Below, piece by piece: positions 1-64,000 of a stretch of 64,000 bases of DNA. The notes under the pieces were generated by a model. That model did not search any database, was not told where the DNA came from, and worked only from the letters and a program-made list of their open reading frames with translations. Source of the stretch: Escherichia phage vB_Eco_ZCEC15; the sequence record PQ871103.1. One strand, 5' to 3'. Positions within the stretch are counted from its first letter, which is position 1, and each line of letters starts with the position of its first letter. Both the position numbers and the translations under genes were made by a program.

Positions 1-14
1 TTTCATGGTATTCC

Positions 15-905
15 TTAAGATTTAAGTAAATCGACAATTTTAATTAACTTTTCACGCTCAGATTTAGCTTTACTACTCAGTCCAGATAGTCTGAAAATTT
101 CATCATCATATTGTTGAATAGAAATATTCAGCTCTTCAATCTGTTTATTAAAATAATCAATTTGTTCAGAATGTTTTTCGTTACTACGAACTGATACAGG
201 TTTCGTAGGCAATGTAGTTGAACTGGATTCATCCGGGCGATAAATTAAAATACAACTTGAACCAATAGGGCATTTTGCACCAGATGAATATTCTAATGTT
301 CCAGCTTCTTTTAAAACTTCAAAAGCTAAACAGAGATGATGCCCCATATTGACATAATCTGTAGAGCGAGCTCTGATATAATAATCATCTCCACGAATAC
401 TAAATTTAAAGCATTTAAGGTCTTCTGTATTATTGGTCTTAAAAATCATTTGTTTATCTAGACCTTTAGCTAATCGAGCGCCTAATGCTAATAATCGTCT
501 TTGATTTTCCCACAAATCCGCAATCATTTGATCGAATGATAATTTTGGCATTAGTCGACCATAAAGGTCATATCCTTTATTATAATTACGAAGGATTTCA
601 CTCGCGTTAATACGAGACAATGCTCCAATTTTATTAAGGGCTTTCATAATGCGATTAGATAAACTCATTCCAGATCCGTTTGTTCGCTGCAAATGTTTTT
701 CTAATCCAAATCCAATATCAACTTTAAACTTATCTAAAATTTCTGCATGAACATCTCTGTCAATAACATTCAAATCCAAAGTTGGGTTAAATCTATGAAA
801 AAATTTATCCGGCTCTCCACGGCGAAATACAGTCCATTCATTCATCATTTTTTTATTAACTAAAGATTTAATTACTGCATTGACATTATTAATTACTACT
901 GACAT
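15..905 (-). CDS. hypothetical protein (~296 aa)
   Basis: Long ORF; start adjusted to ATG 903-905 preceded by GAGGAAAA RBS (track start 926 is TTG); no motif recognised. Confidence 0.55.
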   Translation of the reverse strand: MSVVINNVNAVIKSLVNKKMMNEWTVFRRGEPDKFFHRFNPTLDLNVIDRDVHAEILDKFKVDIGFGLEKHLQRTNGSGMSLSNRIMKALNKIGALSRINASEILRNYNKGYDLYGRLMPKLSFDQMIADLWENQRRLLALGARLAKGLDKQMIFKTNNTEDLKCFKFSIRGDDYYIRARSTDYVNMGHHLCLAFEVLKEAGTLEYSSGAKCPIGSSCILIYRPDESSSTTLPTKPVSVRSNEKHSEQIDYFNKQIEELNISIQQYDDEIFRLSGLSSKAKSEREKLIKIVDLLKS

Positions 906-912
906 ATTTTCC

Positions 913-1320
913 TCACTCAATTTCAATTTTACTAAATATACAGAATAAGATGGAACAGACTATATAAGCACCACACACAGATTGAACTAATACCATTCCA
1001 AAGAACCAAACAATATTATCAAACAATGTCTGTTTTACGTCGAAAGGACGTAAACTTACAGTAATATTATCACCTTTTTCTATTGAAGAATACATCTCTG
1101 GGGAAATATATTCACTAAATCTATAACCGTCTTTTAGTTCATATACGGCAATAAACGATAAACTAGACCCTTTTCCTTGTGTTCCTGTAATGGTATTAAC
1201 TACAGTAACATCATAATCTTTATAATGCATATAATCATTAATTGCGTAATAACCATATGCAACTACTACACATAAACAACATATCAATAAATTCAATCTT
1301 TTAATTATCAACTGTTTCAT
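913..1320 (-). CDS. small membrane protein (135 aa)
   Basis: ORF with hydrophobic N-terminal (LLICCLCVVVAYGYYAI) and C-terminal (IVWFFGMVLVQSVCGAYIVCSILFCIF) segments. Confidence 0.5.
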   Translation of the reverse strand: MKQLIIKRLNLLICCLCVVVAYGYYAINDYMHYKDYDVTVVNTITGTQGKGSSLSFIAVYELKDGYRFSEYISPEMYSSIEKGDNITVSLRPFDVKQTLFDNIVWFFGMVLVQSVCGAYIVCSILFCIFSKIEIE

Positions 1321-1375
1321 AATAATCTCAATTAAAAGGGCTTAGAACCATTATACCATCCTTGGTATAAAGCGG

Positions 1376-1903
1376 TTATGCGAGTACCGTCTTTAACCGT
1401 TCTTCAAACTTCCGAAGAGTATTTTGGCGTTCAGCTCTTTGCTTTTTGTAAGTTTCAATACGCTCTGAAATGAGAGTGTATCGTTCATTTACTGATTCTT
1501 TCATAAAATCAGGAATTTCACGAGAAGCTTTAATCTCGTCAAATTTATCAATAACAGCTTGCTCTTCAGCAATTAAGTTATCATACATTAAAATATCTTT
1601 CTTGATGAACTCAATATCTTCTTGAGTTACACGAGATAATTTAGATGCTTTATCCTTTTTGTACTGTTCGTTAGTATCACGAGACCAGTGTAATGTACGA
1701 TTTTTATTCGTATTCTTGTAAATTTCTACAATACCGATCTCATCAATAATAACGATCCAATTCCAACGGGATTTGTAAATTTGTCCTCCATCAACAGTGA
1801 TTTCACCTCCGATTGAGATGTCATTAAAGAACTTGCTTTGTGCCTCAGATTTAAATTTACCATCGTTGTAATTTACCAAGTTGAAAATATCTTTAGCGTT
1901 CAT
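1376..1903 (-). CDS. hypothetical protein (175 aa)
   Basis: ORF preceded by early-promoter motif and GGAGGAA RBS 7 nt upstream of ATG. Confidence 0.6.
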   Translation of the reverse strand: MNAKDIFNLVNYNDGKFKSEAQSKFFNDISIGGEITVDGGQIYKSRWNWIVIIDEIGIVEIYKNTNKNRTLHWSRDTNEQYKKDKASKLSRVTQEDIEFIKKDILMYDNLIAEEQAVIDKFDEIKASREIPDFMKESVNERYTLISERIETYKKQRAERQNTLRKFEERLKTVLA

Positions 1904-1931
1904 TTTGTGTTCCTCCGTAGTTGATAGTTGT

Positions 1932-1961
1932 ATAGTACCACAGAGGAACAGTCTTGTAAAC
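1932..1961 (-). promoter_or_regulatory. T4-type early (sigma70) promoter
   Basis: Minus-sense GTTTAC-N18-TACTAT with TGG extended -10; part of repeated 22-mer TGGTACTATACAACTATCAACT. Confidence 0.6.
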
Positions 1962-1963
1962 CA

Positions 1964-2266
1964 CTAAAAGAAACTTCTTTCACAATTTTTTCCACTGAAC
2001 CATGCACTTACCGCTTTCTTGGTCTCAGGAGCAGTGTTATCCATAAACCATTCAAAGGCAGCCTTTTTGTGATTCTGGAGGGCTTCTCGGGCTTTAATCT
2101 GCTCACGGTCTATTAACACTAACATATGAGCCTTTCTTGTCACCATGGGCTTCTTATGATTTTTTGAATACTCCCAGTCATTTGTCCATCGCATTGTCGT
2201 TGCAAACTGAAATACTGCTTCTTTAATTTTAGTTTCGTAAATTTCACGAGCCTTTGAGTATAACAT
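1964..2266 (-). CDS. hypothetical protein (~100 aa)
   Basis: ORF; start adjusted to ATG 2264-2266, 5 nt downstream of GGAGG. Confidence 0.5.
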   Translation of the reverse strand: MLYSKAREIYETKIKEAVFQFATTMRWTNDWEYSKNHKKPMVTRKAHMLVLIDREQIKAREALQNHKKAAFEWFMDNTAPETKKAVSAWFSGKNCERSFF

Positions 2267-2367
2267 CATTACCTCCATTCACCAGTTTAATTCTAGTCAT
2301 CTTTTTAATGGCAGTCCATATAATCTATTTCTGAACTGCCTTTTTGTTATAGAAGTCCTCTTATGAA

Positions 2368-3336
2368 TTATTTCAGAAGAGTAACCTCAGCGATTTCTTC
2401 CCAACCGTTTTTGTCGGTCATAATAAAGTCAGCAAGATAAAGAGCAGTACGCAGTGAAACATTGCGTAAACGATTAACATTAACTTTCATCCATGATAAT
2501 GCTTTATAAGTTTCTTCATCAGAAAGACCACGCTTTTGCATCATGTCAGTTGAAAGAATAACATCTTCAACCCTGACCATAATTTCTTCATTAGTGTGAA
2601 CACCCAAATCTAAATAAACCGAGCGGGACACTAATGCTTGTAAATGTGGAGCAAGTTTAGTACCACGGTCTAATTCGCGGTCAATGTCAACGTTTGTGAT
2701 AAAAACAATCGTTCCTTTAAATTCAAACTCACGCTCAATGCCTTTTTCTTCTAAGTAAGAAGACGCAGTGCTCCAGCAGACTTTACGGGTCTCTCCAGTG
2801 TCCAGAGCGGCTTTTAGAAGATTAAGAATGTCCATATCAGAGAAAACATCCACATCATCAATCAAAAGGACAGAATTCTCTTCACGATTATTCCAAAGCT
2901 GCTCATAAAGACCAATACCAGAGATTTTACCATTAATGCTTTTATATTCAATGTATCCAATATCATTTGCTTTATTTAAAGCTTTATCTAAAGAATACGT
3001 TTTACCAATACCTGCTGCACCAGAGATAATCAATGAACGAATATTTCCATTAATAATACCATTCGTCATCATTCCCATAACATTAAATCTTTTATTAATG
3101 CGGGTTTTCATATCTTCATATGATTCTTTAACTTCTTCAACTTTTACACCATCATATGAAATATCTGATTTGTAAACCCAAACACCGCGACGTTTACCGT
3201 CAATTTCAACAAAAACTTTACCATCTCCTTGTGCATCTACCGGAGCATTATCTGGGAACCATTCGCCTAAGAGCTCAAAAGTTCCAGAGATTTCTTTACC
3301 GAAGTAGATACCCTTATTGATAGTTACAGTTTTCAT
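2368..3336 (-). CDS. AAA+ family ATPase (~322 aa)
   Basis: Walker A GAAGIGKT, Walker B VLLIDDVD, sensor-1-like TIVFITN; start adjusted to ATG 3334-3336 after GGAG (track start is GTG); early promoter upstream. Confidence 0.65.
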   Translation of the reverse strand: MKTVTINKGIYFGKEISGTFELLGEWFPDNAPVDAQGDGKVFVEIDGKRRGVWVYKSDISYDGVKVEEVKESYEDMKTRINKRFNVMGMMTNGIINGNIRSLIISGAAGIGKTYSLDKALNKANDIGYIEYKSINGKISGIGLYEQLWNNREENSVLLIDDVDVFSDMDILNLLKAALDTGETRKVCWSTASSYLEEKGIEREFEFKGTIVFITNVDIDRELDRGTKLAPHLQALVSRSVYLDLGVHTNEEIMVRVEDVILSTDMMQKRGLSDEETYKALSWMKVNVNRLRNVSLRTALYLADFIMTDKNGWEEIAEVTLLK

Positions 3337-3372
3337 TTTATTCTCCAATTTCACATTTGTTTTGATAGGGTA

Positions 3373-3402
3373 ATAGTATCACACTACTACCCTACTGTAA
3401 AC
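3373..3402 (-). promoter_or_regulatory. early promoter within stem-loop (PeSL-like)
   Basis: GTTTAC-N18-TACTAT; -10 sits inside inverted repeat TAGGGTA...TACCCTA; upstream of AAA+ gene. Confidence 0.6.
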
Positions 3403-3405
3403 AAT

Positions 3406-3669
3406 TTATTTTAGTGTTTGCCAAATTTTTACTGCTTCGCGACGAGATACTTCTACAGCTCCAAGTTCTACGGCTTTTTGACGTCGGCGAGCATGTAAGT
3501 CATAATGTTTAATGCGTTTATCTTGAAACCAAGAACGTTTCATTCCTATTGCTTCTGCCATTTCATGGAGCTCTTCAATATCTCCATCAGTGAACATATG
3601 ACAATTTTTAGTTAGATGACCGCGAAGTTTCCATCCATGATTCATTAAAACATCTACGTAAACTGTCAT
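3406..3669 (-). CDS. small DUF4031-like protein (87 aa)
   Basis: ORF MTVYVD...HYDL...GAVEV resembling DUF4031 family as recalled; ATGA start/stop overlap with upstream gene. Confidence 0.5.
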   Translation of the reverse strand: MTVYVDVLMNHGWKLRGHLTKNCHMFTDGDIEELHEMAEAIGMKRSWFQDKRIKHYDLHARRRQKAVELGAVEVSRREAVKIWQTLK

Positions 3670-4859
3670 TGATTCTGCTCCAAATATGTTTCTATAATTT
3701 TCTGAGCGAGATAAACTGCGTTATCTTCAGTTGCATCTTCTAAGAAATTTTCAAAATAAGCTGAAATTTCTTCTGTGTCAATCAACTTTTTTACTTCAAT
3801 TAACGTAGTTTTCATTTTATTCCCCAAATCCGTATCAGTTGATAGTTGTATAGTACCATATCGGTGGTTTTCAAGATAAACCCTCTCAAGGAAGTCATCC
3901 CAGAACCCCATGTCTACTTTTTGCTGCATACCGTTCTTAGAAGCTTCAATGGATGCTGCTTCTACTTGATCGACCACATCTTCCAAAAACTCTTGAACCG
4001 TTTTAAATGGATGTTTACCCAGCTTCACGTCGAGAATAAATGAAGCATCTTGAAGTGGATAGACCAAGTCACCAGTTTTGTAAATTTCCAATAGTTGGAG
4101 TCCACCACGACAAGCATGACTCAGGGCTTTCCAGTCAATGCCCTCATTCGCCTCAGCCTTACGAGCACGTTCGCCGTATTCAGCATCTAATTTGTTCAGT
4201 GACTGCTTAAGCTCAATAAGAGAAAGCGTTGTCTGATATTTACGACCCAACACCGTATAGAATGTTTGTGGGCCTGTTTTCTCATGATTATGGAATACCC
4301 ATTCACAGAATTCGTTTTCTGGAAGACGATGCTTAATATCTTCTACCTTAGTCCGACGTAAACGATCTGGAATGCCTTCTTGATAATCAACCCATTGTTC
4401 AGGAATCTGGTTAACAATTTCCAATACACCACGCAGTGCAGCCAATCGAGAACCCTTAACGCCGTATTTAGAAGCTTGCTTGCGAACATATCCTAAATAG
4501 GATTTCATGTTAGTCGTATAAAAACGAGAACGATTGTCTTGAACAAATTTCCATACATCAGGCAAATCAGATTTAACTACCAGTTCAGGTGGAGTGTGGA
4601 GCATATCCAATGCTACAGTTTCACCATCTGCTGCTAATTTAAAGAAATACTTAAGACTGTATAGTTCATGGTCAATATCATCTTTAGTGTTTTTAGATGA
4701 TGTGCTGTTAGTGTTTTTACTCATATGCTCTTTAACATTTCCGATAAGAATATCACGAGCAGGAGGAACAAAGATTTCTTTAAAATCTACATCAGATTCT
4801 GGAGTAGAAGTTCCATAAAGATGACTACCAAAATAGCTTTTCATTACTGTTTTCATCAT
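3666..4859 (-). CDS. Pol-beta-superfamily nucleotidyltransferase-fold protein (397 aa)
   Basis: N-terminal motif FGSHLYGTSTPESDVD (GS...DxD) plus downstream acidic cluster DDIDHE; ATGA overlaps at both ends. Confidence 0.6.
   Translation of the reverse strand: MMKTVMKSYFGSHLYGTSTPESDVDFKEIFVPPARDILIGNVKEHMSKNTNSTSSKNTKDDIDHELYSLKYFFKLAADGETVALDMLHTPPELVVKSDLPDVWKFVQDNRSRFYTTNMKSYLGYVRKQASKYGVKGSRLAALRGVLEIVNQIPEQWVDYQEGIPDRLRRTKVEDIKHRLPENEFCEWVFHNHEKTGPQTFYTVLGRKYQTTLSLIELKQSLNKLDAEYGERARKAEANEGIDWKALSHACRGGLQLLEIYKTGDLVYPLQDASFILDVKLGKHPFKTVQEFLEDVVDQVEAASIEASKNGMQQKVDMGFWDDFLERVYLENHRYGTIQLSTDTDLGNKMKTTLIEVKKLIDTEEISAYFENFLEDATEDNAVYLAQKIIETYLEQNQ
3850..3881 (-). promoter_or_regulatory. 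early-promoter-like repeat copy inside the nucleotidyltransferase ORF
   Basis: Third exact copy of TGGTACTATACAACTATCAACT; -35 spacing atypical (GTTTAT-N20), so function uncertain. Confidence 0.35.
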
Positions 4860-5341
4860 TCAGCCTTATATTCAATAACAGGACATACTTTAGCTTTATG
4901 CGCTTTTAAAAATTCGACGATAATAGATTTCTTGGGTTGAATAGGCTCAAGTCCATTTTTGATTCGTTCTTCGTTTTGTACAATGAGCTCAATTTCTTTA
5001 TTGAGCTTTCGGTCGTTATATTTGTCTAACAACCAGGAAGGACCAATTACCGCCCCGACAGCAATAAGAACCATGACCGATAATGCTAAAATGCCTATAC
5101 CAATTGAAGCTGGAATTAATGTCCATAGACTACTAAAGACAAAGAATTTAATTAAAATTTCTTGGCCAATTATTGCAGCACCTGTTAAAGTTGCAAATCC
5201 AACAATTGAAACCGCTAATACCGGGAGAAACGTTTTCCAAAAATAAGCACATAACGTTTTTGGACGATTCCATGTGCTGTTAAATGCCGAGTAAATTTTA
5301 AAGTGCCAAGAGTTTTCATTAATAATCATAATTATAATCAT
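4856..5341 (-). CDS. multi-pass membrane protein (161 aa)
   Basis: ORF with 3-4 hydrophobic helices (LPVLAVSIVGFATLTGAAIIG, IGIGILALSVMVLIAVGAVIG); ATGA overlap with flanking genes. Confidence 0.55.
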   Translation of the reverse strand: MIIIMIINENSWHFKIYSAFNSTWNRPKTLCAYFWKTFLPVLAVSIVGFATLTGAAIIGQEILIKFFVFSSLWTLIPASIGIGILALSVMVLIAVGAVIGPSWLLDKYNDRKLNKEIELIVQNEERIKNGLEPIQPKKSIIVEFLKAHKAKVCPVIEYKAE

Positions 5342-5859
5342 CCTTTCATTGAAGGTGTAACAGTTGTTAAATACTTAATCATAGCTTCAGCTTCTGATTT
5401 TGATAATGAAATTTCTCCATTGTTTTGACGAATAGAAATAAAATCCGGATGACGGTCACCACCAGCTTTTAAAACACACATATAAGTATCAGTTTCATCT
5501 TCAATATCTGAAATGATTGAAGCAGTTCCACATGAATGTGGTTTTTGATAAATCAATACAGCTTTTCTTCCACCGTTTGACTGTTCATAAACTTTTAACA
5601 CATCAAACAAATCGCTTCTTTTATCAATAGCTAAGATGTTGTTTTCATCTTCAATATTAAATCCTTCGGATACTTCATAAAGTGTCACCCATAAATCACC
5701 AATATCAATAACAGCGTTCACTTTTCCATGACTTTCAAGAGCATTACAAATTTTCTTAATTTCATCATAACTCATTTTAATAATATCATCTCCTTGAATA
5801 AGGAAGATGTCATTTTTAAATTCAACACGAATTAAACCACTTCCACTTGAAATAAACAT
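5338..5859 (-). CDS. hypothetical protein (173 aa), paralog of next gene
   Basis: GAGGAAAT RBS before ATG; C-terminal region alignable with adjacent 180-aa ORF (shared ...A..KYL..V.P.M). Confidence 0.6.
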   Translation of the reverse strand: MFISSGSGLIRVEFKNDIFLIQGDDIIKMSYDEIKKICNALESHGKVNAVIDIGDLWVTLYEVSEGFNIEDENNILAIDKRSDLFDVLKVYEQSNGGRKAVLIYQKPHSCGTASIISDIEDETDTYMCVLKAGGDRHPDFISIRQNNGEISLSKSEAEAMIKYLTTVTPSMKG

Positions 5860-5865
5860 ATTTCC

Positions 5866-6408
5866 TCACTTTGAAATCATAGTTGGAATGACAGAATCAA
5901 GATAAGTCTTTAGCGCAATAGCTTCGTCTTTGGTAAATGTGACAATATGTGCTCGAGAATCATCAATTTGGCGAACAAGTACGACATCACCATCTTCATA
6001 AGAAGTTTTGACATCCAAAGTCGTAGTATAGTTTGCAGCTACTGGATTAATAATGCTAGCACTGCGATCTTTAGCCCATTGAAGTTTAGCCTTTTCGGAT
6101 GTTTCGGCTGATTCAGATTCCAAGAATTCTTTCACCTTAACAACGAATGTTGCCCAATTATCGATAGAAAGACACGCAAGTTCAGTTTCAATATTACCAC
6201 CGTGAGTGCCACGATAAAAACGAACTTGGAGGTCGCCTGTGATATTAGTTACACTGGTAACTCCTGAGGGAGTATAAGATAAAATCGCAGCTAGTTCCAT
6301 AGGAAGAATAGTAATACTATCGTCTTCCTGTGTCAGAACGTATGCATTACCACGTTTTTCGATAACTAGATCACCGAACAAATCAGTTGTTTCAATTACA
6401 GCTTTCAT
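5866..6408 (-). CDS. hypothetical protein (~180 aa), paralog of previous gene
   Basis: ORF; start adjusted to ATG 6406-6408 (track start is TTG); paralogous to 5338-5859. Confidence 0.6.
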   Translation of the reverse strand: MKAVIETTDLFGDLVIEKRGNAYVLTQEDDSITILPMELAAILSYTPSGVTSVTNITGDLQVRFYRGTHGGNIETELACLSIDNWATFVVKVKEFLESESAETSEKAKLQWAKDRSASIINPVAANYTTTLDVKTSYEDGDVVLVRQIDDSRAHIVTFTKDEAIALKTYLDSVIPTMISK

Positions 6409-6409
6409 A

Positions 6410-6604
6410 TTATTTACCAATTAAAGTTTCAATATAAGAATCAAGATGTACTTTAGCTTCTTCCATAAGAGTTTTGTATTTAATCTTAATCTTATTAGCA
6501 TGTCTGGAGAAAGCTGATTCTTCATCAATAACTGTTGATGCATGAACAGCTTTACTATAAATCTCAATTAATTCTCTTAACTCAAAAGCTTGTTCATTTG
6601 TCAT
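6410..6604 (-). CDS. hypothetical small protein (64 aa)
   Basis: ORF with AAAGGAG RBS upstream of ATG. Confidence 0.45.
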   Translation of the reverse strand: MTNEQAFELRELIEIYSKAVHASTVIDEESAFSRHANKIKIKYKTLMEEAKVHLDSYIETLIGK

Positions 6605-6708
6605 TACATGCTCCTTTGAATAATATCAATAATGTTGTTCACCAGATTATAAGTAAACATTGGGTAATTATATTGAATCATCACATACACAACAAACAAA
6701 ACTTTCAT
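6604..6708 (-). CDS. possible hydrophobic micro-protein (34 aa)
   Basis: Not in track (<60 aa); AAGGAGAAGAGA RBS then ATG directly downstream of an early promoter; stop overlaps next start. Confidence 0.3.
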   Translation of the reverse strand: MKVLFVVYVMIQYNYPMFTYNLVNNIIDIIQRSM

Positions 6709-6736
6709 TCTCTTCTCCTTGGAAGTTGACAAGATT

Positions 6737-6766
6737 ACTATATCATAACCTTGCCAACTTGTAAAC
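6737..6766 (-). promoter_or_regulatory. T4-type early promoter
   Basis: GTTTAC-N18-TATAGT followed by RBS and ATG. Confidence 0.55.
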
Positions 6767-6768
6767 CA

Positions 6769-6915
6769 TTAAATGACGTTTTCAATAAAATTCTGAAGCT
6801 TTGTGTGAGCATTAACCATGATTTTCATTTCTTCCTTTGCGAAAGCTGTACCTCTTTCTCGAGCAGAATACTCATAGTCAGAAACTGCATTAGCATATTC
6901 TTCAATTAGCTTCAT
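6769..6915 (-). CDS. possible small protein (48 aa)
   Basis: Unlisted ORF filling the gap between flanking minus-strand genes; weak RBS. Confidence 0.25.
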   Translation of the reverse strand: MKLIEEYANAVSDYEYSARERGTAFAKEEMKIMVNAHTKLQNFIENVI

Positions 6916-6931
6916 TAAAAACATCTGCTTT

Positions 6932-7126
6932 TCAGTTTTCATTATTCCACCTAATCATTTCAAGATATTGAACTAACTTAGCTTTGGATTTATCCAAATC
7001 CTTTTTAGCTGCTTCTATACCATCGTATGAGTATCCTTCACAATGCTCAACTGCTAATTGGTATGAATCTATTTCAATATCACGTGCTAATTTAATGATT
7101 TTTTCAAACTGTTCACTTGTCAGCAT
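6932..7126 (-). CDS. hypothetical small protein (64 aa)
   Basis: ORF in compact same-strand gene array. Confidence 0.45.
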   Translation of the reverse strand: MLTSEQFEKIIKLARDIEIDSYQLAVEHCEGYSYDGIEAAKKDLDKSKAKLVQYLEMIRWNNEN

Positions 7127-7128
7127 AC

Positions 7129-7332
7129 TTAAACTCTCGTATTATGATCGATAATTTCATCAAGAAACATATCTAAAGCTTCTACAGCATTATTAACTTT
7201 AGCTTCAAATTTTTCAATACCTTTATTTGCAATGCCTGCCGAAAACCAAGCAAAGTCACTAAGTTCCTCATCTGCTTTGCGAATTAAAGCTACCAATTCT
7301 TTAATTTTATCTGCTTGTTCAATTCTAGTCAT
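7129..7332 (-). CDS. hypothetical small protein (~67 aa)
   Basis: ORF; start adjusted to ATG 7330-7332 (MTRIEQ...) overlapping upstream stop. Confidence 0.45.
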   Translation of the reverse strand: MTRIEQADKIKELVALIRKADEELSDFAWFSAGIANKGIEKFEAKVNNAVEALDMFLDEIIDHNTRV

Positions 7333-7520
7333 TATTCCACCACATATGAAAGAGAGAATATTGCACACGCCATATGAGTTGCAGCTTCATCACACATATC
7401 ATAACGTTTCTTAAGAAGTTCTACAAGTTCTTCACTAGTAACTTCATCCATGTCGACGAAAAAATCACCATTAATGATGACGTAGATATTTCCTTCTTGA
7501 TTGAGTGCTTCAATTTTCAT
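7332..7520 (-). CDS. hypothetical small protein (~62 aa)
   Basis: AGGAG RBS 7 nt before ATG 7518-7520; early promoter immediately upstream. Confidence 0.55.
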
Positions 7521-7548
7521 GATGTTCTCCTCTTTATCCGATGGTTGT

Positions 7549-7578
7549 ATAGTATCACGGCTCAAATTGAAAGTAAAC
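7549..7578 (-). promoter_or_regulatory. T4-type early promoter
   Basis: GTTTAC-N18-TACTAT, then AGGAG RBS and ATG at 7520. Confidence 0.6.
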
Positions 7579-7587
7579 TGGTAAAAT

Positions 7588-7611
7588 GAAAAAAGTCTCC
7601 CGAAGGAGACT
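7588..7611 (-). terminator. rho-independent terminator after rI.-1
   Basis: Hairpin AGTCTCC-TTCG-GGAGACT followed by U-run on minus strand. Confidence 0.6.
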
Positions 7612-7615
7612 AATG

Positions 7616-8002
7616 TTATTCGAGGGAAAGAAGATATTTGCTCTGGTAAAACATCCCAGTAATATCATCTATCGTGCTTTGAATGGCTGGAGGCATTTCT
7701 TTATAAATGCTGTTAGATTGGTCTAGTATGTGATCAATCATTTTAATTGTGTCGGTAGGAAGTTTACTGGCATCTGGAATAGAAGGCGTGTATTTTCTAC
7801 CAGAATACCCTAAATATTGCTCACCAAATTTATCAATCAAATCTGGCAATTCAGAGAAAATAAAATCGTATGCTTTGTGTCTAGCATAACTTTTAGTTTC
7901 AAAATGTGCAGAATGAAAATAAGCTTGTGCAGCCATTAATAAACCTAAGTATTCATCTGCCTTTGAAGGTTTTCCACTTTGTGAAAAGTCGCTGAATTTC
8001 AT
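7616..8002 (-). CDS. rI.-1-like protein (128 aa)
   Basis: ORF immediately downstream of rI with 4-nt overlap; position matches T4 rI.-1. Confidence 0.65.
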
Positions 8003-8292
8003 TCAGTCTCCAATTTAATGTTCATAATTCTAGCGTATGATTGTGCCATCTCCGCGCCTCGCTCTATACATTCAAAATCGGAAGAGCACGGGTCATTTTT
8101 ATAAGTCGTTCGCATAAAACTATAGAACTGTTCAGATGATTCTACGCTTTTATTTTCAAAAAGCATATAAACGTGTCTAATACCAGATTCCATAAATTTA
8201 TCAAAATGAGGATCGACATTCGCTTCAATTGGTGGAGATAAAGCAAACGCTAATCCTAGCATGGCAAATAGTGCCGTTGCTTTTAAGGCCAT
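7999..8292 (-). CDS. rI: lysis-inhibition regulator (antiholin) RI
   Basis: 97 aa with N-terminal signal-anchor MALKATALFAMLGLAFALS; sequence and length match T4 RI as recalled. Confidence 0.85.
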   Translation of the reverse strand: MALKATALFAMLGLAFALSPPIEANVDPHFDKFMESGIRHVYMLFENKSVESSEQFYSFMRTTYKNDPCSSDFECIERGAEMAQSYARIMNIKLETE

Positions 8293-8304
8293 AAAGGCCT
8301 CCTA

Positions 8305-8517
8305 TCATTTTTGTCCTGTATTTACTTTATGCCGATGCACGGCCTTAACTTTATCAAGGTATTTTTCAAAATTTCGCAATCTAGTATAGTCTGCCGGAGA
8401 TTGGTTGAGTGATACTTCTCGACGCAAAGCTGAAATGATATTTCCAACTTCCCTACGAATTTCATCTAATTGAAGAACAGTAAGATTGCGAAGTTGCTTT
8501 TCAGTTAATTGTAGCAT
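8305..8517 (-). CDS. hypothetical protein (70 aa), rI.1 position
   Basis: ORF between tk and rI. Confidence 0.55.
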
Positions 8518-8559
8518 ATATACCCCTTTAGTTAGATAAACCTATTTATAACTTTTGCA

Positions 8560-9141
8560 CTAACCGAGCTTTTTAGTTAATTCATTCCAATGTTTTCTAC
8601 ACAAAGAAACATAAATTTCATCACCAATACAGATTTGATTACCTTCTTTAACTGGTGTTCCATCTTCCATTAATCGAGCTGTCATAATAGCTTTTTTACC
8701 ACAATGACAAACTGCCTTTAGTTCAATAAGTTTATCTGCAATCGCCAAAAGTTCTTTAGAACCTTCAAATAATTTTCCAGCGAAATCAGTCCTTAGTCCA
8801 TAAGCCATAACAGGAACATTATATGTATCAACAATTCGGCTTAATTGATGCACCTGTTCAGTTTTTAAAAACTGGGCTTCATCTACAAATACACAATGAA
8901 TATCTTTTTGTGCTTCAGCCCATTTATAGAACTCAAAAATATCCATATCATCCGTAATAATATTCGCTTCCTGCTTAATTCCAATGCGAGAAACGACTTC
9001 ACAGACAGAATCACGAGTATCAATAGCAGGCTTAAGAACTAATACACCCATTCCGCGTTCTTTATAATTATGTGCAGCAGTCAAAAGAGAAGCAGATTTT
9101 CCAGCATTCATTGCTGCGTAAGTAAAAATTAAACTCGCCAT
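8560..9141 (-). CDS. tk: thymidine kinase
   Basis: 193 aa; P-loop AAMNAGKS and C-terminal Cys cluster CHCG...C..C typical of thymidine kinase; T4 synteny. Confidence 0.95.
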   Translation of the reverse strand: MASLIFTYAAMNAGKSASLLTAAHNYKERGMGVLVLKPAIDTRDSVCEVVSRIGIKQEANIITDDMDIFEFYKWAEAQKDIHCVFVDEAQFLKTEQVHQLSRIVDTYNVPVMAYGLRTDFAGKLFEGSKELLAIADKLIELKAVCHCGKKAIMTARLMEDGTPVKEGNQICIGDEIYVSLCRKHWNELTKKLG

Positions 9142-9150
9142 ATCACCTTC

Positions 9151-9336
9151 TTAAAGCGTATTCACATAAGCTATTAATTCATTTTCTTTCTTATCAAACC
9201 GATCAGCAAATTCTTCCTGCTGTTCGGGAGATAGCGGGCCATATTCATCATAAAAGGTGTTTGCTTCTGTATGCTCATCTAGAAGTTCATGGATAAGCTC
9301 AAACAATTTATCTTTTTGTTCTTTACTCAGACTCAT
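9151..9336 (-). CDS. hypothetical acidic small protein (61 aa)
   Basis: ORF downstream-adjacent to tk on the map (tk.1 position). Confidence 0.5.
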   Translation of the reverse strand: MSLSKEQKDKLFELIHELLDEHTEANTFYDEYGPLSPEQQEEFADRFDKKENELIAYVNTL

Positions 9337-9506
9337 ATATTAATTTCCAGGAGTTTTAAAATAATTCGCTTTTGCTTAAATATTTCCATAGTTAAATGAC
9401 CAGTATCTTTTTGACCGATTCCAATGGCAAAACCTTTATTGACAGCGAGTTCAATTAAATTATCAAGCTCACATAACACTTCATATTGTAACTCAAAACT
9501 ATTCAT
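9333..9506 (-). CDS. possible small protein (57 aa)
   Basis: Unlisted ORF; ATGA overlaps with both neighbours suggest translational coupling. Confidence 0.4.
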   Translation of the reverse strand: MNSFELQYEVLCELDNLIELAVNKGFAIGIGQKDTGHLTMEIFKQKRIILKLLEINI

Positions 9507-9730
9507 TTTGGTTTACCTTCTTTAACGAAATCGGGATAAGGATAAAATCCTGAATAAAATCCTTCACCTTTATGATTGATGCATCCTTTATTAGAACAAT
9601 AGCACCAATAATCGAAATCACAAGCCATTTCATCATTACATAAAGCAAAAACAACTGGCCATTCACACTTTTCGCAGTGGGCATTTTTAAGAATACTTGT
9701 TTGGCTCATAACCATGTAACCTTTAAACAA
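9503..9730 (-). CDS. Cys-rich small protein (75 aa)
   Basis: ORF with multiple Cys/His (CEKCEW...CDFDYWCYCSNKGCINH), possible zinc-binding. Confidence 0.45.
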   Translation of the reverse strand: MFKGYMVMSQTSILKNAHCEKCEWPVVFALCNDEMACDFDYWCYCSNKGCINHKGEGFYSGFYPYPDFVKEGKPK

Positions 9731-9918
9731 TATTCTTCTACGTGTTGTTTACGACCTTTCTTATCAATAAAGGTATATTCAACGAATGTTCCAATATAGT
9801 CTTTATCTACACCATGTGGACTATTAATTGGGCATTTAGTACGGCAAATGCGTTCCCATTGACGAATAATTTCCACTTTGTTTTTAGGATCAAACGGATG
9901 CGGGTAATGTACTTTCAT
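9706..9918 (-). CDS. hypothetical small protein (70 aa)
   Basis: ORF in tk-vs interval. Confidence 0.45.
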   Translation of the reverse strand: MKVHYPHPFDPKNKVEIIRQWERICRTKCPINSPHGVDKDYIGTFVEYTFIDKKGRKQHVEEYCLKVTWL

Positions 9919-10369
9919 AATCCACCACTATTAAATCAATATCAGGAGTAAACATGTCGATTAATTTAGAAACCTTATCCCAATCGCCGCCAGCAATACC
10001 GCAACCTATACGTGGAATGTAAATTACTGGTTTAAACAAAAGGGTTTCTGCCTGTAGATTTAATTCTATCATGCAGTTTACTAAAGCACCATAATCAAGA
10101 TTAGGACCCGGTTCGTATTGTGTATACAGGTTATAGCATATACCAAATCCCGTAGGACTATGTTTAAAAACAATAGACATATCGCCTAATTTATCACGAG
10201 AACCGTACTCGGTAGTGGTTTTATCTATTTCTAAAATTTTGGGATAGGCTCTTGCTAATTGACCCGCTACGCCAGAGCCCATTGTGTGGAAGCAATTGCA
10301 CCCGTGCGCAATAATATTACCTTGAAGAAATAGGGCGACAATATCGCCCTTGATATATTTTACAATCAT
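9890..10369 (-). CDS. macro domain protein, TARG1/OARD1-like (159 aa)
   Basis: Motifs YIKGDI, HGCNCFHTMGSGVAGQ and IPRIGCGIAGG align with TARG1-type macrodomain blocks as recalled. Confidence 0.75.
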   Translation of the reverse strand: MIVKYIKGDIVALFLQGNIIAHGCNCFHTMGSGVAGQLARAYPKILEIDKTTTEYGSRDKLGDMSIVFKHSPTGFGICYNLYTQYEPGPNLDYGALVNCMIELNLQAETLLFKPVIYIPRIGCGIAGGDWDKVSKLIDMFTPDIDLIVVDYESTLPASV

Positions 10370-10713
10370 CTAGTACTCAATCCTCGATTATAAGAATCTA
10401 CTAAACGGTCAACCATTGAATGACAAGCGGCTTTATCTTTCTCCTCCGCAACTGAACATTCTAAGGTATTCCACTTTTTAGCATATCGTTTTAACAATGT
10501 ATCATTTTTGTATCTGCTTGATTTATCTCTTTCTCCGTCTTTATATGCATATATTAATTTCTGCGCAAATTCAGCTTGGCATGCTTTATTTTTCCCACAA
10601 TAATCCGCGGCAGTACGGTTTACATACTCTCTAATTTCAGTATATGATGTATCTGCTAACGCAGAAGCAGAAAATGAAATTAATCCTATACATAAAACCA
10701 AAATTTTAGTCAT
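10366..10713 (-). CDS. secreted small protein (115 aa)
   Basis: Signal-peptide-like N-terminus MTKILVLCIGLISFSASALA; length equals T4 vs but identity not confirmed. Confidence 0.55.
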   Translation of the reverse strand: MTKILVLCIGLISFSASALADTSYTEIREYVNRTAADYCGKNKACQAEFAQKLIYAYKDGERDKSSRYKNDTLLKRYAKKWNTLECSVAEEKDKAACHSMVDRLVDSYNRGLSTR

Positions 10714-11251
10714 TTACTATTTCCAAAAGTTTATTATTTTTAAGGTAATTAGCCTTTTCTAGGACTTCAGAAGCATATTTAGAACCTGCTTTAACATTCC
10801 ATCCCGAATTATAAGAGGATATCGCCTTTCTTATATCGCCCTTATGTATATTTAACCAATAAGAAAGTTCAATGTACGCCCAGGAAGCTGAATTGGACCG
10901 TTTATTCAACATTCTTTTTATTTCAGCATCGGTCATATTATAACCAAGTTCCTTAACTCTTGCTCGCATAGTAGGCAAATAATTTTGGAACATTCCATAG
11001 GCATGATGCTTTGGTTTAGATTTTAAATTAACTCCGGCAGAGCTTTCTTGCCATAAAATAGCAGCCATTATATGACCCAATCCGCTCTTGTGGATATTTT
11101 TGTGTGTTTTATATTTTCCATCCTTAGAAAATTGTTCCCCGAATTGATACGCGTAACGCATGTTATCGAGTTGGACATTACTGAAAGTATGCTCGGAGCT
11201 ATGCGCCATCATTGAAATGGCCAATAGACCAGCGAGTAGTGCTTTTCTCAT
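10706..11251 (-). CDS. secreted lytic-transglycosylase-like protein (181 aa)
   Basis: Signal peptide MRKALLAGLLAISMMAHS; SLT-like catalytic block ILWQESSAG...YGMFQ. Confidence 0.65.
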   Translation of the reverse strand: MRKALLAGLLAISMMAHSSEHTFSNVQLDNMRYAYQFGEQFSKDGKYKTHKNIHKSGLGHIMAAILWQESSAGVNLKSKPKHHAYGMFQNYLPTMRARVKELGYNMTDAEIKRMLNKRSNSASWAYIELSYWLNIHKGDIRKAISSYNSGWNVKAGSKYASEVLEKANYLKNNKLLEIVND

Positions 11252-11258
11252 GCTTACC

Positions 11259-11720
11259 TCATTGAGTTTTAATTACTGCTTTAGAAGCCTTTCCTGGTAA
11301 ACGACGACTGTTGATAATTGCCATCCTGCATTGAAGCGACGGGTCTTTGAACTTCGCATTAGGTTTACAAACTGTAAATCCAAGCCAAAGATTTCCATCT
11401 GTGATTTCTAAACGTCCAGGGCGATATTCAACCCCATCAATAAAATCCTCGTCAATGTCAGGACGCGGAGGCATACTCAGGAATTCATTAACTTCTAAAA
11501 CATGGTCTTTTATTTTGTGGAATAATTCAAAAACATATGTCTCATCAATCTCCCGTTGAATTGCACGATCAAGAAGATGCTGAGAATATTTTAGATGAAA
11601 CGATGAGACCCCTGCTGCTTTTGATGCCTCACGAATCTCATTGTTAATTTGACGAAACTCCGACTCAAAGTGACGACGAAGCTTATTTCGACGGATAAAA
11701 ACTTCTGTGTTGATAGTCAT
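11259..11720 (-). CDS. regB: probable RegB endoribonuclease
   Basis: 153 aa, same length and map position as T4 regB; sequence identity not independently verified. Confidence 0.55.
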   Translation of the reverse strand: MTINTEVFIRRNKLRRHFESEFRQINNEIREASKAAGVSSFHLKYSQHLLDRAIQREIDETYVFELFHKIKDHVLEVNEFLSMPPRPDIDEDFIDGVEYRPGRLEITDGNLWLGFTVCKPNAKFKDPSLQCRMAIINSRRLPGKASKAVIKTQ

Positions 11721-11779
11721 GTTATTCTCCTCTTAACTGATAGAAAAATTATACCACAGTCAAGAGGAAAAGTAAACAG

Positions 11780-12100
11780 TTATTCTTTAAATCTAATCAA
11801 TTTATTCATAGACTTTGAAACTTCTGCACGGACCTCATGTAGGTTTTTAAGCTGTTCAAGACGCTGCTCATAGTAAGCAATTTCATCTTCTTCGAGACAG
11901 TCCTGTGAATCTTCTTTAAGATAACGTGCATAGTCCTGGAAAGCTTTACGGACTACTTCTTGGAAGTCATCAAGACTTTGAATTTTCTTAGGAGCAACAG
12001 ATACACGACGAGGGGCAGTATAATACTCATAACCAAACCCTGCGCTTAATTGAGCCATTAATATTTTTCCTCTGGTTGGAACACAGCACGACAAGCCCAC
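11780..12100 (-). CDS. hypothetical protein (106 aa)
   Basis: ORF; vs.3 position. Confidence 0.5.
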
Positions 12101-12360
12101 ATACTAGCTTCTTTGAGTTTCGTTTTAGCAATAGTTAACTGATCGAGGCTTTCAGCATAATTCTTTGCGAATTCGTAGTCTTCACAATTATCTAGTGCTT
12201 CCCAGAATTCATCATATAAAGCGTCAAAGATAAGTCCTAAACGAACTTCAGCGTCTTTGATAGCATTCACTTTATCGATTTTCTCTTCAGTGTGCGGCTT
12301 ATAACCTTTAATATCTTCAATCATATTTGACTTCCTCGCCCGTTCCCAAATCATATTCAA
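12058..12360 (-). CDS. hypothetical helical protein (100 aa), vs.4 position
   Basis: ORF; fourth gene after the vs/regB block, the position of T4 vs.4 (reported Acb2 locus). Confidence 0.5.
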
Positions 12361-12538
12361 CTAAACGAATAGGTTCATAAATGCCATATCCCTGAACAGA
12401 AATTTCTGTCGTAGGATAAATTCCACTAATATCACCCATATTCCACGCTTCATTAAATTGCTGTTCGCCTGAATTACTAAACCATTCTGCGAAAGCATTT
12501 AACACATCTTTAGAACCTTCAATAATTATCTTTGCCAT
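12317..12538 (-). CDS. hypothetical protein (73 aa)
   Basis: ORF; vs.5 position. Confidence 0.5.
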   Translation of the reverse strand: MAKIIIEGSKDVLNAFAEWFSNSGEQQFNEAWNMGDISGIYPTTEISVQGYGIYEPIRLVEYDLGTGEEVKYD

Positions 12539-12900
12539 TACAAGCTCTCAGTAAAGGTACGAGCGATAACGTCGCGCTGCTGTTCCGGAGTCAGAGAGTT
12601 AAAGCGAACTGCATAACCGGATACACGGATGGTCAGCTGCGGATATTTTTCCGGATGCTTAACTGCATCTTCCAGAGTTTCACGACGCAGAACGTTAACG
12701 TTCAGGTGTTGACCACCTTCAATTTTAACTGTAGGTTGTGGTTCAATTTCAATTTCACGGGTGTGCAAACCGTAGAAAATTTCTGGGTCTACAAAAGAAT
12801 CCTCTTTAAAGGTTTTAGAAACAATAATTCGTGCTTGAATACCATCTTCAAAATAAATAGTACCTTTATGTGTGCCTTCAAGAATTTGATATGCTTTCAT
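12538..12900 (-). CDS. GrcA/YfiD-like autonomous glycyl radical cofactor
   Basis: 120 aa; C-terminal [62 protein letters not shown] with glycyl-radical motif RVSGYAV, near-identical to E. coli GrcA as recalled. Confidence 0.85.
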
Positions 12901-12906
12901 ATAACC

Positions 12907-13287
12907 TCAATTAGAAAATAAATTTATCCAAGATTGTTCTTTAATTAAAAATGGCTCAGAATCGTATGCCATTAAACTTTGGGTGATTAGTCCTTTAAAA
13001 GGTCCATCAATAAATTCCATGGTAAAATATGGAATTTTATTCATTAATCTTGCATTAGGAGCAGTACACAAAACTCTGCATCCTTTGAATACACCTTTTT
13101 GCAATTTGTATTGCTTAGGATAAAATTCGCTCAAGACGTTGTTATTTGCCAAAATTTCAAAATGATTCACCAATTTATTTTTAATAGTTTTTGGCGAAAA
13201 ATAAAGATATTCGAAAAGCTGTGTGTCTGTCATCATTGCATTCCGATTACGAAAAACTGCGGACGAGTAATACCACCAATGCAACAT
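12907..13287 (-). CDS. hypothetical protein (~126 aa)
   Basis: ORF; start uncertain. Confidence 0.45.
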   Translation of the reverse strand: MLHWWYYSSAVFRNRNAMMTDTQLFEYLYFSPKTIKNKLVNHFEILANNNVLSEFYPKQYKLQKGVFKGCRVLCTAPNARLMNKIPYFTMEFIDGPFKGLITQSLMAYDSEPFLIKEQSWINLFSN

Positions 13288-13823
13288 TTACTATTACAGC
13301 AGTGTTGCACAGTTTCAATATGAATATCGTAAATTTTATCCATATCAGGAGATTTAACAGGCTCATCGATTATATACAAAATTCGCGAAAGAGATAAACC
13401 TCTGAACTTGCTTCCTTTATTACCGATAAAACTACGGACAGAATCAGTAAATAAACGGAATCGAATATCATCGCTAGAATAACGAGAAAATTCTTTTTTA
13501 ATGTGGTCCGCAGAAATTTTAGCGTAAGATGAAGTATTAGAAAGAACAATAACTGTTCCACCGTCATACAACCAATTAGCAGCAAAGTTAGTCACAGCAA
13601 TTGATTTACCGGATTGACGTCCACCATCTAGTCGAAGTGTGCAGTATTCTTTAAATAAATGTGGCGAATCAGGTACATAAAATCCACTATTACAAATTTC
13701 TTCTACTCTAGCATCAGAATGGTGTGTAAAAGCATTCATCAGGGATAGATAAGGACCAGTTAAAAATGTTCTCATTTTGTTATCTCTAAATTTGGGCCAT
13801 TCCATGGCGCATGAATTTTCCAT
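13233..13823 (-). CDS. P-loop NTPase, terminase-ATPase-like (~196 aa)
   Basis: Walker A GGRQSGKS and Walker B ILYIIDE, similar layout to gp17 N-terminal ATPase in this window (SRQLGKTT...MIYIDE); start uncertain. Confidence 0.5.
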   Translation of the reverse strand: MENSCAMEWPKFRDNKMRTFLTGPYLSLMNAFTHHSDARVEEICNSGFYVPDSPHLFKEYCTLRLDGGRQSGKSIAVTNFAANWLYDGGTVIVLSNTSSYAKISADHIKKEFSRYSSDDIRFRLFTDSVRSFIGNKGSKFRGLSLSRILYIIDEPVKSPDMDKIYDIHIETVQHCCNSKCCIGGITRPQFFVIGMQ

Positions 13824-13920
13824 TTCTGTATTTACCCATTACCGCACTTGGGCTCGACCTTATTACAGGTTGGCGGGAATCCCTCATAGAATCATGAGGT
13901 CCAGCTTGTTCCCATGTTAT

Positions 13921-14337
13921 TTAAATGTAAATATTTTTGCCGTAATACTTATACCAGTGTGGCTTCATTAAAATTTTTTCATCGAGTCGTTGTTGACTCA
14001 ACTTAATAGCTGATTTGCATGGATTATAATCATTTTTCCATTCTACTGGAATATCGCTGATGTCAGGAACTTCAGTATCTTTTATACTGAACCCGCGTTT
14101 TAAGCATTCCGTTATAATGTCCGATTGACGCTTTCGCAAAAATTCTAACTTATCATAAAAGAACGTAACATGACCAGAACCTAAAATAAACTCGGAAGAT
14201 ATTTTAAAATCTTTAACCCGCTTACCATTTGCTACATGTTTACGAACTATACCAAAAACACGCGGCAATTCACGGTATTCTGCGATTAAATGTTGATCAG
14301 CAAGTTCAGATACTAAAGTCAAATTAATACGAGTCAT
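13921..14337 (-). CDS. denV: endonuclease V (pyrimidine dimer DNA glycosylase)
   Basis: 138 aa; [17 protein letters not shown]...[11 protein letters not shown] matches T4 DenV; early promoter and GGAGG RBS upstream. Confidence 0.95.
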
Positions 14338-14362
14338 TTTATCCCTCCAAGCAATTGTGAAT

Positions 14363-14392
14363 ATACTATCACAATTCTAGGAGAAAGTAAAC
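14363..14392 (-). promoter_or_regulatory. T4-type early promoter (denV)
   Basis: AAAGTTGTTTAC-N18-TAGTAT upstream of denV RBS GGAGG. Confidence 0.6.
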
Positions 14393-14396
14393 AACT

Positions 14397-14927
<531 letters not shown>

Positions 14928-15368
14928 TTAAAAGAGGCTGTTCATTATTCGGTAAAGTGAAGGGCCCATCACATATTGCCACTGAGTACGAGGAATAAGA
15001 GCAAAAGCATCCATCTCTGGAATCATAACGCCATCTTTATTTTCAAAATAAGACTCGCAATGGCAATTTCTAAACATCTCATGCTCTACTGGAATCGTAT
15101 AATAAAATAACTGTAAGTCTTTATTACTAGAATATTTAAATACACCTAAGTCTTCTAGAAGGTCTGGATTATAATTGCTAAAGCCAGTCTCTTCTAAGCA
15201 TTCTCTTCGTGCTGCATCTAGTGCGCTTAAATCAGAACTTTCTACACGCCCCTTTGGAATATCCCAGCGATGTGCCATCATTCCATGTTTACGAGAACCA
15301 GTAACTCGTCCCATAAATAAATCTTTATCTTCTGTCATAAAGATAATACCAGCTGATAGTGTTTTCAT
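14928..15368 (-). CDS. nudE: Nudix hydrolase
   Basis: Nudix box GRVESSDLSALDAARRECLEETGF; start adjusted to ATG 15366-15368 after AGGAAA (track start 15383 lacks RBS). Confidence 0.85.
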   Translation of the reverse strand: MKTLSAGIIFMTEDKDLFMGRVTGSRKHGMMAHRWDIPKGRVESSDLSALDAARRECLEETGFSNYNPDLLEDLGVFKYSSNKDLQLFYYTIPVEHEMFRNCHCESYFENKDGVMIPEMDAFALIPRTQWQYVMGPSLYRIMNSLF

Positions 15369-15853
15369 TTTAATTTCCTGCATTCAGTGATAAAATTATT
15401 TAAATTTTGAGCATATTTCTTTTCATCAAAAATCTTTTGTTGTCTGCGCATCCGCCATGGCATTTCAATGAACATGTACCATATTCCTGATAATATTGAT
15501 GCTGTAAAAATATTAACAAGTATGGTTAAAAGAATCCAATCTCCTATTCTGTCCATTGGATTTTTTATAAAAAAGTAAAATACGAATGATGACACAGGAA
15601 GACTAATGATATACCACAGAATCATAATCTTATCTGTGAACCATTCAGCATTCGTTAACTTAGCACGACCATTATGAATACACACGAATTTATCATCTGT
15701 TACAGTAGATGGCTTAACTGCTTGATATCCCATTCTAAACTCCCTAATTAATCGTTTCTTTGTATCTTCAGAACAGCCGCTCCAGTCAACTCTATCAACT
15801 GAAATGCCATCGTCCCCATCATCTAAATCATACCAGTGAGTTTTTAAAATCAT
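15365..15853 (-). CDS. membrane protein (162 aa), e.2-position family member
   Basis: Two hydrophobic helices; C-terminal FITECRKLK motif shared with neighbours; ATGA coupling. Confidence 0.55.
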   Translation of the reverse strand: MILKTHWYDLDDGDDGISVDRVDWSGCSEDTKKRLIREFRMGYQAVKPSTVTDDKFVCIHNGRAKLTNAEWFTDKIMILWYIISLPVSSFVFYFFIKNPMDRIGDWILLTILVNIFTASILSGIWYMFIEMPWRMRRQQKIFDEKKYAQNLNNFITECRKLK

Positions 15854-16224
15854 TTAATTTTCCTACAATCACTCACAAACTCTTCCATTGATTCTTTTTC
15901 AATATAAGACATATAGCTATTATATTCCTTTAATTGTATTTTGTAATCCTTTTTTCTTTGCCAATTTATTTTAAAATTATCATAATGAAAATATAACACG
16001 GTACCAAAGAATGAAAATAATGAAATTGCTATAGTATAATGAAGTTCACTCCAAACTTCTATTATATCTACTATACCGCTGACGTTACTGCGGATGTTTA
16101 AAATAAAACAGTCAATTAACAATCCAATAAAACTACCCGCAAGAGCTGCAGCCAATGCCACAGCAAAAATTGAAAATGACTCAGAAAAAGAATATTTGAC
16201 TTTATTTAGTTTTGGCTTTTGCAT
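15850..16224 (-). CDS. membrane protein (124 aa), family member
   Basis: Two hydrophobic helices; C-terminal FVSDCRKIK. Confidence 0.55.
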   Translation of the reverse strand: MQKPKLNKVKYSFSESFSIFAVALAAALAGSFIGLLIDCFILNIRSNVSGIVDIIEVWSELHYTIAISLFSFFGTVLYFHYDNFKINWQRKKDYKIQLKEYNSYMSYIEKESMEEFVSDCRKIK

Positions 16225-16619
16225 CGTGATTCCTTAACAAATTTCATAATTTCATCAAATTCATACATATCTAGCTTAAGCTGGTGTTCCTTTTTAATCT
16301 TTTTACACTGAGCTTTCCAATCACGTACGCGTTTACGATAATGCCTTCCTTGATACCAGTATCCTACCCAATTTACGGGTACTAATAAAAGTGGAACTAT
16401 TAATGGAAGAATTAGCATTAACACAAGTATTTCGCCAGAATCAATATCAGTCATAACATCTAAAACACCTCCAATAATCAATAGAATTACAAATGATATG
16501 AGTATAACAGGACCTATTAACACATCAGTAGAAATTATCTGACGCTTTGGTTCATACTTCAACGGTTTACTTGGAAGGTATAGTGATGGCTTTGACATAT
16601 TCTCTACATTCCTTAACAA
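16206..16619 (-). CDS. membrane protein (137 aa), family member
   Basis: Two hydrophobic helices; C-terminal FVKESRCK. Confidence 0.55.
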   Translation of the reverse strand: MLRNVENMSKPSLYLPSKPLKYEPKRQIISTDVLIGPVILISFVILLIIGGVLDVMTDIDSGEILVLMLILPLIVPLLLVPVNWVGYWYQGRHYRKRVRDWKAQCKKIKKEHQLKLDMYEFDEIMKFVKESRCKSQN

Positions 16620-17181
16620 ATTTTTCTAATAATAAATCGCTTTCAAAATTGGGATTTTCTACGAATTTATCAAAAAGATCATCAACAATAGTTAAGATAT
16701 TCTTTTTACTAAGAATACGCTTATTTTCATATTTTGTTTCAGAGTCAACTATAAGAGTAAAGAAATATTTCTTTCCCTGAAATTTTACCGTAGTATCAAT
16801 ATAAAATAAATTTGATTTTTGTAAATTACGTTTAAACCATGCATCACTTAAACTATAAACGCCAAGATAATCATAATCGTCGTTTAAATAACAAACCGTC
16901 CATTCAGGAGAAATGAAATCAGTAAATTCAACATCAAAATCACACGTCAATGAATGAATTGATTCAATACTGTTAATAAGTATTCCAGGACGTATTAAAG
17001 ACTTTTTACCTCTAGAAAATCTTCCGGAAAGACTTTCATCAGTTTCATATGAAGACCCCCAATAGTAATTACGTCCTTCTGCCATACGTTTAAGAGCATT
17101 TAGTAATTGGTCTGGAACATCAACCTGTCTTTGGAACTCTTCAAACATTGAATTGAAATCACTTTGCATTTTCATTTTCAT
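16567..17181 (-). CDS. hypothetical soluble protein (204 aa)
   Basis: ORF; C-terminal FVKECREYV resembles the motif of the three downstream membrane proteins. Confidence 0.55.
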   Translation of the reverse strand: MKMKMQSDFNSMFEEFQRQVDVPDQLLNALKRMAEGRNYYWGSSYETDESLSGRFSRGKKSLIRPGILINSIESIHSLTCDFDVEFTDFISPEWTVCYLNDDYDYLGVYSLSDAWFKRNLQKSNLFYIDTTVKFQGKKYFFTLIVDSETKYENKRILSKKNILTIVDDLFDKFVENPNFESDLLLEKFVKECREYVKAITIPSK

Positions 17182-17198
17182 TCCTATTTACTCCAAGT

Positions 17199-17220
17199 AT
17201 AAGGGGCCGAAGCCCCTTAT
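17199..17220 (-). terminator. GC hairpin (terminator or RNA-stabilising element)
   Basis: AAGGGGC-TTCG-GCCCCTT; the same 19-mer recurs at 58707-58725. Confidence 0.45.
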
Positions 17221-17222
17221 CA

Positions 17223-17815
17223 TTATTTCAGAGAATTAATGTATTCCTGAACATCGGCAGAGGTAGTTTCAACCCCAGAAATATTACCATTAAAGGTTTC
17301 AACTCGAGCAAGGGTATCTTCAATATCAACCTTAGTCAGTGCTGCAATTTCAACTACATCATCTGCAGCACTAATTCCAAGGGCATTTGCCGCACGAGTT
17401 TCACGGATATATTCCAATTTAACTGCAAGCTCTTGACGAGCATCATCTAACTCAACTACTTTCTTGGCGATTTCAATTCGCATTTCAGCATAACCGTCAG
17501 CCTTAGTAGTCAACTGCTCAGCTGTTCGACGATATAGTAAACCAAGTTTAGCATGCATTGTTACATCTTGACCTTCGGAAAGAAGTTTACGAATTTCACG
17601 CTCTTTTGATTCAGCCTGTCGATTCTTTTCGACAATAAGTTCACGAATACGTTTTTCTTCATTAATAGATTTAACAGAAGCAGTTTTAGATCTTTAATTT
17701 TATCAAGTAGTTTTGCTGCCGCAGCAGTATACTGTTCTTCAACAGATAAATTTTTAGCCATAGCAGAACCAAGTTTAGTGCGAATAAACTCAACAATTTT
17801 CTTCAGTGTGTTCAT
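17223..17815 (-). pseudogene. coiled-coil protein gene interrupted by apparent 1-nt frameshift
   Basis: Two ORFs (17561-17815 and 17223-17558) overlap in different frames; downstream frame reads as good protein up to a stop at 17694-17696, upstream frame becomes low-complexity LLLLNLL; shift site near AAAA run ~17684-17692. Confidence 0.5.
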
Positions 17816-17842
17816 AGTATTTCCTTAGGTTGATACAATTAG

Positions 17843-17872
17843 ATAATATCACGTTTTTAATAGATTGTAAAC
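17843..17872 (-). promoter_or_regulatory. T4-type early promoter
   Basis: GTTTAC-N18-TATTAT upstream of the frameshifted gene start 17815. Confidence 0.55.
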
Positions 17873-18208
17873 TTATTCTTCGTCTATCTCATCGATAAAG
17901 ACGTCAATGGCCTCGATAACGGCATCATTGATAGCCAATAAAGTAAAATCATCGTCAGTGCCTTTAGAAGATTCTAAAGCATTGATATATGCTTGGTTAG
18001 CAAGTTCCCAAGCCTTTTTAAAATAAGGAGCTTCATCATCAGGGCCAACGAAACGTACACCTTCAAAGATACGGTTAGCATAATCCAATACCCACTGTAC
18101 AGGCATGTTTTGAGAGCGTTCGTTAAACTCTTTAAATTCCTTAGATTCAAAAAGCTCTTCGGGATAATAATTTCGATTACAAAAAGCTTTACTAAAGTTA
18201 CGTTTCAT
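17873..18208 (-). CDS. hypothetical acidic protein (111 aa)
   Basis: ORF with acidic C-terminus; early promoter -35 overlaps its stop. Confidence 0.5.
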   Translation of the reverse strand: MKRNFSKAFCNRNYYPEELFESKEFKEFNERSQNMPVQWVLDYANRIFEGVRFVGPDDEAPYFKKAWELANQAYINALESSKGTDDDFTLLAINDAVIEAIDVFIDEIDEE

Positions 18209-18263
18209 AATGTTCTCCTCAAGTTACAGGCTCATAATATCTCAATCATGAGCCTGTGTAAAC

Positions 18264-18527
18264 TTATTTCATATTATTGAAATATTCTTCTGCGATTTCG
18301 TCGTTATCATGGTAAACTTTAGAAGACAGTTTAACATAACCTTCTGCTGTGAACATATTAATCACAACTTTTACAGTATACCACTGACCGTCTTCATTAC
18401 CCATTACTGCGTAAGTTTCAAACATCGGATGATCAGGACCGATAACTTTAATATCATTCACTGTACGACCGAAATCTTCTGAAACGCATTTCATAAAGAA
18501 GTTGAACAGTTCGCCGTAATTATCCAT
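18264..18527 (-). CDS. hypothetical protein (~87 aa)
   Basis: Start adjusted to ATG 18525-18527 after GGAG; the track's extra N-terminal codons are the promoter -10 read in frame. Confidence 0.5.
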   Translation of the reverse strand: MDNYGELFNFFMKCVSEDFGRTVNDIKVIGPDHPMFETYAVMGNEDGQWYTVKVVINMFTAEGYVKLSSKVYHDNDEIAEEYFNNMK

Positions 18528-18571
18528 TTCATTCTCCAAGTTGTTTTTCTGTATCAGTAGTTGATAGTTGT

Positions 18572-18601
18572 ATAGTACCATGGAAGAACAGGGATGTAAA
18601 C
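18572..18601 (-). promoter_or_regulatory. T4-type early promoter
   Basis: GTTTAC-N18-TACTAT; exact 22-mer repeat copy. Confidence 0.6.
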
Positions 18602-18735
18602 AGTTTTGTGAAAAAAATTTTTAAAAAGTTTTAGGGAATTCTAGGGTCAGGAGGGACAATTAAAAGGTAGGATAATATATTATAAAGGGTATAAACTAAA
18701 TGATGCCTAGAGAGACAAGGAAAGGCCTAGATACC

Positions 18736-18763
18736 AAAAAGCCCCAACCTTTTGGTCGGGGCT
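18736..18763 (-). terminator. rho-independent terminator after internal-protein-like gene
   Basis: Hairpin AGCCCCGACC-AAAA-GGTTGGGGCT plus U-run; near-identical copy at 19271-19298. Confidence 0.7.
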
Positions 18764-18770
18764 AAGAATG

Positions 18771-19232
18771 TTATTTGATTTGTTTAGCAGACCAAATGCG
18801 GTCTTTGATGATTTTTTGGAGGTCTTCAACATACTCTAGGTCATGAGCATGTGGATTATCTTTGAAACTATGAGCTCGCGCAAGTTTCTGGCCTTCGGTC
18901 TTAATTATCAAAAGTTCTTTAAGAATTGCTTCATACCTAGAGATAATTCCTTTAGCAATATTTTTTTCTTGTGCTGCTTTAGGGTCAGCCTTAGGAGCAG
19001 GTTTACCAGAAGGTTTTTCGAAAGCCGCGCCAGTAGCAACCAGGCTTTTCCAGGCGGTGGTAACATAGTTACCCACAAAGCCTTCAGCTCTCATATCGTC
19101 GTAGAACTTGTACCGAGATTCGTCAGAAGCATCTTTATAAGAATATTTACCAGCTTTAATAGCAGCAGTTGCTACAGCGCGAACATCTGAAGCGGATGCT
19201 TCGGTCATTAAAAATTGAGCATAAGTTTTCAT
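18771..19232 (-). CDS. internal-protein-like capsid-targeted protein (153 aa)
   Basis: N-terminus MKTYAQFLMTE resembles the T4 capsid targeting sequence MKTYQEFIAE; late promoter TATAAATA and AGGAAA RBS upstream; own terminator. Confidence 0.65.
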   Translation of the reverse strand: MKTYAQFLMTEASASDVRAVATAAIKAGKYSYKDASDESRYKFYDDMRAEGFVGNYVTTAWKSLVATGAAFEKPSGKPAPKADPKAAQEKNIAKGIISRYEAILKELLIIKTEGQKLARAHSFKDNPHAHDLEYVEDLQKIIKDRIWSAKQIK

Positions 19233-19260
19233 TGTTATTTCCTGTGTTAATTAACTCATC

Positions 19261-19268
19261 TATTTATA
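19261..19268 (-). promoter_or_regulatory. late promoter (TATAAATA)
   Basis: Exact TATAAATA on minus strand 30 nt upstream of internal-protein-like gene. Confidence 0.55.
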
Positions 19269-19270
19269 CT

Positions 19271-19298
19271 AAAAAGCCCCAACCTTTCGGTCGGGGCT
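19271..19298 (-). terminator. rho-independent terminator after tRNA/small-RNA cluster
   Basis: Hairpin AGCCCCGACC-GAAA-GGTTGGGGCT plus UUUUU. Confidence 0.7.
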
Positions 19299-19612
19299 AA
19301 GCCTTGCGGCAACCTTGTCGGGGTTCCACCTGCTAAGGCAAGTGTTTGTACGAAACGCCGGGATTCGAACCCGGTTATTAAGTAGTTGACGCTACTCAAT
19401 ATTTTTAAAAGGCCATATCTCGACCATATCCGAACGTTCCGTCAAAAACGCTACTCGGCTTACGGCAAAGATATTTCCTCGAATCGATAATTCGGTGCGC
19501 CGTTTCTGCTGTGATGTAAGAGGGCATCAATAAACGTGAAGATTATTAACGCAATTCCTTACTCAGGGAACATCAGTCCGACGACTTACCGGTAGCGACC
19601 CGGTTTCTTGTT
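19299..19612 (-). ncRNA. small stable RNA region (T4 species 1/2 RNA position, rnaC/rnaD-like)
   Basis: ~310 nt non-coding between tRNA-Arg and a terminator; contains tRNA-like T-arm CCGGGTTCGAATCCCGG (plus 19358-19375); individual boundaries not resolved. Confidence 0.4.
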
Positions 19613-19689
<77 letters not shown>

Positions 19690-19692
19690 TAA

Positions 19693-20358
19693 TTAAAATT
19701 TCATTTTTCTACCTTTAAACCATCCTTCTGGAATTGGGTCAGTTTTCTTAATACGTTTAGAAACTTTTTCATCTAATGAATGAATCCACATCATACCAAA
19801 TTGGGAATTCTTTTCACCTTGTTGGTGTTTATTTTTGGCGTGAGATTCTTTCATTTTATTAATAGTTTCAGGAGTATGATGCTTATTTAAAAATCTGCTA
19901 TTATTTAAAAATTTTTCCCTGTATTCAGGAGTTGACCACAAACGTTTAAATACATTTGAACCATGTTTACGATATTTTTCTTGAAGTAAAATATCATTTT
20001 TAAAACGTGACTTAAACGATTTAGCTCCTTTTAAACTAGCGTCTTTCTTCTGATTTAGCATCTCAGGAATATTTATATGGTCCCATCCACCTTCACCACC
20101 AAGTTTTAAATTATACACATCTGGTCTATTTAAAAACTCTTCTGTGACAATATTTTTCTCGGCTTCAAGCATAGATTCTTTATCATCAAAATACTCTAAT
20201 ATTTCTTTAGAGAAATTTTCTATACCATACTTGTCTTGGGCTCTTTTTAATAATTTACCAGAACCCATATATCCATCATCTAAATTTTCGGTAGAATGCA
20301 CACCAATATAAATTTTATTATTAATTTTATTTGTTATTTTATAAGTGTAATGGAACAT
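19693..20358 (-). CDS. segB: GIY-YIG homing endonuclease
   Basis: 221 aa; N-terminal YTYKITNKINNKIYIGVHS...GYMGSG GIY-YIG motif; located inside the tRNA cluster as T4 segB. Confidence 0.85.
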   Translation of the reverse strand: MFHYTYKITNKINNKIYIGVHSTENLDDGYMGSGKLLKRAQDKYGIENFSKEILEYFDDKESMLEAEKNIVTEEFLNRPDVYNLKLGGEGGWDHINIPEMLNQKKDASLKGAKSFKSRFKNDILLQEKYRKHGSNVFKRLWSTPEYREKFLNNSRFLNKHHTPETINKMKESHAKNKHQQGEKNSQFGMMWIHSLDEKVSKRIKKTDPIPEGWFKGRKMKF

Positions 20359-20399
20359 AAATATCTCCTATTTCTAAGAGTATTTATGTTCCCAAAATA

Positions 20400-20471
20400 T
20401 GGCCCTGGGTGGAATTGAACCACCATCTGGCGATTATGAGTCGCTTGCTTGAACCTTCCAGCTACAGGGCC
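20400..20471 (-). tRNA. tRNA-Ile (anticodon CAU, lysidine-type)
   Basis: Acceptor GGCCCTG/CAGGGCC, anticodon loop CTCATAA, T-arm GGTGGTTCAATTCCACC; no encoded CCA. Confidence 0.8.
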
Positions 20472-20472
20472 T

Positions 20473-20548
20473 TGGTGCTGATTGACGGAATCGAACCGCC
20501 GACGTCCTCATTACAAGTGAGGTGCTCTACCTACTGAGCTAAATCAGC
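20473..20548 (-). tRNA. tRNA-Thr (anticodon UGU)
   Basis: GCTGATTTAGCTCAGTAGGTAGAGC..., anticodon loop CTTGTAA, T-loop GGTTCGATTCC, encoded CCA. Confidence 0.85.
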
Positions 20549-20555
20549 GAAATTA

Positions 20556-20642
20556 CGGAGGCGATAGGATTTGAACCTATGAGTCGCCGGAGCGACTGCC
20601 GGTTTTCAAGACCGGTGCATTAAACCACTCTGCCACGCCTCC
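20556..20642 (-). tRNA. tRNA-Ser (anticodon UGA)
   Basis: Class II tRNA with long variable arm; acceptor GGAGGCG/CGCCTCC, anticodon loop CTTGAAA, T-loop GGTTCAAATCC. Confidence 0.85.
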
Positions 20643-20644
20643 AG

Positions 20645-20718
20645 TCTCCATACAAGGATTTGAACCTTGGACCTCCTGATCCCAAATCAGGCGCTCTACC
20701 AAACTGAGCTACACGGAG
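20645..20718 (-). tRNA. tRNA-Pro (anticodon UGG)
   Basis: TAGCTCAGTTTGGTAGAGC D-arm, anticodon loop TTTGGGA, T-loop GGTTCAAATCC. Confidence 0.85.
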
Positions 20719-20728
20719 TAAATTAAAT

Positions 20729-20802
<74 letters not shown>

Positions 20803-20807
20803 AAATT

Positions 20808-20894
20808 TGGTGCGAGAAGTGGGACTCGAACCCACAAGGAAATCATTCCGCAGCATTTTAAGTGCTGTGCCTTTACCAATTTGACCATTCTCGC
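20808..20894 (-). tRNA. tRNA-Leu (anticodon UAA)
   Basis: Class II tRNA; acceptor GCGAGAA, anticodon loop CTTAAAA, long variable arm, T-loop GGTTCGAGTCC, encoded CCA. Confidence 0.85.
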
Positions 20895-20895
20895 G

Positions 20896-20968
20896 CTGGG
20901 AATAAAGGACTCGAACCTTTGCATCCTGGAATCAAAATCCAGTGCCTTACCAACTTGGCTAATTCCCA
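20896..20968 (-). tRNA. tRNA-Gln (anticodon UUG)
   Basis: Acceptor TGGGAAT/ATTCCCA, anticodon loop TTTTGAT, T-loop GGTTCGAGTCC; 1-nt spacer to tRNA-Leu. Confidence 0.85.
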
Positions 20969-21054
20969 ATTATTAACAAAGGCTCTTAAGCAAGAACCCT
21001 TGATGATAGAGGGTATTAATCAGTGCGATATGAGTTAATAATAACAAATAATTC

Positions 21055-21579
21055 TTAAAGCAAATTAAACATTTTAACGGTCGGCAAAACAATTTCTTCT
21101 TCTATATAAGAGTATTTAACACTCTCAACTACACGCAAAAAATCATAATCATAATACTCAGAAGCATTACCTAAAATATTAATAAGTCCTTCAAGCACCT
21201 TATTACTATTCACAAAGAATAAGTCAAATACACGTTCTTCATCTTCTTCAGATTTATTACCAAGATCAACTTCTATGCGAAAGACCTTTTTAATGAATTC
21301 TGGATAAAGCTGATCTGAGAACAGTCCTTCAACCAAGTATTCATAAATAAAAAGAGATTGCTCGCTGAACAAACCATTACCACAATAGCGCTCAATTTTA
21401 GTACTAGAATATCTGCTTTTAAACTTCTTTAAAAGATACTGAAATTGTAAGATTTCATGCTCTTCTACGCCAAACAGTGTTTTGGTTTTATAGTTGTCAC
21501 CATCATTTTCCCAGGTAGTGACATCAATTACGTAACCCTGCGGAATTGTAGTACCCAAACAAATATTCATTTTCACCAC
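21055..21579 (-). CDS. hypothetical protein (174 aa)
   Basis: ORF in operon between internal-protein genes and tRNA cluster. Confidence 0.5.
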   Translation of the reverse strand: MVKMNICLGTTIPQGYVIDVTTWENDGDNYKTKTLFGVEEHEILQFQYLLKKFKSRYSSTKIERYCGNGLFSEQSLFIYEYLVEGLFSDQLYPEFIKKVFRIEVDLGNKSEEDEERVFDLFFVNSNKVLEGLINILGNASEYYDYDFLRVVESVKYSYIEEEIVLPTVKMFNLL

Positions 21580-21863
21580 GCTGCATTAATGTAAGTATAT
21601 TTAATACATTCAAGACCCAAAGGATTCTTGAAAATATCATATTCAAGAGGACCTTTTTCTGTTTCGATAAAGAAATCAAAATTTACTGTATTAAATTTAC
21701 GGTCTTCCTTCACTAATTTAACTTGTGAAGATGAACGGTCAATGTAAACCTTTTCAACTTCAAAATATGTTAAAATGCCATAATCATCAATCAAAGCTTT
21801 AGCCGCGTCTTGATCATATTTATATCCATTTTCAATGGATGATACTTTCGCATAAAGAATCAT
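21573..21863 (-). CDS. hypothetical protein (96 aa)
   Basis: ORF, overlapping neighbours by a few nt. Confidence 0.5.
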   Translation of the reverse strand: MILYAKVSSIENGYKYDQDAAKALIDDYGILTYFEVEKVYIDRSSSQVKLVKEDRKFNTVNFDFFIETEKGPLEYDIFKNPLGLECIKYTYINAAW

Positions 21864-21865
21864 TA

Positions 21866-22264
21866 TCAGCCTTCATCAACAATAGTGTGAGTATTAGCAT
21901 TTACAATTTGCCACCAATCAAAGCGATTAGAATCCATCGGTTTGTTTTCATTTTCTTTGATAATGTCACGGAGTTCATCTTCAGAGAATGCTTTAGCAAT
22001 TAAATCGGTATACCCACCACGGGGATAATAATTATCACCTGCAAACAAAAGGAAATTTACCTTCCCGGAAGCAACATATGCTTCCTTAGGATACTTGTTT
22101 CCTGCGTGGTCAACCACTTCAATATAACGGTAAGGAATATCGGTTCTTTCAACCCATTGCCATGCCGCCGCAGGGGAATCGAAAGCATCTACACCTAAAC
22201 GATTATCTTCATCTTTAGACGGATTATTTTCGTAATCCGCATATACATAATATTCAACGTTCAT
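21866..22264 (-). CDS. hypothetical protein (132 aa)
   Basis: ORF. Confidence 0.5.
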   Translation of the reverse strand: MNVEYYVYADYENNPSKDEDNRLGVDAFDSPAAAWQWVERTDIPYRYIEVVDHAGNKYPKEAYVASGKVNFLLFAGDNYYPRGGYTDLIAKAFSEDELRDIIKENENKPMDSNRFDWWQIVNANTHTIVDEG

Positions 22265-22449
22265 TATTCACCTTTAGAAATTTTATCCATAACAATAGCA
22301 ATTAAACCAATTAAAAATGCTACTACAAGTGAAAACACATTTTCTGCTGTAGTCAATAATCCACATATAAATCCAACAAACATTGAAAAACTAAAAGCGG
22401 AAGCAGAAATTGCAATAGCAACATTTCGAATTAATTCACAACGTTTCAT
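22264..22449 (-). CDS. small membrane protein (61 aa)
   Basis: Hydrophobic ORF; GAGGAG RBS and early promoter upstream. Confidence 0.5.
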   Translation of the reverse strand: MKRCELIRNVAIAISASAFSFSMFVGFICGLLTTAENVFSLVVAFLIGLIAIVMDKISKGE

Positions 22450-22477
22450 TTTATTCTCCTCAGTAGTAAATAGGGTA

Positions 22478-22507
22478 ATAGTATCACTACCCTATCTAAA
22501 AGTAAAC
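22478..22507 (-). promoter_or_regulatory. early promoter within stem-loop (PeSL-like)
   Basis: GTTTAC-N18-TACTAT embedded in hairpin ATAGGGTA...TACCCTAT. Confidence 0.6.
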
Positions 22508-22741
22508 TTATTTTTTACGAAAAATTGATTTATTTTCTGCTGCCCATTTTTCAATAACTGCAGCAGGACCAGTAACAACAATTTTATCACCGTAATCTTC
22601 TGCGGCGAGTTGACCGAAATTATCTAATGCATCACGAAGAACTCCATGAGGCATTTCACCCATTTTATCTTTCTTGCCAGTGTAAATAAACTCAACTTTT
22701 ACATCAGCAGTTTCAGCAATAAATTCTTGGTAAGTTTTCAT
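22508..22741 (-). CDS. internal protein (capsid-targeted), ~77 aa
   Basis: Starts MKTYQEFIAE, the T4 capsid targeting sequence as recalled; start adjusted to second ATG; own early promoter. Confidence 0.7.
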   Translation of the reverse strand: MKTYQEFIAETADVKVEFIYTGKKDKMGEMPHGVLRDALDNFGQLAAEDYGDKIVVTGPAAVIEKWAAENKSIFRKK

Positions 22742-22775
22742 TTTGATTTCCATTTGGTTTTGTTTTGATAGGGTA

Positions 22776-22805
22776 ATAGTATCACAACTAAAACCCTATG
22801 TAAAC
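22776..22805 (-). promoter_or_regulatory. early promoter within stem-loop (PeSL-like), internal protein gene
   Basis: AAAGTTGTTTACA-N17-TACTAT; 30-nt 3' flank identical to the copy at 23125-23155. Confidence 0.6.
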
Positions 22806-22817
22806 AACTTTGTGAAA

Positions 22818-23075
22818 TTATTTTAAATCTTCTAATCGTTTCTTCATCTTAGAACCATTTTTAGCAATTTCTCCTGCATCGGAGCATAATGCTAAAAGTG
22901 CTTTAACTTTAGTTTGGTCTCCTTTAAAAGATGAAGGATCGACCGCAGCAGCAAGTTCTTTAATACGAGAGAAAAGACGCTCAGCTTCAGCTAAAGCCAT
23001 TCCAAGCTTTACTTCCATACCGTGGGAAGATTCAGTGATAGTAGTTTTTGTAGCAAACTCTTTGAAAGTTTTCAT
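22818..23075 (-). CDS. internal protein (capsid-targeted), 85 aa
   Basis: Starts MKTFKEFATK (CTS-like); own early promoter; ipI position next to 57B. Confidence 0.65.
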   Translation of the reverse strand: MKTFKEFATKTTITESSHGMEVKLGMALAEAERLFSRIKELAAAVDPSSFKGDQTKVKALLALCSDAGEIAKNGSKMKKRLEDLK

Positions 23076-23106
23076 TTTTATTTTCCTAATTAATTTTGAT
23101 GAGGTA

Positions 23107-23136
23107 ATAGTATCACTACCTCATCAGTATGTAAAC
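23107..23136 (-). promoter_or_regulatory. early promoter within stem-loop (PeSL-like), internal protein gene
   Basis: AAAGTTGTTTACA-N17-TACTAT within hairpin GATGAGGTA...TACCTCATC. Confidence 0.6.
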
Positions 23137-23148
23137 AACTTTGTGAAA

Positions 23149-23833
<685 letters not shown>

Positions 23834-23834
<1 letters not shown>

Positions 23835-24559
23835 TATAGTACCTTTAGTGTATTTTTAATTTTAGAAAAAAGTTCTTCAAGAGAACCATCGTTTGTAATT
23901 ACTAAATCGCCATCACGAATTGGCAATCCAGCTTCTGTAATATGTGTATCATTGGATTTTTGACCAGGACGAACTACATGAATTACTGTAGCACCCATCG
24001 CCCTAGCCGCATCCATTTCATGATCTTGACGGGTATCAGGAACGATATAATAATCATAACCTGAGTTAAATTTATCAAGATAATCTAAAGCAAATAATTT
24101 TACCCAGTACATGCGGTCGAAGTTATTAACAATCAAATCCGTACCTAGGGCTTGCATCAGACGACGGACTGACCATTGATCTTCAATATTATTTATAACG
24201 TCAATAATCTTGTTAAATGCTACGGAATTAACTGATTCTTGTCCTTCGTCATCAAAAACAAACACACCTTTAATTGGGCTTTTACCATTAAGATAGCAAA
24301 ATGCTTGTTCCATAATCGTGATTACTTCTAATTTAGTTAGATTTAAATTAGTCTCACGATCATAGTCAATTCCTTCAAACTCTTTACGAGTTAAGCAAGG
24401 ATAGTCGGTATTTGCTGCAAATACTCCCCATGCATAAGCCAATGCATCCTTAATAGGACCAGCAAGTTGGTATTTAACTGCAGAATAATTGCTCATGATA
24501 AAATCTGCAGTAGTATCTTTTCCACTACGCTTTACACCGCTTAAAAAGATTAGTTTCAT
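23834..24559 (-). CDS. 1: deoxynucleoside monophosphate kinase
   Basis: 241 aa; P-loop LSGVKRSGKDT; matches T4 gp1 start MKLIFLSGVKRSGKDTTADFI. Confidence 0.95.
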
Positions 24560-24608
24560 ATGTTTATCCTCAAATTTAGTTAAGATTATAACACATGAAA
24601 CTGAAGCA

Positions 24609-25139
24609 TTAAACTTCCGCTATAATTTTTCCATCTTTTTCTACTTGAAAATACGTATAAGGAATCGTTGCTGTACATACTAAAGCTGGGTCTGAATCTT
24701 CCGTGTAGCTAAATTCTACTTCAGACAGGTCAGAAACCCAAGGCTTATAAAAATTTATTGACATCACGATTTCAGTTTTACTATTATCTAAAATGTAAAG
24801 CGTAATGTATTCAGGACCTGTTTTTTGGGCAGTATTTTCGCCTGTAAGATAGTTACTAGTTCCTAGCATCCATTCATACATTCCTATCCACGACTTAAGC
24901 TCTTCATCAACTATAAATCTCACGATGAGTGGATCGTACTCAAACGTAACTCCTGGACGCTGTGCTCGACCTAGTCCAAACGGCCCAGTCACGGTATCAG
25001 TAACAGGTATTCTAATTCCTGGAATAGGAACTGACTGAGCATTTAAAGTAAAAGCAGATGTAGTATTACTATGTGGTATTGATACTACAAAGTTAGTTGT
25101 ATTTGCTTGGTTAAAAATTTGTTGCAGTGCTTGCGACAT
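24609..25139 (-). CDS. 3: tail completion / sheath stabilizer protein gp3
   Basis: 176 aa from ATG 25137-25139 (MSQALQQIFNQ...) with GAGGAA RBS; track ORF extends 27 codons upstream. Confidence 0.9.
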   Translation of the reverse strand: MSQALQQIFNQANTTNFVVSIPHSNTTSAFTLNAQSVPIPGIRIPVTDTVTGPFGLGRAQRPGVTFEYDPLIVRFIVDEELKSWIGMYEWMLGTSNYLTGENTAQKTGPEYITLYILDNSKTEIVMSINFYKPWVSDLSEVEFSYTEDSDPALVCTATIPYTYFQVEKDGKIIAEV

Positions 25140-25245
25140 ATATTCCTCATAATGCTTTATAAATGTTGGTGGTATAATGGGTCTAAGTCCCTTCCATTCA
25201 ATTCCAATTAGAACAAACAATAGAAAAGAATGGAAGATAATAGAA

Positions 25246-26070
25246 TTAGATATTTGACCAGACTTTGTTTGCAGAGAAACGTTTTCCTTTTGAAACGAAC
25301 TGCTGAAGTGGCATTAACACAACGTTCGCCCAGTCTTTCGGGGCGATTTCAACAAGGCTACCCATAATATTACCGGGGATATATGCCTTAATCATTTGGT
25401 CTGCACCTCTAAATCCTTTCACTTGACTCCAATCAATTTTTAATTTCGTTTTATTAGTAATAGTAGGTGTATTTGAATATTGCTTTAAAAGCTCTTCTAG
25501 AAATTGCTGACGAGCTTTAGGTGGAATATAGTGCAAGTTCAATCCGTACATTAAATTATGCTTACCTAAACCAAGGTAAATTATCAAAGGAAATTTATCC
25601 CAGTAAGGAAGAGTTTCCTTGTGTTTAGCATCATAAGCAAAAGCATATATTCGTCCCGGCTGCGGGCGAACAACTTTATGTCCTTTTACTTGCTTAATAG
25701 TTTCAGCAAACCACTTTCTGGTTTTATTATTAATTGCTGCACCTTCATTACGAATTTTATCACGCAATGTTTGTCTGAATGAATTTATCATAAGCAGTTG
25801 TCTTTCTTGCTTATTGAGTTTATTCATTGGTTTTGATTCAAGCTTTTGAATCTTTTCAGCCGTTTTAATTCCTGAAGCATATTTTGACATTGCTGAAGTA
25901 AACGTAGAGTATTTGATTCCTCTTTCTTCAGCAAATTGCTTTCCTGTCATTCCTTTTGCTTTGGCCTTTTTATATTCAAGACCTATCTGAATCCATTTCT
26001 TCTCGTTTAATGATTGCTTAACCTTTGGAACTTGGGGAGTGCTTTCATTAATTATTTGAAAAATAGCCAT
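25246..26070 (-). CDS. 2: DNA end protector protein gp2
   Basis: 274 aa, same length and position as T4 gp2. Confidence 0.9.
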
Positions 26071-26522
26071 TATGCCCCCTTAAAGCCAAGAGCTCGTAAT
26101 CCATCTTCTGTTAGAATTCTAAATTTTATTCCACGCTTTTCAGCTAAAGATTGTGCTGCTTTCCATTTGTCAGTATTAACAGAATATGTATAAATTTCAT
26201 TCATAAATCTTTTCTTCGCTGCAGTTGTTAGATGTGCCGGTTTAACTGGTGGTTGTGTTTCTTTTTTAGGTTTTATTTCAATAAAAAATTCTTGTCCAGA
26301 AGAATCTTTCATCCAAATATCCATGAAGTATCTACGTTTTTTCCCTTCTGCATTACAAAAATAAGGAATTACTGCTGTTTCACTACCCCATGCAATAATT
26401 TCTGGATTTTTATCTAACCATTCAAAAAAGAATTTTTCCCAATTTGATCTATACGTAATTTTTTTAGGGTCACCTCTATATTTTGATATATTTTTAGGAA
26501 CCCATTTTCCAGAATATGCCAT
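26070..26522 (-). CDS. 4: head completion protein gp4
   Basis: 150 aa; ATGA overlap with gene 2; late promoter upstream. Confidence 0.9.
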
Positions 26523-26533
26523 TGGATTCTCCT

Positions 26534-26541
26534 TATAAATA
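26534..26541 (+). promoter_or_regulatory. late promoter (gene 53)
   Basis: TATAAATA ~30 nt upstream of gene 53 start. Confidence 0.65.
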
Positions 26542-26548
26542 GATAATA

Positions 26549-26556
26549 TATTTATA
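26549..26556 (-). promoter_or_regulatory. late promoter (gene 4, divergent)
   Basis: TATAAATA on minus strand ~27 nt upstream of gene 4 start. Confidence 0.6.
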
Positions 26557-26569
26557 AACAGGAGGGCCC

Positions 26570-27160
26570 ATGCTCTTTACATTTTTTGATCCGATTGAAT
26601 ATGCGGCCAAAACGGTGAATAAAAACGCGCCGACTATTCCTATGACAGATATTTTTAGAAACTATAAAGACTATTTCAAACGTGCTCTTGCGGGATACCG
26701 CTTACGTACTTATTATATTAAAGGTTCACCACGTCCGGAAGAATTAGCAAATGCTATATATGGAAATCCGCAGTTGTATTGGGTTTTATTGATGTGTAAT
26801 GATAATTATGATCCGTATTATGGATGGATTACTTCGCAAGAAGCTGCTTATCAAGCATCTATACAAAAATACAAAAACGTAGGTGGAGACCAAATAGTAT
26901 ATCATGTGAATGAGAACGGTGAAAAATTTTATAATTTAATATCATACGATGATAATCCATATGTTTGGTATGACAAAGGCGATAAAGCTAGAAAATATCC
27001 TCAATATGAAGGAGCACTTGCTGCTGTTAATACGTATGAAGCTGCTGTTCTTGAAAATGAAAAACTTCGTCAAATAAAAATAATAGCAAAATCAGACATC
27101 AATTCATTTATGAACGACCTTATACGTATAATGGAGAAATCTTATGGAAATGATAAGTAA
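26570..27160 (+). CDS. 53: baseplate wedge protein gp53
   Basis: 196 aa; late promoter TATAAATA and AGGAGG RBS upstream. Confidence 0.9.
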   Translation: MLFTFFDPIEYAAKTVNKNAPTIPMTDIFRNYKDYFKRALAGYRLRTYYIKGSPRPEELANAIYGNPQLYWVLLMCNDNYDPYYGWITSQEAAYQASIQKYKNVGGDQIVYHVNENGEKFYNLISYDDNPYVWYDKGDKARKYPQYEGALAAVNTYEAAVLENEKLRQIKIIAKSDINSFMNDLIRIMEKSYGNDK

Positions 27161-28871
27161 TAACCTTAATTGGTTTGTTGGTGTTGTTGAAGATAGAATG
27201 GACCCATTAAAATTAGGTCGTGTTCGTGTTCGTGTAGTTGGTCTGCATCCACCTCAAAGAGCACAAGGCGATGTAATGGGTATTCCAACTGATAAATTAC
27301 CGTGGATGTCAGTTATTCAACCCATAACTTCCGCAGCAATGTCTGGAATTGGAGGCTCCGTTACTGGTCCGGTAGAAGGAACTAGAGTCTATGGTCATTT
27401 TTTAGACAAATGGAAAACTAACGGAATTGTCCTTGGCACGTATGGTGGAATAGTTCGCGAAAAACCTAATAGACTTGAAGGATTTTCTGATCCGACTGGA
27501 CAGTATCCTAGACGTCTAGGAAATGATACTAACGTATTAAACCAAGGCGGAGAAGTAGGATATGATTCGTCTTCTAATATTATCCAAGATAGCAATCTAG
27601 ACACTGCGATAAATCCCGATGATAGACCGCTATCAGAAATTCCAACTGATGATAATCCAAATATGTCAATGGCTGAAATGCTTCGCCGCGATGAAGGATT
27701 AAGACTAAAAGTTTATTGGGATACTGAAGGATATCCGACAATTGGTATTGGTCATCTTATCATGAAGCAGCCAGTTCGTGATATGACCCAAATTAATAAA
27801 GTTTTATCAAAACAAGTTGGTCGTGAAATTACTGGAAATCCAGGTTCTATTACAATGGAAGAAGCGGTAACTTTATTTGAACGTGATTTGGCTGATATGC
27901 AACGTGACATTAAATCACATTCTAAAGTTGGCCCAGTTTGGCAGGCAGTTAATCGTTCTCGTCAAATGGCATTAGAAAATATGGCATTTCAGATGGGCGT
28001 TGGTGGTGTAGCTAAATTTAACACAATGTTAACTGCTATGTTAGCTGGAGATTGGGAAAAGGCATATAAAGCTGGTCGTGATTCATTGTGGTATCAACAA
28101 ACAAAAGGCCGTGCATCTCGTGTTACCATGATTATTCTTACAGGTAATTTGGAATCATACGGTATTGAAGTGAAAACACCGTCTAGGTCTTTGTCAGCAA
28201 TGGCTGCTACTGTAGCAAAGTCTTCTGATCCAGCTGATCCTCCTATTCCGAATGATTCGAGAATTTTATTTAAAGAACCTGTTTCTTCATATAAAGGTGA
28301 ATATCCGTATGTTCACACAATGGAAACTGAAAGCGGTCATATTCAGGAATTTGATGATACCCCTGGGCAAGAACGATACAGATTAGTTCATCCGACTGGA
28401 ACATATGAGGAAGTATCACCCTCAGGAAGAAGAACAAGAAAAACTGTTGATAATTTGTATGATATAACAAATGCTGATGGTAATTTTTTGGTAGCCGGTG
28501 ATAAAAAGACTAACGTCGGTGGGTCAGAAATTTATTACAATATGGATAATCGTCTCCACCAAATAGATGGAAGCAATACAATATTTGTACGTGGCGATGA
28601 AACTAAGACGGTTGAAGGTAATGGAACTATCTTAGTCAAAGGTAATGTTACTATTGTAGTTGAAGGTAATGCTGACATTACAGTTAAAGGAGATGCTACC
28701 ACTTTAGTTGAAGGAAACCAGACTAATACAGTAAATGGAAATCTTTCTTGGAAAGTTGCTGGGACAGTTGATTGGGACGTTGGTGGTGATTGGACGGAAA
28801 AAATGGCATCTATGAGTTCTATTTCATCTGGTCAATACACAATTGATGGATCGAGGATTGACATTGGCTAA
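27144..28871 (+). CDS. 5: baseplate hub + tail lysozyme gp5
   Basis: 575 aa; MEMISNNLNWFVGVV start; internal lysozyme domain EMLRRDEGLRLKVYWDTEGYPTIGIGH. Confidence 0.97.
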   Translation: MEMISNNLNWFVGVVEDRMDPLKLGRVRVRVVGLHPPQRAQGDVMGIPTDKLPWMSVIQPITSAAMSGIGGSVTGPVEGTRVYGHFLDKWKTNGIVLGTYGGIVREKPNRLEGFSDPTGQYPRRLGNDTNVLNQGGEVGYDSSSNIIQDSNLDTAINPDDRPLSEIPTDDNPNMSMAEMLRRDEGLRLKVYWDTEGYPTIGIGHLIMKQPVRDMTQINKVLSKQVGREITGNPGSITMEEAVTLFERDLADMQRDIKSHSKVGPVWQAVNRSRQMALENMAFQMGVGGVAKFNTMLTAMLAGDWEKAYKAGRDSLWYQQTKGRASRVTMIILTGNLESYGIEVKTPSRSLSAMAATVAKSSDPADPPIPNDSRILFKEPVSSYKGEYPYVHTMETESGHIQEFDDTPGQERYRLVHPTGTYEEVSPSGRRTRKTVDNLYDITNADGNFLVAGDKKTNVGGSEIYYNMDNRLHQIDGSNTIFVRGDETKTVEGNGTILVKGNVTIVVEGNADITVKGDATTLVEGNQTNTVNGNLSWKVAGTVDWDVGGDWTEKMASMSSISSGQYTIDGSRIDIG

Positions 28872-28905
28872 TATACTTCCAATGAGCGCTGATTTAGGAG
28901 AATCC

Positions 28906-29400
28906 ATGGAAGGTTCTTCTATCGACGTCACCTTTACCGCTCAATTAGAAACAGGTGAAACGTTAGTATCTATAAATATAACTAGTTACGAAGAAACTCC
29001 TGGGGTTTTAGTAGAAGAAAATCGTTTATATGGAACGTATGAATCTGTGTTTGGATTTGGAAATGATGCGTTGAAATATCGTTTAGATAATGAATTTAAA
29101 ACTGCTGCTTCATGGGAAGACCTTCCAACTGATTCTAATACTCAGTTATATTTATGGAAAGCTCCTCAGAACCTCCAGAAGACATTCACTTACGAAGTAA
29201 CATTAATATATGACTACCAAGAACAAAGTGAATCTGGAGGTTCTGGTAGTAATTCTAGGTCATCTTCTGATACCACTGAACCAACTGATCCTCCAGCTCC
29301 AATAAGAAAAACTCTTGTTAAAAATTACACAAAAACTATAGTTGGAAATTGGAGTCGTTGGGCTAATAAATTGAGAAGCTACGTGTATGAGAGGCAATAA
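28906..29400 (+). CDS. 5.1: gp5.1-like protein
   Basis: ORF; start adjusted to ATG 28906 after AGGAG (track start 28843 is TTG inside gene 5). Confidence 0.6.
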   Translation: MEGSSIDVTFTAQLETGETLVSINITSYEETPGVLVEENRLYGTYESVFGFGNDALKYRLDNEFKTAASWEDLPTDSNTQLYLWKAPQNLQKTFTYEVTLIYDYQEQSESGGSGSNSRSSSDTTEPTDPPAPIRKTLVKNYTKTIVGNWSRWANKLRSYVYERQ

Positions 29401-29694
29401 ATGTCAGGATTAAGCTATGATAAGTGTGTTACTGCTGGCCATGAAGCATGGCCTCCAACAGTTGTGAATGCTACACAAAGTAAAGTATTCACTGGAGGAA
29501 TTGCTGTTCTCGTAGCAGGCGATCCAATTACAGAACATACAGAAATTAAAAAGCCATATGAAACACATGGCGGAGTGGCACAACCTAGAACTTCTAAGGT
29601 ATATGTCACTGGAAAGAAAGCTGTTCAAATGGCTGATCCAATATCATGCGGTGATACTGTGGCTCAGGCATCATCTAAAGTATTCATTAAATAG
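29401..29694 (+). CDS. 5.4: baseplate spike tip (PAAR-like) gp5.4
   Basis: 97 aa; length and position match T4 gp5.4. Confidence 0.85.
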
Positions 29695-29702
29695 GATTTA
29701 AA

Positions 29703-31685
29703 ATGGCAAATACCCCTGTAAATTATCAATTAACAAGAACAGCAAATGCTATTCCCGAGATATTCGTCGGGGGTACATTTGCTGAAATAAAACAAAACCT
29801 CATTGAATGGCTTAATGGCCAAAATGAATTTTTGGATTATGATTTTGAAGGCTCAAGATTAAACGTTCTGTGTGACCTTTTGGCTTATAATACATTGTAC
29901 ATTCAGCAGTTTGGTAATGCTGCCTTGTATGAAAGCTTTATGCGTACTGCTAATTTACGTAGTTCAGTAGTTCAAGCTGCACAAGATAATGGATATTTAC
30001 CTACTTCAAAATCAGCTGCTCAAACTGAAATTATGCTAACTTGTACAGATGCATTGAATAGAAATTACATTACTATTCCTCGTGGTACTCGCTTTTTAGC
30101 ATATGCAAAGGATACTTCCGTTAATCCTTACAACTTTGTATCTACCGAAGATGTTATTGCTATTCGTGATAAAAATAACCAATATTTTCCACGTTTAAAA
30201 TTGGCCCAGGGGCGTATAGTAAGAACTGAAATCATTTATGATAAATTAACACCTATTATCATTTATGACAAAAATATAGATAGAAACCAAGTTAAACTAT
30301 ATGTCGATGGAGCAGAATGGATTAACTGGACAAGAAAGTCAATGGTTCATGCTGGTTCTACATCAACAATTTACTACATGCGTGAAACTATTGATGGAAA
30401 TACTGAGTTTTATTTTGGTGAAGGCGAGATTTCTGTTAATGCGGCAGAAGGAGCATTGACTGCTAATTATATTGGAGGTCTTAAACCTACCCAGAACTCT
30501 ACGATTGTTATTGAGTACATCAGTACTAACGGTGCAGATGCGAATGGCGCAGTCGGATTTTCATATGCAGATACATTAACAAATATAACTGTCATCAACA
30601 TTAATGAAAATCCAAACGATGACCCAGATTTTGTTGGGGCAGATGGCGGCGGCGATCCAGAAGATATTGAACGTATTCGCGAATTGGGTACTATTAAACG
30701 CGAAACCCAGCAACGCTGCGTAACTGCGACTGACTATGATACATTCGTTTCAGAGAGATTTGGTTCTATTATTCAAGCAGTTCAGACGTTCACTGATTCT
30801 ACTAAACCTGGTTATGCATTTATTGCTGCTAAACCTAAATCAGGACTATATTTAACTACTGTACAGCGCGAAGATATTAAAAATTATCTCAAAGACTATA
30901 ATTTAGCTCCTATTACGCCATCAATTATTTCTCCTAATTACCTTTTTATTAAGACTAATTTAAAAGTCACATATGCTTTAAATAAGCTGCAAGAATCCGA
31001 ACAGTGGCTCGAAGGTCAAATAATTGATAAAATTGATCGTTATTATACCGAAGATGTAGAAATTTTTAACTCATCTTTCGCTAAATCTAAGATGTTGACA
31101 TATGTAGATGATGCAGATCATTCTATCATTGGCTCATCCGCGACAATTCAAATTGTTCGTGAAGTACAAAACTTCTATAAAACGCCTGAAGCAGGTATTA
31201 AATACAATAATCAAATAAAAGACCGTTCTATGGAATCTAATACGTTTTCATTTAATTCTGGACGAAAGGTTGTAAATCCTGATACTGGTTTAGAAGAAGA
31301 TGTATTATATGACGTTCGCATAGTATCAACAGACCGAAATTCTAAAGGAATTGGTAAAGTTATTATTGGTCCATTTGCTTCTGGCGATGTTACAGAAAAT
31401 AAAAACATTCGTCCATATACAGGAAACGATTTTAACAAATTAGCAAATTCTGATGGACGCGACAAATACTATGTTATCGGTGAAATAAATTATCCAGCTG
31501 ATGTGATTTATTGGAATATCGCTAAAATTAATTTAACATCTGAAAAATTTGAAGTTCAGACCATTGAATTATATTCTGACCCAACCGATGATGTTATCTT
31601 TACTCGCGATGGTTCACTGATTGTATTTGAAAATGACTTACGTCCACAATACTTAACTATCGATTTGGAGCCTATATCACAATGA
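29703..31685 (+). CDS. 6: baseplate wedge protein gp6
   Basis: 660 aa; synteny and length. Confidence 0.95.
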   Translation: MANTPVNYQLTRTANAIPEIFVGGTFAEIKQNLIEWLNGQNEFLDYDFEGSRLNVLCDLLAYNTLYIQQFGNAALYESFMRTANLRSSVVQAAQDNGYLPTSKSAAQTEIMLTCTDALNRNYITIPRGTRFLAYAKDTSVNPYNFVSTEDVIAIRDKNNQYFPRLKLAQGRIVRTEIIYDKLTPIIIYDKNIDRNQVKLYVDGAEWINWTRKSMVHAGSTSTIYYMRETIDGNTEFYFGEGEISVNAAEGALTANYIGGLKPTQNSTIVIEYISTNGADANGAVGFSYADTLTNITVININENPNDDPDFVGADGGGDPEDIERIRELGTIKRETQQRCVTATDYDTFVSERFGSIIQAVQTFTDSTKPGYAFIAAKPKSGLYLTTVQREDIKNYLKDYNLAPITPSIISPNYLFIKTNLKVTYALNKLQESEQWLEGQIIDKIDRYYTEDVEIFNSSFAKSKMLTYVDDADHSIIGSSATIQIVREVQNFYKTPEAGIKYNNQIKDRSMESNTFSFNSGRKVVNPDTGLEEDVLYDVRIVSTDRNSKGIGKVIIGPFASGDVTENKNIRPYTGNDFNKLANSDGRDKYYVIGEINYPADVIYWNIAKINLTSEKFEVQTIELYSDPTDDVIFTRDGSLIVFENDLRPQYLTIDLEPISQ

Positions 31686-34600
31686 CAGTAAAAGCACCTT
31701 CAGTCACTAGTCTCAGAATTTCCAAGTTATCCGCAAATCAGGTGCAAGTACGCTGGGATGACGTTGGTGCTAATTTCTACTATTTTGTAGAAATCGCTGA
31801 GACAAAGACAGACTCGGGGGAAAATCTCCCGAGTAATCAATATAGATGGATTAACTTAGGATATACTGCAAATAACAGCTTCTTTTTTGACGATGCTGAC
31901 CCATTGACATCATACATTATTAGAGTAGCTACAGCTGCACAAGATTTTGAGCAGTCTGATTGGATTTATACCGAAGAGTTTGAAACTTTTGCTACAAATG
32001 CTTATACATTTCAAAACATGATTGAAATGCAATTAGCTAATAAATTCATTCAGGAAAAATTTACTCTTAATAATTCTGACTATGTTAATTTTAATAATGA
32101 CACTATAATGGCTGCATTGATGAATGAATCATTCCAATTCAGCCCATCATATGCTGATGTTTCATCAATAAGTAATTTTATTATTGGTGAAAATGAGTAT
32201 CATGAAATACAAGGTTCTATTCAGCAAGTATGTAAGGATATTAATCGAGTTTATTTGATGGAATCAGAAGGGATTCTATATCTTTTTGAGCGTTATCAAC
32301 CTGTAGTTAAAGTATCCAATGATAAAGGTCAAACCTGGAAAGCTGTAAAGCTCTTCAATGACCGTGTAGGATATCCTTTATCTAAGACTGTATATTACCA
32401 ATCTGCGAGCACAACATATGTTCTAGGATACGACAAGATTTTCTATGGCCGCAAATCTACTGATGTTAGATGGTCAGCTGATGATGTCAGATTTAGTTCG
32501 CAGGACATAACATTCGCTAAACTTGGTGATCAACTTCATTTGGGATTTGATGTTGAAATCTTTGGTACTTATGCTACATTACCTGCAAACGTGTATCGTA
32601 TAGCTGAAGCTATTACTTGCACCGATGATTACATTTACGTTGTCGCCAGAGACAAAGTTAGATACATAAAAACGAGTAATGCACCTATAGATTCTGATCC
32701 ATTATCTCCAACATATTCGGAAAGGCTATTTGAACCTGATACAATGACTATAACTGGAAATCCTAAAGCAGTATGCTATAAAATGGATTCTATTGGTGAT
32801 AAAGTTTTTGCTCTTATTATCGGTGAAGTTGAAACATTAAATGCTAATCCTAGAACGTCAAAAATAATTGATTCTGCTGATAAAGGAATATATGTTTTAA
32901 ATCATGACACAAAAACGTGGAAAAGAGTTTTTGGCAACACTGAAGAAGAAAGAAGACGTATTCAACCAGGGTATGCGAATATGTCAACTGATGGTAAATT
33001 AGTTTCTCTATCTTCGAGTAATTTTAAATTTTTAAGTGATAATATTGTTAATGACCCTGAAACTGTAGCAAAATATCAGTTAATCGGTGCCGTTAAATAT
33101 GAATTTCCTCGTGAATGGTTAGCTGATAAGCATTATCATATGATGGCATTTATAGCAGATGAAAAGTCTGATTGGGAAACTTTTACGCCTCAGCCGATGA
33201 AATACTATGCAGAACCATTCTTTAACTGGTCTAAAAAGTCTAATACACGGTGCTGGATAAACAACTCTAATAGGGCTGTGGTAATTTATGTAGATTTAAA
33301 ATATACTAAAGTTATTGAAAATTTTCCAGAAACATCGCCATATAGATTAGTTCATGAATACTGGGATGACGGCGATTGCACTATAGTAATGCCAAACGTT
33401 AAATTCACGGGATTTAAAAAATATGCGTCTGGGATGCTTTTTTATAAATCCTCTGGTGAAATAATTTCTTATTATGATTTTAACTATCGAGTGAGAGACA
33501 CGGTTGAAATAATTTGGAAGCCAACTGGAATATTTTTAAAAGCATTTTTACAAAACCAAGAGCATGAAACTCCTTGGTCACCAGAAGAAGAGCATGGATT
33601 AGCTGACCCTGATTTAAGACCATTGATTGGCACAATGATGCCTGATTCTTATTTACTACAAGATTCGAATTTTGAGGCATTTTGCGAAGCATATATTCAA
33701 TATCTTTCTGATGGATATGGAACTCAGTATAACAATTTACGAAATTTAATTCGTAACAAATATCCACGAGAAGAGCATGCATGGGAATATTTGTGGTCAG
33801 AGATATATAAAAGAAACATTTATTTAAATGCTGACAAACGTGATGCTGTTGCAAGATTTTTTGAATCGCGTAGCTATGATTTTTATTCTACTAAAGGAAT
33901 TGAAGCATCATATAAATTTCTTTTTAAAGTTCTTTATAATGAAGAAGTTGAAATTGAAATTGAATCTGGTGCTGGTACTGAATACGATATAATCGTTCAA
34001 TCTGATTCTTTAACTGAAGATTTGGTAGGACAAACGATTTATACAGCTACAGGAAGATGTAATGTTACTTATATAGAAAGAAGTTATTCTAATGGTAAAT
34101 TGCAATGGACCGTAACTATTCATAATCTTTTGGGAAGATTAATTGCTGGTCAAGAAGTTAAAGCAGAAAGACTCCCTAGTTTTGAAGGCGAAATTATTCG
34201 TGGAGTTAAAGGAAAGGATTTGCTTCAAAACAATATAGACTATATTAATAGAAGTAGATCATACTATGTAATGAAAATTAAATCCAATTTACCTTCTTCC
34301 CGCTGGAAATCTGACGTTATTCGTTTTGTTCATCCAGTAGGATTTGGATTTATAGCAATTACCCTTTTAACGATGTTTATTAATGTTGGTTTAACTCTTA
34401 AACATACAGAGACTATAATTAATAAATACAAAAACTATAAATGGGATTCTGGATTGCCTACTGAATATGCTGATAGAGTAGCTAAATTAACTCCAACCGG
34501 TGAAATTGAGTATGATTCAGTAACAGGCGAAGCAATTTATGAGCCTGGCCCAATGGCTGGTGTAGAATATCCTCTTCCTGATGACTATAATGCTGAAAAT

Positions 34601-34780
34601 AATAATTCAATATTTCAAGGTCAATTGCCTTCTGAACGACGCAAGTTAATGAGTCCTCTATTTGACGCATCTGGAACAACATTTGCACAGTTTAGGGATT
34701 TAGTTAATAAACGTCTAAAAGATAATATAGGAAATCCAAGAGACCCTGAAAATCCAACACAGGTTAAAATAGATGAATGA
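31682..34780 (+). CDS. 7: baseplate wedge initiator gp7
   Basis: 1032 aa; synteny and length. Confidence 0.95.
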   Translation: MTVKAPSVTSLRISKLSANQVQVRWDDVGANFYYFVEIAETKTDSGENLPSNQYRWINLGYTANNSFFFDDADPLTSYIIRVATAAQDFEQSDWIYTEEFETFATNAYTFQNMIEMQLANKFIQEKFTLNNSDYVNFNNDTIMAALMNESFQFSPSYADVSSISNFIIGENEYHEIQGSIQQVCKDINRVYLMESEGILYLFERYQPVVKVSNDKGQTWKAVKLFNDRVGYPLSKTVYYQSASTTYVLGYDKIFYGRKSTDVRWSADDVRFSSQDITFAKLGDQLHLGFDVEIFGTYATLPANVYRIAEAITCTDDYIYVVARDKVRYIKTSNAPIDSDPLSPTYSERLFEPDTMTITGNPKAVCYKMDSIGDKVFALIIGEVETLNANPRTSKIIDSADKGIYVLNHDTKTWKRVFGNTEEERRRIQPGYANMSTDGKLVSLSSSNFKFLSDNIVNDPETVAKYQLIGAVKYEFPREWLADKHYHMMAFIADEKSDWETFTPQPMKYYAEPFFNWSKKSNTRCWINNSNRAVVIYVDLKYTKVIENFPETSPYRLVHEYWDDGDCTIVMPNVKFTGFKKYASGMLFYKSSGEIISYYDFNYRVRDTVEIIWKPTGIFLKAFLQNQEHETPWSPEEEHGLADPDLRPLIGTMMPDSYLLQDSNFEAFCEAYIQYLSDGYGTQYNNLRNLIRNKYPREEHAWEYLWSEIYKRNIYLNADKRDAVARFFESRSYDFYSTKGIEASYKFLFKVLYNEEVEIEIESGAGTEYDIIVQSDSLTEDLVGQTIYTATGRCNVTYIERSYSNGKLQWTVTIHNLLGRLIAGQEVKAERLPSFEGEIIRGVKGKDLLQNNIDYINRSRSYYVMKIKSNLPSSRWKSDVIRFVHPVGFGFIAITLLTMFINVGLTLKHTETIINKYKNYKWDSGLPTEYADRVAKLTPTGEIEYDSVTGEAIYEPGPMAGVEYPLPDDYNAENNNSIFQGQLPSERRKLMSPLFDASGTTFAQFRDLVNKRLKDNIGNPRDPENPTQVKIDE

Positions 34781-35777
34781 TTCAAGTGTTATCTATCGTG
34801 CGATAGTTACTTCAAAATTTAGAACAGAAAAAATGTTGAATTTTTATAATTCAATTGGGAGTGGTCCGGATAAAAACACTATCTTTATCACATTTGGAAG
34901 ATCAGAACCGTGGTCATCAAATGAAAATGAGGTGGGCTTTGCTCCACCTTATCCAACTGATTCTGTATTGGGTGTAACTGACATGTGGACTCATATGATG
35001 GGAACCGTAAAGGTTCTTCCATCTATGCTTGATGCGGTTATTCCTCGTAGAGATTGGGGAGATACTAGATATCCGGATCCATACACATTTAGAATTAACG
35101 ATATTGTAGTATGTAACTCAGCTCCTTACAATGCTACTGAATCAGGCGCAGGCTGGCTAGTATATCGTTGTTTAGATGTTCCTGACACAGGAACATGCTC
35201 AATAACATCTTTGACTGACAAGGATGAATGTATTAAGTTAGGTGGAAAATGGACTCCTTCTGTTAGGTCAATGACTCCTCCTGAAGGTCGAGGAGACGCG
35301 GAAGGAACAATCGAACCTGGAGACGGATATGTTTGGGAATATCTTTTTGAGATTCCGCCTGATGTATCTATAAATAGATGCACAAATGAATATATCGTAG
35401 TTCCTTGGCCTGAGGAATTAAAAGAAGACCCAACTAGATGGGGGTATGAAGATAATCTCACTTGGCAACAAGATGATTTTGGATTAATTTACCGTGTTAA
35501 GGCAAATACTATCCGTTTTAAAGCATATTTAGATTCAGTTTACTTTCCTGATGCTGCATTACCGGGAAATAAAGGATTTAGACAAATATCAATAATCACC
35601 AATCCTCTTGAAGCTAAAGCTCATCCAAATGACCCAAATGTTAAAGCTGAAAAGGATTATTATGATCCAGAAGATTTAATGAGGCATTCGGGCGAAATGA
35701 TTTATATGGAAAATAGGCCACCTATTATCATGGCAATGGATCAAACAGAAGAAATCAATATTCTGTTTACATTTTAA
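34773..35777 (+). CDS. 8: baseplate wedge protein gp8
   Basis: 334 aa; synteny and length. Confidence 0.95.
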   Translation: MNDSSVIYRAIVTSKFRTEKMLNFYNSIGSGPDKNTIFITFGRSEPWSSNENEVGFAPPYPTDSVLGVTDMWTHMMGTVKVLPSMLDAVIPRRDWGDTRYPDPYTFRINDIVVCNSAPYNATESGAGWLVYRCLDVPDTGTCSITSLTDKDECIKLGGKWTPSVRSMTPPEGRGDAEGTIEPGDGYVWEYLFEIPPDVSINRCTNEYIVVPWPEELKEDPTRWGYEDNLTWQQDDFGLIYRVKANTIRFKAYLDSVYFPDAALPGNKGFRQISIITNPLEAKAHPNDPNVKAEKDYYDPEDLMRHSGEMIYMENRPPIIMAMDQTEEINILFTF

Positions 35778-35782
35778 ATTAA

Positions 35783-35808
35783 GGGAGCCCATGGGCTCCC
35801 TTTTTTTC
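35783..35808 (+). terminator. rho-independent terminator after gene 8
   Basis: Hairpin GGGAGCCCATGGGCTCCC followed by TTTTTTT. Confidence 0.75.
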
Positions 35809-35810
35809 TT

Positions 35811-35818
35811 TATAAATA
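35811..35818 (+). promoter_or_regulatory. late promoter (gene 9)
   Basis: TATAAATA 25 nt upstream of gene 9. Confidence 0.7.
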
Positions 35819-35842
35819 CTATAAACTCATAAGGAAACCGCT

Positions 35843-36709
35843 ATGTTCATTCAAGAACCAAAGAAATTGATTGATACCGGCGAAATTGGTAACGCTTCTA
35901 CTGGTGATATCTTATTCGACGGTGGTAATAAAATTAATAGTGATTTTAACGCAATTTATAATGCGTTTGGCGATCAGCGCAAAATGGCAGTAGCAAATGG
36001 CACTGGAGCAAATGGCCAAATTATCCATGCTACTGGATATTATCAAAAGCACTCTATAGCAGAGTACGCAACTCCAGTAAAAGTTGGCACTAGACATGAT
36101 ATTGATACCTCTACTGTAGGTGTTAAAGTTATCATTGAAAAAGGCGAACTTGGCGACTGTGTTGAATTTATTAACTCAAATGGATCAATATCAGTTACTA
36201 ATCCTTTAACAATTCAGGCTATTGATTCAATCAAAGGCGTTTCGGGTAATTTGGTAGTAACTAGCCCATATAGTAAAGTTACTTTACGATGTATTTCATC
36301 TGATAATTCTACATCTGTTTGGAATTATTCTATTGAAAGTATGTTTGGACAAAAGGAATCACCAGCTGAAGGTACATGGAATATTTCTACATCTGGATCA
36401 GTTGACATTCCACTATTTCACCGTACTGAATATAACATGGCTAAATTGTTAGTTACGTGCCAATCGATAGATGGAAGAAAAATTAAAACAGCAGAAATAA
36501 ATATTCTTGTGGATAATGTTAATTCAGAGGTCATTTCTTCTGAATATGCTGTCATGCGAGTTGGGAATGAAACTGAAGAAGACGAAATCGCTAATATTGC
36601 ATTTAGTATTAAAACAAATTATGTAACAGCGACTATAAGTTCTTCAACTGTCGGTATGAGAGCAGCAGTTAAAGTTATCGCTACGCAGAAAATCGGGGTG
36701 GCTCAATAA
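35843..36709 (+). CDS. 9: baseplate wedge / long tail fiber socket gp9
   Basis: 288 aa; late promoter and terminator upstream. Confidence 0.95.
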   Translation: MFIQEPKKLIDTGEIGNASTGDILFDGGNKINSDFNAIYNAFGDQRKMAVANGTGANGQIIHATGYYQKHSIAEYATPVKVGTRHDIDTSTVGVKVIIEKGELGDCVEFINSNGSISVTNPLTIQAIDSIKGVSGNLVVTSPYSKVTLRCISSDNSTSVWNYSIESMFGQKESPAEGTWNISTSGSVDIPLFHRTEYNMAKLLVTCQSIDGRKIKTAEINILVDNVNSEVISSEYAVMRVGNETEEDEIANIAFSIKTNYVTATISSSTVGMRAAVKVIATQKIGVAQ

Positions 36710-38514
36710 TGAAACAAAATATTAATATCGGTAATGTTGTTGATGATGGTACCGGTGACTACCTGCGTAAAGGTGGTATAAAAATAAATGAAAACTTTGA
36801 TGAACTTTATTATGAACTTGGCGATGGAGATGTTCCATATTCAGCCGGTGCCTGGAAAACTTATAATGCTTCATCCGGTCAAACATTAAAAGCTAAGTGG
36901 GGAAAATCATACGCTATTAATACCTCTTCTGGAAGAGTAACTTTACAACTTCCTAAAGGAACTGTTAATGATTATAATAAAGTAATTAGAGCTAGGGATG
37001 TATTTGCAACATGGAACATTAATCCAGTTACTTTAGTAGCTGCTTCTGGGGATACAATTAAAGGGTCGTCATCGTCAGTTGAAATTAATATTCAATTTAG
37101 TGATTTAGAGCTCGTTTATTGCGCTCCAGGACGTTGGGAGTATGTCAAAAACAAACAAATTGATAAAATTATTAGTTCAGATATTAGTAATGTAGCTCGC
37201 AAAGAATTTTTAGTAGAAGTTCAAGGACAAACTGACTTTTTAGATGTTTTCCATGGAACTAGTTATAATGTCAATAACATCAGAGTAAAACACCGCGGTA
37301 ACGAATTATATTACGGCGATGTATTTAGTGAAAACAGTGACTTTGGCTCTCCGGGGGAAAATGAAGGAGAATTAATTCCTCTTGATGGATTTAATATTAG
37401 GTTAAGACAGCCTTGTAATATTGGCGACACTGTTCAAATTGAAACGTTTATGGATGGTGTATCACAATGGAGAAGTTCATATACAAGACGCCAAATAAAA
37501 GTACTAGATTCAAAACTAACATCAAAGACTTCTTTAGAAGGAAGCATTTATGTTACTGATTTATCGGCGATGAAATCAATTCCATTCTCTGCGTTTGGAT
37601 TAATTCCTGGCGAACCCATTAATCCTAATTCTCTCGAGGTTCGTTTTAATGGAATTTTACAGCAACAGGCTGGAACAGCTGGGTATCCTCTGTTTTTGTG
37701 CGAAGGCGCTAATTCAGATACGCAAGAAGGATGTATATCTCTTGGTGGCGAATGGAAAGAATCAAACACAGATTATTCTATAGAATATGAAGATGGAAAA
37801 CCTACAAGTCTTTTATTTGATAGAAAATTTGAATCAGGCGATATAATCGTTATAACGTGGTTCAATAATGATTTAGGAACTCTTTTAGAAAAAGATGACA
37901 TCATTGAATTAACGGATGACCGTTATGTTAGTAAAGGATCATCTACCGAAGTTACTGGTGATGTAGCCTTAACGGATTTTGATAAAATCGGTTGGCCAAA
38001 TGTTGAAAAAGTTGATTCTTATACTAGAACGTATAATTCAATATCATCTATTTTCGATAGCATTTATCCTGTAGGTTCAATTTATGAAAATGCTATAAAC
38101 CCAAATAATCCGGTGACTTATATGGGGTTTGGTTCGTGGAAATTATTTGGTAAAGGACAAGTTTTAGTAGGATGGAATGATGATGTTACAGATCCAAACT
38201 TTGCATTAAACAATAATGATTTAGATTCTAGCGGAAATCCTTCACATACTGCCGGTGGAACAGTTGGAACAACGTCAGTAACGCTTGAAAATGCAAATCT
38301 TCCTGCGACTAAAACTGACGAAAGAGTTTTAATTGAAGATGAAAATGGATCAGTTATTATTGGAGGTTGTCAATATGACCCAGATGAAACTGGTCCTATA
38401 TATACAAAATATCGTGAAGACTATGCAACAACAAACTCTTCACATACTCCTCCTACTAATATTAGTAATATTCAACCGTCTATTACTGTATACCGTTGGA
38501 TAAGGATTGCATAA
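36709..38514 (+). CDS. 10: baseplate wedge / short tail fiber attachment gp10
   Basis: 601 aa; synteny. Confidence 0.95.
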
Positions 38515-39173
38515 TGAGTTTACTTAATAATAAAGCGGGAGTTATTTCCCGCTTAGCAGATTTTCTTGGTTTTAGAACTAAGAAAAATGATATTTCGGTT
38601 ATGAATAATCAGCCAGTAGGTGCTGTAACAATTTCACAAATAGCAAAAGGGTTTTATGACCCAAATGTAGAATCTGCTATTAATGATGTTAGAAATATGG
38701 CAGAGCAACAGGTTGGAGCTGTATTAGTTAATATAAGTGGCGTATCTCCTACTGGCGTGCAGCAAACAGACTATTGGTCATTTGAAGGAACTGTCAATGA
38801 TACTTCAGCCAAACCAGGTGACCCGGTTATTGTTAACATGTTTGGCATTCCTGTTAAAGCTACTAATGGAATGACTTCAATCGAATTTACCAGTGCCGTT
38901 AGAACAGCTCTACAGGAAATGGTTGCAAAATTTATTGCAATTGATTCATTTGAAGACCATCCTACCATAGGAAATAAAATACAAGTTAAGTATTTAGATA
39001 ACCAAGAACATATCTTAGAACAATACTCTGATAAAGGAATTACTTTCAAACAAGAAATAATTTCTCCTTCTAAACCTGGGTATGGAACTTGGCAATTATT
39101 AGGTGCGCAAACTGTTACGCTAGATAGTCACACACAACCTACAGTATTTTATTATTTTGAGAGAATAGCATGA
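38514..39173 (+). CDS. 11: baseplate wedge / short tail fiber connector gp11
   Basis: 219 aa from ATG 38514 ([17 protein letters not shown]), overlapping gene 10 stop. Confidence 0.9.
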
Positions 39174-40720
39174 GTAACAATACATATCAGCACGTATCAA
39201 ATGAATCAAAATATGTTAAATTCGATCCTACTGGATCGAATTTTCCTGACACTGTCACGACAGTGCAGTCTGCATTATCAAAAATAAGTAATATCGGCGT
39301 AAATGGTATTCCTGATGCAACTATGGAAGTTAAAGGAATAGCAATGATTGCGTCAGAACAAGAGGTTTTAGATGGAACTAATAACTCTAAAATCGTTACA
39401 CCAGCTACATTAGCAACAAGATTATTGTATCCAAATGCTACTGAAACTAAATATGGTTTAACGCGCTATTCAACAAATGAAGAAACTTTAGAAGGCTCAG
39501 ATAATAATTCGTCGATAACTCCACAAAAATTGAAATACCACACTGACGATGTGTTCAAAAATAGATATTCGTCTGAGTCATCAAACGGGGTTATTAAAAT
39601 ATCATCAACACCTGCAGCTTTGGCTGGTGTTGATGATACTACTGCGATGACTCCGCTAAAAACCCAAAAACTTGCAATAAAATTAATTTCGCAAATAGCT
39701 CCTTCAGAAGACACTGCAACAGAATCGGTGAGAGGAGTAGTTCAATTATCTACTGTTGCACAAATTCGTCAAGGAACTCTCCGCGAAGGATATGCAATTT
39801 CCCCGTATACCTTTATGAATTCTGTTGCAACACATGAATATAAGGGTGTTATACGCCTAGGAACGCAGACTGAAATTAATAATAATTTGGGTGGTGTTGC
39901 AGTAACAGGCGAAACATTAAATGGTCGAGGAGCTACTGGTTCTATGCGCGGTGTAGTAAAATTAACGACGCAAGCCGGTATTGCCCCTGAAGGTGATAGC
40001 TCTGGAGCATTAGCGTGGAACGCAGATGTAATTAATACTCGTGGTGGACAAACTATTAATGGTTCTTTAAATTTAGACCATCTTACAGCAAATGGAATTT
40101 GGTCACGCGGTGGAATGTGGAAAAATGGCGATCAACCTGTTGCCACTGAAAGATATGCGTCCGAAAGGGTTCCAGTTGGAACTATTATGATGTTTGCGGG
40201 TGATTCAGCACCTCCAGGTTGGATTATGTGTCACGGTGGAACCGTGTCAGGTGACCAATTTCCTGATTATAGAAACGTAGTTGGATCAAGATTTGGTGGT
40301 GATTGGAATAATCCTGGTATTCCTGATATGCGAGGTCTTTTCGTCAGAGGAGCCGGTACTGGCGGTCATATTTTAAATCAACGAGGACAAGATGGTTATG
40401 GAAAGGATAGACTTGGTGTAGGATGTGACGGAATGCATGTTGGTGGTGTCCAGGCACAACAAATGTCATACCATAAACACGCCGGTGGTTGGGGGGAACA
40501 TAACAGAAGTGAAGGCCCATTTGGCGCGTCTGTTTATCAAGGATATCTTGGAACTAGAAAATATGCCGACTGGGATAATGCTTCATACTTCACTAATGAT
40601 GGATTTGAATTAGGCGGACCGAGAGATGCCCTTGGTACACTTAATCGTGAAGGATTAATTGGTTATGAAACTAGACCATGGAATATATCATTAAACTATA
40701 TTATTAAAGTTCATTACTAA
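39170..40720 (+). CDS. 12: short tail fiber gp12
   Basis: 516 aa; [20 protein letters not shown] start and C-terminal ...[13 protein letters not shown] as in T4 gp12. Confidence 0.93.
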
Positions 40721-40729
40721 GGATTACAA

Positions 40730-42187
40730 ATGATTGAATTAAAAGATTTACCTTTTGTTGATAGCGTTCCTGATGAAGGTCAGGAACGTATTTCATGGAT
40801 TAAAAATGGTGAAGAAATATTAGGAGCTAGTACTAAGTATGGAAATGATGGATCAATGAATAGACCTATTGTTTCCGTGTTTAAAAATGTCGAAGTTCTT
40901 GATGAAAATGTGGGAATTCTTAAAACTGCCATTGAAACATCGCAGAAAGATATTAAAACAATTCAAGGAGTTTTAGATGTATCAGGAGATATAGAAGCAC
41001 TAGCACAGATCAGTGTTAATAAAAATGACATATCAAATTTAAAGACACTTACTAATGAACACACTGATATATTAACTGGAACTAATAATACAGTTGACAA
41101 AATTATTGCTGATATAGGTCCATTTAATGATGAAGAAAACTCTGTTTATAGAACAATTAGAAATGATTTATTGTGGATTAAACAAGAACTAGGGCAATAT
41201 TCTGGCCAAGACATTAACGGTCTTCCTGTTGTTGGTAATGCTAGCACAGGAATGAAACATAGAATAATAACAAATAGTACATTATTATCTTCACAAGGCA
41301 TTCGTTTAAGTGAATTAGAAACTAAATTTACTGAATCTGACGTAGGATCATTAACTGTTGAAGTTGGTAAATTACGCGATGAACTTGGTAATAAACCGGT
41401 AGATTTTGGGCCAAATATTTATAATAGATTAAACACCATAGATGATAAACAAACTTTAATAAATTCTGATATAGCAGAAATTAAATCTTCTATTGGATAC
41501 CCAGAAAATGTTTCTATAATAACAGAAATTAATAATAACAAAAGTAGCATTGAAGCTATTAATAATGAATTAAATCAGAGTGAAGGTGTTAAACAGCGCT
41601 TAACGGCTATTGAAACTTCTATAGGTTCAGATGATATTCCTTCTAGTATTAAAGGAAAAATTAAAAATCACACAACTTCTATTGAGTCTTTAAATGGAAT
41701 TGTCGGTGAAAACACTTCGTCTGGTTTAAGAGCGAATGTTTCGTGGTTAAATCAAATTGTTGGAACTGACTCCAGCGGAGGACAACCGTCTCCTTCTGGA
41801 TCTCTATTAAATAAAGTTTCAGTGCTTGAAGGAGAAGTTTCAGTTTTAAACAATAATGTTCAAAATATACAAGTTGAAATAGGAAATAATAGAACAGGAA
41901 TTAAAGGTCAAGTTATTGAACTTACTTCACTTATAAATGGAAATAATCCTGACGGATCAACTGTTGAAGAACGAGGATTAACTAATTCTATAAAAACGAA
42001 TGAAACTAACATTGCGGTAGTCACGCATGAAGTAAATACAGCTAAAGACAATATATCCTCTTTACAGAGCAACGTTCAAGCTCTACAAGAAGCAGGTTAT
42101 ATTCCTGAAGCTCCAAAAGATGGCCAAGCTTACGTTCGTAAAGACGGCGAATGGGTATTGCTTTCTACCTTTTTATCACCAGCATAA
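40730..42187 (+). CDS. wac: fibritin (whisker antigen control)
   Basis: 485 aa coiled-coil; C-terminal foldon [27 protein letters not shown]. Confidence 0.95.
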
Positions 42188-42190
42188 CAT

Positions 42191-42215
42191 GGGGCCGCAG
42201 GGCCCCAAAGGATTT
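42191..42215 (+). terminator. hairpin after wac (weak terminator)
   Basis: GGGGCCGCAGGGCCCC hairpin, poor T-run. Confidence 0.4.
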
Positions 42216-42218
42216 TAA

Positions 42219-43920
<1,702 letters not shown>

Positions 43921-43961
43921 TAAATATTATAAACTAATTAAAGCCCAGATTAGGAGAAATC

Positions 43962-47102
<3,141 letters not shown>

Positions 47103-47130
47103 TATTAAAGCATATTAAAGAGGATTAAAA

Positions 47131-49110
47131 ATGACTTTATTATCTCCGGGCATTGAGCTCAAAGAAACTACGGTTCAAAGCACCGTGGTTAATAACTCTA
47201 CTGGTACAGCAGCTTTGGCCGGTAAATTCCAGTGGGGTCCTGCTTTTCAGATTAAACAGGTTACAAACGAAGTAGATTTAGTTAATACTTTTGGTCAACC
47301 TACAGCTGAAACTGCTGACTATTTTATGTCTGCAATGAATTTCTTACAATATGGAAATGATTTGCGAGTTGTGCGCGCTGTCGATAGAGATACCGCTAAA
47401 AACTCATCTCCGATTGCTGGTAATATTGAATACACAATTTCTACCCCAGGTAGTAACTACGCGGTTGGAGATAAAATCACGGTCAAATATGTTTCAGAAG
47501 ATGTTGAAACAGAAGGTAAAATTACCGAAGTAGATGCTGATGGAAAAATTAAGAAAATTAATATTCCTACTGCAAAAATTATTGCTAAAGCTAAAGAAGT
47601 TGGCGAATACCCAACATTAGGTTCTAACTGGACTGCAGAAATTTCTTCGTCTTCCTCTGGTTTAGCTGCAGTAATAACTCTTGGAAAAATTATTACTGAT
47701 TCTGGTATTTTATTAGCTGAAATTGAAAATGCTGAAGCTGCTATGACAGCTGTTGACTTTCAAGCAAGTCTCGAAAAATATGGAATTCCAGGAGTAGTAG
47801 CTCTTTATCCAGGTGAGTTGGGCGATAAAATTGAAATTGAAATCGTATCTAAAGCTGACTACGCAAAAGGGGCTTCTGCATTACTCCCAATTTATCCAGG
47901 TGGCGGAACACGCGCATCTACTGCCAAAGCAGTGTTTGGATATGGACCACAAACTGACTCGCAATACGCTATTATAGTTCGTCGCAATGATGCTATTGTT
48001 CAAAGCGTTGTTCTTTCAACGAAGCGTGGTGAAAAAGATATTTACGATAGTAACATCTATATTGATGACTTTTTCGCAAAAGGCGGTTCAGAATATATTT
48101 TTGCAACTGCACAAAACTGGCCAGAAGGCTTCTCTGGAATTTTAACTCTGTCTGGTGGATTATCATCAAATGCTGAAGTAACAGCAGGAGATTTGATGGA
48201 AGCTTGGGACTTCTTTGCTGACCGCGAATCTGTTGACGTTCAGTTGTTTATTGCGGGTTCTTGTGCCGGTGAATCTTTAGAAACAGCATCTACTGTCCAA
48301 AAACACGTCGTTTCAATTGGAGATGCTCGCCAAGATTGCTTAGTATTGTGCTCACCACCGCGTGAAACTGTTGTTGGAATTCCTGTAACTCGTGCTGTTG
48401 ATAACTTAGTCAATTGGAGAACCGCATCAGGTTCATACACTGATAATAACTTTAATATCAGTTCAACCTACGCAGCAATTGATGGTAACTACAAGTATCA
48501 GTATGACAAATATAATGATGTAAATCGTTGGGTTCCATTAGCAGCTGACATTGCTGGTTTATGCGCGAGAACTGATAACGTTTCTCAGACTTGGATGTCT
48601 CCAGCTGGTTATAATCGTGGCCAGATTCTTAACGTTATTAAACTTGCTATTGAAACTCGCCAAGCTCAGCGCGACCGTTTATATCAAGAAGCTATCAACC
48701 CAGTAACTGGTACAGGTGGTGATGGTTACGTATTATATGGTGATAAAACAGCTACTTCTGTTCCTTCTCCATTTGATCGTATTAACGTTCGTCGTCTGTT
48801 TAATATGTTGAAAACGAATATCGGACGTAGTTCAAAATATCGTTTGTTCGAATTAAACAACGCGTTTACTCGTTCATCATTCCGCACAGAAACTGCCCAG
48901 TACTTACAGGGAATTAAAGCTCTCGGTGGAATTTATGAATATCGTGTAGTTTGCGATACAACAAATAATACTCCGTCAGTAATTGATAGAAATGAGTTTG
49001 TTGCAACATTCTACATCCAACCGGCGCGCAGTATAAATTATATTACTTTGAATTTCGTCGCAACTGCTACTGGTGCAGACTTCGATGAGTTAACTGGTCT
49101 TGCAGGTTAA
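47131..49110 (+). CDS. 18: tail sheath protein gp18
   Basis: 659 aa; late promoter upstream. Confidence 0.97.
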   Translation: MTLLSPGIELKETTVQSTVVNNSTGTAALAGKFQWGPAFQIKQVTNEVDLVNTFGQPTAETADYFMSAMNFLQYGNDLRVVRAVDRDTAKNSSPIAGNIEYTISTPGSNYAVGDKITVKYVSEDVETEGKITEVDADGKIKKINIPTAKIIAKAKEVGEYPTLGSNWTAEISSSSSGLAAVITLGKIITDSGILLAEIENAEAAMTAVDFQASLEKYGIPGVVALYPGELGDKIEIEIVSKADYAKGASALLPIYPGGGTRASTAKAVFGYGPQTDSQYAIIVRRNDAIVQSVVLSTKRGEKDIYDSNIYIDDFFAKGGSEYIFATAQNWPEGFSGILTLSGGLSSNAEVTAGDLMEAWDFFADRESVDVQLFIAGSCAGESLETASTVQKHVVSIGDARQDCLVLCSPPRETVVGIPVTRAVDNLVNWRTASGSYTDNNFNISSTYAAIDGNYKYQYDKYNDVNRWVPLAADIAGLCARTDNVSQTWMSPAGYNRGQILNVIKLAIETRQAQRDRLYQEAINPVTGTGGDGYVLYGDKTATSVPSPFDRINVRRLFNMLKTNIGRSSKYRLFELNNAFTRSSFRTETAQYLQGIKALGGIYEYRVVCDTTNNTPSVIDRNEFVATFYIQPARSINYITLNFVATATGADFDELTGLAG

Positions 49111-49116
49111 TTGATT

Positions 49117-49139
49117 ATGGGGCTTCGGCCCCTATTCTC
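49117..49139 (+). terminator. hairpin after gene 18
   Basis: GGGGC-TTCG-GCCCC hairpin directly after gene 18 stop. Confidence 0.5.
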
Positions 49140-49149
49140 GAGGAAACAA

Positions 49150-49767
49150 GTGATTATTTCTAAGTTTGTTAAAGTGAAAATTGTACCATCAAATTTTAAA
49201 CATTATCAATCAAAGGGTTATAAATTAACACCTCTTGGAGCGGTTAAACATGGATTTAGGTATTATGAAATTGATGTTAAAGTTGAAGACATTAAAGGTA
49301 GTACCGCGTATGTAAAATGCCGTTGCGATAAATGTGGAATTGAATATAACCAACGCATTGGAAGAAACACTGATATTTGTCGTGATTGCCGTCATAAAGA
49401 TAAAATGCGCAATAATTCATATGGTTCCGCGAATAAAGGAAAAACAGTAGAATGTATGCATGGCGTAAATCATCCAAGATGGAACCCAAATAAATCTGAA
49501 ATGCGTGAATATATTTCATTGGTATATAAAGAAACTCGTAAGCATAAGAAAATTTGGTCAAAATGGCCAAATGCTGATAAAATAGGAGTGTGCGGTACAA
49601 AAGGTGCTTACCAACTTGATCATAAGGTATCTATCAAATACGGTTTTGATAATTTAATTCCTGCTGAAATAATTGGCGGTATTAATAATTTAGAAATAAT
49701 CACTTGGGAATCTAACCGAGAAAAATCAAAAAGAAATAGTGTAGATCTTTGGGATTTACTAGAATGA
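49150..49767 (+). CDS. HNH-family homing endonuclease (free-standing)
   Basis: Zinc-finger-like CRCDKCG...CRDCRH plus C-terminal HNH-like YQLDHKVSIKYGFDNLIPAEIIGGINNLEIITWESN; start adjusted to GTG 49150 after GAGGAAA; lies between genes 18 and 19. Confidence 0.7.
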   Translation: MIISKFVKVKIVPSNFKHYQSKGYKLTPLGAVKHGFRYYEIDVKVEDIKGSTAYVKCRCDKCGIEYNQRIGRNTDICRDCRHKDKMRNNSYGSANKGKTVECMHGVNHPRWNPNKSEMREYISLVYKETRKHKKIWSKWPNADKIGVCGTKGAYQLDHKVSIKYGFDNLIPAEIIGGINNLEIITWESNREKSKRNSVDLWDLLE

Positions 49768-49793
49768 TTCTAAAGGCCTGTTTCGGCAGGCCA

Positions 49794-49801
49794 TATAAAT
49801 A
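49794..49801 (+). promoter_or_regulatory. late promoter (gene 19, distal)
   Basis: TATAAATA. Confidence 0.55.
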
Positions 49802-49852
49802 CACTATATCCTTAATTCTTTAATTCTATATGCCCTAGGTTAAACATAGGGA

Positions 49853-49860
49853 TATAAATA
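49853..49860 (+). promoter_or_regulatory. late promoter (gene 19, proximal)
   Basis: TATAAATA 15 nt upstream of gene 19 ATG. Confidence 0.65.
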
Positions 49861-49874
49861 CTACAGAGGCTAAT

Positions 49875-50366
49875 ATGTTTGTAGATGATGTAACACGCGC
49901 GTTTGAATCGGGTGATTTTGCGCGACCTAACTTATTCCAAGTAGAAATTTCTTATCTTGGACAAAATTTTACGTTTCAATGTAAAGCCACTGCTTTACCA
50001 GCTGGTATTGTAGAAAAAATCCCAGTCGGATTTATGAACCGTAAAATTAACGTAGCAGGCGATCGTACATTCGATGACTGGACTGTTACAGTAATGAACG
50101 ATGAAGCTCATGATGCTCGCCAGAAGTTCGTTGATTGGCAAAGCATTGCTGCGGGGCAAGGAAACGAAATTACTGGTGGAAAACCTGCAGAGTATAAAAA
50201 GAGCGCTATCGTTCGTCAATATGCTCGTGATGCTAAAACAGTAACAAAAGAAATTGAAATTAAAGGTCTGTGGCCTACTAACGTGGGTGAACTTCAATTA
50301 GATTGGGATTCAAACAATGAAATCCAAACATTTGAAGTAACTCTCGCTCTCGATTATTGGGAATAA
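49875..50366 (+). CDS. 19: tail tube protein gp19
   Basis: 163 aa; two late promoters upstream. Confidence 0.97.
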   Translation: MFVDDVTRAFESGDFARPNLFQVEISYLGQNFTFQCKATALPAGIVEKIPVGFMNRKINVAGDRTFDDWTVTVMNDEAHDARQKFVDWQSIAAGQGNEITGGKPAEYKKSAIVRQYARDAKTVTKEIEIKGLWPTNVGELQLDWDSNNEIQTFEVTLALDYWE

Positions 50367-50398
50367 AATGAATGGGGAGAAATCCCCATCCTGCTTAA

Positions 50399-52023
<1,625 letters not shown>

Positions 52024-52024
<1 letters not shown>

Positions 52025-52263
52025 TGGAAGGTTTAATTGAAGCTATTAAATCAAACGACCTCGTAGCCGCTCGTAAATTATTTGCTGAAGCCATGGCTGC
52101 AAGAACGACTGATTTAATTAAAGAAGAAAAAATCGCTATCGCTCGTAATTTCTTAATCGAAGGTGAAGAACCTGATGACGAGGATGATGACGAAGACGAA
52201 GATAGTGATGATAAAGACGACAAAAAAGACAAAGACTCTGACGAAGACGAGGATGATGAATAA
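52024..52263 (+). CDS. 67: prohead core protein gp67
   Basis: 79 aa with highly acidic C-terminal tail; synteny. Confidence 0.9.
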
Positions 52264-52688
52264 TGCTTCTGATCCCTGAAACTCATGAATTAGTTCTCGA
52301 GAATGTCGAAGCACTTATTCCTGAAGCACAGGGTCGCTTTGACGAATTGTCTTCTGCTTTAAATAAAGACGATATAAATACAATTGTCGAGAATATGCTT
52401 GATGATGAAACTGATTTAGCGGTTGCATTAGCTTCTATTAATGAAAATATGCCGTTAAATGAATTTATCGTTAAACATGTTTCTGCCCGTGGTGAAATTA
52501 CTCGCACTAAAGATCGCAAAACCCGCGAACGTAATGCATTTCAAACTACCGGGTTGTCTAAAGCAAAACGTAGACAAATTGCTCGTAAAGCTACCAAAAC
52601 GAAGATTGCCAATCCAGCAGGTCAATCTCGTGCTCAGCGTAAGCGTAAAAAAGCTCTTAAACGCCGTAAAGCATTAGGATTAAGCTAA
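52263..52688 (+). CDS. 68: prohead core protein gp68
   Basis: 141 aa; synteny. Confidence 0.9.
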
Positions 52689-53326
52689 TGAATGAACCCC
52701 AATTACTAATTGAAACTTGGGGTCAACCTGGCGAAATTATTGATGGCGTACCAATGCTTGAATCTCATGATGGAAAAGACTTAGGTTTAAAACCGGGTTT
52801 ATACATCGAAGGAATATTCATGCAAGCGGAAGTCGTCAATAGAAATAAACGTCTTTATCCAAAACGTATATTAGAAAAAGCGGTAAAAGACTATATTAAT
52901 GAGCAAGTTTTAACTAAACAAGCTCTCGGAGAATTAAATCATCCTCCACGCGCTAATGTTGACCCGATGCAAGCCGCTATCATTATAGAAGATATGTGGT
53001 GGAAAGGAAATGACGTATACGGACGAGCTCGTGTTATTGAAGGTGACCACGGTCCTGGAGATAAATTAGCAGCTAATATTCGTGCCGGATGGATTCCAGG
53101 AGTTTCTTCTCGTGGATTAGGTTCATTGACTGACACAAATAAAGGTTATCGTATCGTAAACGAAGGATTCAAATTAACTGTAGGTGTTGATGCAGTATGG
53201 GGTCCAAGTGCTCCAGATGCATGGGTAACTCCTAAGGAAATTACCGAATCACAGACGGCGGAAGCCGATACAAGTGCCGATGACGCCTATATGGCTCTCG
53301 CAGAGGCCATGAAAAAAGCGTTATAA
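52688..53326 (+). CDS. 21: prohead core protease gp21
   Basis: 212 aa; synteny. Confidence 0.95.
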   Translation: MNEPQLLIETWGQPGEIIDGVPMLESHDGKDLGLKPGLYIEGIFMQAEVVNRNKRLYPKRILEKAVKDYINEQVLTKQALGELNHPPRANVDPMQAAIIIEDMWWKGNDVYGRARVIEGDHGPGDKLAANIRAGWIPGVSSRGLGSLTDTNKGYRIVNEGFKLTVGVDAVWGPSAPDAWVTPKEITESQTAEADTSADDAYMALAEAMKKAL

Positions 53327-53329
53327 ATA
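53322..53329 (+). promoter_or_regulatory. late promoter (gene 22)
   Basis: TATAAATA ~28 nt upstream of gene 22. Confidence 0.7.
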
Positions 53330-53356
53330 TTATTATCTAAACAACAGGACTACAAA

Positions 53357-54166
53357 ATGCTTAAAGAACAACTGATTGCTGAAGCGCAAAAAATTGATGC
53401 TTCCGTTGCTCTTGATAGTATTTTCGAATCAGTTAATATTTCTCCGGAAGCAAAAGAAACTTTCGGCGCTGTATTCGAAGCTACCGTCAAGCAGCACGCC
53501 GTTAAATTAGCTGAATCTCATATCGCTAAAATTGCTGAAAAAGCAGAAGAAGAAGTAGAAAAAAATAAAGAAGAAGCCGAAGAAAAAGCTGAGAAGAAAA
53601 TCGCTGAGCAAGCTTCTAAATTCATCGACCATCTTGCGAAAGAATGGCTCGCTGAAAATAAATTAGCAGTTGATAAAGGCATCAAAGCCGAACTGTTTGA
53701 ATCCATGCTTGGTGGATTAAAAGAGCTCTTTGTTGAACACAACGTTGTTGTTCCAGAAGAATCAGTTGATGTTGTAGCTGAAATGGAAGAAGAGCTGCAA
53801 GAACATAAAGAAGAATCAGCTCGTCTGTTCGAAGAACTCAATAAGCGTGACGCATATATCAATTATGTGCAGCGTGAAGTGGCATTGAGCGAAAGTACTA
53901 AAGATCTGACTGAGTCTCAAAAAGAAAAAGTCTCTGCTCTGGTCGAAGGTATGGATTATTCAGATGCATTCTCAAGTAAATTGAGTGCCATCGTAGAAAT
54001 GGTGAAGAAGTCTAATAAAGATGAAAGCACTATTACTGAGGGTATAAATACTCCTGATACTGAAGCAGCCGGACTGAATTTCGTCACTGAAGCTGTAGAA
54101 GATAAAACTGCACCTGGTGCAGAAGATATTGTAAGTGTATATGCGAAAGTCGCATCTCGTTTCTAA
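53357..54166 (+). CDS. 22: prohead core scaffold protein gp22
   Basis: 269 aa, Glu/Lys-rich helical; late promoter upstream. Confidence 0.95.
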   Translation: MLKEQLIAEAQKIDASVALDSIFESVNISPEAKETFGAVFEATVKQHAVKLAESHIAKIAEKAEEEVEKNKEEAEEKAEKKIAEQASKFIDHLAKEWLAENKLAVDKGIKAELFESMLGGLKELFVEHNVVVPEESVDVVAEMEEELQEHKEESARLFEELNKRDAYINYVQREVALSESTKDLTESQKEKVSALVEGMDYSDAFSSKLSAIVEMVKKSNKDESTITEGINTPDTEAAGLNFVTEAVEDKTAPGAEDIVSVYAKVASRF

Positions 54167-54184
54167 TTTTAAAGGTTAACACAA

Positions 54185-55750
54185 ATGACTATCAAAACTA
54201 AAGCTGAACTTTTGAACAAATGGAAGCCATTACTGGAAGGTGAAGGTTTACCGGAAATTGCTAATAGCAAACAAGCGATTATCGCTAAAATCTTTGAAAA
54301 CCAGGAAAAAGATTTCCAGACAGCTCCAGAATACAAAGACGAAAAAATCGCTCAGGCGTTCGGTTCTTTCTTAACAGAAGCTGAAATCGGTGGTGACCAC
54401 GGTTACAACGCTACTAACATCGCTGCTGGTCAGACTTCTGGCGCAGTAACTCAGATTGGCCCAGCTGTTATGGGTATGGTACGTCGTGCTATTCCTAACC
54501 TGATTGCTTTCGATATTTGCGGTGTTCAGCCGATGAATAGCCCGACTGGCCAGGTATTCGCACTGCGTGCAGTATATGGTAAAGACCCAATCGCTGCTGA
54601 TGCTAAAGAAGCATTCCACCCAATGTATGGTCCAGATGCAATGTTCTCTGGTCAGGGTGCTGCTAAGAAATTCACTGCTTTAACTGCTGGCGCTACTACT
54701 GTCAAAGGTGACATCTATACTTATTTCTTCCAGGAAACTGGTACTGTATATCTGCAGGCTTCCTCTGCAGTAAAAATTAGTTCAAGTGCTGTTGATGCAG
54801 CTAAATTAGATGCTGAAATTAAGAAACAAATGGAAGCTGGTGTACTGGTAGAAATCGCTGAAGGTATGGCTACTTCTATCGCTGAACTTCAGGAAGGTTT
54901 CAACGGTTCTACCGATAACCCATGGAATGAAATGGGCTTCCGTATCGATAAACAAGTTATCGAAGCTAAATCTCGTCAGCTGAAAGCTGCTTACTCTATC
55001 GAATTAGCACAAGACCTCCGCGCTGTTCACGGTATGGATGCTGATGCTGAACTGTCTGGTATTCTGGCTACCGAAATCATGCTGGAAATCAACCGCGAAG
55101 TTGTTGATTGGATTAACTACTCAGCTCAGGTTGGTAAATCTGGTATGACCCTGACTCCGGGTTCTAAAGCTGGTGTATTTGACTTCCAGGATCCGATTGA
55201 TATTCGTGGTGCTCGCTGGGCGGGTGAATCCTTTAAAGCTCTGTTGTTCCAGATTGACAAAGAAGCAGTTGAAATTGCTCGTCAGACCGGTCGTGGTGAA
55301 GGTAACTTCATTATCGCTTCCCGTAACGTAGTTAACGTTCTGGCTTCAGTTGATACTGGCATTTCTTATGCTGCACAGGGTCTGGCTACCGGCTTTAACA
55401 CTGATACTACCAAGTCAGTATTTGCTGGTGTTCTGGGTGGTAAATACCGTGTATATATCGACCAGTATGCTAAACAGGATTATTTCACTGTAGGTTATAA
55501 AGGTCCGAACGAAATGGATGCTGGTATTTACTACGCTCCATATGTAGCTCTGACTCCGCTGCGTGGTTCCGATCCGAAGAACTTCCAACCGGTAATGGGA
55601 TTCAAAACTCGTTACGGTATCGGTATCAACCCATTTGCAGAATCCGCTGCTCAGGCTCCGGCTTCTCGCATCCAGAGCGGTATGCCTTCTATTCTGAATA
55701 GCCTTGGTAAAAATGCTTACTTCCGCCGTGTATATGTTAAAGGTATCTAA
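54185..55750 (+). CDS. 23: major capsid protein gp23
   Basis: 521 aa; MTIKTKAELLNKWKPLLEGEG start; codon usage of a highly expressed gene. Confidence 0.98.
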   Translation: MTIKTKAELLNKWKPLLEGEGLPEIANSKQAIIAKIFENQEKDFQTAPEYKDEKIAQAFGSFLTEAEIGGDHGYNATNIAAGQTSGAVTQIGPAVMGMVRRAIPNLIAFDICGVQPMNSPTGQVFALRAVYGKDPIAADAKEAFHPMYGPDAMFSGQGAAKKFTALTAGATTVKGDIYTYFFQETGTVYLQASSAVKISSSAVDAAKLDAEIKKQMEAGVLVEIAEGMATSIAELQEGFNGSTDNPWNEMGFRIDKQVIEAKSRQLKAAYSIELAQDLRAVHGMDADAELSGILATEIMLEINREVVDWINYSAQVGKSGMTLTPGSKAGVFDFQDPIDIRGARWAGESFKALLFQIDKEAVEIARQTGRGEGNFIIASRNVVNVLASVDTGISYAAQGLATGFNTDTTKSVFAGVLGGKYRVYIDQYAKQDYFTVGYKGPNEMDAGIYYAPYVALTPLRGSDPKNFQPVMGFKTRYGIGINPFAESAAQAPASRIQSGMPSILNSLGKNAYFRRVYVKGI

Positions 55751-55763
55751 TCTTTGACGATTT

Positions 55764-55795
55764 AAGGGACCTTCGGGTCCCTTTAGTTGTTTTTA
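55764..55795 (+). terminator. rho-independent terminator after gene 23
   Basis: AGGGACC-TTCG-GGTCCCT followed by T-rich tract. Confidence 0.75.
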
Positions 55796-55798
55796 TGG

Positions 55799-55806
55799 TA
55801 TAAATA
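55799..55806 (+). promoter_or_regulatory. late promoter (gene 24)
   Basis: TATAAATA ~28 nt upstream of gene 24, just after a terminator hairpin. Confidence 0.7.
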
Positions 55807-55833
55807 AATCATATAAACCAAAAGGAAAGCGCA

Positions 55834-57117
55834 ATGGCTAAAATCAACGAACTTCTGCGCGAATCAACCACAACGAATAGCAACTCAATCGGTCGCCCAA
55901 ATCTCGTTGCTTTGACTCGCGCTACCACTAAATTAATATATTCTGACATTGTAGCAACGCAAAGAACTAATCAACCTGTTGCTGCTTTTTATGGTATCAA
56001 ATACCTTAACCCGGATAACGAATTTACATTTAAAACTGGTGCTACTTATGCTGGCGAAGCTGGGTATGTAGACCGAGAACAAATCACAGAATTAACAGAA
56101 GAGTCTAAATTAACTCTCAATAAAGGCGATTTATTCAAATATAATAATATCGTTTATAAAGTATTAGAAGATACACCATTTGCTGATATTGAAGAAAGCG
56201 ATTTAGAATTAGCTCTTCAGATTGCAATTGTTCTTTTAAAGGTTCGTCTATTTTCTGATGCTGCAGTAACAAGCAAATTTGAAAGCTCTGATAGTGAAAT
56301 TGCGGATGCTAGATTCCAGATTAATAAATGGCAAACCGCAGTTAAATCTCGTAAACTTAAAACTGGCATCACAGTCGAATTAGCACAAGATTTAGAAGCA
56401 AATGGATTCGATGCTCCTAATTTCTTGGAAGATTTGCTTGCAACTGAAATGGCGGATGAAATCAATAAAGATATTCTACAGTCTTTGATTACAGTATCAA
56501 AACGCTATAAAGTTACAGGAATTACTGATACTGGATTCATTGATTTGAGTTATGCATCTGCACCTGAAGCTGGTCGTTCATTATACCGAATGGTGTGTGA
56601 AATGGTTTCACATATCCAGAAAGAATCAACTTATACAGCAACGTTCTGTGTTGCTTCAGCTCGTGCCGCTGCGATTCTTGCTGCATCAGGTTGGTTAAAA
56701 CATAAACCAGAAGATGACAAATATCTTTCACAAAATGCCTACGGGTTCTTAGCTAATGGTTTACCGCTTTATTGCGATACCAACAGTCCATTAGATTATG
56801 TAATCGTTGGCGTAGTAGAAAATATTGGTGAAAAAGAAATTGTTGGATCAATTTTCTATGCTCCGTATACAGAAGGTCTTGACTTAGATGACCCTGAACA
56901 TGTAGGTGCATTTAAAGTTGTAGTTGATCCAGAAAGTTTGCAGCCATCTATCGGTTTATTAGTTAGATATGCTTTATCTGCAAATCCTTACACTGTAGCA
57001 AAAGATGAAAAAGAAGCAAGAGTAATTGATGGTGGAGATATGGATAAAATGGCGGGTCGTTCAGATTTGTCTGTTTTATTAGGTGTTAAGCTACCAAAAA
57101 TTATCATTGATGAATAA
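55834..57117 (+). CDS. 24: capsid vertex protein gp24
   Basis: 427 aa; terminator plus late promoter upstream. Confidence 0.97.
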   Translation: MAKINELLRESTTTNSNSIGRPNLVALTRATTKLIYSDIVATQRTNQPVAAFYGIKYLNPDNEFTFKTGATYAGEAGYVDREQITELTEESKLTLNKGDLFKYNNIVYKVLEDTPFADIEESDLELALQIAIVLLKVRLFSDAAVTSKFESSDSEIADARFQINKWQTAVKSRKLKTGITVELAQDLEANGFDAPNFLEDLLATEMADEINKDILQSLITVSKRYKVTGITDTGFIDLSYASAPEAGRSLYRMVCEMVSHIQKESTYTATFCVASARAAAILAASGWLKHKPEDDKYLSQNAYGFLANGLPLYCDTNSPLDYVIVGVVENIGEKEIVGSIFYAPYTEGLDLDDPEHVGAFKVVVDPESLQPSIGLLVRYALSANPYTVAKDEKEARVIDGGDMDKMAGRSDLSVLLGVKLPKIIIDE

Positions 57118-57120
57118 AAC

Positions 57121-57146
57121 AAAGGGACCGAAAGGTCCCTTTTTAT
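57121..57146. terminator. bidirectional terminator between gene 24 and rnlB
   Basis: Hairpin AAAGGGACC-GAAA-GGTCCCTTT flanked by T-run on plus and A-run on plus (U-run on minus); convergent genes. Confidence 0.75.
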
Positions 57147-58151
57147 TTAACTTACCAATTCAATCCAAGCCGGACGAAGTACATCTTGTACCATTTTAAC
57201 TAATTCCTTCTTAATCAAAGAAGGATTATCCGCTTGAGTTAGAGTAATACCTTCACGAGAAGTTTCTTCCAAAATATCTTGAACAGTTAGCCCCATCACC
57301 TTTCCAAAATCTTTTGGACCAATTTCACCAATTTTAGAAATAACGTTATTTACTCGGTTCAGTGTAACGTAACAAGCTAAAATTCCAACCAATTTGTTAT
57401 CAGCTTCTGACAGTTCAACTTTAGCTTTAATAGGCTTATCAGACTTTTTCTTTTCACTAAATTTAGAGTTCTTGCATTTGATAGCTACGCGATTGCCATT
57501 AGGCATCCAAGAAGGATAACAAGGTTTCAATACATATCCTTCAGCGGTAAATACTTCGCCTTTTACTTCAGCATTCCAAACGCATTTATTTGCATCAACT
57601 AATCCAGCATGGTCTACCGTAAAATTATAATCCTGGACGACAGAATCTAAATCATTTGGCAATTTAATAAGTTCTTCAAATTTACCGCGACCTAAAAGTG
57701 GAGCCATTTTAAATTTAAATGTATTACAGAATGATTCCATCATATAATCATCGACATAAGTCACATCACCACTTTCTGTAGTAACAATAATGTCAAATAC
57801 ATAAAAATCTTTATCGCCATAATCGACATTCTTCTGAATGCCAGGTCCGGCAAATTCACCGAAGACTTGATAAGATACAACCGCTGAAGTTTCCATAATA
57901 TCTTGTACTGCTTTAATGGAATCAGCGTAATTCTTCAAAATAATTTCATACCCAAAGAAATCTTCAGCAGGAAGAATAGGACCAGTTCGTTTAGCACAAG
58001 TTACTTTATCACGCTCAATAATCAATGAGAAATTTGTGCCATGAATCTTTTCACGAGCTACCCATTCGCCACCAGTCAATCCTAAACTATAAAGTTTTTC
58101 AATGAATTTAGAATTGTAATGATTTTCAAGACTGCTATACTTTTTAAACAT
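57147..58151 (-). CDS. rnlB: RNA ligase 2
   Basis: 334 aa; [16 protein letters not shown]...[11 protein letters not shown] with ligase KxHG adenylation motif. Confidence 0.95.
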
Positions 58152-58160
58152 AATTAATCC

Positions 58161-58439
58161 TCAAAATGTAATTTCTAACCAATCACCATCACGCTGATCA
58201 CTATTGACTTTAAAGCTAAACCCTTCTTTTCTCAGCCAATCACCAATTTCTTCAGTAATCAATTTATCGCGAGCAGTACAATAATAACTAAAATATGTTT
58301 TACCTTGTTCAGCTGCTTTATTAGCAAGTTCCGAAAAATCTTTAATAAAACACTCTAACTTAAACTGTTTACTTTTAAGTGCTTTTTCACGTAATTGATT
58401 AGCAAAAGATTCATTTTCATAAAGATCATACTGTTCCAT
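58161..58439 (-). CDS. hypothetical protein (92 aa), 24.2 position
   Basis: ORF between rnlB and hoc. Confidence 0.6.
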   Translation of the reverse strand: MEQYDLYENESFANQLREKALKSKQFKLECFIKDFSELANKAAEQGKTYFSYYCTARDKLITEEIGDWLRKEGFSFKVNSDQRDGDWLEITF

Positions 58440-58442
58440 TTT

Positions 58443-58640
58443 TCACCTTTTATTAATATGTCTTTTTCTATAGACAACTTTTTCTCGAGTTTCAAATTTA
58501 TTCTTAGCAGTCATAGCTCGAGCCCATAATACAGCCACTTCTTTCGCCTGTAAGTTTAATTCACGAGCAATTTCAATGAATGACTTTCCAGACTCATGAA
58601 GAGTAAACACCACAACCTCAGTTCTCATAATCAATCTCAT
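58443..58640 (-). CDS. hypothetical protein (65 aa), 24.3 position
   Basis: ORF between rnlB and hoc. Confidence 0.55.
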   Translation of the reverse strand: MRLIMRTEVVVFTLHESGKSFIEIARELNLQAKEVAVLWARAMTAKNKFETREKVVYRKRHINKR

Positions 58641-58699
58641 GTTATCGAGTTGATGCCATTATATACATCATTTTCTGAGTATGTTTTGTGTGCTTTCAA

Positions 58700-58726
58700 A
58701 ATGAAGAAAGGGGCCGAAGCCCCTTA
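58700..58726 (-). terminator. rho-independent terminator after hoc
   Basis: Hairpin AAGGGGC-TTCG-GCCCCTT followed by UUUCUUCAUUUU on minus strand. Confidence 0.65.
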
Positions 58727-58735
58727 TGATTATGA

Positions 58736-59872
58736 TTATGGATAGGTATAGATGATACCAGTTTCTAAAGCAGTTTTATGAATGATGTATCCATTACGTG
58801 ATTCTTGAACATCAACTTCTGGATAGTCTTTCATCATCTTTTGAAGAGTGTAACGATGCAGATAGTATTTACTGTCTGGATCTTCAGTTTTCCAATCTTT
58901 ACCTTCTTCGGTCATTTTTTGGATTTCATCCATAACCCACCAACCGCACCAGATATAAGCTGAAGTACGATGTGGAAGAGGATGAACATAAGGCAATTCA
59001 CCTTCTGGTTCCGGAGCAACTTTATCAGTTACCTGAACTTGGCCTGTTGCTTTAACTGTTTTACTATCATAGTCGGTTGCTGTAACGACAGCAGTAACTT
59101 CAATAGTTTGACTTCCAATAGATGAGGTGTCAACGGTGTATACGTTAGTTGACCCTTCTACAAGAGAAGAATCTTTCTTCCATGAATAAGTAATTTGTGC
59201 TGCTTCAGGTGCTCCAGTAACATTAGCCGTAAATGTAGCCGAAGCATCTTGCTGAACGTTAATAGAAGGAGGAGTCAATGTAACCTGTGGATTCATTGTC
59301 TTCTTATTAACTGTCAATGATACTTCATTAGAAGTAACTTCCTTTTCATTGTAATTTTCAGCCGTTACTTGGGCTACACACTTAACTGTTTTAGCTCCAA
59401 CTGTGGTAGGAGTATAGTTAAATGTAGCAGAAGTCGCTTCACCAATTTGAGAATCATCTACATACCACTGATACGTAGCGTTTGCACCTGATGGCTGTGA
59501 AGCTAAGGCAGCGGTAAATTCAATTGGAGTTCCAATCACTCCAGCATCAGGGCTACCAGGAGTTACAGCTAAAGTAGTTGTTTGTGTCTTATTTTGAACT
59601 GTGATAGTTGTCGTAGTTTCTGCTGTTTCAGGTTCAGCTTCAGATTCTGGAACTGTATTTGTTGCAACTACTTTAATAGTCTTTTGACCTGCAGGTCCTT
59701 TTAGTACATAGCTAAAAGTTGCTTCAGCTCCATCCTGTGGAACATTATCTACACTCCAAGCATAGGTAATAGTTCCACCTTCAGTTTGACCACTGGGTGT
59801 AGCAGTAAACTGCTTGGTTTCATCAATAACTCCTGTTGGGGTTTTAGGAGTTATATCAACTGTAAAAGTCAT
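58736..59872 (-). CDS. hoc: highly immunogenic outer capsid protein Hoc
   Basis: 378 aa; MTFTVDITPKTPTGVIDETKQF start, repeated Ig-like domains, C-terminal capsid-binding ...YVHPLPHRTSAYIWCGWW. Confidence 0.95.
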   Translation of the reverse strand: MTFTVDITPKTPTGVIDETKQFTATPSGQTEGGTITYAWSVDNVPQDGAEATFSYVLKGPAGQKTIKVVATNTVPESEAEPETAETTTTITVQNKTQTTTLAVTPGSPDAGVIGTPIEFTAALASQPSGANATYQWYVDDSQIGEATSATFNYTPTTVGAKTVKCVAQVTAENYNEKEVTSNEVSLTVNKKTMNPQVTLTPPSINVQQDASATFTANVTGAPEAAQITYSWKKDSSLVEGSTNVYTVDTSSIGSQTIEVTAVVTATDYDSKTVKATGQVQVTDKVAPEPEGELPYVHPLPHRTSAYIWCGWWVMDEIQKMTEEGKDWKTEDPDSKYYLHRYTLQKMMKDYPEVDVQESRNGYIIHKTALETGIIYTYP

Positions 59873-59881
59873 AAGTTATCC

Positions 59882-60562
59882 TTATTTTAATGTTACGAAA
59901 GAAGAATTGCGTGTTTCACGAATTAGAACTGATCCGTCACGATTAATGTAGTAAATTAAGCTAAATAAAGTTTGATGCGCAGACGCATGTTCAAAACTGG
60001 TTGGGCGAGATTTCCAATCTGGAGTTTCAGCAATCCATTGGTAAATCCACCAAGGAACAGTGCAGAATCCTGGATTTTTTCCAATCAGCTGAAGATTCGG
60101 ACTAAAGTTTTCCGGAAGAGTAAATACAGACGGCTTTTCAGATTCAATAATCTCAGATACAGCCTGTTCAAATTTTTCTTCAACAAAAGGAGTATCTTCA
60201 ATCAAAACATCGGTATTTTCAGGAATTTTATCCGTTTCTACTACTTCAATTTTAATGTCAGATTTAACCGGAGAATCAATCAGAAGTGCTGCTTCTGGAT
60301 TGACTTCTTCATCGTCATATTTTAATCCCTCTGCAGCATCAGCAGCATCAATTAAGTCTTTAATAGATAACCCATCAGTCTCCGGCATAGGTTCACTAGC
60401 GAGCTTCTGGAGGGCTTCTTCAATATCAACAACGATATTATCAAAAGATTTATTCTTTTTGACCTTTATACCAAACTGTTCAGCGTATTCAGCTAATTTA
60501 GCTTTAGCTTCTTTATTATCATCAAGAGCCTTCAGCTCTGCAATATAATCTTTATCTATCAT
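59882..60562 (-). CDS. inh: inhibitor of prohead protease
   Basis: 226 aa; position between hoc and segE as in T4. Confidence 0.85.
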   Translation of the reverse strand: MIDKDYIAELKALDDNKEAKAKLAEYAEQFGIKVKKNKSFDNIVVDIEEALQKLASEPMPETDGLSIKDLIDAADAAEGLKYDDEEVNPEAALLIDSPVKSDIKIEVVETDKIPENTDVLIEDTPFVEEKFEQAVSEIIESEKPSVFTLPENFSPNLQLIGKNPGFCTVPWWIYQWIAETPDWKSRPTSFEHASAHQTLFSLIYYINRDGSVLIRETRNSSFVTLK

Positions 60563-60575
60563 AATATTTCCTCAG

Positions 60576-60583
60576 TATAAATA
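60576..60583 (+). promoter_or_regulatory. late promoter (segE/uvsW)
   Basis: TATAAATA ~30 nt upstream of segE-like gene. Confidence 0.5.
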
Positions 60584-60611
60584 TAGATATATTTATTACT
60601 CGGAAAATAGT

Positions 60612-61229
60612 ATGTACCACTTTGTATATGAAACAACAAATCTAATAAATGGTAAAAAGTATATAGGAAAACACTCTACTGATGACTTGAATGATGGTTA
60701 CCTTGGTTCCGGTAAGGCAATTCAGCAGGCTATAAAGAAATATGGTGAAAACAATTTCTCTAGAACAATACTAAAAGAGTTTAAAACTTCCGAAGAAGCG
60801 TACATGTATGAAGAAGAAATTATAACTCCTGAACTAATAAAAAGCAAAAATTATTATAATATGAAACCTGGTGGAATTGGTGGAATTGTTATGACTACAG
60901 AGGTTATAGCAAAGATGAAAGAATCTTCCGCTAAAAGATTTGAAAACTCACCAGGCACGGTATTAGGTAAAACTTGTTACACTAATGGAACTAAAAATAT
61001 TTTTATTAAACCTGGAGAACTTGTTCCAGAAGGATTTGTAAAAGGGATGGTTCATCCTAATAGAAAGTCCAGAAAAGGATGTAAAGTCAAACCGACTACC
61101 ACAGGAACTTTTTGGGTCAATAATGGCGCAATAAATAAATTAATACAACCAGACGGTATTATTCCCGACGGATTTATTAAAGGTCGTCTCATGAAAAGAG
61201 ATTCTAAAGGCAAATTTAGTAAGGCATAA
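60612..61229 (+). CDS. segE: GIY-YIG homing endonuclease (segE-like)
   Basis: 205 aa; N-terminal FVYETTNLINGKKYIGKHS...GYLGSG GIY-YIG motif; position of T4 segE. Confidence 0.75.
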   Translation: MYHFVYETTNLINGKKYIGKHSTDDLNDGYLGSGKAIQQAIKKYGENNFSRTILKEFKTSEEAYMYEEEIITPELIKSKNYYNMKPGGIGGIVMTTEVIAKMKESSAKRFENSPGTVLGKTCYTNGTKNIFIKPGELVPEGFVKGMVHPNRKSRKGCKVKPTTTGTFWVNNGAINKLIQPDGIIPDGFIKGRLMKRDSKGKFSKA

Positions 61230-61231
61230 TT

Positions 61232-62740
61232 ATGGATATTAAAGTACATTTTCACGACTTCAGTCATGTACGCATCGATTGTGAAGAGAGCACGTTCCAC
61301 GAATTAAGAGATTTCTTTTCGTTTGAAGCTGATGGGTATAGATTTAACCCTCGCTTCAGATATGGCAACTGGGATGGACGAATCCGTCTTTTAGATTATA
61401 ATCGACTTCTTCCATTCGGCTTAGTCGGGCAAATTAAAAAGTTCTGTGATAACTTTGGCTATAAAGCCTGGATTGATCCACAAATTAACGAAAAAGAAGA
61501 ATTATCAAGAAAAGATTTTGATGAATGGCTTTCTAAATTAGAAATCTATTCAGGAAATAAAAGAATTGAACCACACTGGTATCAAAAAGATGCAGTGTTC
61601 GAAGGATTAGTTAATCGTCGTAGAATTCTTAATCTTCCAACATCCGCAGGTAAATCTTTAATTCAAGCTTTGCTTGCTCGGTATTATTTGGAAAATTATG
61701 AAGGTAAAATTCTTATCATTGTTCCAACAACTGCTCTGACAACTCAGATGGCTGATGACTTTGTTGACTATCGTTTATTCAGTCATGCAATGATAAAGAA
61801 AATCGGCGGTGGAGCATCAAAAGATGATAAATATAAAAATGATGCACCGGTCGTTGTTGGTACATGGCAAACTGTAGTAAAACAACCAAAAGAATGGTTC
61901 TCACAGTTTGGAATGATGATGAATGATGAATGCCATCTTGCTACAGGAAAAAGTATTTCATCTATCATATCAGGTTTAAATAACTGTATGTTTAAATTTG
62001 GTTTGTCTGGTTCATTGCGCGATGGCAAAGCCAATATCATGCAGTATGTTGGAATGTTTGGTGAAATATTTAAGCCAGTAACGACTTCTAAATTAATGGA
62101 AGATGGACAAGTAACTGAGTTAAAAATTAATAGTATTTTTCTTCGCTATCCCGATGAGTTCACTACTAAATTAAAGGGAAAAACTTACCAAGAAGAAATA
62201 AAAATTATTACTGGGCTCAGTAAAAGAAATAAATGGATCGCTAAATTAGCTATTAAGCTTGCGCAAAAAGATGAAAACGCTTTTGTCATGTTTAAACACG
62301 TATCACATGGTAAAGCTATTTTCGATTTAATTAAAAATGAATACGATAAAGTTTATTACGTATCAGGGGAAGTTGATACCGAAACCCGCAATGTAATGAA
62401 AACCTTAGCTGAAAATGGTAAAGGAATAATTATAGTAGCTAGTTATGGTGTATTTTCTACTGGTATTTCAGTTAAAAATCTACATCACGTTGTTTTAGCG
62501 CACGGTGTTAAATCAAAAATCATTGTATTACAAACAATCGGTCGTGTATTACGTAAGCATGGTTCTAAGACAATAGCAACAGTCTGGGACCTCATAGATG
62601 ATTGCGGTGTTAAGCCAAAATCTGCTAATACGAAAAAGAAATACGTTCATTTGAACTATCTTTTAAAACACGGCATTGATCGTATTCAGCGCTACGCAGA
62701 TGAAAAATTTAATTACGTAATGAAAACAGTTAATTTATAA
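61232..62740 (+). CDS. uvsW: UvsW helicase
   Basis: 502 aa; MDIKVHFHDFSHVRIDCEE start; helicase motifs LNLPTSAGKS (I) and MMMNDECH (II). Confidence 0.95.
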   Translation: MDIKVHFHDFSHVRIDCEESTFHELRDFFSFEADGYRFNPRFRYGNWDGRIRLLDYNRLLPFGLVGQIKKFCDNFGYKAWIDPQINEKEELSRKDFDEWLSKLEIYSGNKRIEPHWYQKDAVFEGLVNRRRILNLPTSAGKSLIQALLARYYLENYEGKILIIVPTTALTTQMADDFVDYRLFSHAMIKKIGGGASKDDKYKNDAPVVVGTWQTVVKQPKEWFSQFGMMMNDECHLATGKSISSIISGLNNCMFKFGLSGSLRDGKANIMQYVGMFGEIFKPVTTSKLMEDGQVTELKINSIFLRYPDEFTTKLKGKTYQEEIKIITGLSKRNKWIAKLAIKLAQKDENAFVMFKHVSHGKAIFDLIKNEYDKVYYVSGEVDTETRNVMKTLAENGKGIIIVASYGVFSTGISVKNLHHVVLAHGVKSKIIVLQTIGRVLRKHGSKTIATVWDLIDDCGVKPKSANTKKKYVHLNYLLKHGIDRIQRYADEKFNYVMKTVNL

Positions 62741-62765
62741 GGGCTTCGGCCCTTTGGAGAAAAAG

Positions 62766-62996
62766 ATGTTACTAGAATTTAAACAATTTCTTTATGAAGC
62801 TTCTATTGATGAATTTATGGGTAAAATTGCCTCTTGTCAAACAATAGAAGGTCTAGAAGAACTTGAAGCTTATTATAAGAAAAGAGTTAAAGAAACTGAA
62901 TTAAAAGATACTGATGACATCTCTGTGAGAGATGCTTTGGCAGGAAAAAGAGCTGAATTAGAAGATTCAGACGATGAAGTAGAAGAAAGCTTTTAA
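62766..62996 (+). CDS. uvsW.1: UvsW.1 small acidic protein
   Basis: 76 aa from ATG 62766 after GGAG (track start 62754 is TTG). Confidence 0.75.
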   Translation: MLLEFKQFLYEASIDEFMGKIASCQTIEGLEELEAYYKKRVKETELKDTDDISVRDALAGKRAELEDSDDEVEESF

Positions 62997-63051
62997 ATTA
63001 AAAAAGGCCCAACCAAAAAGGAAGGGCCAAAACTATAGACTAAAGGTCACA

Positions 63052-63219
63052 CTATAGCAAAAGTTGTGTTTCATTTAATTGTTCTTCCGAACTTTCTGAA
63101 ACTGGTAGTTCTTTAATGTAATTATAACAAGGCCCAGGATGTACAGGACCTTTGTCTGTTTCAACAACCAATGCAGAATCGATTGGAGTTTTACAGACAA
63201 CGCAAATCTTATCTGACAT
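63052..63219 (-). CDS. small Cys-containing protein (55 aa), uvsY.-2 position
   Basis: Unlisted ORF MSDKICVVCKTP...PGPCYNY with two Cys pairs. Confidence 0.4.
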   Translation of the reverse strand: MSDKICVVCKTPIDSALVVETDKGPVHPGPCYNYIKELPVSESSEEQLNETQLLL

Positions 63220-63247
63220 GATTGTCTCCTCTAAATTATATATCTAT

Positions 63248-63472
63248 TTATATAACTCTCATATGCATATCAATGCCCATATCTTTAGAATAAAAATATT
63301 CATCAAGATATCCGGCAAATTTTCCTTTAACATAAAGTACATCTTCACCACATGGATGGTCGGCCAGGATACGAATATCCTGACGCTTGAGATTATACTT
63401 TTTCATTAAGAATTGAATTTCCGTTTCGAATTCTTCTTCATAATTAAAAGCATCATCAATGCTATATTTCAT
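63248..63472 (-). CDS. hypothetical protein (74 aa), uvsY.-1 position
   Basis: ORF immediately downstream of uvsY, stop/start overlap. Confidence 0.6.
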   Translation of the reverse strand: MKYSIDDAFNYEEEFETEIQFLMKKYNLKRQDIRILADHPCGEDVLYVKGKFAGYLDEYFYSKDMGIDMHMRVI

Positions 63473-63885
63473 TATTTTCCAGCCTCAAATGCTCGCATGT
63501 CTTGAATATGCTTAATAGCAAATCCGCGTGATTTAATAGCATCAAGAGCTCCGCTACAGAAATCCAATAAAATTCCCCAATACTGCAATGAAGTATCAAC
63601 TTTTAAAACATCCTTATCAGCTGATAGAACTGTCTTCATTTCTGATTTCTCATAACGGTCCATACTAAATTCATCACCATCTCCTCGTCCCGAGTAGTAG
63701 TCTAATTTAGCTTTAAGAGCAACTTTTTTCTGTGCTTCAATTCTAAGCATTTCCTTTTTAATACTTGAATGCTTATTGAGCCATTTACTATATAACATCA
63801 CATTATTAGCTGCTTCATACTGTAATTTAGTCGAATCTATAAACACATCTTTCTTCAATTCTTCTTGAAGATCTTCTAATTTCAT
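63472..63885 (-). CDS. uvsY: recombination mediator UvsY
   Basis: 137 aa; matches T4 UvsY (MKLEDLQEELKKDVFIDSTKLQYEAANNVMLYSKWL). Confidence 0.95.
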   Translation of the reverse strand: MKLEDLQEELKKDVFIDSTKLQYEAANNVMLYSKWLNKHSSIKKEMLRIEAQKKVALKAKLDYYSGRGDGDEFSMDRYEKSEMKTVLSADKDVLKVDTSLQYWGILLDFCSGALDAIKSRGFAIKHIQDMRAFEAGK

Positions 63886-64000
63886 ATTGTTCTCTATTCA
63901 ATTGTTATTGGATGGACTTAGATTCATTATACCACGTTTATACGTGAAGCATTATACTCTGTTACTGGAAGCCAGTTGTAGTTTTATCTGCTCAATATCA

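Follow-up and report, generated by a model that had tools for sequence, protein, structure and literature searches.

The window (the whole stretch of DNA analysed, 64,000 nucleotides from Escherichia phage vB_Eco_ZCEC15, record PQ871103.1) belongs to Tequatrovirus, and over its segment 8500-11800 several Tequatrovirus genomes, among them those of Escherichia phage PBM-1 and of the Shigella phages vB_SsoM_113 and Sf21, match it at 99.0-99.4% identity. We identified an open reading frame of 159 amino acids with an ATG start at 9890..10369 (minus strand) in the ORF listing of the window; it is a tk.4 (adfM-type) coding sequence for a stand-alone macrodomain protein. The gene order around it (rI, rI.1, tk, small ORFs, tk.3, tk.4, vs, vs.1, regB, vs.3) is that of the classical T4 early region, the ORF is labelled tk.4 in records that use T4 gene names, and its T4 counterpart is ORF 60.5 of X04567, encoding 155 aa. 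It lies between vs and tk.3, in an order and with overlaps also seen in T4, T2, RB3, and SsoM_113, and is the positional orthologue of T4 tk.4. The gene is already known, as T4 tk.4/AdfM, and is annotated in hundreds of genomes. A sequence-only reading of this DNA had placed the ORF in the tk-vs interval and quoted four motifs from its translation; the ORF is real, the thymidine kinase gene (8560-9141) and vs (10366-10713) do flank it, and all four motifs are found: YIKGDI (residues 5-10), HGCNCFHTMGSGVAGQ (residues 22-37), IPRIGCGIAGG (residues 118-128), and DLIVVDY (residues 145-151).

Several lines of evidence indicate that this ORF is more than a chance reading frame. The protein matches the Pfam Macro model PF01661 with 32 bits (gathering score 22, E=1.3e-7, model positions 2-117 of 118) and PHROG 335 at E=1.2e-71; five alleles of the window type give pairwise dN/dS values of 0.03-0.11 with dS up to 1.8, so that window-type tk.4 is under strong purifying selection; the AlphaFold2 model, computed from a 45-sequence alignment, has a mean pLDDT of 92.9 and a pTM of 0.88, with only residues 155-159 predicted to be disordered (pLDDT <50); and the same or nearly the same protein recurs at the matching locus in hundreds of Tequatrovirus genomes. 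Opposite-strand ORFs (for example, 9742-9951, plus strand) were judged spurious, since the minus strand carries a strong coding signal.

At its 5′ end tk.4 overlaps vs: the tetranucleotide ATGA at 10366..10369 (minus strand), read from the sequence and also annotated in T4, T2, RB3, and SsoM_113, holds both the vs stop codon and the tk.4 start codon, which suggests that the two genes are translationally coupled in the early tk-vs-regB gene string. Upstream of the start, within the 3′ end of vs, there are a GAGGA Shine-Dalgarno-like site (10381-10385, minus strand) and a TATAAT hexamer (10387-10392, minus strand), and in the T4 record X04567 the corresponding positions carry the annotation of a potential RBS and −10 of ORF 60.5. 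A consensus scan upstream of tk.4 gave no sigma-70-type promoter with 16-18 nt spacing, and we therefore claim no promoter for tk.4; the candidate consisted of the TATAAT and GAGGA elements, matching the old “potential” annotations in T4. At the 3′ end, tk.4 and the start of tk.3 (9706-9918), which is read in another frame, share 29 nt according to the ORF coordinates (9890..9918, minus strand), whereas the T4 overlap is only 4 nt; the shared segment encodes a tail, STLPASV, that pairwise alignment shows to be absent from T4 Tk.4. We also noticed an 8-bp, G+C-rich hairpin on the minus strand at 10332-10350 (AGGGCGAU-AUU-GUCGCCCU), 17-36 nt downstream of the tk.4 start codon and spanning the codons for KGDIVAL, which the scan picked out on both strands as resembling a terminator. 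In 8 phages from three genera the stem is unchanged at synonymous positions while nearby synonymous sites vary; statistically, however, the local fold does not stand out (z=-1.4; 15 of 200 shuffles gave a fold as good), and the hairpin falls in a block conserved between tk.4 alleles, so it could be an mRNA element or merely part of a conserved block that mediates allele exchange.

Pfam annotation of the neighbours gave DUF7202 for tk.3, DUF7438 for tk.2, a phage zinc-binding domain for one small ORF, and an SLT domain for vs.1, with no ADP-ribosyltransferase gene among them; nor does a darT toxin gene lie beside tk.4, where the neighbours are vs, vs.1, tk.3, the zinc-binding ORF, and tk.2. The macrodomain is therefore an orphan and not half of a phage-borne toxin-antitoxin pair. 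The vs.1 gene (10706-11251), annotated merely as hypothetical in most records, has a hydrophobic N-terminus resembling a signal peptide and a weak match to an SLT lytic transglycosylase domain (E=4.8e-5).

The sequence-only reading had called the protein TARG1-like and had proposed structure prediction and comparison with TARG1 and DarG. The class assignment is correct: the window Tk.4 has the three-layer alpha/beta/alpha macro fold, and the top Foldseek matches in the PDB are TARG1, Poa1p, BT1257, the Thermus and Mycobacterium DarG macrodomains, and SCO6735 (E=2.6e-10 to 4.4e-8, TM 0.7-0.8). Searching PDB sequences with the family profile recovered the same proteins (BT1257 at 1.4e-19, TARG1 at 3e-17, SCO6735 at 1e-15, Poa1p at 7e-15, and DarG at 4e-11); the nearest structural neighbours are thus TARG1, DarG, Poa1p, and SCO6735/BT1257, and not the MacroD or viral types, and the Pfam score stands above the gathering score. 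Two Gly-rich ADP-ribose-binding loops are present, MGSGVAG (residues 30-36) and GCGIAGG (residues 122-128); in the 45-sequence alignment G33, G122, and G124 are invariant, and G31, G127, and G128 nearly so. DarG is the sole PADLOC match, and the best NCBIfam match is antitoxin_DarG (NF048014), at 27.7 bits against a cutoff of 250 and over model positions 2-142 of 338, that is, the macro half only; we rejected membership in DarG, since the match covers that half alone, falls far under the equivalog cutoff, and comes without a darT neighbour. The label “phosphatase” in databases stems from similarity to Poa1p and is no evidence of function. We also considered an origin from a bacterial DarTG operon: the one bacterial homologue examined, from Pelagimonas (40% identity), stands alone on the chromosome with no DarT-like gene beside it, a single case that does not settle the origin.

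To compare active-site residues, we aligned the window and T4 Tk.4 proteins by MAFFT with TARG1, BT1257, SCO6735, and the Thermus and Mycobacterium DarG macrodomains (from PDB alignments) and with phiKZ gp104 (from its genome record), and scored invariance on an alignment of 45 homologues reaching down to about 40% identity. The MAFFT equivalences agree with the profile-to-TARG1 alignment and with hhalign of the window Tk.4 against SCO6735 (98.7% probability, E=3.9e-16). The first Gly-rich ADP-ribose-binding loop, H22-Q37, is encoded at 10259..10306 (minus strand), as located from the 45-sequence alignment, MAFFT, and hhalign. Within it, N25 (codon 10295-10297, minus strand) aligns with DarG Asn22, phiKZ AdfM Asn23, and SCO6735 Asn27, active-site residues named in PMC13309987, and the AHGCNC of the window protein resembles AHVCND of SCO6735 (an AHxCN motif). 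The segment N80-L-Y-T-Q84 (10118..10132, minus strand) has N80, Y82, and Q84 invariant in the 45 homologues, as are H22 and N25. Its last residue, Gln84 (codon 10118-10120, minus strand), stands at the position of TARG1 K84, DarG K80, and phiKZ AdfM K78 and matches SCO6735 Gln85. The second Gly-rich loop, which binds the diphosphate (P119-W130; 9980..10015, minus strand), was located by phmmer against 5e3b, 2afc, and 4j5q and by MAFFT; it reads PRIGCGIAGGDW and matches SCO6735 PRIGCGLAGGTW and BT1257 PRIGCGLAGGKW. The TARG1 loop is PRIGCGLDRLQW, and at the position of its Asp125 the window protein has Ala126; SCO6735 also has an alanine there (GCGLAGG).

The sequence-only reading had held that losing the Gly-rich loop and the Lys/Asp equivalents on alignment would speak against it. 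Both TARG1 residues are indeed gone (Gln84, Ala126), although the Gly-rich loops are kept and SCO6735 has the same arrangement. SCO6735 lacks the catalytic residues of TARG1 and DarG, yet it is efficient at clearing DNA of the thymidine-linked ADP-ribose made by DarT and protects cells from that toxin, and its Q85A mutation abolishes activity (PMC9411070). The loss therefore need not be fatal, because a protein with this same arrangement is a working DNA ADP-ribosyl glycohydrolase. Judged by alignment, the T-even AdfM family has SCO6735-type (Gln) residues, not residues of the DarG/TARG1 type (Lys), and these predict which point mutants should inactivate it.

SCO6735 (Streptomyces coelicolor, PDB 5e3b) and Bacteroides BT1257 (2afc/2fg1) are about 26-27% identical to the window Tk.4, which shares with SCO6735 the Gln at the TARG1 Lys84 position, the absence of Asp125, and the AHxCN motif. 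They differ in that both are cellular proteins, SCO6735 being under a DNA-damage promoter, and in that the mobile loop of SCO6735 after the Gln, with Lys89/Lys94, is ~6 residues shorter in the window protein and has no lysines there (YEPGPNL versus HGMKTGSKGAPV). Human TARG1/OARD1 (PDB 4j5r) is the best Foldseek match (E=2.6e-10, TM 0.82 on the target) and has PRIGCG in common, but the identity is about 20-22% and its Lys84/Asp125 dyad is replaced by Gln84/Ala126. Relative to DarG of DarTG2 (PDB 5m3i, 5m31, 7omu), the window protein keeps the Asn (N25 = Asn22) and has Gln in place of Lys80; the C-terminal DarT-binding domain of DarG is absent, and there is no adjacent darT. With yeast Poa1p (PDB 6lfq-6lfu) the alignment is weak in the C-terminal half; H22 and T29 align with Poa1p His23 and Ser30, but H22 is also common to SCO6735 and TARG1.

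The nearest relative in T4 shows a mosaic pattern. T4 Tk.4 (AdfM) shares the locus (vs/tk.4/tk.3) and the start overlap on vs, aligns over its full length, belongs to the same PHROG, gives the same DarG-model matches, and has H22, N25, NLYTQ, and PRIG in common with the window Tk.4; however, the two are only 56.6% identical over 155 residues, the second loop is GAGIGKG in T4 and GCGIAGG in the window, and the window protein has a 4-residue C-terminal extension reaching into tk.3. Compared with T4, the flanking Tk, Vs, Vs.1, and RegB proteins are 99% identical and Tk.3 91%. The first ~45 residues of Tk.4 are nearly identical; beyond them lies an island of divergence (approximately 9844..10324) where nucleotide identity in windows of 100 nt drops to 44-76%, compared with 95-100% on either side, identity recovering within the first ~45 codons of the gene. 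The reverse holds for other phages: the window Tk.4 shares 96% identity with its counterpart in phage 212 and 91% with the one in Gaprivervirus CJ20, whereas the flanking proteins of these two phages are only 45-70% identical to those of the window. Dhakavirus Tk.4 alleles are 71-77% identical to the window Tk.4. This swapped pattern of identity between gene and flanks indicates that tk.4 moved as a cassette between Tevenvirinae genera, and the window carries a replaced, Gaprivervirus-like tk.4 allele; the 29-nt overlap with tk.3 is probably where recombination joined the 3′ end of the cassette. In the phage collection, where both alleles are common, the window allele type occurs in 312 records (>=90% identity) and the T4 allele type in 224 records at >=90% and a further 159 at 80-90%. 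A homologue is detectable in 2,789 phage records, consistent with the report that about 41% of myoviruses carry macrodomains (PMC9503650). Such behaviour, as a cassette that T4-like genera exchange, is what one would expect of an anti-defence locus.

We also observed a second island of divergence from T4 at 9160-9743 of the window (27-51% nucleotide identity in 100-nt windows, flanks 95-100%). It replaces the tk.1/tk.2 arrangement of T4 with a tk.2-like DUF7438 ORF (54% identical to T4 Tk.2) and two small ORFs, RB32ORF110c and RB32ORF111c, the second having a Cys-rich “phage zinc binding domain” (PF23895). In addition, there are eight tRNA genes on the minus strand at 19613-20968, a T4-type set in which Arg is separated by a ~710-nt gap from Met-CAT, Thr, Ser, Pro, Gly, Leu, and Gln; in the stretch read from vB_SsoM_113, otherwise 99% identical, there are additionally a tRNA-Tyr, a tRNA-Asn, and a truncated SegB-like gene, so the tRNA region varies among close relatives too.

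The function of tk.4 was assigned only in late 2025. Transposon libraries of T4 grown on a host expressing DarTG2 returned tk.4 as the single significant gene, and T4 became sensitive to DarTG2 once tk.4 had been cleanly deleted; the protein was found to be structurally similar to M. tuberculosis DarG and the gene was named adfM (anti-DarT factor Macrodomain), removal of ADP-ribose by T4 Tk.4 being the authors’ inference and not a demonstrated activity (bioRxiv 10.1101/2025.11.20.689424, a November 2025 preprint). The phenotype fits an earlier prediction: resistance to DarTG2 persists in T2 and T4 without adfN, and in T4 without both AdfA and the NADAR protein AdfN, and a further anti-DarTG2 factor was predicted from those mutants (PMC11825919). 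Our literature search on T4 AdfM found nothing beyond that preprint and PMC13309987. The leading idea of the sequence-only reading, that the protein reverses DNA ADP-ribosylation by DarT, is supported through the orthologue, since the window ORF is orthologous to T4 tk.4 and T4 needs that gene on a DarTG2 host; from the letters alone, that reading had correctly picked out a counter-defence gene.

We consider it likely, from orthology and active-site comparison, that the window ORF is an allele of T4 tk.4/AdfM encoding an early macrodomain glycohydrolase, most likely one that strips the ADP-ribose added by DarT2 to thymidine in single-stranded DNA; that the 57%-identical window allele has the same substrate as T4 Tk.4, and that removal is enzymatic, we infer. 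Under this model tk.4 would be expressed early within the tk-regB gene string, possibly coupled in translation to vs, and the two Gly-rich loops of Tk.4 would bind ADP-ribose on DarT2-modified single-stranded phage DNA carrying thymidine-linked ADP-ribose. Gln84 and Asn25 would position the distal ribose and a water molecule so that the ribose-thymine bond is cleaved, as proposed for SCO6735; template competence would be restored and replication could continue, with Tk.4 acting as an orphan, antitoxin-like eraser against DarTG2. Catalysis is probably Gln/water-mediated, as has been proposed for SCO6735, because Gln84 stands for the Lys and Ala126 for the Asp while Asn25 and His22 are kept.

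The alternatives are each less well supported than erasure of DarT2 marks. One of them, which we regard as improbable, makes Tk.4 chiefly a non-catalytic antagonist of DarT2: an inhibitor or decoy that either binds the toxin or sequesters what the toxin produces. Catalytically dead SCO6735 Q85A, DarG K80A, and TARG1 K84A still inhibit DarT in vitro, SCO6735 most strongly (PMC9411070), AdfA and AdfB work by binding the toxin (PMC11825919), and the canonical catalytic Lys is absent from the window Tk.4. However, homologues as distant as about 40% identity keep H22, N25, Q84, and both Gly-rich loops with little or no change, as in an active site under selection, and the 159-aa protein, which covers positions 2-142 of the 338 of the DarG model, lacks the domain with which DarG binds DarT. 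Moreover, the alleles cross phage genera, which is easier for an eraser that does not depend on the toxin than for a toxin-specific binder.

Similarly, there is little chance that Tk.4 hydrolyses a small ADP-ribose derivative, whether as a Poa1p-like ADP-ribose-1′′-phosphate phosphatase, as an O-acetyl-ADP-ribose deacetylase, or as a degrader or sponge of ADP-ribose-derived immune signals (Thoeris). Such names in databases are homology transfers and not tests, and the T4 orthologue has a specific DarTG2 phenotype. The substrate of Poa1p comes from tRNA splicing and has no evident source in T-even infection; RNA repair in T4 (Pnkp + Rnl1) makes no 2′-phosphate, hence no Appr-1′′-p, which counts against a Poa1p-like role, and we know of no Thoeris phenotype reported for tk.4, which counts against a role on immune signals.

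The phage marks made by Alt, ModA, and ModB are on arginine, a linkage that macrodomains are, to our knowledge, not known to cleave, and this counts against their reversal by Tk.4. Reversal of protein or RNA ADP-ribosylation in general, whether of those Alt/ModA/ModB marks or of marks that host toxins place on RNA, we hold to be very improbable. In its favour, ADP-ribosylated proteins are also substrates of TARG1 and SCO6735 (PMC9411070), three ADP-ribosyltransferases are encoded by T-even phages (cited in PMC9503650), and RNA-ADP-ribosylating defences exist (mentioned in PMC11825919); against it, no ADP-ribosyltransferase gene adjoins tk.4 and the HIDEN-SEQ phenotype reported for tk.4 is on DarTG2.

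Two deeply diverged types of tk.4 allele, 57% identical, thus circulate in Tequatrovirus. It is possible, though rather unlikely, that the T4-type and window-type alleles differ in function, being suited to different DarT2 variants or specialised for different linkages of ADP-ribose (to another base, to RNA, or to protein); if so, tk.4 would mark a hotspot of the arms race, with a macrodomain mechanism of the Gln type that needs no lysine and has yet to be described in any virus. In phage therapy, the range of DarTG2-carrying strains open to a T4-like phage may depend in part on its tk.4 allele.

The name AdfM has also been given, independently, to a protein of a chimallivirus, phiKZ gp104, which was shown biochemically to remove ADPr from DarT2-modified DNA (Cell Rep 2026, PMC13309987). 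Like the T-even protein, it is a stand-alone phage macrodomain that counters DarTG2; it differs in matching DarG at E=9e-25 and in keeping Lys78, together with Asn23, and BLASTP aligns only 23 residues of it with the window Tk.4 (E=0.001). The phiKZ gene lies at L010:12518-13006. T4 Tk.4 (Gln-type, SCO6735/BT1257-like) and phiKZ gp104 (Lys-type, DarG-like) are separate lineages, essentially unrelated in sequence and with no relationship detectable apart from the macro fold, and represent independent recruitments of different macrodomain lineages. What is new here is the Gln-type active site, the cassette exchange, and the existence of two “AdfM” proteins of differing lineage. As a further observation among phages, a Tk.4-like macrodomain (30% identity over 147 residues) occurs in a Microbacterium phage under a feature annotated as “ADP-ribosyltransferase”, which in this actinophage could reflect either a macro-ART fusion or a writer gene and an eraser gene side by side.

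Follow-up and report, generated by a model that had tools for sequence, protein, structure and literature searches.

Four consecutive early genes of a T-even bacteriophage encode proteins that end with a peptide of the form F-[VI]-x-[ED]-[CS]-R, and at a probability of about 40% we favour the view that this tail is a portable docking or assembly motif of early accessory proteins, which do not constitute a whole-protein family. The genes are located in a 64 kb stretch of DNA that was analysed as a whole and is referred to as the window. A megablast search, with matches to 504 records of Tequatrovirus type at 90-98% identity, assigned the window to Tequatrovirus. The four genes are encoded on the minus strand and are orthologous to T4 e.5, e.4, e.3 and e.2.

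The PHROG matches of the four proteins each span the whole profile, and the proteins belong to four separate PHROGs (Table 1). By tblastn, e.2 shares 77% identity with its T4 counterpart, and e.5 is at least 93.6% identical in Tequatrovirus records among the matches listed, which do not include T4 itself. The genes are located in a hyperplastic region between the tRNA cluster and the lysozyme gene e. Their order, in which e.6 is followed by e.5 to e.2, nudE and e, is that of the T4, Sso113 and Killian records, and the names e.2 to e.5 are used in the T4 and Sso113 annotations. The T4 genes e.2-e.5, formerly designated msp7-msp4, show the same order and the same overlaps, their products are 77-97% identical to those of the window, and e.2-e.4 bear the label 'predicted membrane protein' in the T4 annotation. 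However, e.2 is full length here (162 aa) and truncated in the T4 reference (102 aa), and e.3 comprises 124 aa as compared to 120 aa in T4. Moreover, homologues of the T4 e.2-e.5 families carry the precomputed Pfam assignments PF26896, PF26873 and PF26876.

The initial annotation, which was made from the DNA letters alone, had described four tightly coupled reading frames of 162, 124, 137 and 204 aa. The four consecutive reading frames are present as described, their C-terminal peptides are exactly those quoted, and the lengths of 162, 124 and 204 aa stand. However, the 137 aa of e.4 result from a TTG start at 16619, whereas the ATG at 16598 gives a protein of 130 aa starting with MSKPSLY, which agrees with the T4 annotation and with all orthologues. 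The tight coupling and the location upstream of nudE and e were also recovered, with overlaps of 4-32 nt at all four junctions (e.5/e.4, 32 nt; e.4/e.3, 19 nt; e.3/e.2 and e.2/nudE, 4 nt each, ATGA). A programmed frameshift at the e.5/e.4 junction was considered and rejected, as e.4 is read in the +1 frame relative to e.5, this frame is closed by a stop just upstream, and a canonical slippery site is absent. In Sso113, a fusion at e.5/e.4 is due to a 1-nt indel in an A-run. The nudE gene has an in-frame upstream ATG at 15383, which lies within the motif codons of e.2.

Table 1. Genes, tail motif codons and regulatory elements of the e.6-nudE region (positions in the window)
Feature	Position	Strand	Description
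e.5 orthologue	16567..17181	-	204 aa, soluble; PHROG 2607, E 3e-110; T4 annotation
e.5 tail		-	KFVKECREY, then 11 residues overlapping the e.4 start
e.4 orthologue	16206..16598	-	130 aa, two-TM hairpin, basic (probably cytoplasmic) tail ending KFVKESRCKSQN; PHROG 2604, E 1e-70
e.3 orthologue	15850..16224	-	124 aa, two-TM hairpin, tail ending EEFVSDCRKIK; PHROG 2330, E 1e-60
e.2 orthologue	15365..15853	-	162 aa, two-TM hairpin, tail ending LNNFITECRKLK; PHROG 2203, E 2e-77
nudE (Nudix hydrolase)	14928..15368	-	Translationally coupled downstream gene; ATG overlaps the e.2 stop (ATGA)
Motif codons e.5	16603..16620	-	TTT GTT AAG GAA TGT AGA
Motif codons e.4	16224..16241	-	TTT GTT AAG GAA TCA CGA
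Motif codons e.3	15862..15879	-	TTT GTG AGT GAT TGT AGG
Motif codons e.2	15377..15394	-	TTT ATC ACT GAA TGC AGG
GC-rich hairpin, UUCG loop	17199..17220	-	Between e.6 and e.5; stem_loop at the same place in T4 record L13089
Sigma-70-like early promoter candidate	17843..17871	-	Upstream of e.6; TTTACA-17-TATTAT with TG; promoters at equivalent L13089 positions

The shared C-terminal motif proved to be real and is present in all four genes. In a six-frame translation of the 64 kb window, using stop-to-stop spans of at least 60 codons, the pattern F[VIL].[ED][CS]R has exactly four matches, all of them in e.2-e.5 and located 3-11 residues before the stop, as compared to about 0.05 matches expected for the predicted proteins of the window, which amount to roughly 20,000 aa. 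The broader consensus is Phi-x-x-F-[IV]-x-[ED]-[C/S/I/V]-[RK], and all members have the motif at 0-11 residues from their C-terminus. For instance, a two-TM protein resembling RB69 ORF133c ends with the same tail (..LENFIKECRGK), the Mosigvirus e.2 tail reads ..ERFITECRNLR, and a soluble protein of Dhakavirus and Gaprivervirus ends with ..LNRFIAECREYAKEVRNV, the only stretch that it has in common with e.5 in a BLASTP comparison. The tail is carried by at least six families that are dissimilar outside of it, in four genera. A scan of IMG/VR for the coding pattern returned real ORFs from T-even contigs only. The motif is confined to this genome region and to four T-even genera. Among the cluster representatives, it is present in 91 of 95 for e.2 and in 37 of 45 for e.3, with F, [ED], C and R unchanged; natural tail-less variants are the T4 reference e.2 (102 aa) and 97-aa forms of e.3. 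Position five of the e.4 motif is occupied by Ser, Ile or Val and never by Cys. The Cys following the Arg of e.4 is located in the codon pair that carries the e.3 ATG, which is made up of the final base of the e.4 CGA codon and the TG of the TGC codon after it. Owing to the missing Cys at the motif position, e.4 may be functionally separate from the other members.

The codon comparison indicates that the tail is kept by selection on the protein and not by the overlapping ribosome-binding sites. The e.2 orthologues of four genera share 30-45% identity overall and have F, I, E, C and R invariant; five of the six motif columns are invariant, as compared to 14% of all columns (p = 2e-4), and for e.4 the corresponding values are four of six and 12% (p = 0.002). 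Across the members, the Arg of the motif is encoded by AGG, AGA, CGT, CGA or CGC, the Cys by TGT or TGC even between close relatives, and the Phe by TTT or TTC. The position of the Shine-Dalgarno (SD) sequence also shifts: it lies in the 'R-K' codons (AGGAAA) of Tequatrovirus e.2 and e.3, and in 'E-E' or 'K-E' codons (GAGGAA or AAGGAA) of Dhakavirus/Gaprivervirus e.2, Mosigvirus e.3, e.4 and e.5. In the Dhakavirus protein of 178 aa, the ECREY residues (GAA TGC CGC GAA TAC) are located 22 nt upstream of the next ATG, and a GAGG SD sequence lies downstream of the motif. The distance between the motif and the next ATG ranges from -1 to 22 nt, so that the motif is always near the start of the next gene. 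A pure protein motif does not require this closeness, although C-terminal tails combined with overlapping genes would yield it. Furthermore, the motif is absent from all 50 other tightly coupled junctions of the window. The codon variety, the shifting SD sequence and these 50 junctions thus settle the doubt that part of the conservation might be an artefact of the ribosome-binding sites, and they speak for constraint at the protein level.

The four proteins had been described as a tandem paralogous family, and this probably holds for one pair. The e.3 and e.4 proteins are collinear from end to end at 21% identity (pair E 0.019; hhalign 80% over 39 tail columns), both start with M-x-K-P-x-L, and the DNA that flanks the ATG on either side is homologous between the e.5/e.4 and e.4/e.3 junctions. 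Because of the collinear alignment and the homologous junction DNA, e.3 and e.4 are likely to be a paralogous pair, the only likely true duplicates among the four. Between the families, hhalign aligns the last 10-19 columns only (60-87% probability), and with the motif removed no pair exceeds 20% probability and nothing is significant. A BLASTP comparison of e.2 and e.3 returns just 14 tail residues, and the soluble e.5 has no similarity to e.2-e.4 outside the tail. Thus, paralogy of all four proteins, which fall into four PHROGs, was not supported; the similarity is confined to the tail, but it resides in the amino acids and not in the overlapping nucleotides.

These data bear on the view that all carriers descend from one ancestral gene by tandem duplication, with independent functions and with the tail as the slowest-evolving structural piece, e.g. 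a helix cap required for stability or insertion into the membrane, for which no common partner would be needed. Indeed, e.2, e.3, e.4 and ORF133c are alike in architecture (two TM segments, a basic stretch, a helical tail and the motif), and a Foldseek search with the e.2 model found a 124-aa viral protein with 23% identity over 117 columns (E 1e-3), in addition to the collinearity, the common start and the junction homology of e.3 and e.4. However, the loss of every hhalign pair above 20% upon motif removal argues against common descent, as do the soluble carriers without TM segments: outside the tail, BLASTP finds nothing common to e.5 and the Dhakavirus 178-aa protein or to either of them and the membrane proteins. 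By hhalign, there was one internal match of 25 columns at 64%, which dropped to 0.2% after tail removal. Moreover, a stability cap would not call for F, E, C and R to be invariant in proteins of different folds. We therefore regard divergent paralogy of the whole set as rather unlikely.

The prediction of two transmembrane helices in three of the four proteins was supported by Kyte-Doolittle hydropathy with a 19-residue window. The e.2 protein has peaks at 78-96 and 106-125, both of about 2.0, and e.4 at 31-49 (2.9) and 57-75 (3.0). In e.3, the segment 19-37 reaches 2.5, and the second one, 61-79, is borderline (1.5) and clearer in the Dhakavirus orthologue. No hydrophobic segment was detected in e.5 (maximum 0.87). 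The net charges of the N-terminus, loop and tail are +3/-2/+3 in e.3 and +1/-3/+4 in e.4. According to the alignment of four genera, e.2 has an N-terminal domain of about 75 aa (W-x-[ND]-[LI]-DDG-x-x-GI...VDW-x-x-C) ahead of the hairpin and the tail. The AF2 model of e.2 contains helices at 74-95 and 103-161, the latter of which unites TM2 and the tail (pLDDT 74-86), and that of e.5 places the motif in the C-terminal helix 183-198. Structural matches in BFVD come from T4-like phages that are less closely related (Klebsiella F48, Erwinia Cronus), and the matched proteins are uncharacterised; 30 kb of F48 from a non-corresponding region contained no copy of the motif. We also considered whether the tails form a regular heptad coiled coil; the hydrophobic occupancy of a/d is not consistently above that of b/c/f, and thus a simple coiled-coil bundle is not supported.

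According to the favoured docking model, the tail would be the terminal part of an alpha-helix, one face of which would carry Phi, F, I/V and C. For e.2, e.3 and e.4, the tail helix would prolong the second transmembrane helix; both termini of the hairpin are probably cytoplasmic, which would put the motif in the cytoplasm at a distance of 30-55 residues. The e.5 motif would belong to the last helix of a soluble cytoplasmic protein. The peptide could recruit the tail carriers, those of related phages included, to a common cytoplasmic partner or join them to one another, and docking would occur at the inner membrane early in infection. Since VR7 has only e.4, e.3 and e.2 of the set, a fixed hetero-complex is not required, and gene content varies between the genera. 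The array has probably expanded through the tandem duplication of a cassette with boundaries inside the motif-coding sequence, as in e.3/e.4, and recombination probably put such cassettes behind unrelated genes.

Supplementary data on T4 report early RNA for e.2-e.5, the detection of all four proteins and an early appearance of the e.4 and e.5 proteins (PMC9697503), and a supplement on knock-downs of the T4 orthologues records no fitness defect for any of the genes (PMC11879866). Thus, e.2-e.5 are early, non-essential accessory genes that are dispensable in the laboratory, and any function must be conditional. The hairpin between e.6 and e.5 has no T-run on the coding strand and is not followed by a strong promoter, which suggests that e.5 to nudE are read through from the early promoter of e.6. 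An Rfam search of positions 14000-20000 yielded no RNA family except a tRNA.

Searches for a known function were performed with several resources. Pfam, NCBIfam and PADLOC gave no match above threshold for e.2-e.5, the Dhakavirus 178-aa protein and the ORF133c-like protein. No PADLOC match appeared at E values up to 1, which is a weak test for anti-defence functions because PADLOC comprises defence models only. Superinfection exclusion and membrane remodelling, which the initial annotation had put forward as possible roles, are neither supported nor contradicted by the data. An e.5 profile HMM, run exhaustively against 1.84 billion representatives, retrieved five proteins, all from T-even phages, and no remote homologues; a word-indexed homologue search with e.3 found relatives at 66% identity or more only and did not widen the family. 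Neither a described function nor a described shared tail was found for the T4 e.2-e.5 families in the sources searched, where gene names retrieved mostly unrelated matches. A PspA-like nature of e.6, which would suggest membrane remodelling, was rejected, as there was no PspA match and no Pfam match above the cut-off, and a profile search of PDB sequences yielded nothing below E 0.36. The T4 inner-membrane accessory proteins Imm, Sp and RI and the class II holins are like e.2-e.4 in that they are small, non-essential proteins with one or two TM segments and charged tails. However, they show no sequence or profile similarity to e.2-e.5, and we know of none with a terminal peptide common to neighbouring soluble proteins.

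The capsid targeting sequence (CTS) found in T4's internal proteins, MKTYQEFIAE, is also a short portable terminal peptide on otherwise unrelated, fast-evolving proteins encoded in the same hyperplastic region. The tail could be its C-terminal counterpart, which would bind the prohead core and/or be cut after the Glu by the prohead protease gp21, whose processing sites have the form [IL]-x-E. Internal proteins of T4, VR5 and VR7 carry MKTYQEFI[AT]E; according to a review, residues 4 and 7 are chiefly responsible for targeting and residues 8 and 10 for processing (PMC9026906). These residues (Y4, F7, I8 and E10) correspond to the conserved Phi, F, I/V and E/D of the tail. Moreover, Alt has a cleavage site at ITE-6 and a further, C-terminal one at LTE-619, and proheads assemble on the inner membrane (PMC5694885). 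However, the CTS comprises the first 10 residues of late-acting head proteins and is removed by gp21, whereas the tail is C-terminal (0-11 residues from the end) and belongs to early proteins, three of which are membrane-anchored. The CTS has no counterpart to the invariant C-R following the Glu, and e.3 has an Asp where CTS processing needs Glu. A relaxed pattern occurs 16 times in the 20,275 aa of the window proteome, so that the resemblance alone is weak. The names e.2-e.5 are absent from supplements of the T4 head study, which give coverage figures for IPII, IPIII and Alt and are not a virion protein list (PMC5694885). We consider a CTS-like role improbable. If it were true, the soluble carriers (e.5 and the Dhakavirus 178-aa protein) would be taken into heads and reach the next host by injection, e.2, e.3, e.4 and ORF133c would connect the assembling core with the inner membrane or be clipped there, and T-even phages would use a second terminal 'zip code' for routing rapidly evolving accessory proteins to one receptor.

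Alternatively, the junctions might serve as DNA homology patches of about 20-45 nt for cassette shuffling with coupling kept, and the peptide would be a passenger. The two Tequatrovirus junctions are homologous and the region shows plasticity: phiE142-type Mosigvirus has lost e.3 except for a remnant of the tail, P0156 has a natural e.4/e.2 chimera, and gene sets vary between genera. Shuffling by promoter early stem-loop (PeSL) elements has been documented in hyperplastic regions of T4-type phages (PMC2839356), and like PeSLs the tail junctions are short conserved sequences at gene boundaries with variable gene content. However, PeSLs are intergenic promoter-plus-terminator DNA elements, whereas here the genes overlap and conservation is at the amino acid level. 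A PeSL-type pair of promoter and hairpin is absent from the e.5-nudE junctions, which overlap by 4-32 nt; the overlap of the genes accounts for the lack of a promoter or stem-loop. PeSL-like repeated hairpins are located elsewhere in the window, at 18740-18763 and 19275-19298. Furthermore, exact identity within one genome does not exceed 16 nt, synonymous differences between members show that amino acids and not bases are kept, and the P0156 chimera is joined inside the TM region and not at the motif, all of which would make a DNA linker decidedly improbable.

The last residues might also act as a nascent-peptide or translational-coupling element that pauses the ribosome over the next initiation region and tunes reinitiation. 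Overlaps couple all the genes, and at nine of ten junctions examined the next ATG follows the end of the motif by 0-10 nt. However, the distance to the own stop codon varies from 0 to 11 codons, the next ATG is up to 22 nt away in the case of the Dhakavirus protein, the peptide resembles no known arrest peptide, and the downstream genes are wholly different between the members. This mode of action is therefore very improbable.

A purely nucleotide-level origin, according to which the SD sequence, the start codon and dual coding of the overlapping downstream gene explain the similarity and not peptide selection, is largely refuted by the codon data and hardly credible. It would account for the GGA-type SD sequence inside every motif, for TGYAGGAAAWTWAAATGA common to e.2 and e.3 and AAATTTGTTAAGGAAT common to e.4 and e.5, for the 'RC' of e.4 being forced by the e.3 ATG, and for the post-motif residues of e.5 overlapping the conserved e.4 N-terminus. 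However, no SD sequence explains F, I/V and C, five Arg, two Cys and two Phe codons are in use, the SD sequence moves among the motif codons while the peptide is constant and lies outside the motif in the Dhakavirus protein, the distance to the ATG is variable, and the other tight junctions lack the motif. Equally far-fetched are holin- or antiholin-like lysis regulators, i.e. small N-in/C-in two-TM proteins with charged tails encoded beside the endolysin gene: topology and size resemble class II holins and the genes lie 1-3 positions upstream of e, but searches of Pfam and NCBIfam (E limit 1 each) and of PHROGs (E limit 0.01) returned no holin family, the T4 RNA and the e.4 and e.5 proteins are early, the T4 holin is encoded by gene t elsewhere in the genome, the knock-downs have no phenotype, and the same tail on soluble proteins would be left unexplained.

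About half of the T4 genes are without a known function, and most of these are located in hyperplastic regions. The tail provides one experimental handle on such 'dark' early genes, for which a bait peptide or point mutants could reveal a common partner. This could show whether T-even phages route accessory proteins by terminal labels besides the CTS. The region also provides a worked example of how, in phage genes that are tightly coupled, protein constraint can be separated from that imposed by ribosome-binding sites and overlaps. Should the partner be a host membrane or defence component, the e.2-e.5 block would join the conditional host-takeover or counter-defence modules.

The window derives from a T4-like phage, and 504 phage records, nearly all from Tequatrovirus, match 15365-17181 at 90-98% identity. 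The four minus-strand ORFs of this block are orthologues of T4 e.5, e.4, e.3 and e.2, which an old T4 entry lists as msp4-msp7, and they are followed by nudE, the lysozyme gene e and denV in the same order as in the T4 reference and in the records using T4 gene names. Each of the four matches a separate PHROG from end to end (E 1e-60 to 3e-110), and no above-threshold match was obtained for them in Pfam, NCBIfam and PADLOC. The Pfam copy that was scanned lacked PF26876, PF26896 and PF26873, the precomputed Pfam assignments borne by homologues of e.5, e.2 and e.4, respectively, in a large protein collection. Thus, the genes are known ORFs without known function. The third gene, which had been read as 137 aa from a TTG codon, does exist, but it encodes 130 aa from the ATG at 16598 (MSKPSLY...), a start that agrees with T4 and every orthologue.

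The proposed tight coupling by overlapping stops and starts was borne out, with overlaps of 32 nt (e.5/e.4), 19 nt (e.4/e.3), 4 nt (e.3/e.2) and 4 nt (e.2/nudE). Sigma-70-like sites lie upstream of e.8, e.7 and e.6 in the window, and e.6 and e.5 are separated only by a UUCG hairpin that lacks a T-run; therefore, the genes from e.5 to nudE are, judging from the sequence, probably read through and translationally coupled. The e.6 gene itself is represented by two ORFs in the window and by a single 197-aa protein in T4, Mosigvirus and Dhakavirus; the split is either a frameshift or nonsense variant or a sequencing error.

Positions and sequences of the genes, repeats and related loci discussed (window coordinates unless a compared phage locus, L, is named)
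Feature	Position	Strand	Length	Sequence or C-terminal tail
e.5	16567-17181	-	204 aa	EKFVKECREYV
e.4	16206-16598	-	130 aa	KFVKESRCK
e.4, internal stretch (residues 92-102)	about 16293-16325	-		RDWKAQCKKIK
e.3	15850-16224	-	124 aa	EFVSDCRKIK
e.2	15365-15853	-	162 aa	NFITECRKLK
e.6, two ORFs	17223-17558 and 17561-17815	-	84 aa + 111 aa	
e.7	17873-18208			..AIDVFIDEIDEE, then stop
Mosigvirus e.2				..ERFITECRNLR
Mosigvirus e.3				..ENFIKECRK
Mosigvirus gene 131	L007 5665-5904			..NIACREI, then stop
Dhakavirus and Gaprivervirus e.3				..ETFIKECKS
Gaprivervirus e.4				..EFIKEIRNGTA
RB69 ORF133c-like two-TM protein				..LENFIKECRGK
T4 reference e.2	L004 4001-4309		102 aa	
e.5-e.4 fusion, Shigella phage vB_SsoM_113	L001 4830-5804		324 aa	GAAAAATTT (A-run)
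Small soluble protein arrays	L007 4805-5602; L012 4489-5286; L025 5162-6407; L026 81-1343			e.g. GAWVSSSALC, then stop
Adjacent genes with similar ends	5866-6408 and 6410-6604	-	180 aa and 64 aa	KTYLDSVIPTMISK and KVHLDSYIETLIGK
Terminator hairpins	18740-18763 and 19275-19298	-		AGCCCCGACC[GA]AAAGGTTGGGGCT, then Ts
ORF with CTS-like N-terminus	18771-19232	-	153 aa	MKTYAQFLMTE (N-terminal)
ORF with CTS-like N-terminus	about 22508-22741	-		MKTYQEFIAE (N-terminal)

The C-terminal peptides of the four genes are exactly those quoted in the initial annotation. When the whole window is translated in six frames, F[VIL].[ED][CS]R is present four times, always in e.2-e.5 and 3-11 residues before the stop codon. 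Since only about 0.05 occurrences are expected from the amino-acid composition of the window, the shared motif is confirmed. Of the 54 junctions in the window whose gap does not exceed 12 nt, only these four carry it. At its fifth position, the motif of e.4 has Ser, Ile or Val. BLASTP also paired the internal stretch of e.4 with the terminal FVSDCRKIK of e.3. The Cys of this stretch is kept in e.4 of Mosigvirus and Gaprivervirus, and the stretch may be a second copy of the motif. The ends of e.7, which fits the relaxed pattern Phi-x-x-F-I-x-E (Phi, hydrophobic residue) near its C-terminus, and of Mosigvirus gene 131 may be weak echoes of the tail.

It had been suspected that part of this conservation is an artefact of the next gene's ribosome-binding site and start codon. 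Indeed, e.2 and e.3 have TGYAGGAAAWTWAAATGA in common, which is a Shine-Dalgarno (SD) sequence plus the ATGA stop/start, and e.4 and e.5 share AAATTTGTTAAGGAAT, in which AAGGA is the SD. However, the codon data contradict this explanation. The motif Arg is encoded by AGG in Tequatrovirus e.2 and e.3, AGA in e.5 and in Mosigvirus e.3 and e.4, CGA in Tequatrovirus e.4 and the ORF133c-like gene, CGT in Dhakavirus and Gaprivervirus e.2, and CGC in a Dhakavirus protein. TGT and TGC interchange for Cys among close relatives, as do TTT and TTC for Phe. Where Arg is CGT, the SD has shifted to the Glu-Glu codons (GAGGAA) and the peptide is still F-I-E-E-C-R-K. In a soluble 178-aa Dhakavirus protein, the SD (GAGG) comes after the motif, and the ECREY codons differ from those of e.5 by three synonymous changes. 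Across four genera, e.2 is only 30-45% identical overall, yet F, I, E, C and R never vary. Invariant columns make up five of the six motif positions in e.2 versus 14% overall (p = 2e-4), and four of six versus 12% in e.4 (p = 0.002). The key residues are unchanged in 91 of 95 e.2 and 37 of 45 e.3 representatives of 90%-identity clusters, the remainder being truncated or frameshifted forms. The codon variation, the SD shifts and the invariant residues therefore indicate that the constraint acts on the peptide; the motif survives five Arg codons, a moved SD and a distance to the next ATG of -1 to 22 nt. Only the 'RC' of e.4 is dictated by an overlap, since its codons include the e.3 ATG. The codon data likewise contradict the view that the motif DNA is a recombination linker, and a nascent-peptide role fits poorly with the variable spacing.

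The Glu-Cys codons (GA-ATG-Y) also yield an out-of-frame ATG. In e.2, it lies at window 15383, in frame with nudE, and is annotated as the upstream start of the 151-aa T4 NudE. A mini-ORF of one or two codons (ATG TAG or ATG TCG TAA) begins at this ATG, just before the real start of the next gene, in e.5, Mosigvirus e.3 and Dhakavirus/Gaprivervirus e.2. Tequatrovirus e.3 (GAT TGT) has no such ATG.

Further carriers of the tail are Mosigvirus e.2 and e.3, Dhakavirus and Gaprivervirus e.3, Gaprivervirus e.4, the RB69 ORF133c-like protein and the soluble protein, which also occurs in Gaprivervirus. Both e.2 and e.3 are present in all four genera and the other carriers vary. In IMG/VR, the genuine ORFs retrieved with the coding pattern and ATGA came from T-even contigs only. 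The remaining matches were short out-of-frame spans and one 73-aa ORF ending in FIEECSK, which may be a chance match. An exhaustive profile search gave no remote homologues of e.5. Foldseek matched the e.5 model in BFVD, with probability 1.0, to uncharacterised proteins of 186-217 aa from more distant T4-like phages (Klebsiella F48 and KaAlpha; Erwinia Cronus), at a TM of about 0.42 and 14-17% identity. The e.2 protein of the T4 reference stops after its first TM helix, and several e.3 variants (P0038-P0041 and P0045; 76-97 aa) are frameshifted past the basic stretch; therefore, tail-less forms circulate.

Two TM helices had been predicted for three of the four proteins. Hydropathy supports this for e.2 and e.4, whereas the second segment of e.3 is borderline and e.5 has none. 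The charges of N-terminus, loop and tail start (+3/-2/+3 in e.3; +1/-3/+4 in e.4) agree with an N-in/C-in hairpin, which would place the motif and the basic tails on the cytoplasmic side. In an AF2 model of e.2 (helices 74-95 and 103-161), TM2 runs on as one long helix to residue 161, and a moderately confident model of e.5 has the motif in a terminal helix (183-198). The Phi residue at -3, F, I/V and C share one helical face. Because the heptad register is not kept in the tails, a coiled coil is not claimed. We propose that the tail is a portable C-terminal peptide under purifying selection, which membrane hairpins and soluble proteins alike would display in the cytoplasm. The simplest function would be docking, either to one partner common to the carriers or between the carriers themselves.

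A time-resolved omics study of T4 classes the RNA of e.2-e.5 as early and lists all four proteins as detected, with e.4 and e.5 in the early, e.2 in the middle and e.3 in the late phase (PMC9697503). A genome-wide dCas13d knock-down screen of T4 lists the four genes as of unknown function and 'Not Fit', that is, without fitness defect (PMC11879866). A holin-like role of the proteins has no profile support, the timing of expression speaks against it and it leaves the soluble carriers unexplained.

A relation to the capsid targeting sequence (CTS) of T4 internal proteins, MKTYQEFI[AT]E, is a lead. The likeness concerns CTS residues 4, 7, 8 and 10, which are exactly the positions conserved in the tail; residues 4 and 7 serve targeting, and 8 and 10 processing by the prohead protease gp21 (PMC9026906). 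Moreover, C-terminal processing is known for Alt, which is also cut at LTE-619 (PMC5694885). However, the tail motif lies at the C-terminus, an invariant C-R comes after it, early membrane proteins carry it, and the relaxed pattern is common (16 matches in 20,275 aa). Two window ORFs have CTS-like N-termini and, on sequence grounds, probably encode internal head proteins; unlike in T4, ipII and ipIII are absent between denV and e in vB_Eco_ZCEC15.

The main rival of the docking proposal is plain divergent paralogy without a shared partner. A paralogous membrane-protein array had been suggested, and this probably holds for e.3 and e.4, which align collinearly over their whole length and both begin with M-x-K-P-x-L. 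The junction DNAs e.5/e.4 and e.4/e.3 are homologous on either side of the start codon, and e.3/e.4 looks like a tandem duplicate with the unit boundary inside the motif-coding sequence. Sequence comparison does not support extending the array to the others. In a profile-profile comparison of six families (e.2, e.3, e.4, e.5, the Dhakavirus protein and the ORF133c-like protein), the matches were local and covered 10-19 columns at the far C-terminal end (60-87% probability), except for one longer match of 39 tail columns (e.3 versus e.4, 80%); with the motif cut off, every family pair fell below 20%. BLASTP aligned only 14 residues of e.2 and e.3, and only L-x-x-F-[VI]-x-E-C-R-E-Y-x-K of e.5 and the Dhakavirus protein, which occupy the same slot after e.6. 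A Foldseek match of the e.2 model to a 124-aa viral protein (23% identity) is compatible with an old common ancestry of the hairpin proteins, without proving it.

Rearranged forms also occur. In vB_SsoM_113, a 1-nt indel in an A-run fuses e.5 to e.4 and destroys the e.5 motif; either natural variation or a sequencing error may account for this. The 106-aa protein P0156 of Escherichia phage vB_EcoM-UFV05, with both PF26873 and PF26896, is a natural chimera that joins the N-terminus and TM1 start of e.4 to the TM1 end, TM2 and tail of e.2, a join that deletes e.3 and most of e.4 and e.2.

Common C-termini are also found in other neighbouring genes. Three to five tandem small soluble proteins, all terminating in W-x-x-S-S-x-x-C, are encoded between e.3 and e.2 in Mosigvirus, Dhakavirus and Gaprivervirus. 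This second family of neighbours, again defined by a common C-terminal peptide, is missing from the window and the T4 locus. The adjacent genes at 5866-6604 are another such pair. Two almost identical terminator hairpins, which resemble the repeated promoter/stem-loop (PeSL) cassettes of T4-type hyperplastic regions, bracket the 153-aa gene.

Any function of e.2-e.5 would be conditional. The shared terminal peptide is the novelty and the genes themselves are known T4 ORFs, and the motif opens a block of T4 'dark matter' to direct testing.

Follow-up and report, generated by a model that had tools for sequence, protein, structure and literature searches.

In phage T4, Streisinger-type slippage frameshifts at runs of A:T pairs have classically been described in rII and in the lysozyme gene e. 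Programmed -1 frameshifting, as in E. coli dnaX (A_AAA_AAG) or in the tail chaperone genes G/GT of phages, displays a tandem slippery heptamer, a stimulatory stem-loop, an upstream Shine-Dalgarno-like element and a conserved arrangement. The T4 e.6 family (PHROG 1203), which is annotated as a 22-kDa hypothetical protein, is encoded by an uninterrupted open reading frame (ORF) of about 195-203 aa.

Here, we analyze a locus in Escherichia phage vB_Eco_ZCEC15 (PQ871103.1) that can be compared to each of these systems. By "the window" we refer to the whole stretch of DNA that was analyzed, which is 64,000 nt long and stems from a T4-like phage (Tequatrovirus). The locus shares with the e.6 family the full-length profile match of its restored product and the position between e.7 and e.5, but instead of one uninterrupted ORF it has an 84-aa and a 111-aa ORF in different frames, plus a substitution, T150A. 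With Streisinger-type slippage in T4 it has in common the one-unit contraction of a short A run and the independent recurrence at one site that a frameshift hot spot would lead one to expect, though this run counts as a hot spot solely because the loss recurs in public assemblies, a pattern that could also arise from an artefact. With dnaX and G/GT it shares a lysine codon AAA that follows an A, as well as a downstream ORF in the -1 frame, whereas the tandem slippery heptamer, the stimulatory stem-loop, the upstream Shine-Dalgarno-like element and the conserved arrangement are all absent from the e.6 site.

Results

One e.6 gene with a one-base loss in an A run

An earlier note, made from the letters of the window, had described an apparent +1 frameshift that splits a coiled-coil early gene. 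The features of the split gene are the following.

17561..17815, minus strand: upstream ORF of 84 aa, beginning at ATG 17815; residues 1-44 of e.6, then 40 out-of-frame residues, with a TAA at 17561-17563
17694..17696, minus strand: TAA that opens the native e.6 (downstream) frame, seen in the sequence and its translation
17684..17687, minus strand: A4 tract in which the one base is missing; in alignments, relatives have A5 (CTAAAAACT) where the window has CTAAAACT
17223..17693, minus strand: native e.6 frame past the deletion; three non-native in-frame codons (17685-17693) come first, followed by residues 45-197 from 17684, with the stop at 17223-17225
17223..17558, minus strand: longest ATG-started ORF in the native frame according to the ORF list, 111 aa, from Met87 of e.6
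17369, minus strand: private, non-synonymous substitution ACT to GCT (T150A) in the downstream part of e.6, seen in the alignment

The frame beginning at ATG 17815 had been said to read as plausible protein and then to degenerate into junk, and this is borne out, because its residues 1-44 are identical to e.6 of the relatives and are followed by the out-of-frame tail, which is rich in leucine and lysine. The second frame is indeed open from the stop at 17694-17696 through to 17223, as had been stated, but its designation as "+1" does not hold. The offset of the downstream relative to the upstream frame is 119 nt, and 119 mod 3 equals 2, which places it in the -1 (or +2) frame. A ribosome that changes from one frame to the other must therefore re-read one base, the last A of AAA, rather than skip one. 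The native-frame part (residues 45-197) differs from the relatives by a single residue, and its Met87 ATG at 17558 sits 2 nt past the stop of the 84-aa ORF.

The A4 run lies at the low end of the approximate interval (17684-17692) in which the missing base had been suspected, and the corresponding A5 tract is found at codons 43-45 of e.6, a gene that contains two other A5 runs, at gene positions 61-65 and 161-165. Adding one A yields an ORF of 594 nt and 197 aa, in good agreement with the approximately 195 aa that had been foreseen for the fused protein. Except for T150A, this product is the same as the e.6 protein of three close relatives, and its identity to e.6 of several phages, among them Shigella phage vB_SsoM_113 and Escherichia phage ECP2301, is 99.5%. 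Furthermore, the restored protein matches the PHROG 1203 profile with an E value of 3.6e-87, with residues 1-197 aligning to positions 1-199 of the 200 profile positions. The match both to this profile and to the e.6 proteins of relatives thus reflects homology rather than chance. The suggestion that one base missing from the A run splits a single gene was therefore correct, since the added A restores the 594-nt gene of the relatives; the locus is one disrupted e.6 gene, and the lesion is an ordinary one-base homopolymer frameshift.

The best match to the 851 bases around the site, among 638 phage records matched, is SsoM_113 (99.8%). Over 1223 nt (17086-18309), the loss of the A and T150A are the only differences between this phage and the window. 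The 62-mer around the T150A site has no exact match in phage records, and in an exact look-up in a collection of 15 billion proteins the T150 form was present on 200 contigs, while the restored (A150) protein was absent. A clustering of the two private changes in e.6 was considered and is not significant, e.6 making up roughly half of the 1223-nt block.

Two further features lie on either side of the gene.

17843..17871, minus strand: promoter-like site (TTTACA, 17 nt, TG-TATTAT) upstream of e.6, with 10/12 consensus matches and an extended -10 TG; a consensus match only
17199..17220, minus strand: GC-rich hairpin (AAGGGGC-TTCG-GCCCCTT) directly 3' of the e.6 stop, seen in the sequence and kept in relatives

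The promoter-like site fits into the short intergenic gap 3' of e.7, whose stop is at 17873. The hairpin, which palindrome detection lists on the plus strand, is likely a transcript-end or stability hairpin. Since the promoter-like site and the start codon are intact in the sequence, as is the hairpin that follows the stop, the e.6 locus is probably still transcribed. The view of the restored product as a helical protein under an early-type promoter is supported, with the promoter being a consensus match.

e.6 as a single gene of T4-like phages

In every annotated ortholog examined, e.6 is a T4-type gene with a single CDS of 594 nt. The gene order in annotated relatives is e.8, e.7, e.6, e.5, on one strand of the e-to-tRNA region, and the ORFs that flank e.6 in the window are exact matches to the proteins flanking it in relatives, where they are annotated as e.7 and e.5. 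A tblastn search with the restored protein showed that 1091 of 1099 phage records have a place that covers at least 80% of e.6. All 60 rows sampled from this search were single-piece, at identities that go down to 31% in RB43-type phages. The 44 homolog cluster representatives likewise align unbroken through the junction, where L43 is invariant; nearly all of them are 195-203 aa long, and three have longer N-terminal gene calls. The alternative of two truly separate genes was rejected, as the orthologs examined have no split at these boundaries: the alignment of orthologs that the earlier note had proposed returns a single CDS throughout. Judged by these comparisons, T4-like phages have e.6 as one conserved gene of fixed length, and the allele in the window is broken.

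The broken form is private to the window among related GenBank phages. The 62-mer centered on the A4 run has no exact match in 449 such records, 443 of which match it at 98.4%, i.e., with one difference, and this difference was a one-base gap in every record that was aligned. In an exact-pattern scan, a 22-mer with A4 was absent from IMG/VR, from JGI metagenome contigs and from GTDB genomes, in which the A5 form of the 22-mer had 4, 8 and 0 matches, respectively.

The neighboring genes display differences of their own. e.7 (17873-18208 in the window) is mosaic between e.8 and e.6: it has 111 aa in the window and in SsoM_113, while its position is taken by an unrelated 176-aa ORF in Escherichia phage UGKSEcP2 and by a 58-aa ORF in a contig from the sequencing run SRR27242230. 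For e.8 (18264-18581 in the window), the mechanically called ORF has 105 aa as compared to 87 aa (264 nt, start MDNYGELF) in relatives; a T5/T4 difference at 18544 lies upstream of the annotated start, and e.8 is therefore not broken. At the equivalent of approximately 16621 in the window, near the overlap of e.5 and e.4, SsoM_113 (LR746311.1) carries T4 in place of the T5 of the window and of UGKSEcP2. An "e.5" of 975 nt is annotated in SsoM_113, and the one-base run difference appears to fuse e.5 and e.4. Escherichia phage vB_Eco_F25 (OP870144.1) has A4 at approximately 2435 and 4039, where a contig from the run SRR25240051 has A5; these sites are in e.2 and in a small ORF after the lysozyme gene, and e.2 of F25 is annotated 40 codons shorter. 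Single-base run differences in the e.6 region are common, whether or not they are real.

The same loss in other public assemblies

A profile search of 1.84 billion representatives brought up a protein of 84 aa that ends in the same out-of-frame tail, and related matches led to Logan contigs. The A5-to-A4 loss was found in three such SRA-derived contigs, from the runs SRR27242230, ERR14295341 and SRR25240051. They carry A4 at the same run, each in a different e.6 allele, and each is 97-99.9% identical to GenBank phages with A5. The events are therefore recent and independent rather than an old arrangement that has been maintained. A fourth distinct 84-aa product was found as well, such that the loss occurs in at least four e.6 alleles other than that of the window. 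An ORF of 111 aa starting at Met87 is present on six Logan/ENA contigs. Neither the 84-aa nor the 111-aa product of the window itself has an exact match in the protein collection, from which the genome of this phage is therefore missing.

Two assemblies contain further e.6 lesions. When the ERR14295341 contig (ERR14295341_12601, e.6 at 418-1011) was compared to phage YUEEL01, 2 SNPs and 2 indels were seen in 3881 nt. Both indels fall into e.6, one being the loss of the A and the other the gain of AT in an (AT)3 repeat (GGAATATATCC). The remaining 3.3 kb of this contig are the same as in YUEEL01 apart from two substitutions. Moreover, the metagenome contig PPYE01645410.1, which is otherwise typically T4-like, has an out-of-frame deletion of 247 nt inside e.6 (gene positions ~210-456). 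The double lesion and the large deletion favor a real decay of e.6.

Other contigs are of a different nature. The contigs from SRR32346290 and SRR32346270 encode a distant e.6 homolog in two pieces (ORFs of 110 aa and 87 aa), for which an apparent contraction from A6 to A5 is inferred. They show several apparent one-base losses within 600 nt, and the comparison to the related protein P0125 points to further ones near the 3' end, a pattern that looks like error-prone data or a decaying gene. A protein of 82 aa (P0124) is an N-terminal fragment of e.6 with many C-to-T-like changes (A to V, T to I, S to F, R to C); it may come from bisulfite-treated or deaminated reads.

Translation of the split allele

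Ribosomes that initiate at ATG 17815 would be expected to produce residues 1-44 of e.6 plus the 40 out-of-frame residues and to terminate at 17561-17563, which would leave the phage without full-length e.6. The only route to the C-terminal 111 residues would then be a restart at the Met87 ATG, for which a coupling to termination is suggested by the 2-nt spacing.

This spacing raises the question whether the gene is split but useful, in that termination and restart yield the 111-aa C-terminal fragment and the deletion was selected for a kept or changed partial function. Apart from the proximity of the stop to the ATG at 17558, it speaks for such a scenario that all five observed homopolymer alleles have the same -1 change at the same run, while the collection of 15 billion proteins contains none of the products predicted for slips at the two remaining A5 runs or for a +1 change at this run. 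However, the look-up of predicted slip products requires exact sequences and thus has little power, and the finding of cases was biased towards the product of this deletion. A -1 change at the third A5 run would reach the same stop, and yet such a product was not found. Furthermore, the ERR14295341 carrier has lost the C-terminal frame too, and in the structural model (see below) the second long helix of a hairpin has Met87 at its start, which would leave the fragment without its partner helix. We therefore regard a selected split gene as very improbable.

Alternatively, the A4 form might be a regulated one, in which tRNA-Lys slips by -1 on A_AAA (CUA AAA C), or the polymerase stutters on the run, and full-length e.6 is thereby obtained. 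With four As, tRNA-Lys would find a perfect pairing after moving back by one base, and the slip would recreate the native sequence exactly. Also, the A4 allele recurs in several backgrounds, and the downstream frame is intact in the window as well as in the contigs from SRR27242230 and SRR25240051. Against this, the zero-frame codons are CUA AAA CUG, which do not form an X_XXY_YYZ heptamer, and of the two tRNAs only that on AAA can re-pair, as CUA in the P site cannot. The next codon, CUG, is common, so that a pause is unlikely. The 111 nt beginning just upstream of the site (17700-17590) have a minimum free energy of -16.4 kcal/mol as compared to a mean of -14.95 for shuffled sequences (z = -0.5), and a run of 4 nt is far too short for transcriptional slippage, for which about 8 nt or more are needed. 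A4 occurs in 0 of the 449 relatives, and a second frameshift destroys the downstream frame in the ERR14295341 carrier. Programmed frameshifting, which the earlier note had listed among its options, is thus not supported: with no conservation, no slippery heptamer and no RNA fold beyond that of shuffles, the evidence is against it, and the lack of conservation largely refutes it. Nothing suggests that low-level spontaneous slipping on A_AAA is put to use, and we consider recoding in any form as highly improbable, even more so than a selected split.

Slippage mutation or miscall

With e.6 as one broken gene, the A could be missing from the phage DNA or from the base calls. In the first case, one A:T pair would have been lost by replication slippage from the A5 tract at codons 43-45, which would constitute a hot spot in a dispensable accessory gene, and the result would be a recent loss-of-function or split allele. 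In the second case, e.6 would be intact in the phage, with A5 in its DNA, and one A would have gone missing from the consensus. We lean towards a genuine, recurrent slippage mutation, while a miscall, though the less probable of the two, has to be taken seriously. That the deletion is in the DNA and that e.6 is dispensable is what we infer. The following observations bear on the choice between mutation and miscall.

When approximately 58 kb of the window were aligned to UGKSEcP2 and SsoM_113, the e.6 site was the only frameshifting indel in a conserved gene, even though the window holds about 360 A/T runs of five or more. Other differences in run length are located outside the annotated CDSs of the relatives (21574, 23079) or between ORFs (18736, 18544). 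For the two that were tested, 21574 and 18736, there are exact 62-mer matches in other GenBank phages, and they are therefore natural variants. With a single gene-breaking indel and natural run variants where tested, the assembly thus appears not to have a general homopolymer problem. There is, accordingly, no sign of a general undercalling. The contigs from ERR14295341 and SRR25240051 have no gene-breaking change at any other A5/T5 run. In SRR27242230, the run is next to GACC rather than GATC, which argues against a simple artefact of the Dam motif. Finally, the neighboring private change, T150A, is not an error of the homopolymer type.

A miscall nevertheless has several points in its favor. 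The contraction of a homopolymer by one base is a classic error of several sequencing platforms. None of the 449 GenBank relatives shares the A4 form, and IMG/VR, the JGI metagenome contigs and the GTDB genomes lack it too, but it recurs in unpolished assemblies of SRA runs, and among the other Logan contigs those from SRR32346290 and SRR32346270 have obvious homopolymer undercalls. Comparable single-base run differences exist nearby in GenBank relatives, as in the fused e.5/e.4 of SsoM_113 and the truncated e.2 of F25. The absence of A4 from 449 curated relatives, together with its repeated occurrence in raw-run assemblies, counts against a genuine mutation, since an artefact specific to this sequence context would give the same pattern. 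Moreover, e.6 has been kept whole in about 99% of over 1000 genomes and thus seems to be under selection, which makes a natural null allele rare a priori.

If the slippage mutation is genuine, one may go further and propose that the A5 tract is a true hot spot and that A4 is repeatedly selected across T4-like phages. For instance, a host defence might sense the e.6 protein, or the protein might come at a cost to the phage on some hosts, which would make the loss or splitting of e.6 adaptive. The A4 contigs, the doubly mutated e.6 in ERR14295341 and the 247-nt deletion would then be the footprints of such selection. We regard this extension as rather unlikely.

Predicted structure of the e.6 protein

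An AlphaFold model of e.6, built from 44 sequences, has a mean pLDDT of 74.6. It is all-helical: a short helix at the N terminus is followed by a long hairpin made up of helices 25-80 and 86-145, and further short helices form the C-terminal part. In a Foldseek search against the PDB, the nine best matches were all Vipp1, with E values from 1.5e-3 to 3e-2. The e.6 family profile, when searched against the PDB, is colinear with Vipp1 over residues 4 to 142, though not significantly so (E 1.7-3.5).

The Pfam family PspA_IM30 (PF04012) had no match in any of the 44 e.6 members, for which Pfam returned weak coiled-coil noise only; hhalign of e.6 versus E. coli PspA gave nothing (probability 0.5%); and a PDB sequence search with e.6 had no match. 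The search for PspA homologs yielded near-identical enterobacterial PspA only, which is too little diversity for a useful profile. In the literature on T4 e.6 and on phage-encoded PspA/ESCRT-III proteins, nothing relevant was found. Hence, e.6 resembles the membrane-remodelling proteins of the PspA/Vipp1 (IM30)/ESCRT-III group in shape only, the sequence signal being not significant, and a PspA/Vipp1-like role of e.6 at the membrane is a lead provided by the model.

Discussion

For the annotation of this phage, our analysis means that the locus should be entered as one disrupted e.6 gene, either as a pseudogene or with the remark "frameshifted; check reads", and not as two new genes or as a recoding site. 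In itself, this carries little wider weight. Homopolymer frameshifts are common in the accessory genes of AT-rich T4-like phages, and similar differences are seen in the neighboring genes of the relatives.

The sole unusual aspect is that the identical one-base loss is found in several unrelated public assemblies. If these recurrent losses are real, e.6 is repeatedly discarded despite its conservation in more than 1000 genomes, and the losses would offer a way to approach what this widespread protein does.

Follow-up and report, generated by a model that had tools for sequence, protein, structure and literature searches.

The window (the whole stretch of DNA that was analysed, 64,000 nucleotides from Escherichia phage vB_Eco_ZCEC15) comes from a T4-like phage. 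Over the region described here, its identity amounts to 99.8% with Escherichia phage VEc20 and to about 98% with RB27 and with G8. The gene under study occupies positions 18771..19232 on the minus strand, between rnaC and gene e.8, and codes for a protein of 153 aa that begins with MKTYAQFLMTEASASDV. This protein is a member of phrog_2280, a family annotated as being of "unknown function". Nearly all database copies are labelled "hypothetical protein", while one copy from a Klebsiella phage carries the name "Internal head protein". By tblastn, the gene was detected in 511 phage records and is full length in 469 of these. Judged by its sequence evolution, the ORF is a real gene under selection; pairwise dN/dS values for eight alleles range from 0.06 to 0.22.

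All neighbouring features described here are encoded on the same strand. On the upstream side there is a tRNA cluster (20968-20400), followed by segB (20358-19693), a tRNA-Arg gene (19689-19613) directly 5′ of rnaD, and then rnaD (19494-19612) and rnaC (19349-19487). The latter two were placed via homology to the T4 and RB27 annotation; a search of Rfam 15, which contains models for neither of the two RNAs, returned tRNAs only and gave no match to the region 19349-19612 even at E <= 0.01. The segB gene, which codes for a GIY-YIG homing endonuclease of the SegB type, is located between tRNA-Arg and tRNA-Met (19693-20358), as in T4, while tRNA-Asn and tRNA-Tyr take its place in RB27, the named phage that is most closely related with respect to the studied gene. 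The downstream neighbour is e.8 (18264-18527), which has an early-type promoter (TTTACA-N17-TACTAT, 18572-18600).

The gene is bracketed by two intrinsic terminators. The upstream one (19271..19301, minus strand; stem 19275-19298, GAAA loop, U5 tail) is found 47 nt 3′ of rnaC, at the end of the tRNA-rnaD-rnaC transcription unit, while the downstream one (18736..18766, minus strand) has its stem at 18740-18763 with an AAAA loop and, again, a U5 tail. When read on the minus strand, both are hairpins with a GC-rich 10-bp stem and a tetraloop, both are terminator-like by scan, and the two copies fold with -24.9 and -19.7 kcal/mol (z = -5.0 and -3.8). The original prediction had described these flanking terminators as nearly identical, and its coordinates proved to be accurate within one base. 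Upon alignment of the flanks, they turned out to be part of a direct repeat of 36 nt (18731-18766 versus 19266-19301) with an identity of 94% and a spacing of 535 bp. The 31-nt hairpin motif occurs in just these two copies (18736-18766 and 19271-19301); allowing for up to 3 mismatches, the 64 kb contain no further copy, and 100 shuffles yielded none. Concerted evolution of the hairpin pair was considered and rejected as inconsistent: the same stem variant is found twice in the window, in RB27 and in SHSML-52-1, but not in BYEP02 or in loci L013 and L018.

A late promoter, TATAAATA, is located directly behind the upstream hairpin (19261..19268 on the minus strand; read directly as TATTTATA on the plus strand). 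It represents the exact late-promoter consensus, overlaps the last bases of the repeat (GTAT), and its end lies 28 nt 5′ of the ATG. A Shine-Dalgarno sequence, AGGAAA (19238..19243, minus strand), is positioned 5 nt before the start codon. The gene thus has the late promoter and ribosome binding site of its own that had been read from the sequence at the outset. In 13 loci, as well as in Mineola and MHG19, TATAAATA (in a few cases AATAAATA) directly follows the hairpin, and AGGAAA is kept in all loci compared, so that hairpin, T-run, late promoter, and Shine-Dalgarno sequence are kept across four lineages. As it is insulated by a strong terminator and equipped with a consensus late promoter, the gene should be made only late, and this would fit a prohead component: late expression, as predicted from the conserved promoter, would match the time of prohead assembly.

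This arrangement differs from that of the classical ip genes. Early-type promoters (GTTTAC...N17...TAnnAT) with embedded AT-rich stem-loops lie upstream of T4 ipI, ipII, and ipIII and also of the two Ip genes, Ip5 and Ip6, that are found in the window, and exact TATAAATA is absent within 110 nt upstream of any of them. The pattern agrees with the published description of the classical ip loci, which lists early-type promoters together with stem-loops (PMC2839356). The studied gene has a canonical late promoter and a GC-rich terminator instead.

The N-terminus of the protein, MKTYAQFLMTE (codons 1-11; 19200..19232, minus strand), had been noticed for its resemblance to the T4 capsid targeting sequence (CTS), and the match holds at those residues which are experimentally important. 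A review of Black's work (PMC9026906) states that ten residues from the start of IPIII are enough to direct packaging, with residues 4 and 7 responsible for targeting and residues 8 and 10 for processing. The window protein shares Tyr4, Phe7, and Leu8 with the T4 CTS and continues with Met9-Thr10-Glu11/Ala12 (the slash marks the site of cleavage), cleavage by gp21 being presumed to occur after Glu11. For comparison, T4 IpII and IpIII start with MKTYQEFIAE/A and T4 IpI starts with MKTFKEFTSTTTPVSTITE/A. Generally, T-even Ip proteins have a propeptide of 10-19 residues, of the form MKT[YF]x[EQ]F[IL]..E, which is followed by Ala or Ser, as is the case here. Tyr4 and Phe7 are invariant or conservatively replaced across all homologues of the studied protein.

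Such tags are rare and confined to a few places. A six-frame translation of the 64 kb contains the motif MK[TS][YF]xxF exactly 3 times, always at the start of an ORF, the other two ORFs being Ip5 and Ip6. With a looser motif, which was applied to ORFs of at least 40 aa from a set of 14 genomes (T4, T2, T6, PST, Mineola, the window, and eight IMG/VR contigs), tagged ORFs were found only near vs.8/denV/e, in the e.8-to-tRNA gap, and in the trna.4-to-57B gap. Ip6 (22508-22741, MKTYQEFIAE/T) and Ip5 (22818-23075, MKTFKEFATKTTITE/S) are situated at the classical ipI locus of the window, as in T6 and PST. At the other classical position, denV (13921-14337) directly abuts the lysozyme gene e (14397-14891), and the phage is devoid of ipII and ipIII, unlike T4; other relatives have one to three tagged genes around denV. 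A replacement of ipII/ipIII by the studied gene could be ruled out, as tagged genes occur at each of the three places in G8 and in others.

The prohead protease gp21 cuts after the Glu of an L/I-X-E motif (PMC9026906). Most alleles of the studied gene and all of its cross-genus homologues have canonical cleavage sites (LNE, LTE, or LAE), and most alleles even have a double site (FLNE..VLNE/A). Propeptides found in alleles and distant homologues, with mostly canonical L-x-E sites, include MKSYAQFLNEVVLNE/A, MKTYNEFLNESVLTE/A, and MKSYAEFLTE/Q, and further MKFKEFLAE/A in Klebsiella phage Mineola and MLNFNEFLAE/S in Yersinia phage MHG19. The window allele deviates from this pattern and from the Ip cleavage sites: its M-T-E/A site has Met at P3 where the gp21 motif has Leu or Ile, and Glu is found at position 11, not 10. 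For these two reasons it is uncertain if this allele is processed by gp21. However, the FLMTE/A propeptide recurs in a lineage which is only 73% identical (P0004/P0006), and the Met-P3 variant is thus not a sporadic error.

We consider it likely (with a probability of roughly 0.7) that the studied gene codes for a CTS-tagged internal head protein which is packaged. It might instead code for a late, unpackaged cytoplasmic protein with a CTS-like N-terminus that is a recombination leftover from ip genes and has no targeting function. The non-canonical M-T-E motif of the window allele and a regulation unlike that of the canonical ip loci would be compatible with such a protein, and our literature search, in which no virion proteomics, N-terminal sequencing, or genetics was found for any member of the family, provided no proteomic report of packaging. 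On the other hand, the propeptide and the canonical L-x-E/A/S/Q are kept in homologues from other genera down to about 35% identity, while the adjoining mature N-terminus diverges. The CTS segment has a dN/dS of 0.18, which argues against a functionless leftover, and foreign proteins can be packaged in T4 by ten CTS residues alone (PMC9026906, PMC3012670). We therefore regard an unpackaged protein as improbable.

The mature part of the protein would have 142 aa, a mass of 15.7 kDa, and a pI of 9.4, which is similar to the values for T4 IPI*, IPII*, and IPIII* (pI 9.0-9.65). An AlphaFold2 model (pLDDT 73) consists of a disordered propeptide, a three-helix domain, a Lys/Pro/Ala-rich linker, and a long helical hairpin. 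The small three-helix domain was assigned to residues 12-71 (19020..19199, minus strand; modelled for residues 14-67 with pLDDT 83-88) and the linker, which has a low predicted confidence, to residues 72-90 (18963..19019, minus strand). The helical hairpin was assigned to residues 91-153 (18774..18962, minus strand), while in the model it extends over residues 84-150.

The two domains differ in their conservation. It is the N-terminal domain which is conserved across genera, with about 55-60% identity among phages of E. coli, Klebsiella, and Yersinia, and with the pattern AGKYSYKD.SDESRFQF..DM.AEGF kept between genera. The C-terminal hairpin has diverged strongly in Jiaodavirus and MHG19 but hardly varies within Tequatrovirus and Mosigvirus, where, conversely, the N-terminal domain is the faster evolving one (dN 0.22, compared to 0.03 for the C-terminal domain).

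Database searches with the studied protein gave 0 hits for Pfam, nothing meaningful for NCBIfam, and 0 hits for PADLOC, while a profile search against the PDB returned only noise (E > 0.5). Fold comparison of the mature protein did not reveal an informative match or a structural analogue. Sequence homology to Ip1-3 was not found past the CTS. Identity with IpIV from PST and T2, which at 157 aa has the same length as some alleles of the studied protein, could be ruled out, these proteins being unrelated past the CTS.

The studied gene and the T-even ip genes have several characteristics in common. The encoded proteins are small, basic, and non-essential, the presence of the genes varies between close relatives, and the genes reside in a gap between transcription units where they are flanked by stem-loops. 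They differ in that the studied protein has no sequence similarity to T-even Ip proteins past the propeptide and is conserved more widely across genera than most Ips, and in that its gene is located in the e.8-to-rnaC gap rather than in the denV/e region or in the trna.4-to-57B gap. Just two Ip loci are described in the literature surveyed (PMC2839356; PMC12373910, which refers to "the two Ip loci"). In our literature search we did not encounter a paper that names the studied gene or its ORF names. However, the lists of more than 30 IP variants (Repoila 1994, Comeau 2007, the latter as cited for this number) might already include the family. The studied gene would occupy an Ip locus beyond these two, and it may have been recognized earlier among these variants.

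For the function of the mature protein, the T4 proteins provide the obvious analogy. Ip1, Ip2, and Ip3 were recently shown to be injected and to inhibit GmrSD type IV restriction enzymes, with a different enzyme as the target of each protein (PMC12373910, Silas et al. 2025). By this analogy, the studied protein, if it is packaged, has about an even chance of acting against host defence; taken overall, that it disarms a host defence on arrival is a tentative proposal to which we assign somewhat less than even odds. DNA handling in the head or at ejection is the main rival to this anti-defence role. The protein could be packaged to condense, organise, or escort the DNA, or to participate in core assembly like IPIII, rather than to inhibit a defence system. 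Several observations are in line with a role of this kind: the protein is basic (pI 9.4) with a Lys/Pro/Ala-rich linker, its N-terminal domain is kept across genera that have different hosts, dN/dS is about 0.1 overall and 0.04 in the C-terminal domain, and head-assembly aberrations are known from IPIII mutants (PMC9026906). Conservation across genera together with strong purifying selection is less reminiscent of an arms race, and a structural or DNA-handling role fits it equally well. However, the gene is dispensable in nature, being absent from T4, T2, T6, and PST and occurring in frameshifted or truncated copies. Also, IPIII was likewise once thought to be structural and yet is a specific GmrSD inhibitor (PMC12373910). 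We rate a role restricted to the head or to ejection as unlikely, though more credible than an unpackaged protein.

In T4, the e.8-to-rnaC gap has only 284 bp and contains one hairpin but no ORF. T2, T6, and PST have the same junction with a single hairpin and lack the gene. That T4 has no internal-protein gene at this position, as had been noted at the outset, is thus correct, and the same applies to these three phages. Nevertheless, the gene is not rare. It is present in about 60% of the T-even-type records that match the region (about 452-469 of approximately 690-770), and its carriers amount to approximately 470-510 sequenced T4-like phages. Universal conservation and an already assigned function would both have spoken against the original prediction; with about 60% carriers and with phrog_2280 being unannotated, neither was found upon comparison of the locus in relatives.

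Beyond Tequatrovirus, three further lineages have the gene at the corresponding position, directly preceded by a GC-rich hairpin, a T-run, and (A/T)ATAAATA: Mosigvirus SHSML-52-1, Jiaodavirus Mineola, and Yersinia phage MHG19, where it sits just after the tRNAs of this phage. In Mineola, MHG19, and the IMG/VR contigs L012, L016, and L017, the two terminators around the gene are not copies of each other. The number of hairpin copies tracks the occupancy of the gap, with one copy if it is empty, two in gene-bearing Tequatrovirus, and three in BYEP02. In this latter case (1296-1398 of locus L005), an 81-bp tandem duplication of the rnaC-downstream tail together with the hairpin has led to three copies around the gene, and we take this as a sign of ongoing recombination at the hairpin element.

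In 165 records, among them RB14, ime09, HP3, and Nami, a second tagged gene is located between the studied gene and e.8 (769-1332 in Nami, L004). The encoded protein has 187 aa, starts with MKTYAEFLTE/AAKLPSE, is present at 95-100% identity in the 165 records, and its gene has its own, different terminator. It is "hypothetical" in the records listed, while some sources, implausibly, call it an "isopenicillin N synthase-like dioxygenase". Full-length matches to phrog_2280 (E-values from 1e-48 to 1e-59) were obtained for the window protein, the second gene of Nami and RB14, Mineola gp134, and the MHG19 homologue; in the pairwise comparison, the similarity between the window protein and its 187-aa neighbour is confined to the propeptide. 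With empty, single-gene, and 165 double-gene records, the e.8-to-rnaC gap thus holds 0, 1, or 2 tagged genes. Two database proteins combine part of the studied protein with sequence from elsewhere: P0009 has a trna.3-like N-terminal part which is followed by the last 32 residues of the studied protein, while P0010 has the first mature residues of the studied protein and a NudE-like C-terminal part. These look like natural deletion recombinants from which the tRNA cluster or genes e.2-e.8 have been removed.

It had been proposed that the gene is a cassette which was inserted by recombination at a terminator. Part of this proposal stands, as the direct repeat marks the exact boundaries of the present/absent polymorphism. 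An insertion, however, is disfavoured by the syntenic position of the homologues in Mosigvirus, Jiaodavirus, and MHG19. As these homologues also share the hairpin and TATAAATA, the gene is most likely ancestral, to judge from the comparison of genomes, and has been lost in T4-type genomes by deletion between the direct repeats; it may have been re-inserted in some lineages. GGGC/GCCC-type motifs are present in the hairpin stems, and according to earlier work, as cited by Arbiol et al. 2010 (PMC2839356), about half of the spontaneous deletions in T4 involved GGGC/GCCC motifs.

A recent mobile cassette which has been inserted at the rnaC terminator would also account for some of the observations. 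The gene is flanked by 36-bp direct repeats and the empty site of T4 is precise and single-copy, the same gap can hold a second tagged gene, the additional tandem hairpin of BYEP02 points to local recombination activity, and shuffling of PeSL cassettes, which are bounded by a promoter and a stem-loop, is known from T4-type genomes (PMC2839356). However, an identical empty site is also expected from a deletion between direct repeats, and the duplication is not needed for residence, since several lineages have the gene between two unrelated hairpins. The same gene with the same hairpin and late promoter at the same place in Mosigvirus, Jiaodavirus, and MHG19 argues against a recent insertion, which we thus consider rather unlikely.

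The comparison to PeSL cassettes (Arbiol et al. 2010; Comeau et al. 2014) is nevertheless instructive. In both cases a single small accessory gene is found between repeated stem-loop elements, and the break points of the indels are within the repeats, which here are the 36-nt repeats and the single-copy site of T4, T2, T6, and PST. While PeSLs consist of an early promoter and a stem-loop, the repeat described here is an intrinsic terminator with a tail that overlaps a late promoter. Also, PeSLs are dispersed through hyperplastic regions, whereas this repeat has only 2 copies in 64 kb.

From sequence features and from the analogy to the T4 proteins we infer packaging, cleavage, injection, and anti-defence activity, and the following course of events is proposed for the preferred reading of a packaged protein encoded by an ancestral gene. 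The upstream hairpin would halt early and middle transcripts of the tRNA-rnaD-rnaC unit, and TATAAATA behind it would drive late transcription of the studied gene alone, with the second hairpin ending the late transcript ahead of the early promoter of e.8. By means of the propeptide MKTYAQFLMTE, the protein would dock into the prohead's scaffolding core, and gp21 would then remove this propeptide after Glu11. The basic 15.7-kDa mature protein would stay with the packaged DNA and would be injected alongside. In analogy to Ip1, Ip2, and Ip3, its most likely task on arrival would be to counteract a host defence directed at the incoming DNA. The 36-bp repeats would make the gene excisable, recombination between them leading to the single-hairpin empty site of T4, T2, T6, and PST.

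A more far-reaching scenario, which we consider speculative, is that of an old third Ip locus. According to this, phrog_2280 proteins would have two domains, would be injected, and would have a role other than GmrSD inhibition, directed against another first-response defence or serving the protection or escort of DNA in E. coli, Klebsiella, and Yersinia hosts, and the repeat would be a recombination module for the gain, loss, and stacking of tagged genes.

Work on Ip proteins has so far centred on two loci which were defined in T2, T4, and T6. Most other T4-like phages have one or two extra tagged genes at a site where T2, T4, and T6 have probably lost theirs, and the studied locus corrects the view that T-even genomes have no IP genes elsewhere. 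If the gene is indeed ancestral, the e.8-to-rnaC site is older than the divergence of several Tevenvirinae genera. The gene adds to the candidates for injected effectors, just as the T4 Ip proteins have been established as anti-restriction effectors, and RB27_136, RB14 ORF136, and Mineola gp134 are candidates for host-range work and for the choice of strains in phage therapy.

What the first reader, a model, noticed from the sequence alone, without database searches (positions are those of the whole stretch)
22478..23136. Two tandem capsid-targeted internal-protein genes, each with its own stem-loop promoter and identical 3' flanks
ORFs at 22508-22741 and 22818-23075 start with MKTYQEFIAE and MKTFKEF (capsid-targeting-like) but are otherwise unrelated. 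Each is preceded by an early promoter embedded in a hairpin. The ~30 nt following each upstream stop codon (TGTAAACAACTTTGTGAAATTATTTTAAATC at 22800-22830 and 23130-23160) are identical. This looks like modular duplication and shuffling of promoter-gene cassettes at a hypervariable internal-protein locus.
Basis: partly seen in the sequence, partly recalled or inferred. Interest (0 to 1): 0.5.

Follow-up and report, generated by a model that had tools for sequence, protein, structure and literature searches.

The report
T-even phage internal-protein gene cassettes
This is the well-known variable "internal protein" slot of a T4-like phage, holding two small injected-protein genes (Ip5 and Ip6), each with its own hairpin-embedded early promoter; the repeated 31 bases are the recombination joint by which such gene cassettes are gained and lost, as first described in 1994.

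Summary
Two minus-strand ORFs (22818-23075, 85 aa; 22508-22741, 77 aa) carry capsid-targeting leaders and are otherwise unrelated. Each follows a T4-type early promoter whose -10 box lies in a hairpin loop. An exact 31-mer occurs twice (22799-22829 and 23130-23160; none expected by chance).

The locus is the ipI slot of a Tequatrovirus, between 57B/Acb1 and trna.4. The genes are Ip5, 100% identical to the RB15 entry Z35082 from the 1994 series, and Ip6. Phage T6 has the same pair, and 91 phage records match the locus at 99% or more.

The 31-mer is not a generic early-gene site. The 24 nt before the -35 are 24/24 identical, against 8.9 +/- 3.2 for other early-promoter pairs in the window. It comprises the last three codons and stop of the upstream gene, the promoter's upstream element and the -35.

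Yersinia phage ZN18 equals the window minus exactly one 331-nt repeat unit, so it lacks ip5, and the crossover lies inside the 31-mer. Ip5's final DLK-stop is a copy of the 57B 3' end.

Packaging and anti-restriction function are inferred, not shown. Interest is low.

The parts
23149..23607 (-). Gene 57B (anti-CBASS Acb1), the conserved upstream border of the slot. Its last three codons and stop lie inside repeat copy 1.
   Evidence: Pfam PF23474 Acb1, E=2.7e-60. T4 synteny. The C-terminus WA[DE][DE]LK* is conserved in divergent homologs.
23130..23160 (-). Exact 31-nt repeat, copy 1: DLK codons and TAA of 57B, upstream element TTTCACAAAGTT, and -35 GTTTAC(A).
23097..23136 (-). Promoter module P1. 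-35 GTTTAC at 23136-23131; TGn and -10 TACTAT at 23112-23107. Hairpin arms TGATGAGGTA (23126-23117) and TACCTCATCA (23106-23097), with the -10 in the 10-nt loop. Identical to the T4 ipI promoter.
   Evidence: (dG -8.1 kcal/mol, z -3.55).
22818..23075 (-). ip5, 85 aa. IPI-type leader MKTFKEFATKTTITE|S, giving a predicted mature protein of 70 aa with pI 9.2. Predicted fold is a helical hairpin.
   Evidence: 100% identical to Ip5 of RB15 record Z35082.1. PHROG 3499. ITE|SSHG invariant in homologs. Model pLDDT 71.
22799..22829 (-). Exact 31-nt repeat, copy 2: DLK codons and TAA of ip5, upstream element, and -35.
   Evidence: The DLK-stop of ip5 is a copy of the 57B 3' end.
22768..22805 (-). Promoter module P2. 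-35 at 22805-22800; -10 TACTAT at 22781-22776. Hairpin arms ATAGGGT (22799-22793) and ACCCTAT (22774-22768).
   Evidence: dG -9.5 kcal/mol, z -3.09. 96.6% identical to the upstream half of the T4 trna.4 promoter.
22508..22741 (-). ip6, 77 aa. IPII/III-type leader MKTYQEFIAE|T, giving a predicted mature protein of 67 aa with pI 6.5. Predicted fold is a small alpha/beta domain.
   Evidence: Named ip6/Ip6 in the JK08, JK1 and VR7 records. PHROG 8111. Model pLDDT 79.5.
22470..22507 (-). Promoter module P3 (for trna.4). -35 at 22507-22502; -10 at 22483-22478. Hairpin arms ATAGGGTA (22495-22488) and TACCCTAT (22477-22470). It lacks the 31-mer upstream part.
   Evidence: (D2).
22264..22449 (-). trna.4-like 61-aa ORF, the conserved downstream border of the slot.
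   Evidence: 84% DNA identity to T4 trna.4-trna.2. PHROG 1692. T4 annotation.

Best explanation
The region is the ipI hypervariable slot of a T-even (Tequatrovirus) phage, bounded by 57B/Acb1 and trna.4. Here it carries the Ip5 and Ip6 alleles.

Each gene is a self-contained cassette. It has a strong T4-type early promoter (UP-like element, -35 GTTTAC, TGn, -10 TACTAT), with the -10 in the loop of a short hairpin. This is followed by a leader with a Shine-Dalgarno sequence, a 10-15-residue capsid-targeting sequence ending in an I-x-E prohead-protease site, and a small unrelated protein body.

The conserved parts are the promoter module, the CTS-coding start and the next promoter module. They act as portable homology. 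Homologous recombination between them, within one genome or between co-infecting relatives, deletes, inserts or swaps the variable bodies.

The 31-nt identity is the footprint and substrate of one such event. The 57B 3' end plus the proximal part of its promoter was duplicated downstream of ip5, which gave Ip5 a DLK-stop tail copied from 57B. Recombination across the two copies removes exactly 331 nt, which is the ip5 cassette, as seen in phage ZN18.

Inferred, not shown: the proteins bind the scaffolding core through the CTS, are trimmed by gp21, are injected with the DNA, and each neutralises a specific first-line host defence. By analogy with T4 IPI, IPII and IPIII, the most likely target is a GmrSD-family type IV restriction enzyme.
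For: Locus identity: synteny and 97% DNA identity with T4 gene 1-57A-57B up to 35 nt into the IP gene, and 84% from the -10 of the trna.4 promoter onward. 91 phage records match at >=99%. T6 has the same ip5-ip6 pair.

Gene identity: Ip5 is 100% identical to RB15 Ip5. Ip6 is named as such in several records.

CTS: positions 4 and 7 are aromatic and an I-x-E site is present, as in T4 IPI/II/III. The defining criteria come from PMC9026906.

Cassette recombination: the module halves form a mosaic across T4, RB15, T6 and the window, with the switch point in the invariant GTGATA(C/T)TATTA core. Deleting one 331-nt unit from the window in silico aligns without gaps to ZN18 over about 5 kb, with 0 mismatches in the 400-nt bin spanning the junction. 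Left of the single 31-mer the sequence is 57B-specific, and right of it P2-specific. That exact junction occurs in 6 distinct phages. The slot ranges from 79 nt (empty) to 1663 nt in 32 other loci.

Not a generic site: 24/24 identity against 8.9 +/- 3.2.

Ip5 tail copied from 57B: WA[DE][DE]LK* is conserved in all but two of the 36 fetched 57B-related loci. The Ip5 paralog at the other IP locus diverges exactly after ...RLE.

Hairpin under selection as a structure: 38% of 60 distinct modules have a stem of >=7 bp bracketing the -10, against 3% of shuffles, with about ten or more unrelated stem sequences.

Function by analogy: IPI, IPII and IPIII each inhibit a distinct GmrSD enzyme (PMC12373910; PMC9391042).
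Against: There is no direct evidence here that Ip5 or Ip6 are in virions, are cleaved, or counter any defence. I found no proteomic or genetic study of them.

Their bodies have no sequence or fold similarity to IPI/II/III or to any solved structure.

The promoters are predicted, not mapped. No late-promoter motif (TATAAATA) lies inside the locus, although IPs must be available when proheads assemble. The nearest upstream one is at 24197, inside gene 1.

The direction of the ZN18/window difference (deletion or insertion) cannot be told from two sequences.

One promoter per IP gene is not universal. In more distant relatives IP genes abut each other, or overlap the 57B stop (ATGA), without a promoter of their own.
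Confidence: 0.82

Rival explanations
1. The identical flanks are just one conserved regulatory site (the early-promoter consensus with its UP element) found at all early genes. They say nothing about duplication or recombination.
For: T4 early promoters are known to share extended consensus beyond -35/-10, including A/T-rich UP elements at -40 to -60 (PMC2988021). One other promoter in the window (-35 at 18601) has 17/19 of TTTCACAAAGTTGTTTACA.
Against: Among the window's 12 GTTTAC-18-TAnnnT promoters, the 24 nt before the -35 share on average 8.9 identities (sd 3.2, next best 15), whereas P1 and P2 share 24/24. The third module of the same locus (P3) lacks the element. The identity extends into coding sequence. 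ZN18 shows a crossover exactly there.
Confidence: 0.03
2. The hairpin-promoter modules are active, structure-directed recombination elements rather than passive stretches of homology. Possibilities are cruciform or hairpin cleavage by a phage nuclease such as endonuclease VII, or excision as mini-circles as proposed for PeSLs.
For: The hairpin is conserved as a structure with many different stem sequences. In the T4/RB15/T6/window mosaic the switch point lies in the hairpin loop core. Arbiol et al. detected PeSL-ORF mini-circles in RB49/phi1 and suggested site-specific or homologous recombination (PMC2839356).
Against: The best-resolved event (window versus ZN18) has its crossover in the 31-mer upstream of the hairpin. 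The left arm already differs between the partners, as ordinary homologous recombination between the longest exact repeat predicts. The loop core is also the longest invariant stretch, so homology alone explains crossovers there. Arbiol et al. themselves call the T-even IP elements analogs, not homologs, of PeSLs. T4 has very active general recombination (established knowledge).
Confidence: 0.12
3. Ip5 and Ip6 are packaged internal proteins, but their role is not counter-defence. For example, they could be DNA-associated, charge-balancing or ejection-assisting head components.
For: Mature Ip5 is basic (pI 9.2), like T4 IPI-III. The T4 head holds about 1000 IP molecules embedded in the DNA (PMC3012670). 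No defence target is known for Ip5 or Ip6.
Against: Mature Ip6 is near-neutral (pI 6.5). IP genes are dispensable and hypervariable, and the slot can be empty (L012, L013), which is hard to reconcile with a structural need. All three T4 IPs tested proved to be specific GmrSD inhibitors. The slot adjoins another anti-defence gene, Acb1.
Confidence: 0.12
4. The CTS-like N-termini are vestigial or coincidental, and the products are ordinary early cytoplasmic proteins that are not packaged.
For: Only early-type promoters are visible. No late promoter lies within the locus. There are no proteomic data.
Against: The Ip6 leader is 10/10 identical to the IPII/III leader, whose first 10 residues suffice for packaging of foreign proteins (PMC9026906). 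The leader and cleavage site are conserved while the bodies vary. The hairpins lack U-tracts and no terminator-like site was found in the locus, so a late transcript from TATAAATA at 24197 could read through.
Confidence: 0.04

Closest known systems
Polymorphic ipI locus of T-even phages (Repoila, Tetart, Bouet and Krisch 1994, EMBO J 13:4181; EMBL records such as Z35082 'RB15 DNA for Ip5, Ip9, Ip7, Ip8')
   Same: Same slot (57B to trna.4) and same genes: Ip5 is 100% identical, and Ip6 carries the name used in that series. The leaders are shared and the bodies unrelated. The genes are flanked by conserved promoter/stem-loop sequences proposed to mediate shuffling (summaries).
   Different: Nothing of substance. 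The original paper could not be read here, so I cannot say whether it noted two details found here: the exact 331-nt unit that differs between window-type and ZN18-type phages, and the 57B-derived DLK-stop tail of Ip5.
T4 internal proteins IPI*, IPII and IPIII (CTS-targeted, injected inhibitors of distinct GmrSD type IV restriction enzymes)
   Same: N-terminal capsid-targeting sequence with a gp21 I-x-E site, small size, location in an IP locus, and an own early promoter. The T4 ipI promoter is identical to the window's P1.
   Different: The mature parts show no sequence similarity. No T4 internal protein appears among the 50 listed Foldseek PDB matches, none of which is significant. Targets and activity of Ip5 and Ip6 are unknown.
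PeSLs, promoter-early stem-loops of RB49/phi1 and other T4-like phages (Arbiol et al. 2010; Comeau et al. 2014)
   Same: A compact early promoter combined with a stem-loop flanks small variable ORFs and coincides with indel boundaries between close relatives.
   Different: The elements here are built on the T4-type early promoter and have AT-rich stems without poly-G/C. They are not followed by a U-tract, so they are not terminator-like. The PeSL authors state that the T-even IP elements are analogs, not homologs.

Membership tests
T-even internal proteins (CTS-bearing IPs) | N-terminal capsid-targeting sequence of the MKT(Y/F)(Q/K)EF type. Residues 4 and 7 are critical for targeting (PMC9026906). 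| tested here: met
   Ip6 MKTYQEFIAE is 10/10 identical to T4 IPII/III. Ip5 MKTFKEF is 7/7 identical to T4 IPI.
T-even internal proteins (CTS-bearing IPs) | Prohead protease (gp21) site L/I-x-E at the end of a 10-19-residue propeptide. | tested here: met
   Ip6 has IAE at residues 8-10. Ip5 has ITE at residues 13-15, and ITE|SSHG is invariant among homologs even where the leader varies.
T-even internal proteins (CTS-bearing IPs) | Encoded in one of the two IP loci (57B-trna.4, or e-denV). | tested here: met
   Both genes lie between 57B and trna.4.
T-even internal proteins (CTS-bearing IPs) | Physically packaged in the head, processed, and injected with the DNA. | not testable with these tools
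   No proteomic or genetic report on Ip5 or Ip6 was found. Virion mass spectrometry is needed.
GmrSD (type IV restriction) inhibitors of the IPI*/IPII/IPIII kind | Sequence or fold relationship of the mature protein to a characterised inhibitor. | tested here: not met
   BLASTP of the bodies gives E>1 for Ip5 and Ip6 against IPI/II/III. There are no PDB sequence hits. Foldseek best E-values are 0.12 and 0.47, to unrelated folds.
GmrSD (type IV restriction) inhibitors of the IPI*/IPII/IPIII kind | Relief of restriction by a specific GmrSD enzyme. | not testable with these tools
   This requires plaque assays. The analogy rests on PMC12373910.
T4-type early promoter | -35 GTTTAC, about 17-18 nt spacer, TGn extended -10, a TAnnnT -10, and an A/T-rich upstream (UP) region. 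| tested here: met
   All three modules have GTTTAC-18-TACTAT with TG before the -10. P1 is identical to the T4 ipI promoter. Activity itself was not measured.
PeSL sensu Arbiol et al. 2010 | Early promoter combined with a stem-loop at the borders of variable ORFs. | tested here: met
PeSL sensu Arbiol et al. 2010 | Sigma-70-like promoter with a G/C-rich (polyG/polyC) stem acting as a composite promoter-terminator. | tested here: not met
   The stems are AT-rich (TGATGAGGTA, ATAGGGTA) and are followed by CAAAA or TTTAC rather than a U-tract. No terminator-like site lies in the locus. The authors class these elements as analogs.

The most novel reading that the evidence does not exclude
The hairpin-embedded promoter modules may be more than passive homology. 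They could be structure-specific recombination sites, conserved as hairpins through compensatory change, that target cassette exchange to the IP slots. In addition, Ip5 and Ip6 may be injected inhibitors, with new folds, of host defences not yet identified.
Probability: 0.15. Interest if true: 0.55.

Novelty: already known. Interest (0 to 1): 0.15.

Why it matters
IP slots are where T-even phages keep interchangeable, pre-packaged counter-defence proteins, so which alleles a phage carries helps set its host range.

This window adds no new principle. The locus, the gene names, the shared leader and the promoter/stem-loop shuffling model were published in 1994 and extended in 2007-2014.

What remains open is the targets of Ip5 and Ip6. 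These proteins occur in hundreds of sequenced phages, including T6 and several therapeutic candidates. All three T4 IPs turned out to be specific GmrSD inhibitors, so Ip5 and Ip6 are good candidates for finding further type IV restriction variants.

The window/ZN18 pair differs by one exact 331-nt repeat unit at this locus. That makes it a clean natural system for measuring how often such cassettes are lost or gained.

Tried and rejected
- **Family scans:** Pfam and NCBIfam scans of Ip5, Ip6 and trna.4 found nothing above threshold.
- **Structure searches:** The PDB sequence search found nothing. Foldseek of both AlphaFold models against the PDB gave only generic helical-hairpin and ferredoxin-like matches with E>=0.12, so no functional inference was drawn.
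- **Homolog search:** The large-database search gave only close relatives, 5 clusters for Ip5 and 11 for Ip6. The alignments behind the models are therefore shallow.
- **Papers not held:** Repoila 1994, Bair 2007, Rifat 2008 and Miller 2003 could not be read. What they say is taken from papers that cite them.
- **Wasted searches:** A search for 'Ip5/Ip6' returned only inositol-phosphate papers. Searches failed on term syntax.
- **Tool missteps:** A global alignment of the window against L039 misplaced the gap and was replaced by an ungapped in-silico-deletion test. My first promoter scan missed TACTAT-type -10 boxes and was redone.
- **Terminator idea:** I considered the hairpins as intrinsic terminators. 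This was rejected because there is no U-tract and the scan found no site in the locus.
- **Late promoter:** I looked for a late promoter inside the locus and found none.
Full report
**1. What is in the sequence**

All genes in this part of the window run on the minus strand. In the direction of transcription the order is:
- gene 1 (dNMP kinase, 23834-24559)
- 57A (23604-23834)
- 57B (23149-23607)
- an 85-aa ORF (22818-23075)
- a 77-aa ORF (22508-22741)
- a 61-aa ORF (22264-22449)
- three further small ORFs
- a cluster of eight tRNA genes (19613-20968)

57B is the anti-CBASS phosphodiesterase Acb1 (Pfam PF23474, E=2.7e-60).

The two ORFs of the finding begin MKTFKEFATKTTITE and MKTYQEFIAE. With the first 20 residues removed, they show no similarity to each other or to T4 IPI, IPII or IPIII.

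**2. The repeat**

None is expected in shuffled sequence. It is the core of a 71-nt direct repeat at 86% identity, spaced 331 nt.

On the coding strand it reads GAT TTA AAA TAA TTTCACAAAGTT GTTTAC A. It therefore contains the last three codons (Asp-Leu-Lys) and the stop of the upstream gene, which is 57B for one copy and the 85-aa ORF for the other. It also contains 12 nt of upstream element and the -35 hexamer.

**3. Promoters and hairpins**

Three modules precede the 85-aa ORF, the 77-aa ORF and the 61-aa ORF, with -35 hexamers starting at 23136, 22805 and 22507. Each has GTTTAC, an 18-nt spacer and TACTAT, with TG before the -10. This is the UP/-35/TGn/-10 architecture described for T4 early promoters (PMC2988021).

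In each module a perfect stem of 10, 7 or 8 bp brackets the -10, which lies in the loop. As single-stranded DNA they fold at -8.1, -9.5 and -5.2 kcal/mol, with z-scores of -3.6, -3.1 and -2.0.

None is followed by a T-run, and the terminator scan found no site in the locus.

The feature is not limited to this locus. Of 60 distinct GTTTAC-18-TAnnnT modules in the window and in the related loci I fetched, 38% have a perfect stem of at least 7 bp around the -10, against 3% after shuffling. About ten or more unrelated stem sequences are used. The structure, not the sequence, is what is kept.

**4. Which locus this is**

The 1.5 kb around the finding is at least 99% identical in 91 phage records and present in 778, almost all Tequatrovirus.

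In T4 the same position holds a single gene, ipI, between 57B and trna.4. The window is 97% identical to T4 from gene 1 through 57B, the promoter and the first 35 nt of the IP gene. Identity then stops, and resumes at 84% from the -10 of the trna.4 promoter onward.

The 85-aa protein is 100% identical to Ip5 of the 1,448-bp EMBL entry Z35082 ("Bacteriophage RB15 DNA for Ip5, Ip9, Ip7, Ip8"). That entry's note places it between 57B and tRNA.4. The 77-aa protein is annotated ip6/Ip6 in the JK08, JK1, VR7 and VR25 records. Phage T6 has the same ip5-ip6 pair. PHROGs classes both as internal head or virion proteins.

**5. Leaders**

T4 IPI begins MKTFKEFTSTTTPVSTITE|A, and T4 IPII and IPIII begin MKTYQEFIAE|A. 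Ip5 therefore has the IPI-type leader, with an I-T-E site at residues 13-15. Ip6 has the IPII/III-type leader, identical in all 10 residues.

According to the review of Black's work (PMC9026906):
- The first 10 residues of IPIII suffice for packaging.
- Residues 4 and 7 matter for targeting, and residues 8 and 10 for processing.
- gp21 cuts after L/I-x-E.

In Ip5 homologs the leader varies but ITE|SSHG is invariant. The predicted mature proteins are 70 aa (pI 9.2) and 67 aa (pI 6.5).

**6. Is the flank identity only a generic early-gene signal?**

No. The window has 12 promoters of the form GTTTAC-18-TAnnnT on the minus strand. Over the 24 nt before the -35, the 66 pairs share 8.9 identities on average (sd 3.2). 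The next best pairs share 15, while P1 and P2 share 24 of 24. The third module of the same locus lacks the element.

**7. Evidence for cassette recombination**

(a) Mosaic modules. I aligned the 13 intergenic modules of the window, T4, RB15 and T6.
- The 5' halves fall into three types, and each stays with the upstream gene.
- The 3' halves (right arm, leader, Shine-Dalgarno) also fall into three types, and each stays with the downstream gene.
- The two halves occur in different combinations. The T4 trna.4 promoter has the 5' half of the window's P2 (96.6% identity) and the 3' half of the window's P3. RB15 puts the same combination in front of ip9.
- The switch point is the invariant core GTGATA(C/T)TATTA.

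(b) An exact recombinant. The slot is 699 nt in the window and 368 nt in locus L039, a difference of 331 nt, which equals the repeat spacing. L039 is Yersinia phage vB_YepM_ZN18.
- Removing one repeat unit from the window in silico gives a sequence that aligns to L039 without gaps over about 5 kb. There are 0-12 mismatches per 400 nt and none in the 400-nt bin spanning the junction.
- L039 has a single 31-mer. The sequence to its left is 57B-specific and the sequence to its right is P2-specific.
- The same junction occurs at 100% identity over 193 nt in six distinct phages. Many more have 57B followed directly by an ip6-type gene.

(c) Variable slot content. In 32 other loci the slot ranges from 79 nt (only one hairpin promoter; L012, L013) to 1663 nt with about five leader-bearing ORFs. 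These counts are lower bounds. In many divergent phages the first IP gene overlaps the 57B stop codon (AAATGAAAAC...) and my script missed it.

(d) Origin of the Ip5 tail. The C-terminus WA[D/E][D/E]LK-stop is conserved in all but two of the 36 fetched 57B-related loci, so DLK is native to 57B. An Ip5 paralog (54% identity) lies at the other IP locus in phage HMD-9. It aligns up to ...MKQRLE and then continues KYISGASEK-stop, whereas Ip5 ends RLE-DLK-stop. The point of divergence is the first base of the 31-mer. Ip5's last three codons, its stop and the adjoining promoter part are therefore a copy of the 57B 3' end.

(e) Exchange between loci and of leaders. The paralog in HMD-9 carries the other leader type and lies next to the lysozyme gene, so bodies move between the two IP loci. 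Leaders are also exchanged: L008 has an Ip6 body with an MKTFKEF leader.

**8. Function**

Nothing here shows that Ip5 or Ip6 are packaged or what they do.
- AlphaFold models from shallow alignments give a helical hairpin for Ip5 (pLDDT 71) and a small alpha/beta domain for Ip6 (pLDDT 79.5).
- Neither model has a significant PDB match. There are no PDB sequence hits and no Pfam or NCBIfam family.
- The inference of an injected counter-defence role rests on the leader, the locus and analogy. IPI inhibits GmrSD of strain CT596. IPII and IPIII each inhibit a different GmrSD enzyme, with no cross-protection (PMC12373910; PMC9391042).

One open point is timing. The visible promoters are early-type, and no late-promoter motif lies in the locus. 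The nearest upstream TATAAATA on this strand is at 24197, inside gene 1. The hairpins lack U-tracts, so a late transcript from there could read through 57A, 57B and the ip genes. That is an inference.

**9. Comparison with what is known**

Arbiol et al. 2010 write that Repoila et al. [quoted passage not shown] They add that more than 30 IP variants are known, and that the T-even elements are analogs rather than homologs of PeSLs, being based on T4 early promoters with weaker, AT-rich stems. Comeau et al. 2014 repeat this. The T4 head review describes the IPs as a diverse set of defence proteins sharing only the CTS.

The finding is thus a correct, independent rediscovery of a published phenomenon, in a phage nearly identical to many sequenced ones. 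The original paper was not available to me. I therefore cannot say whether it already reported the exact one-unit difference from ZN18-type phages, or the 57B-derived tail of Ip5. Both fit its model.

**10. Verdict**

The novelty rating is "already known" and interest is low. The remaining open question is the targets of Ip5 and Ip6.

Noticed in passing
window 13921-14891: Lysozyme gene e (14397-14891, minus) is followed directly by denV (13921-14337), with only one hairpin early promoter (-35 at 14392) between them. T4 has ipIII and ipII there. The second IP locus is therefore empty in this phage, and the two ORFs of the finding are the only CTS-bearing ORFs in the 64-kb window.
   Followed up: yes
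window 3340-3407: An early promoter with a hairpin (-35 at 3402) lies upstream of a 328-aa ATPase-like ORF (2368-3354). Its 3' half (TACCCTATCAAAACAAATGTGAAATTGGAG) is identical over 30 nt to the RB15 ip8>trna.4 module, although it is 19 kb from the IP slot. Related promoter modules are thus shared between distant loci.
   Followed up: partly
L005 (phage HMD-9) 2001-2282: An Ip5-family paralog (54% identity over 63 aa) sits at the other IP locus. Its ATG overlaps the end of the lysozyme gene, it carries a different leader (MKTYSEFLSE) and it has no promoter of its own. About 228 phage records have such a copy, at roughly 48% identity, next to the lysozyme gene e.
   Followed up: partly
L009-L043 (IMG/VR loci), around position 4456: In many more distant T4-like phages the 57B stop codon overlaps the start of the first IP gene (AAATGAAAAC..., ATGA overlap). 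This suggests translational coupling rather than a separate promoter. Some IP genes also abut each other with no promoter between them (L015, L016, L018-L020).
   Followed up: partly
window 22742-22753: ip6 has an in-frame ATG four codons upstream (MEIK-MKTYQ...). The same ATGGAAA(T/C)(C/T)AAAATG arrangement precedes RB15 ip8. Some database entries start the protein there (P0006, 81 aa), which would bury the capsid-targeting sequence. GGAAA more likely serves as the Shine-Dalgarno sequence.
   Followed up: no
window 18583-18613: The early promoter with -35 at 18601 carries TTTCACAAAACTGTTTACA, 17/19 identical to the upstream element of P1 and P2. It is the only other near-copy in the window, and it has no hairpin around its -10.
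   Followed up: no
L004 (RB15, Z35082) 668-754: The ip9>ip7 module looks like a hybrid: a C-type left arm (AATAGAGTA) with an a-type right arm (TATCTCATC). By eye its stem is mismatched, so recombinant modules may not always keep the hairpin.
   Followed up: no
window 19690-20399: The tRNA cluster has a gap of about 700 nt between tRNA-Arg (19613-19689) and tRNA-Met (20400-20471). Related phages differ here: OE5505 has an HNH endonuclease gene, JK08 has ten tRNAs, and T4 has segB. The tRNA region is thus another variable segment.
   Followed up: no
L008 (IMG/VR) slot position 410: An Ip6-type body (77 aa) carries an MKTFKEFIAESS leader instead of MKTYQEFIAETA. The leader itself is therefore exchanged between IP bodies.
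   Followed up: no
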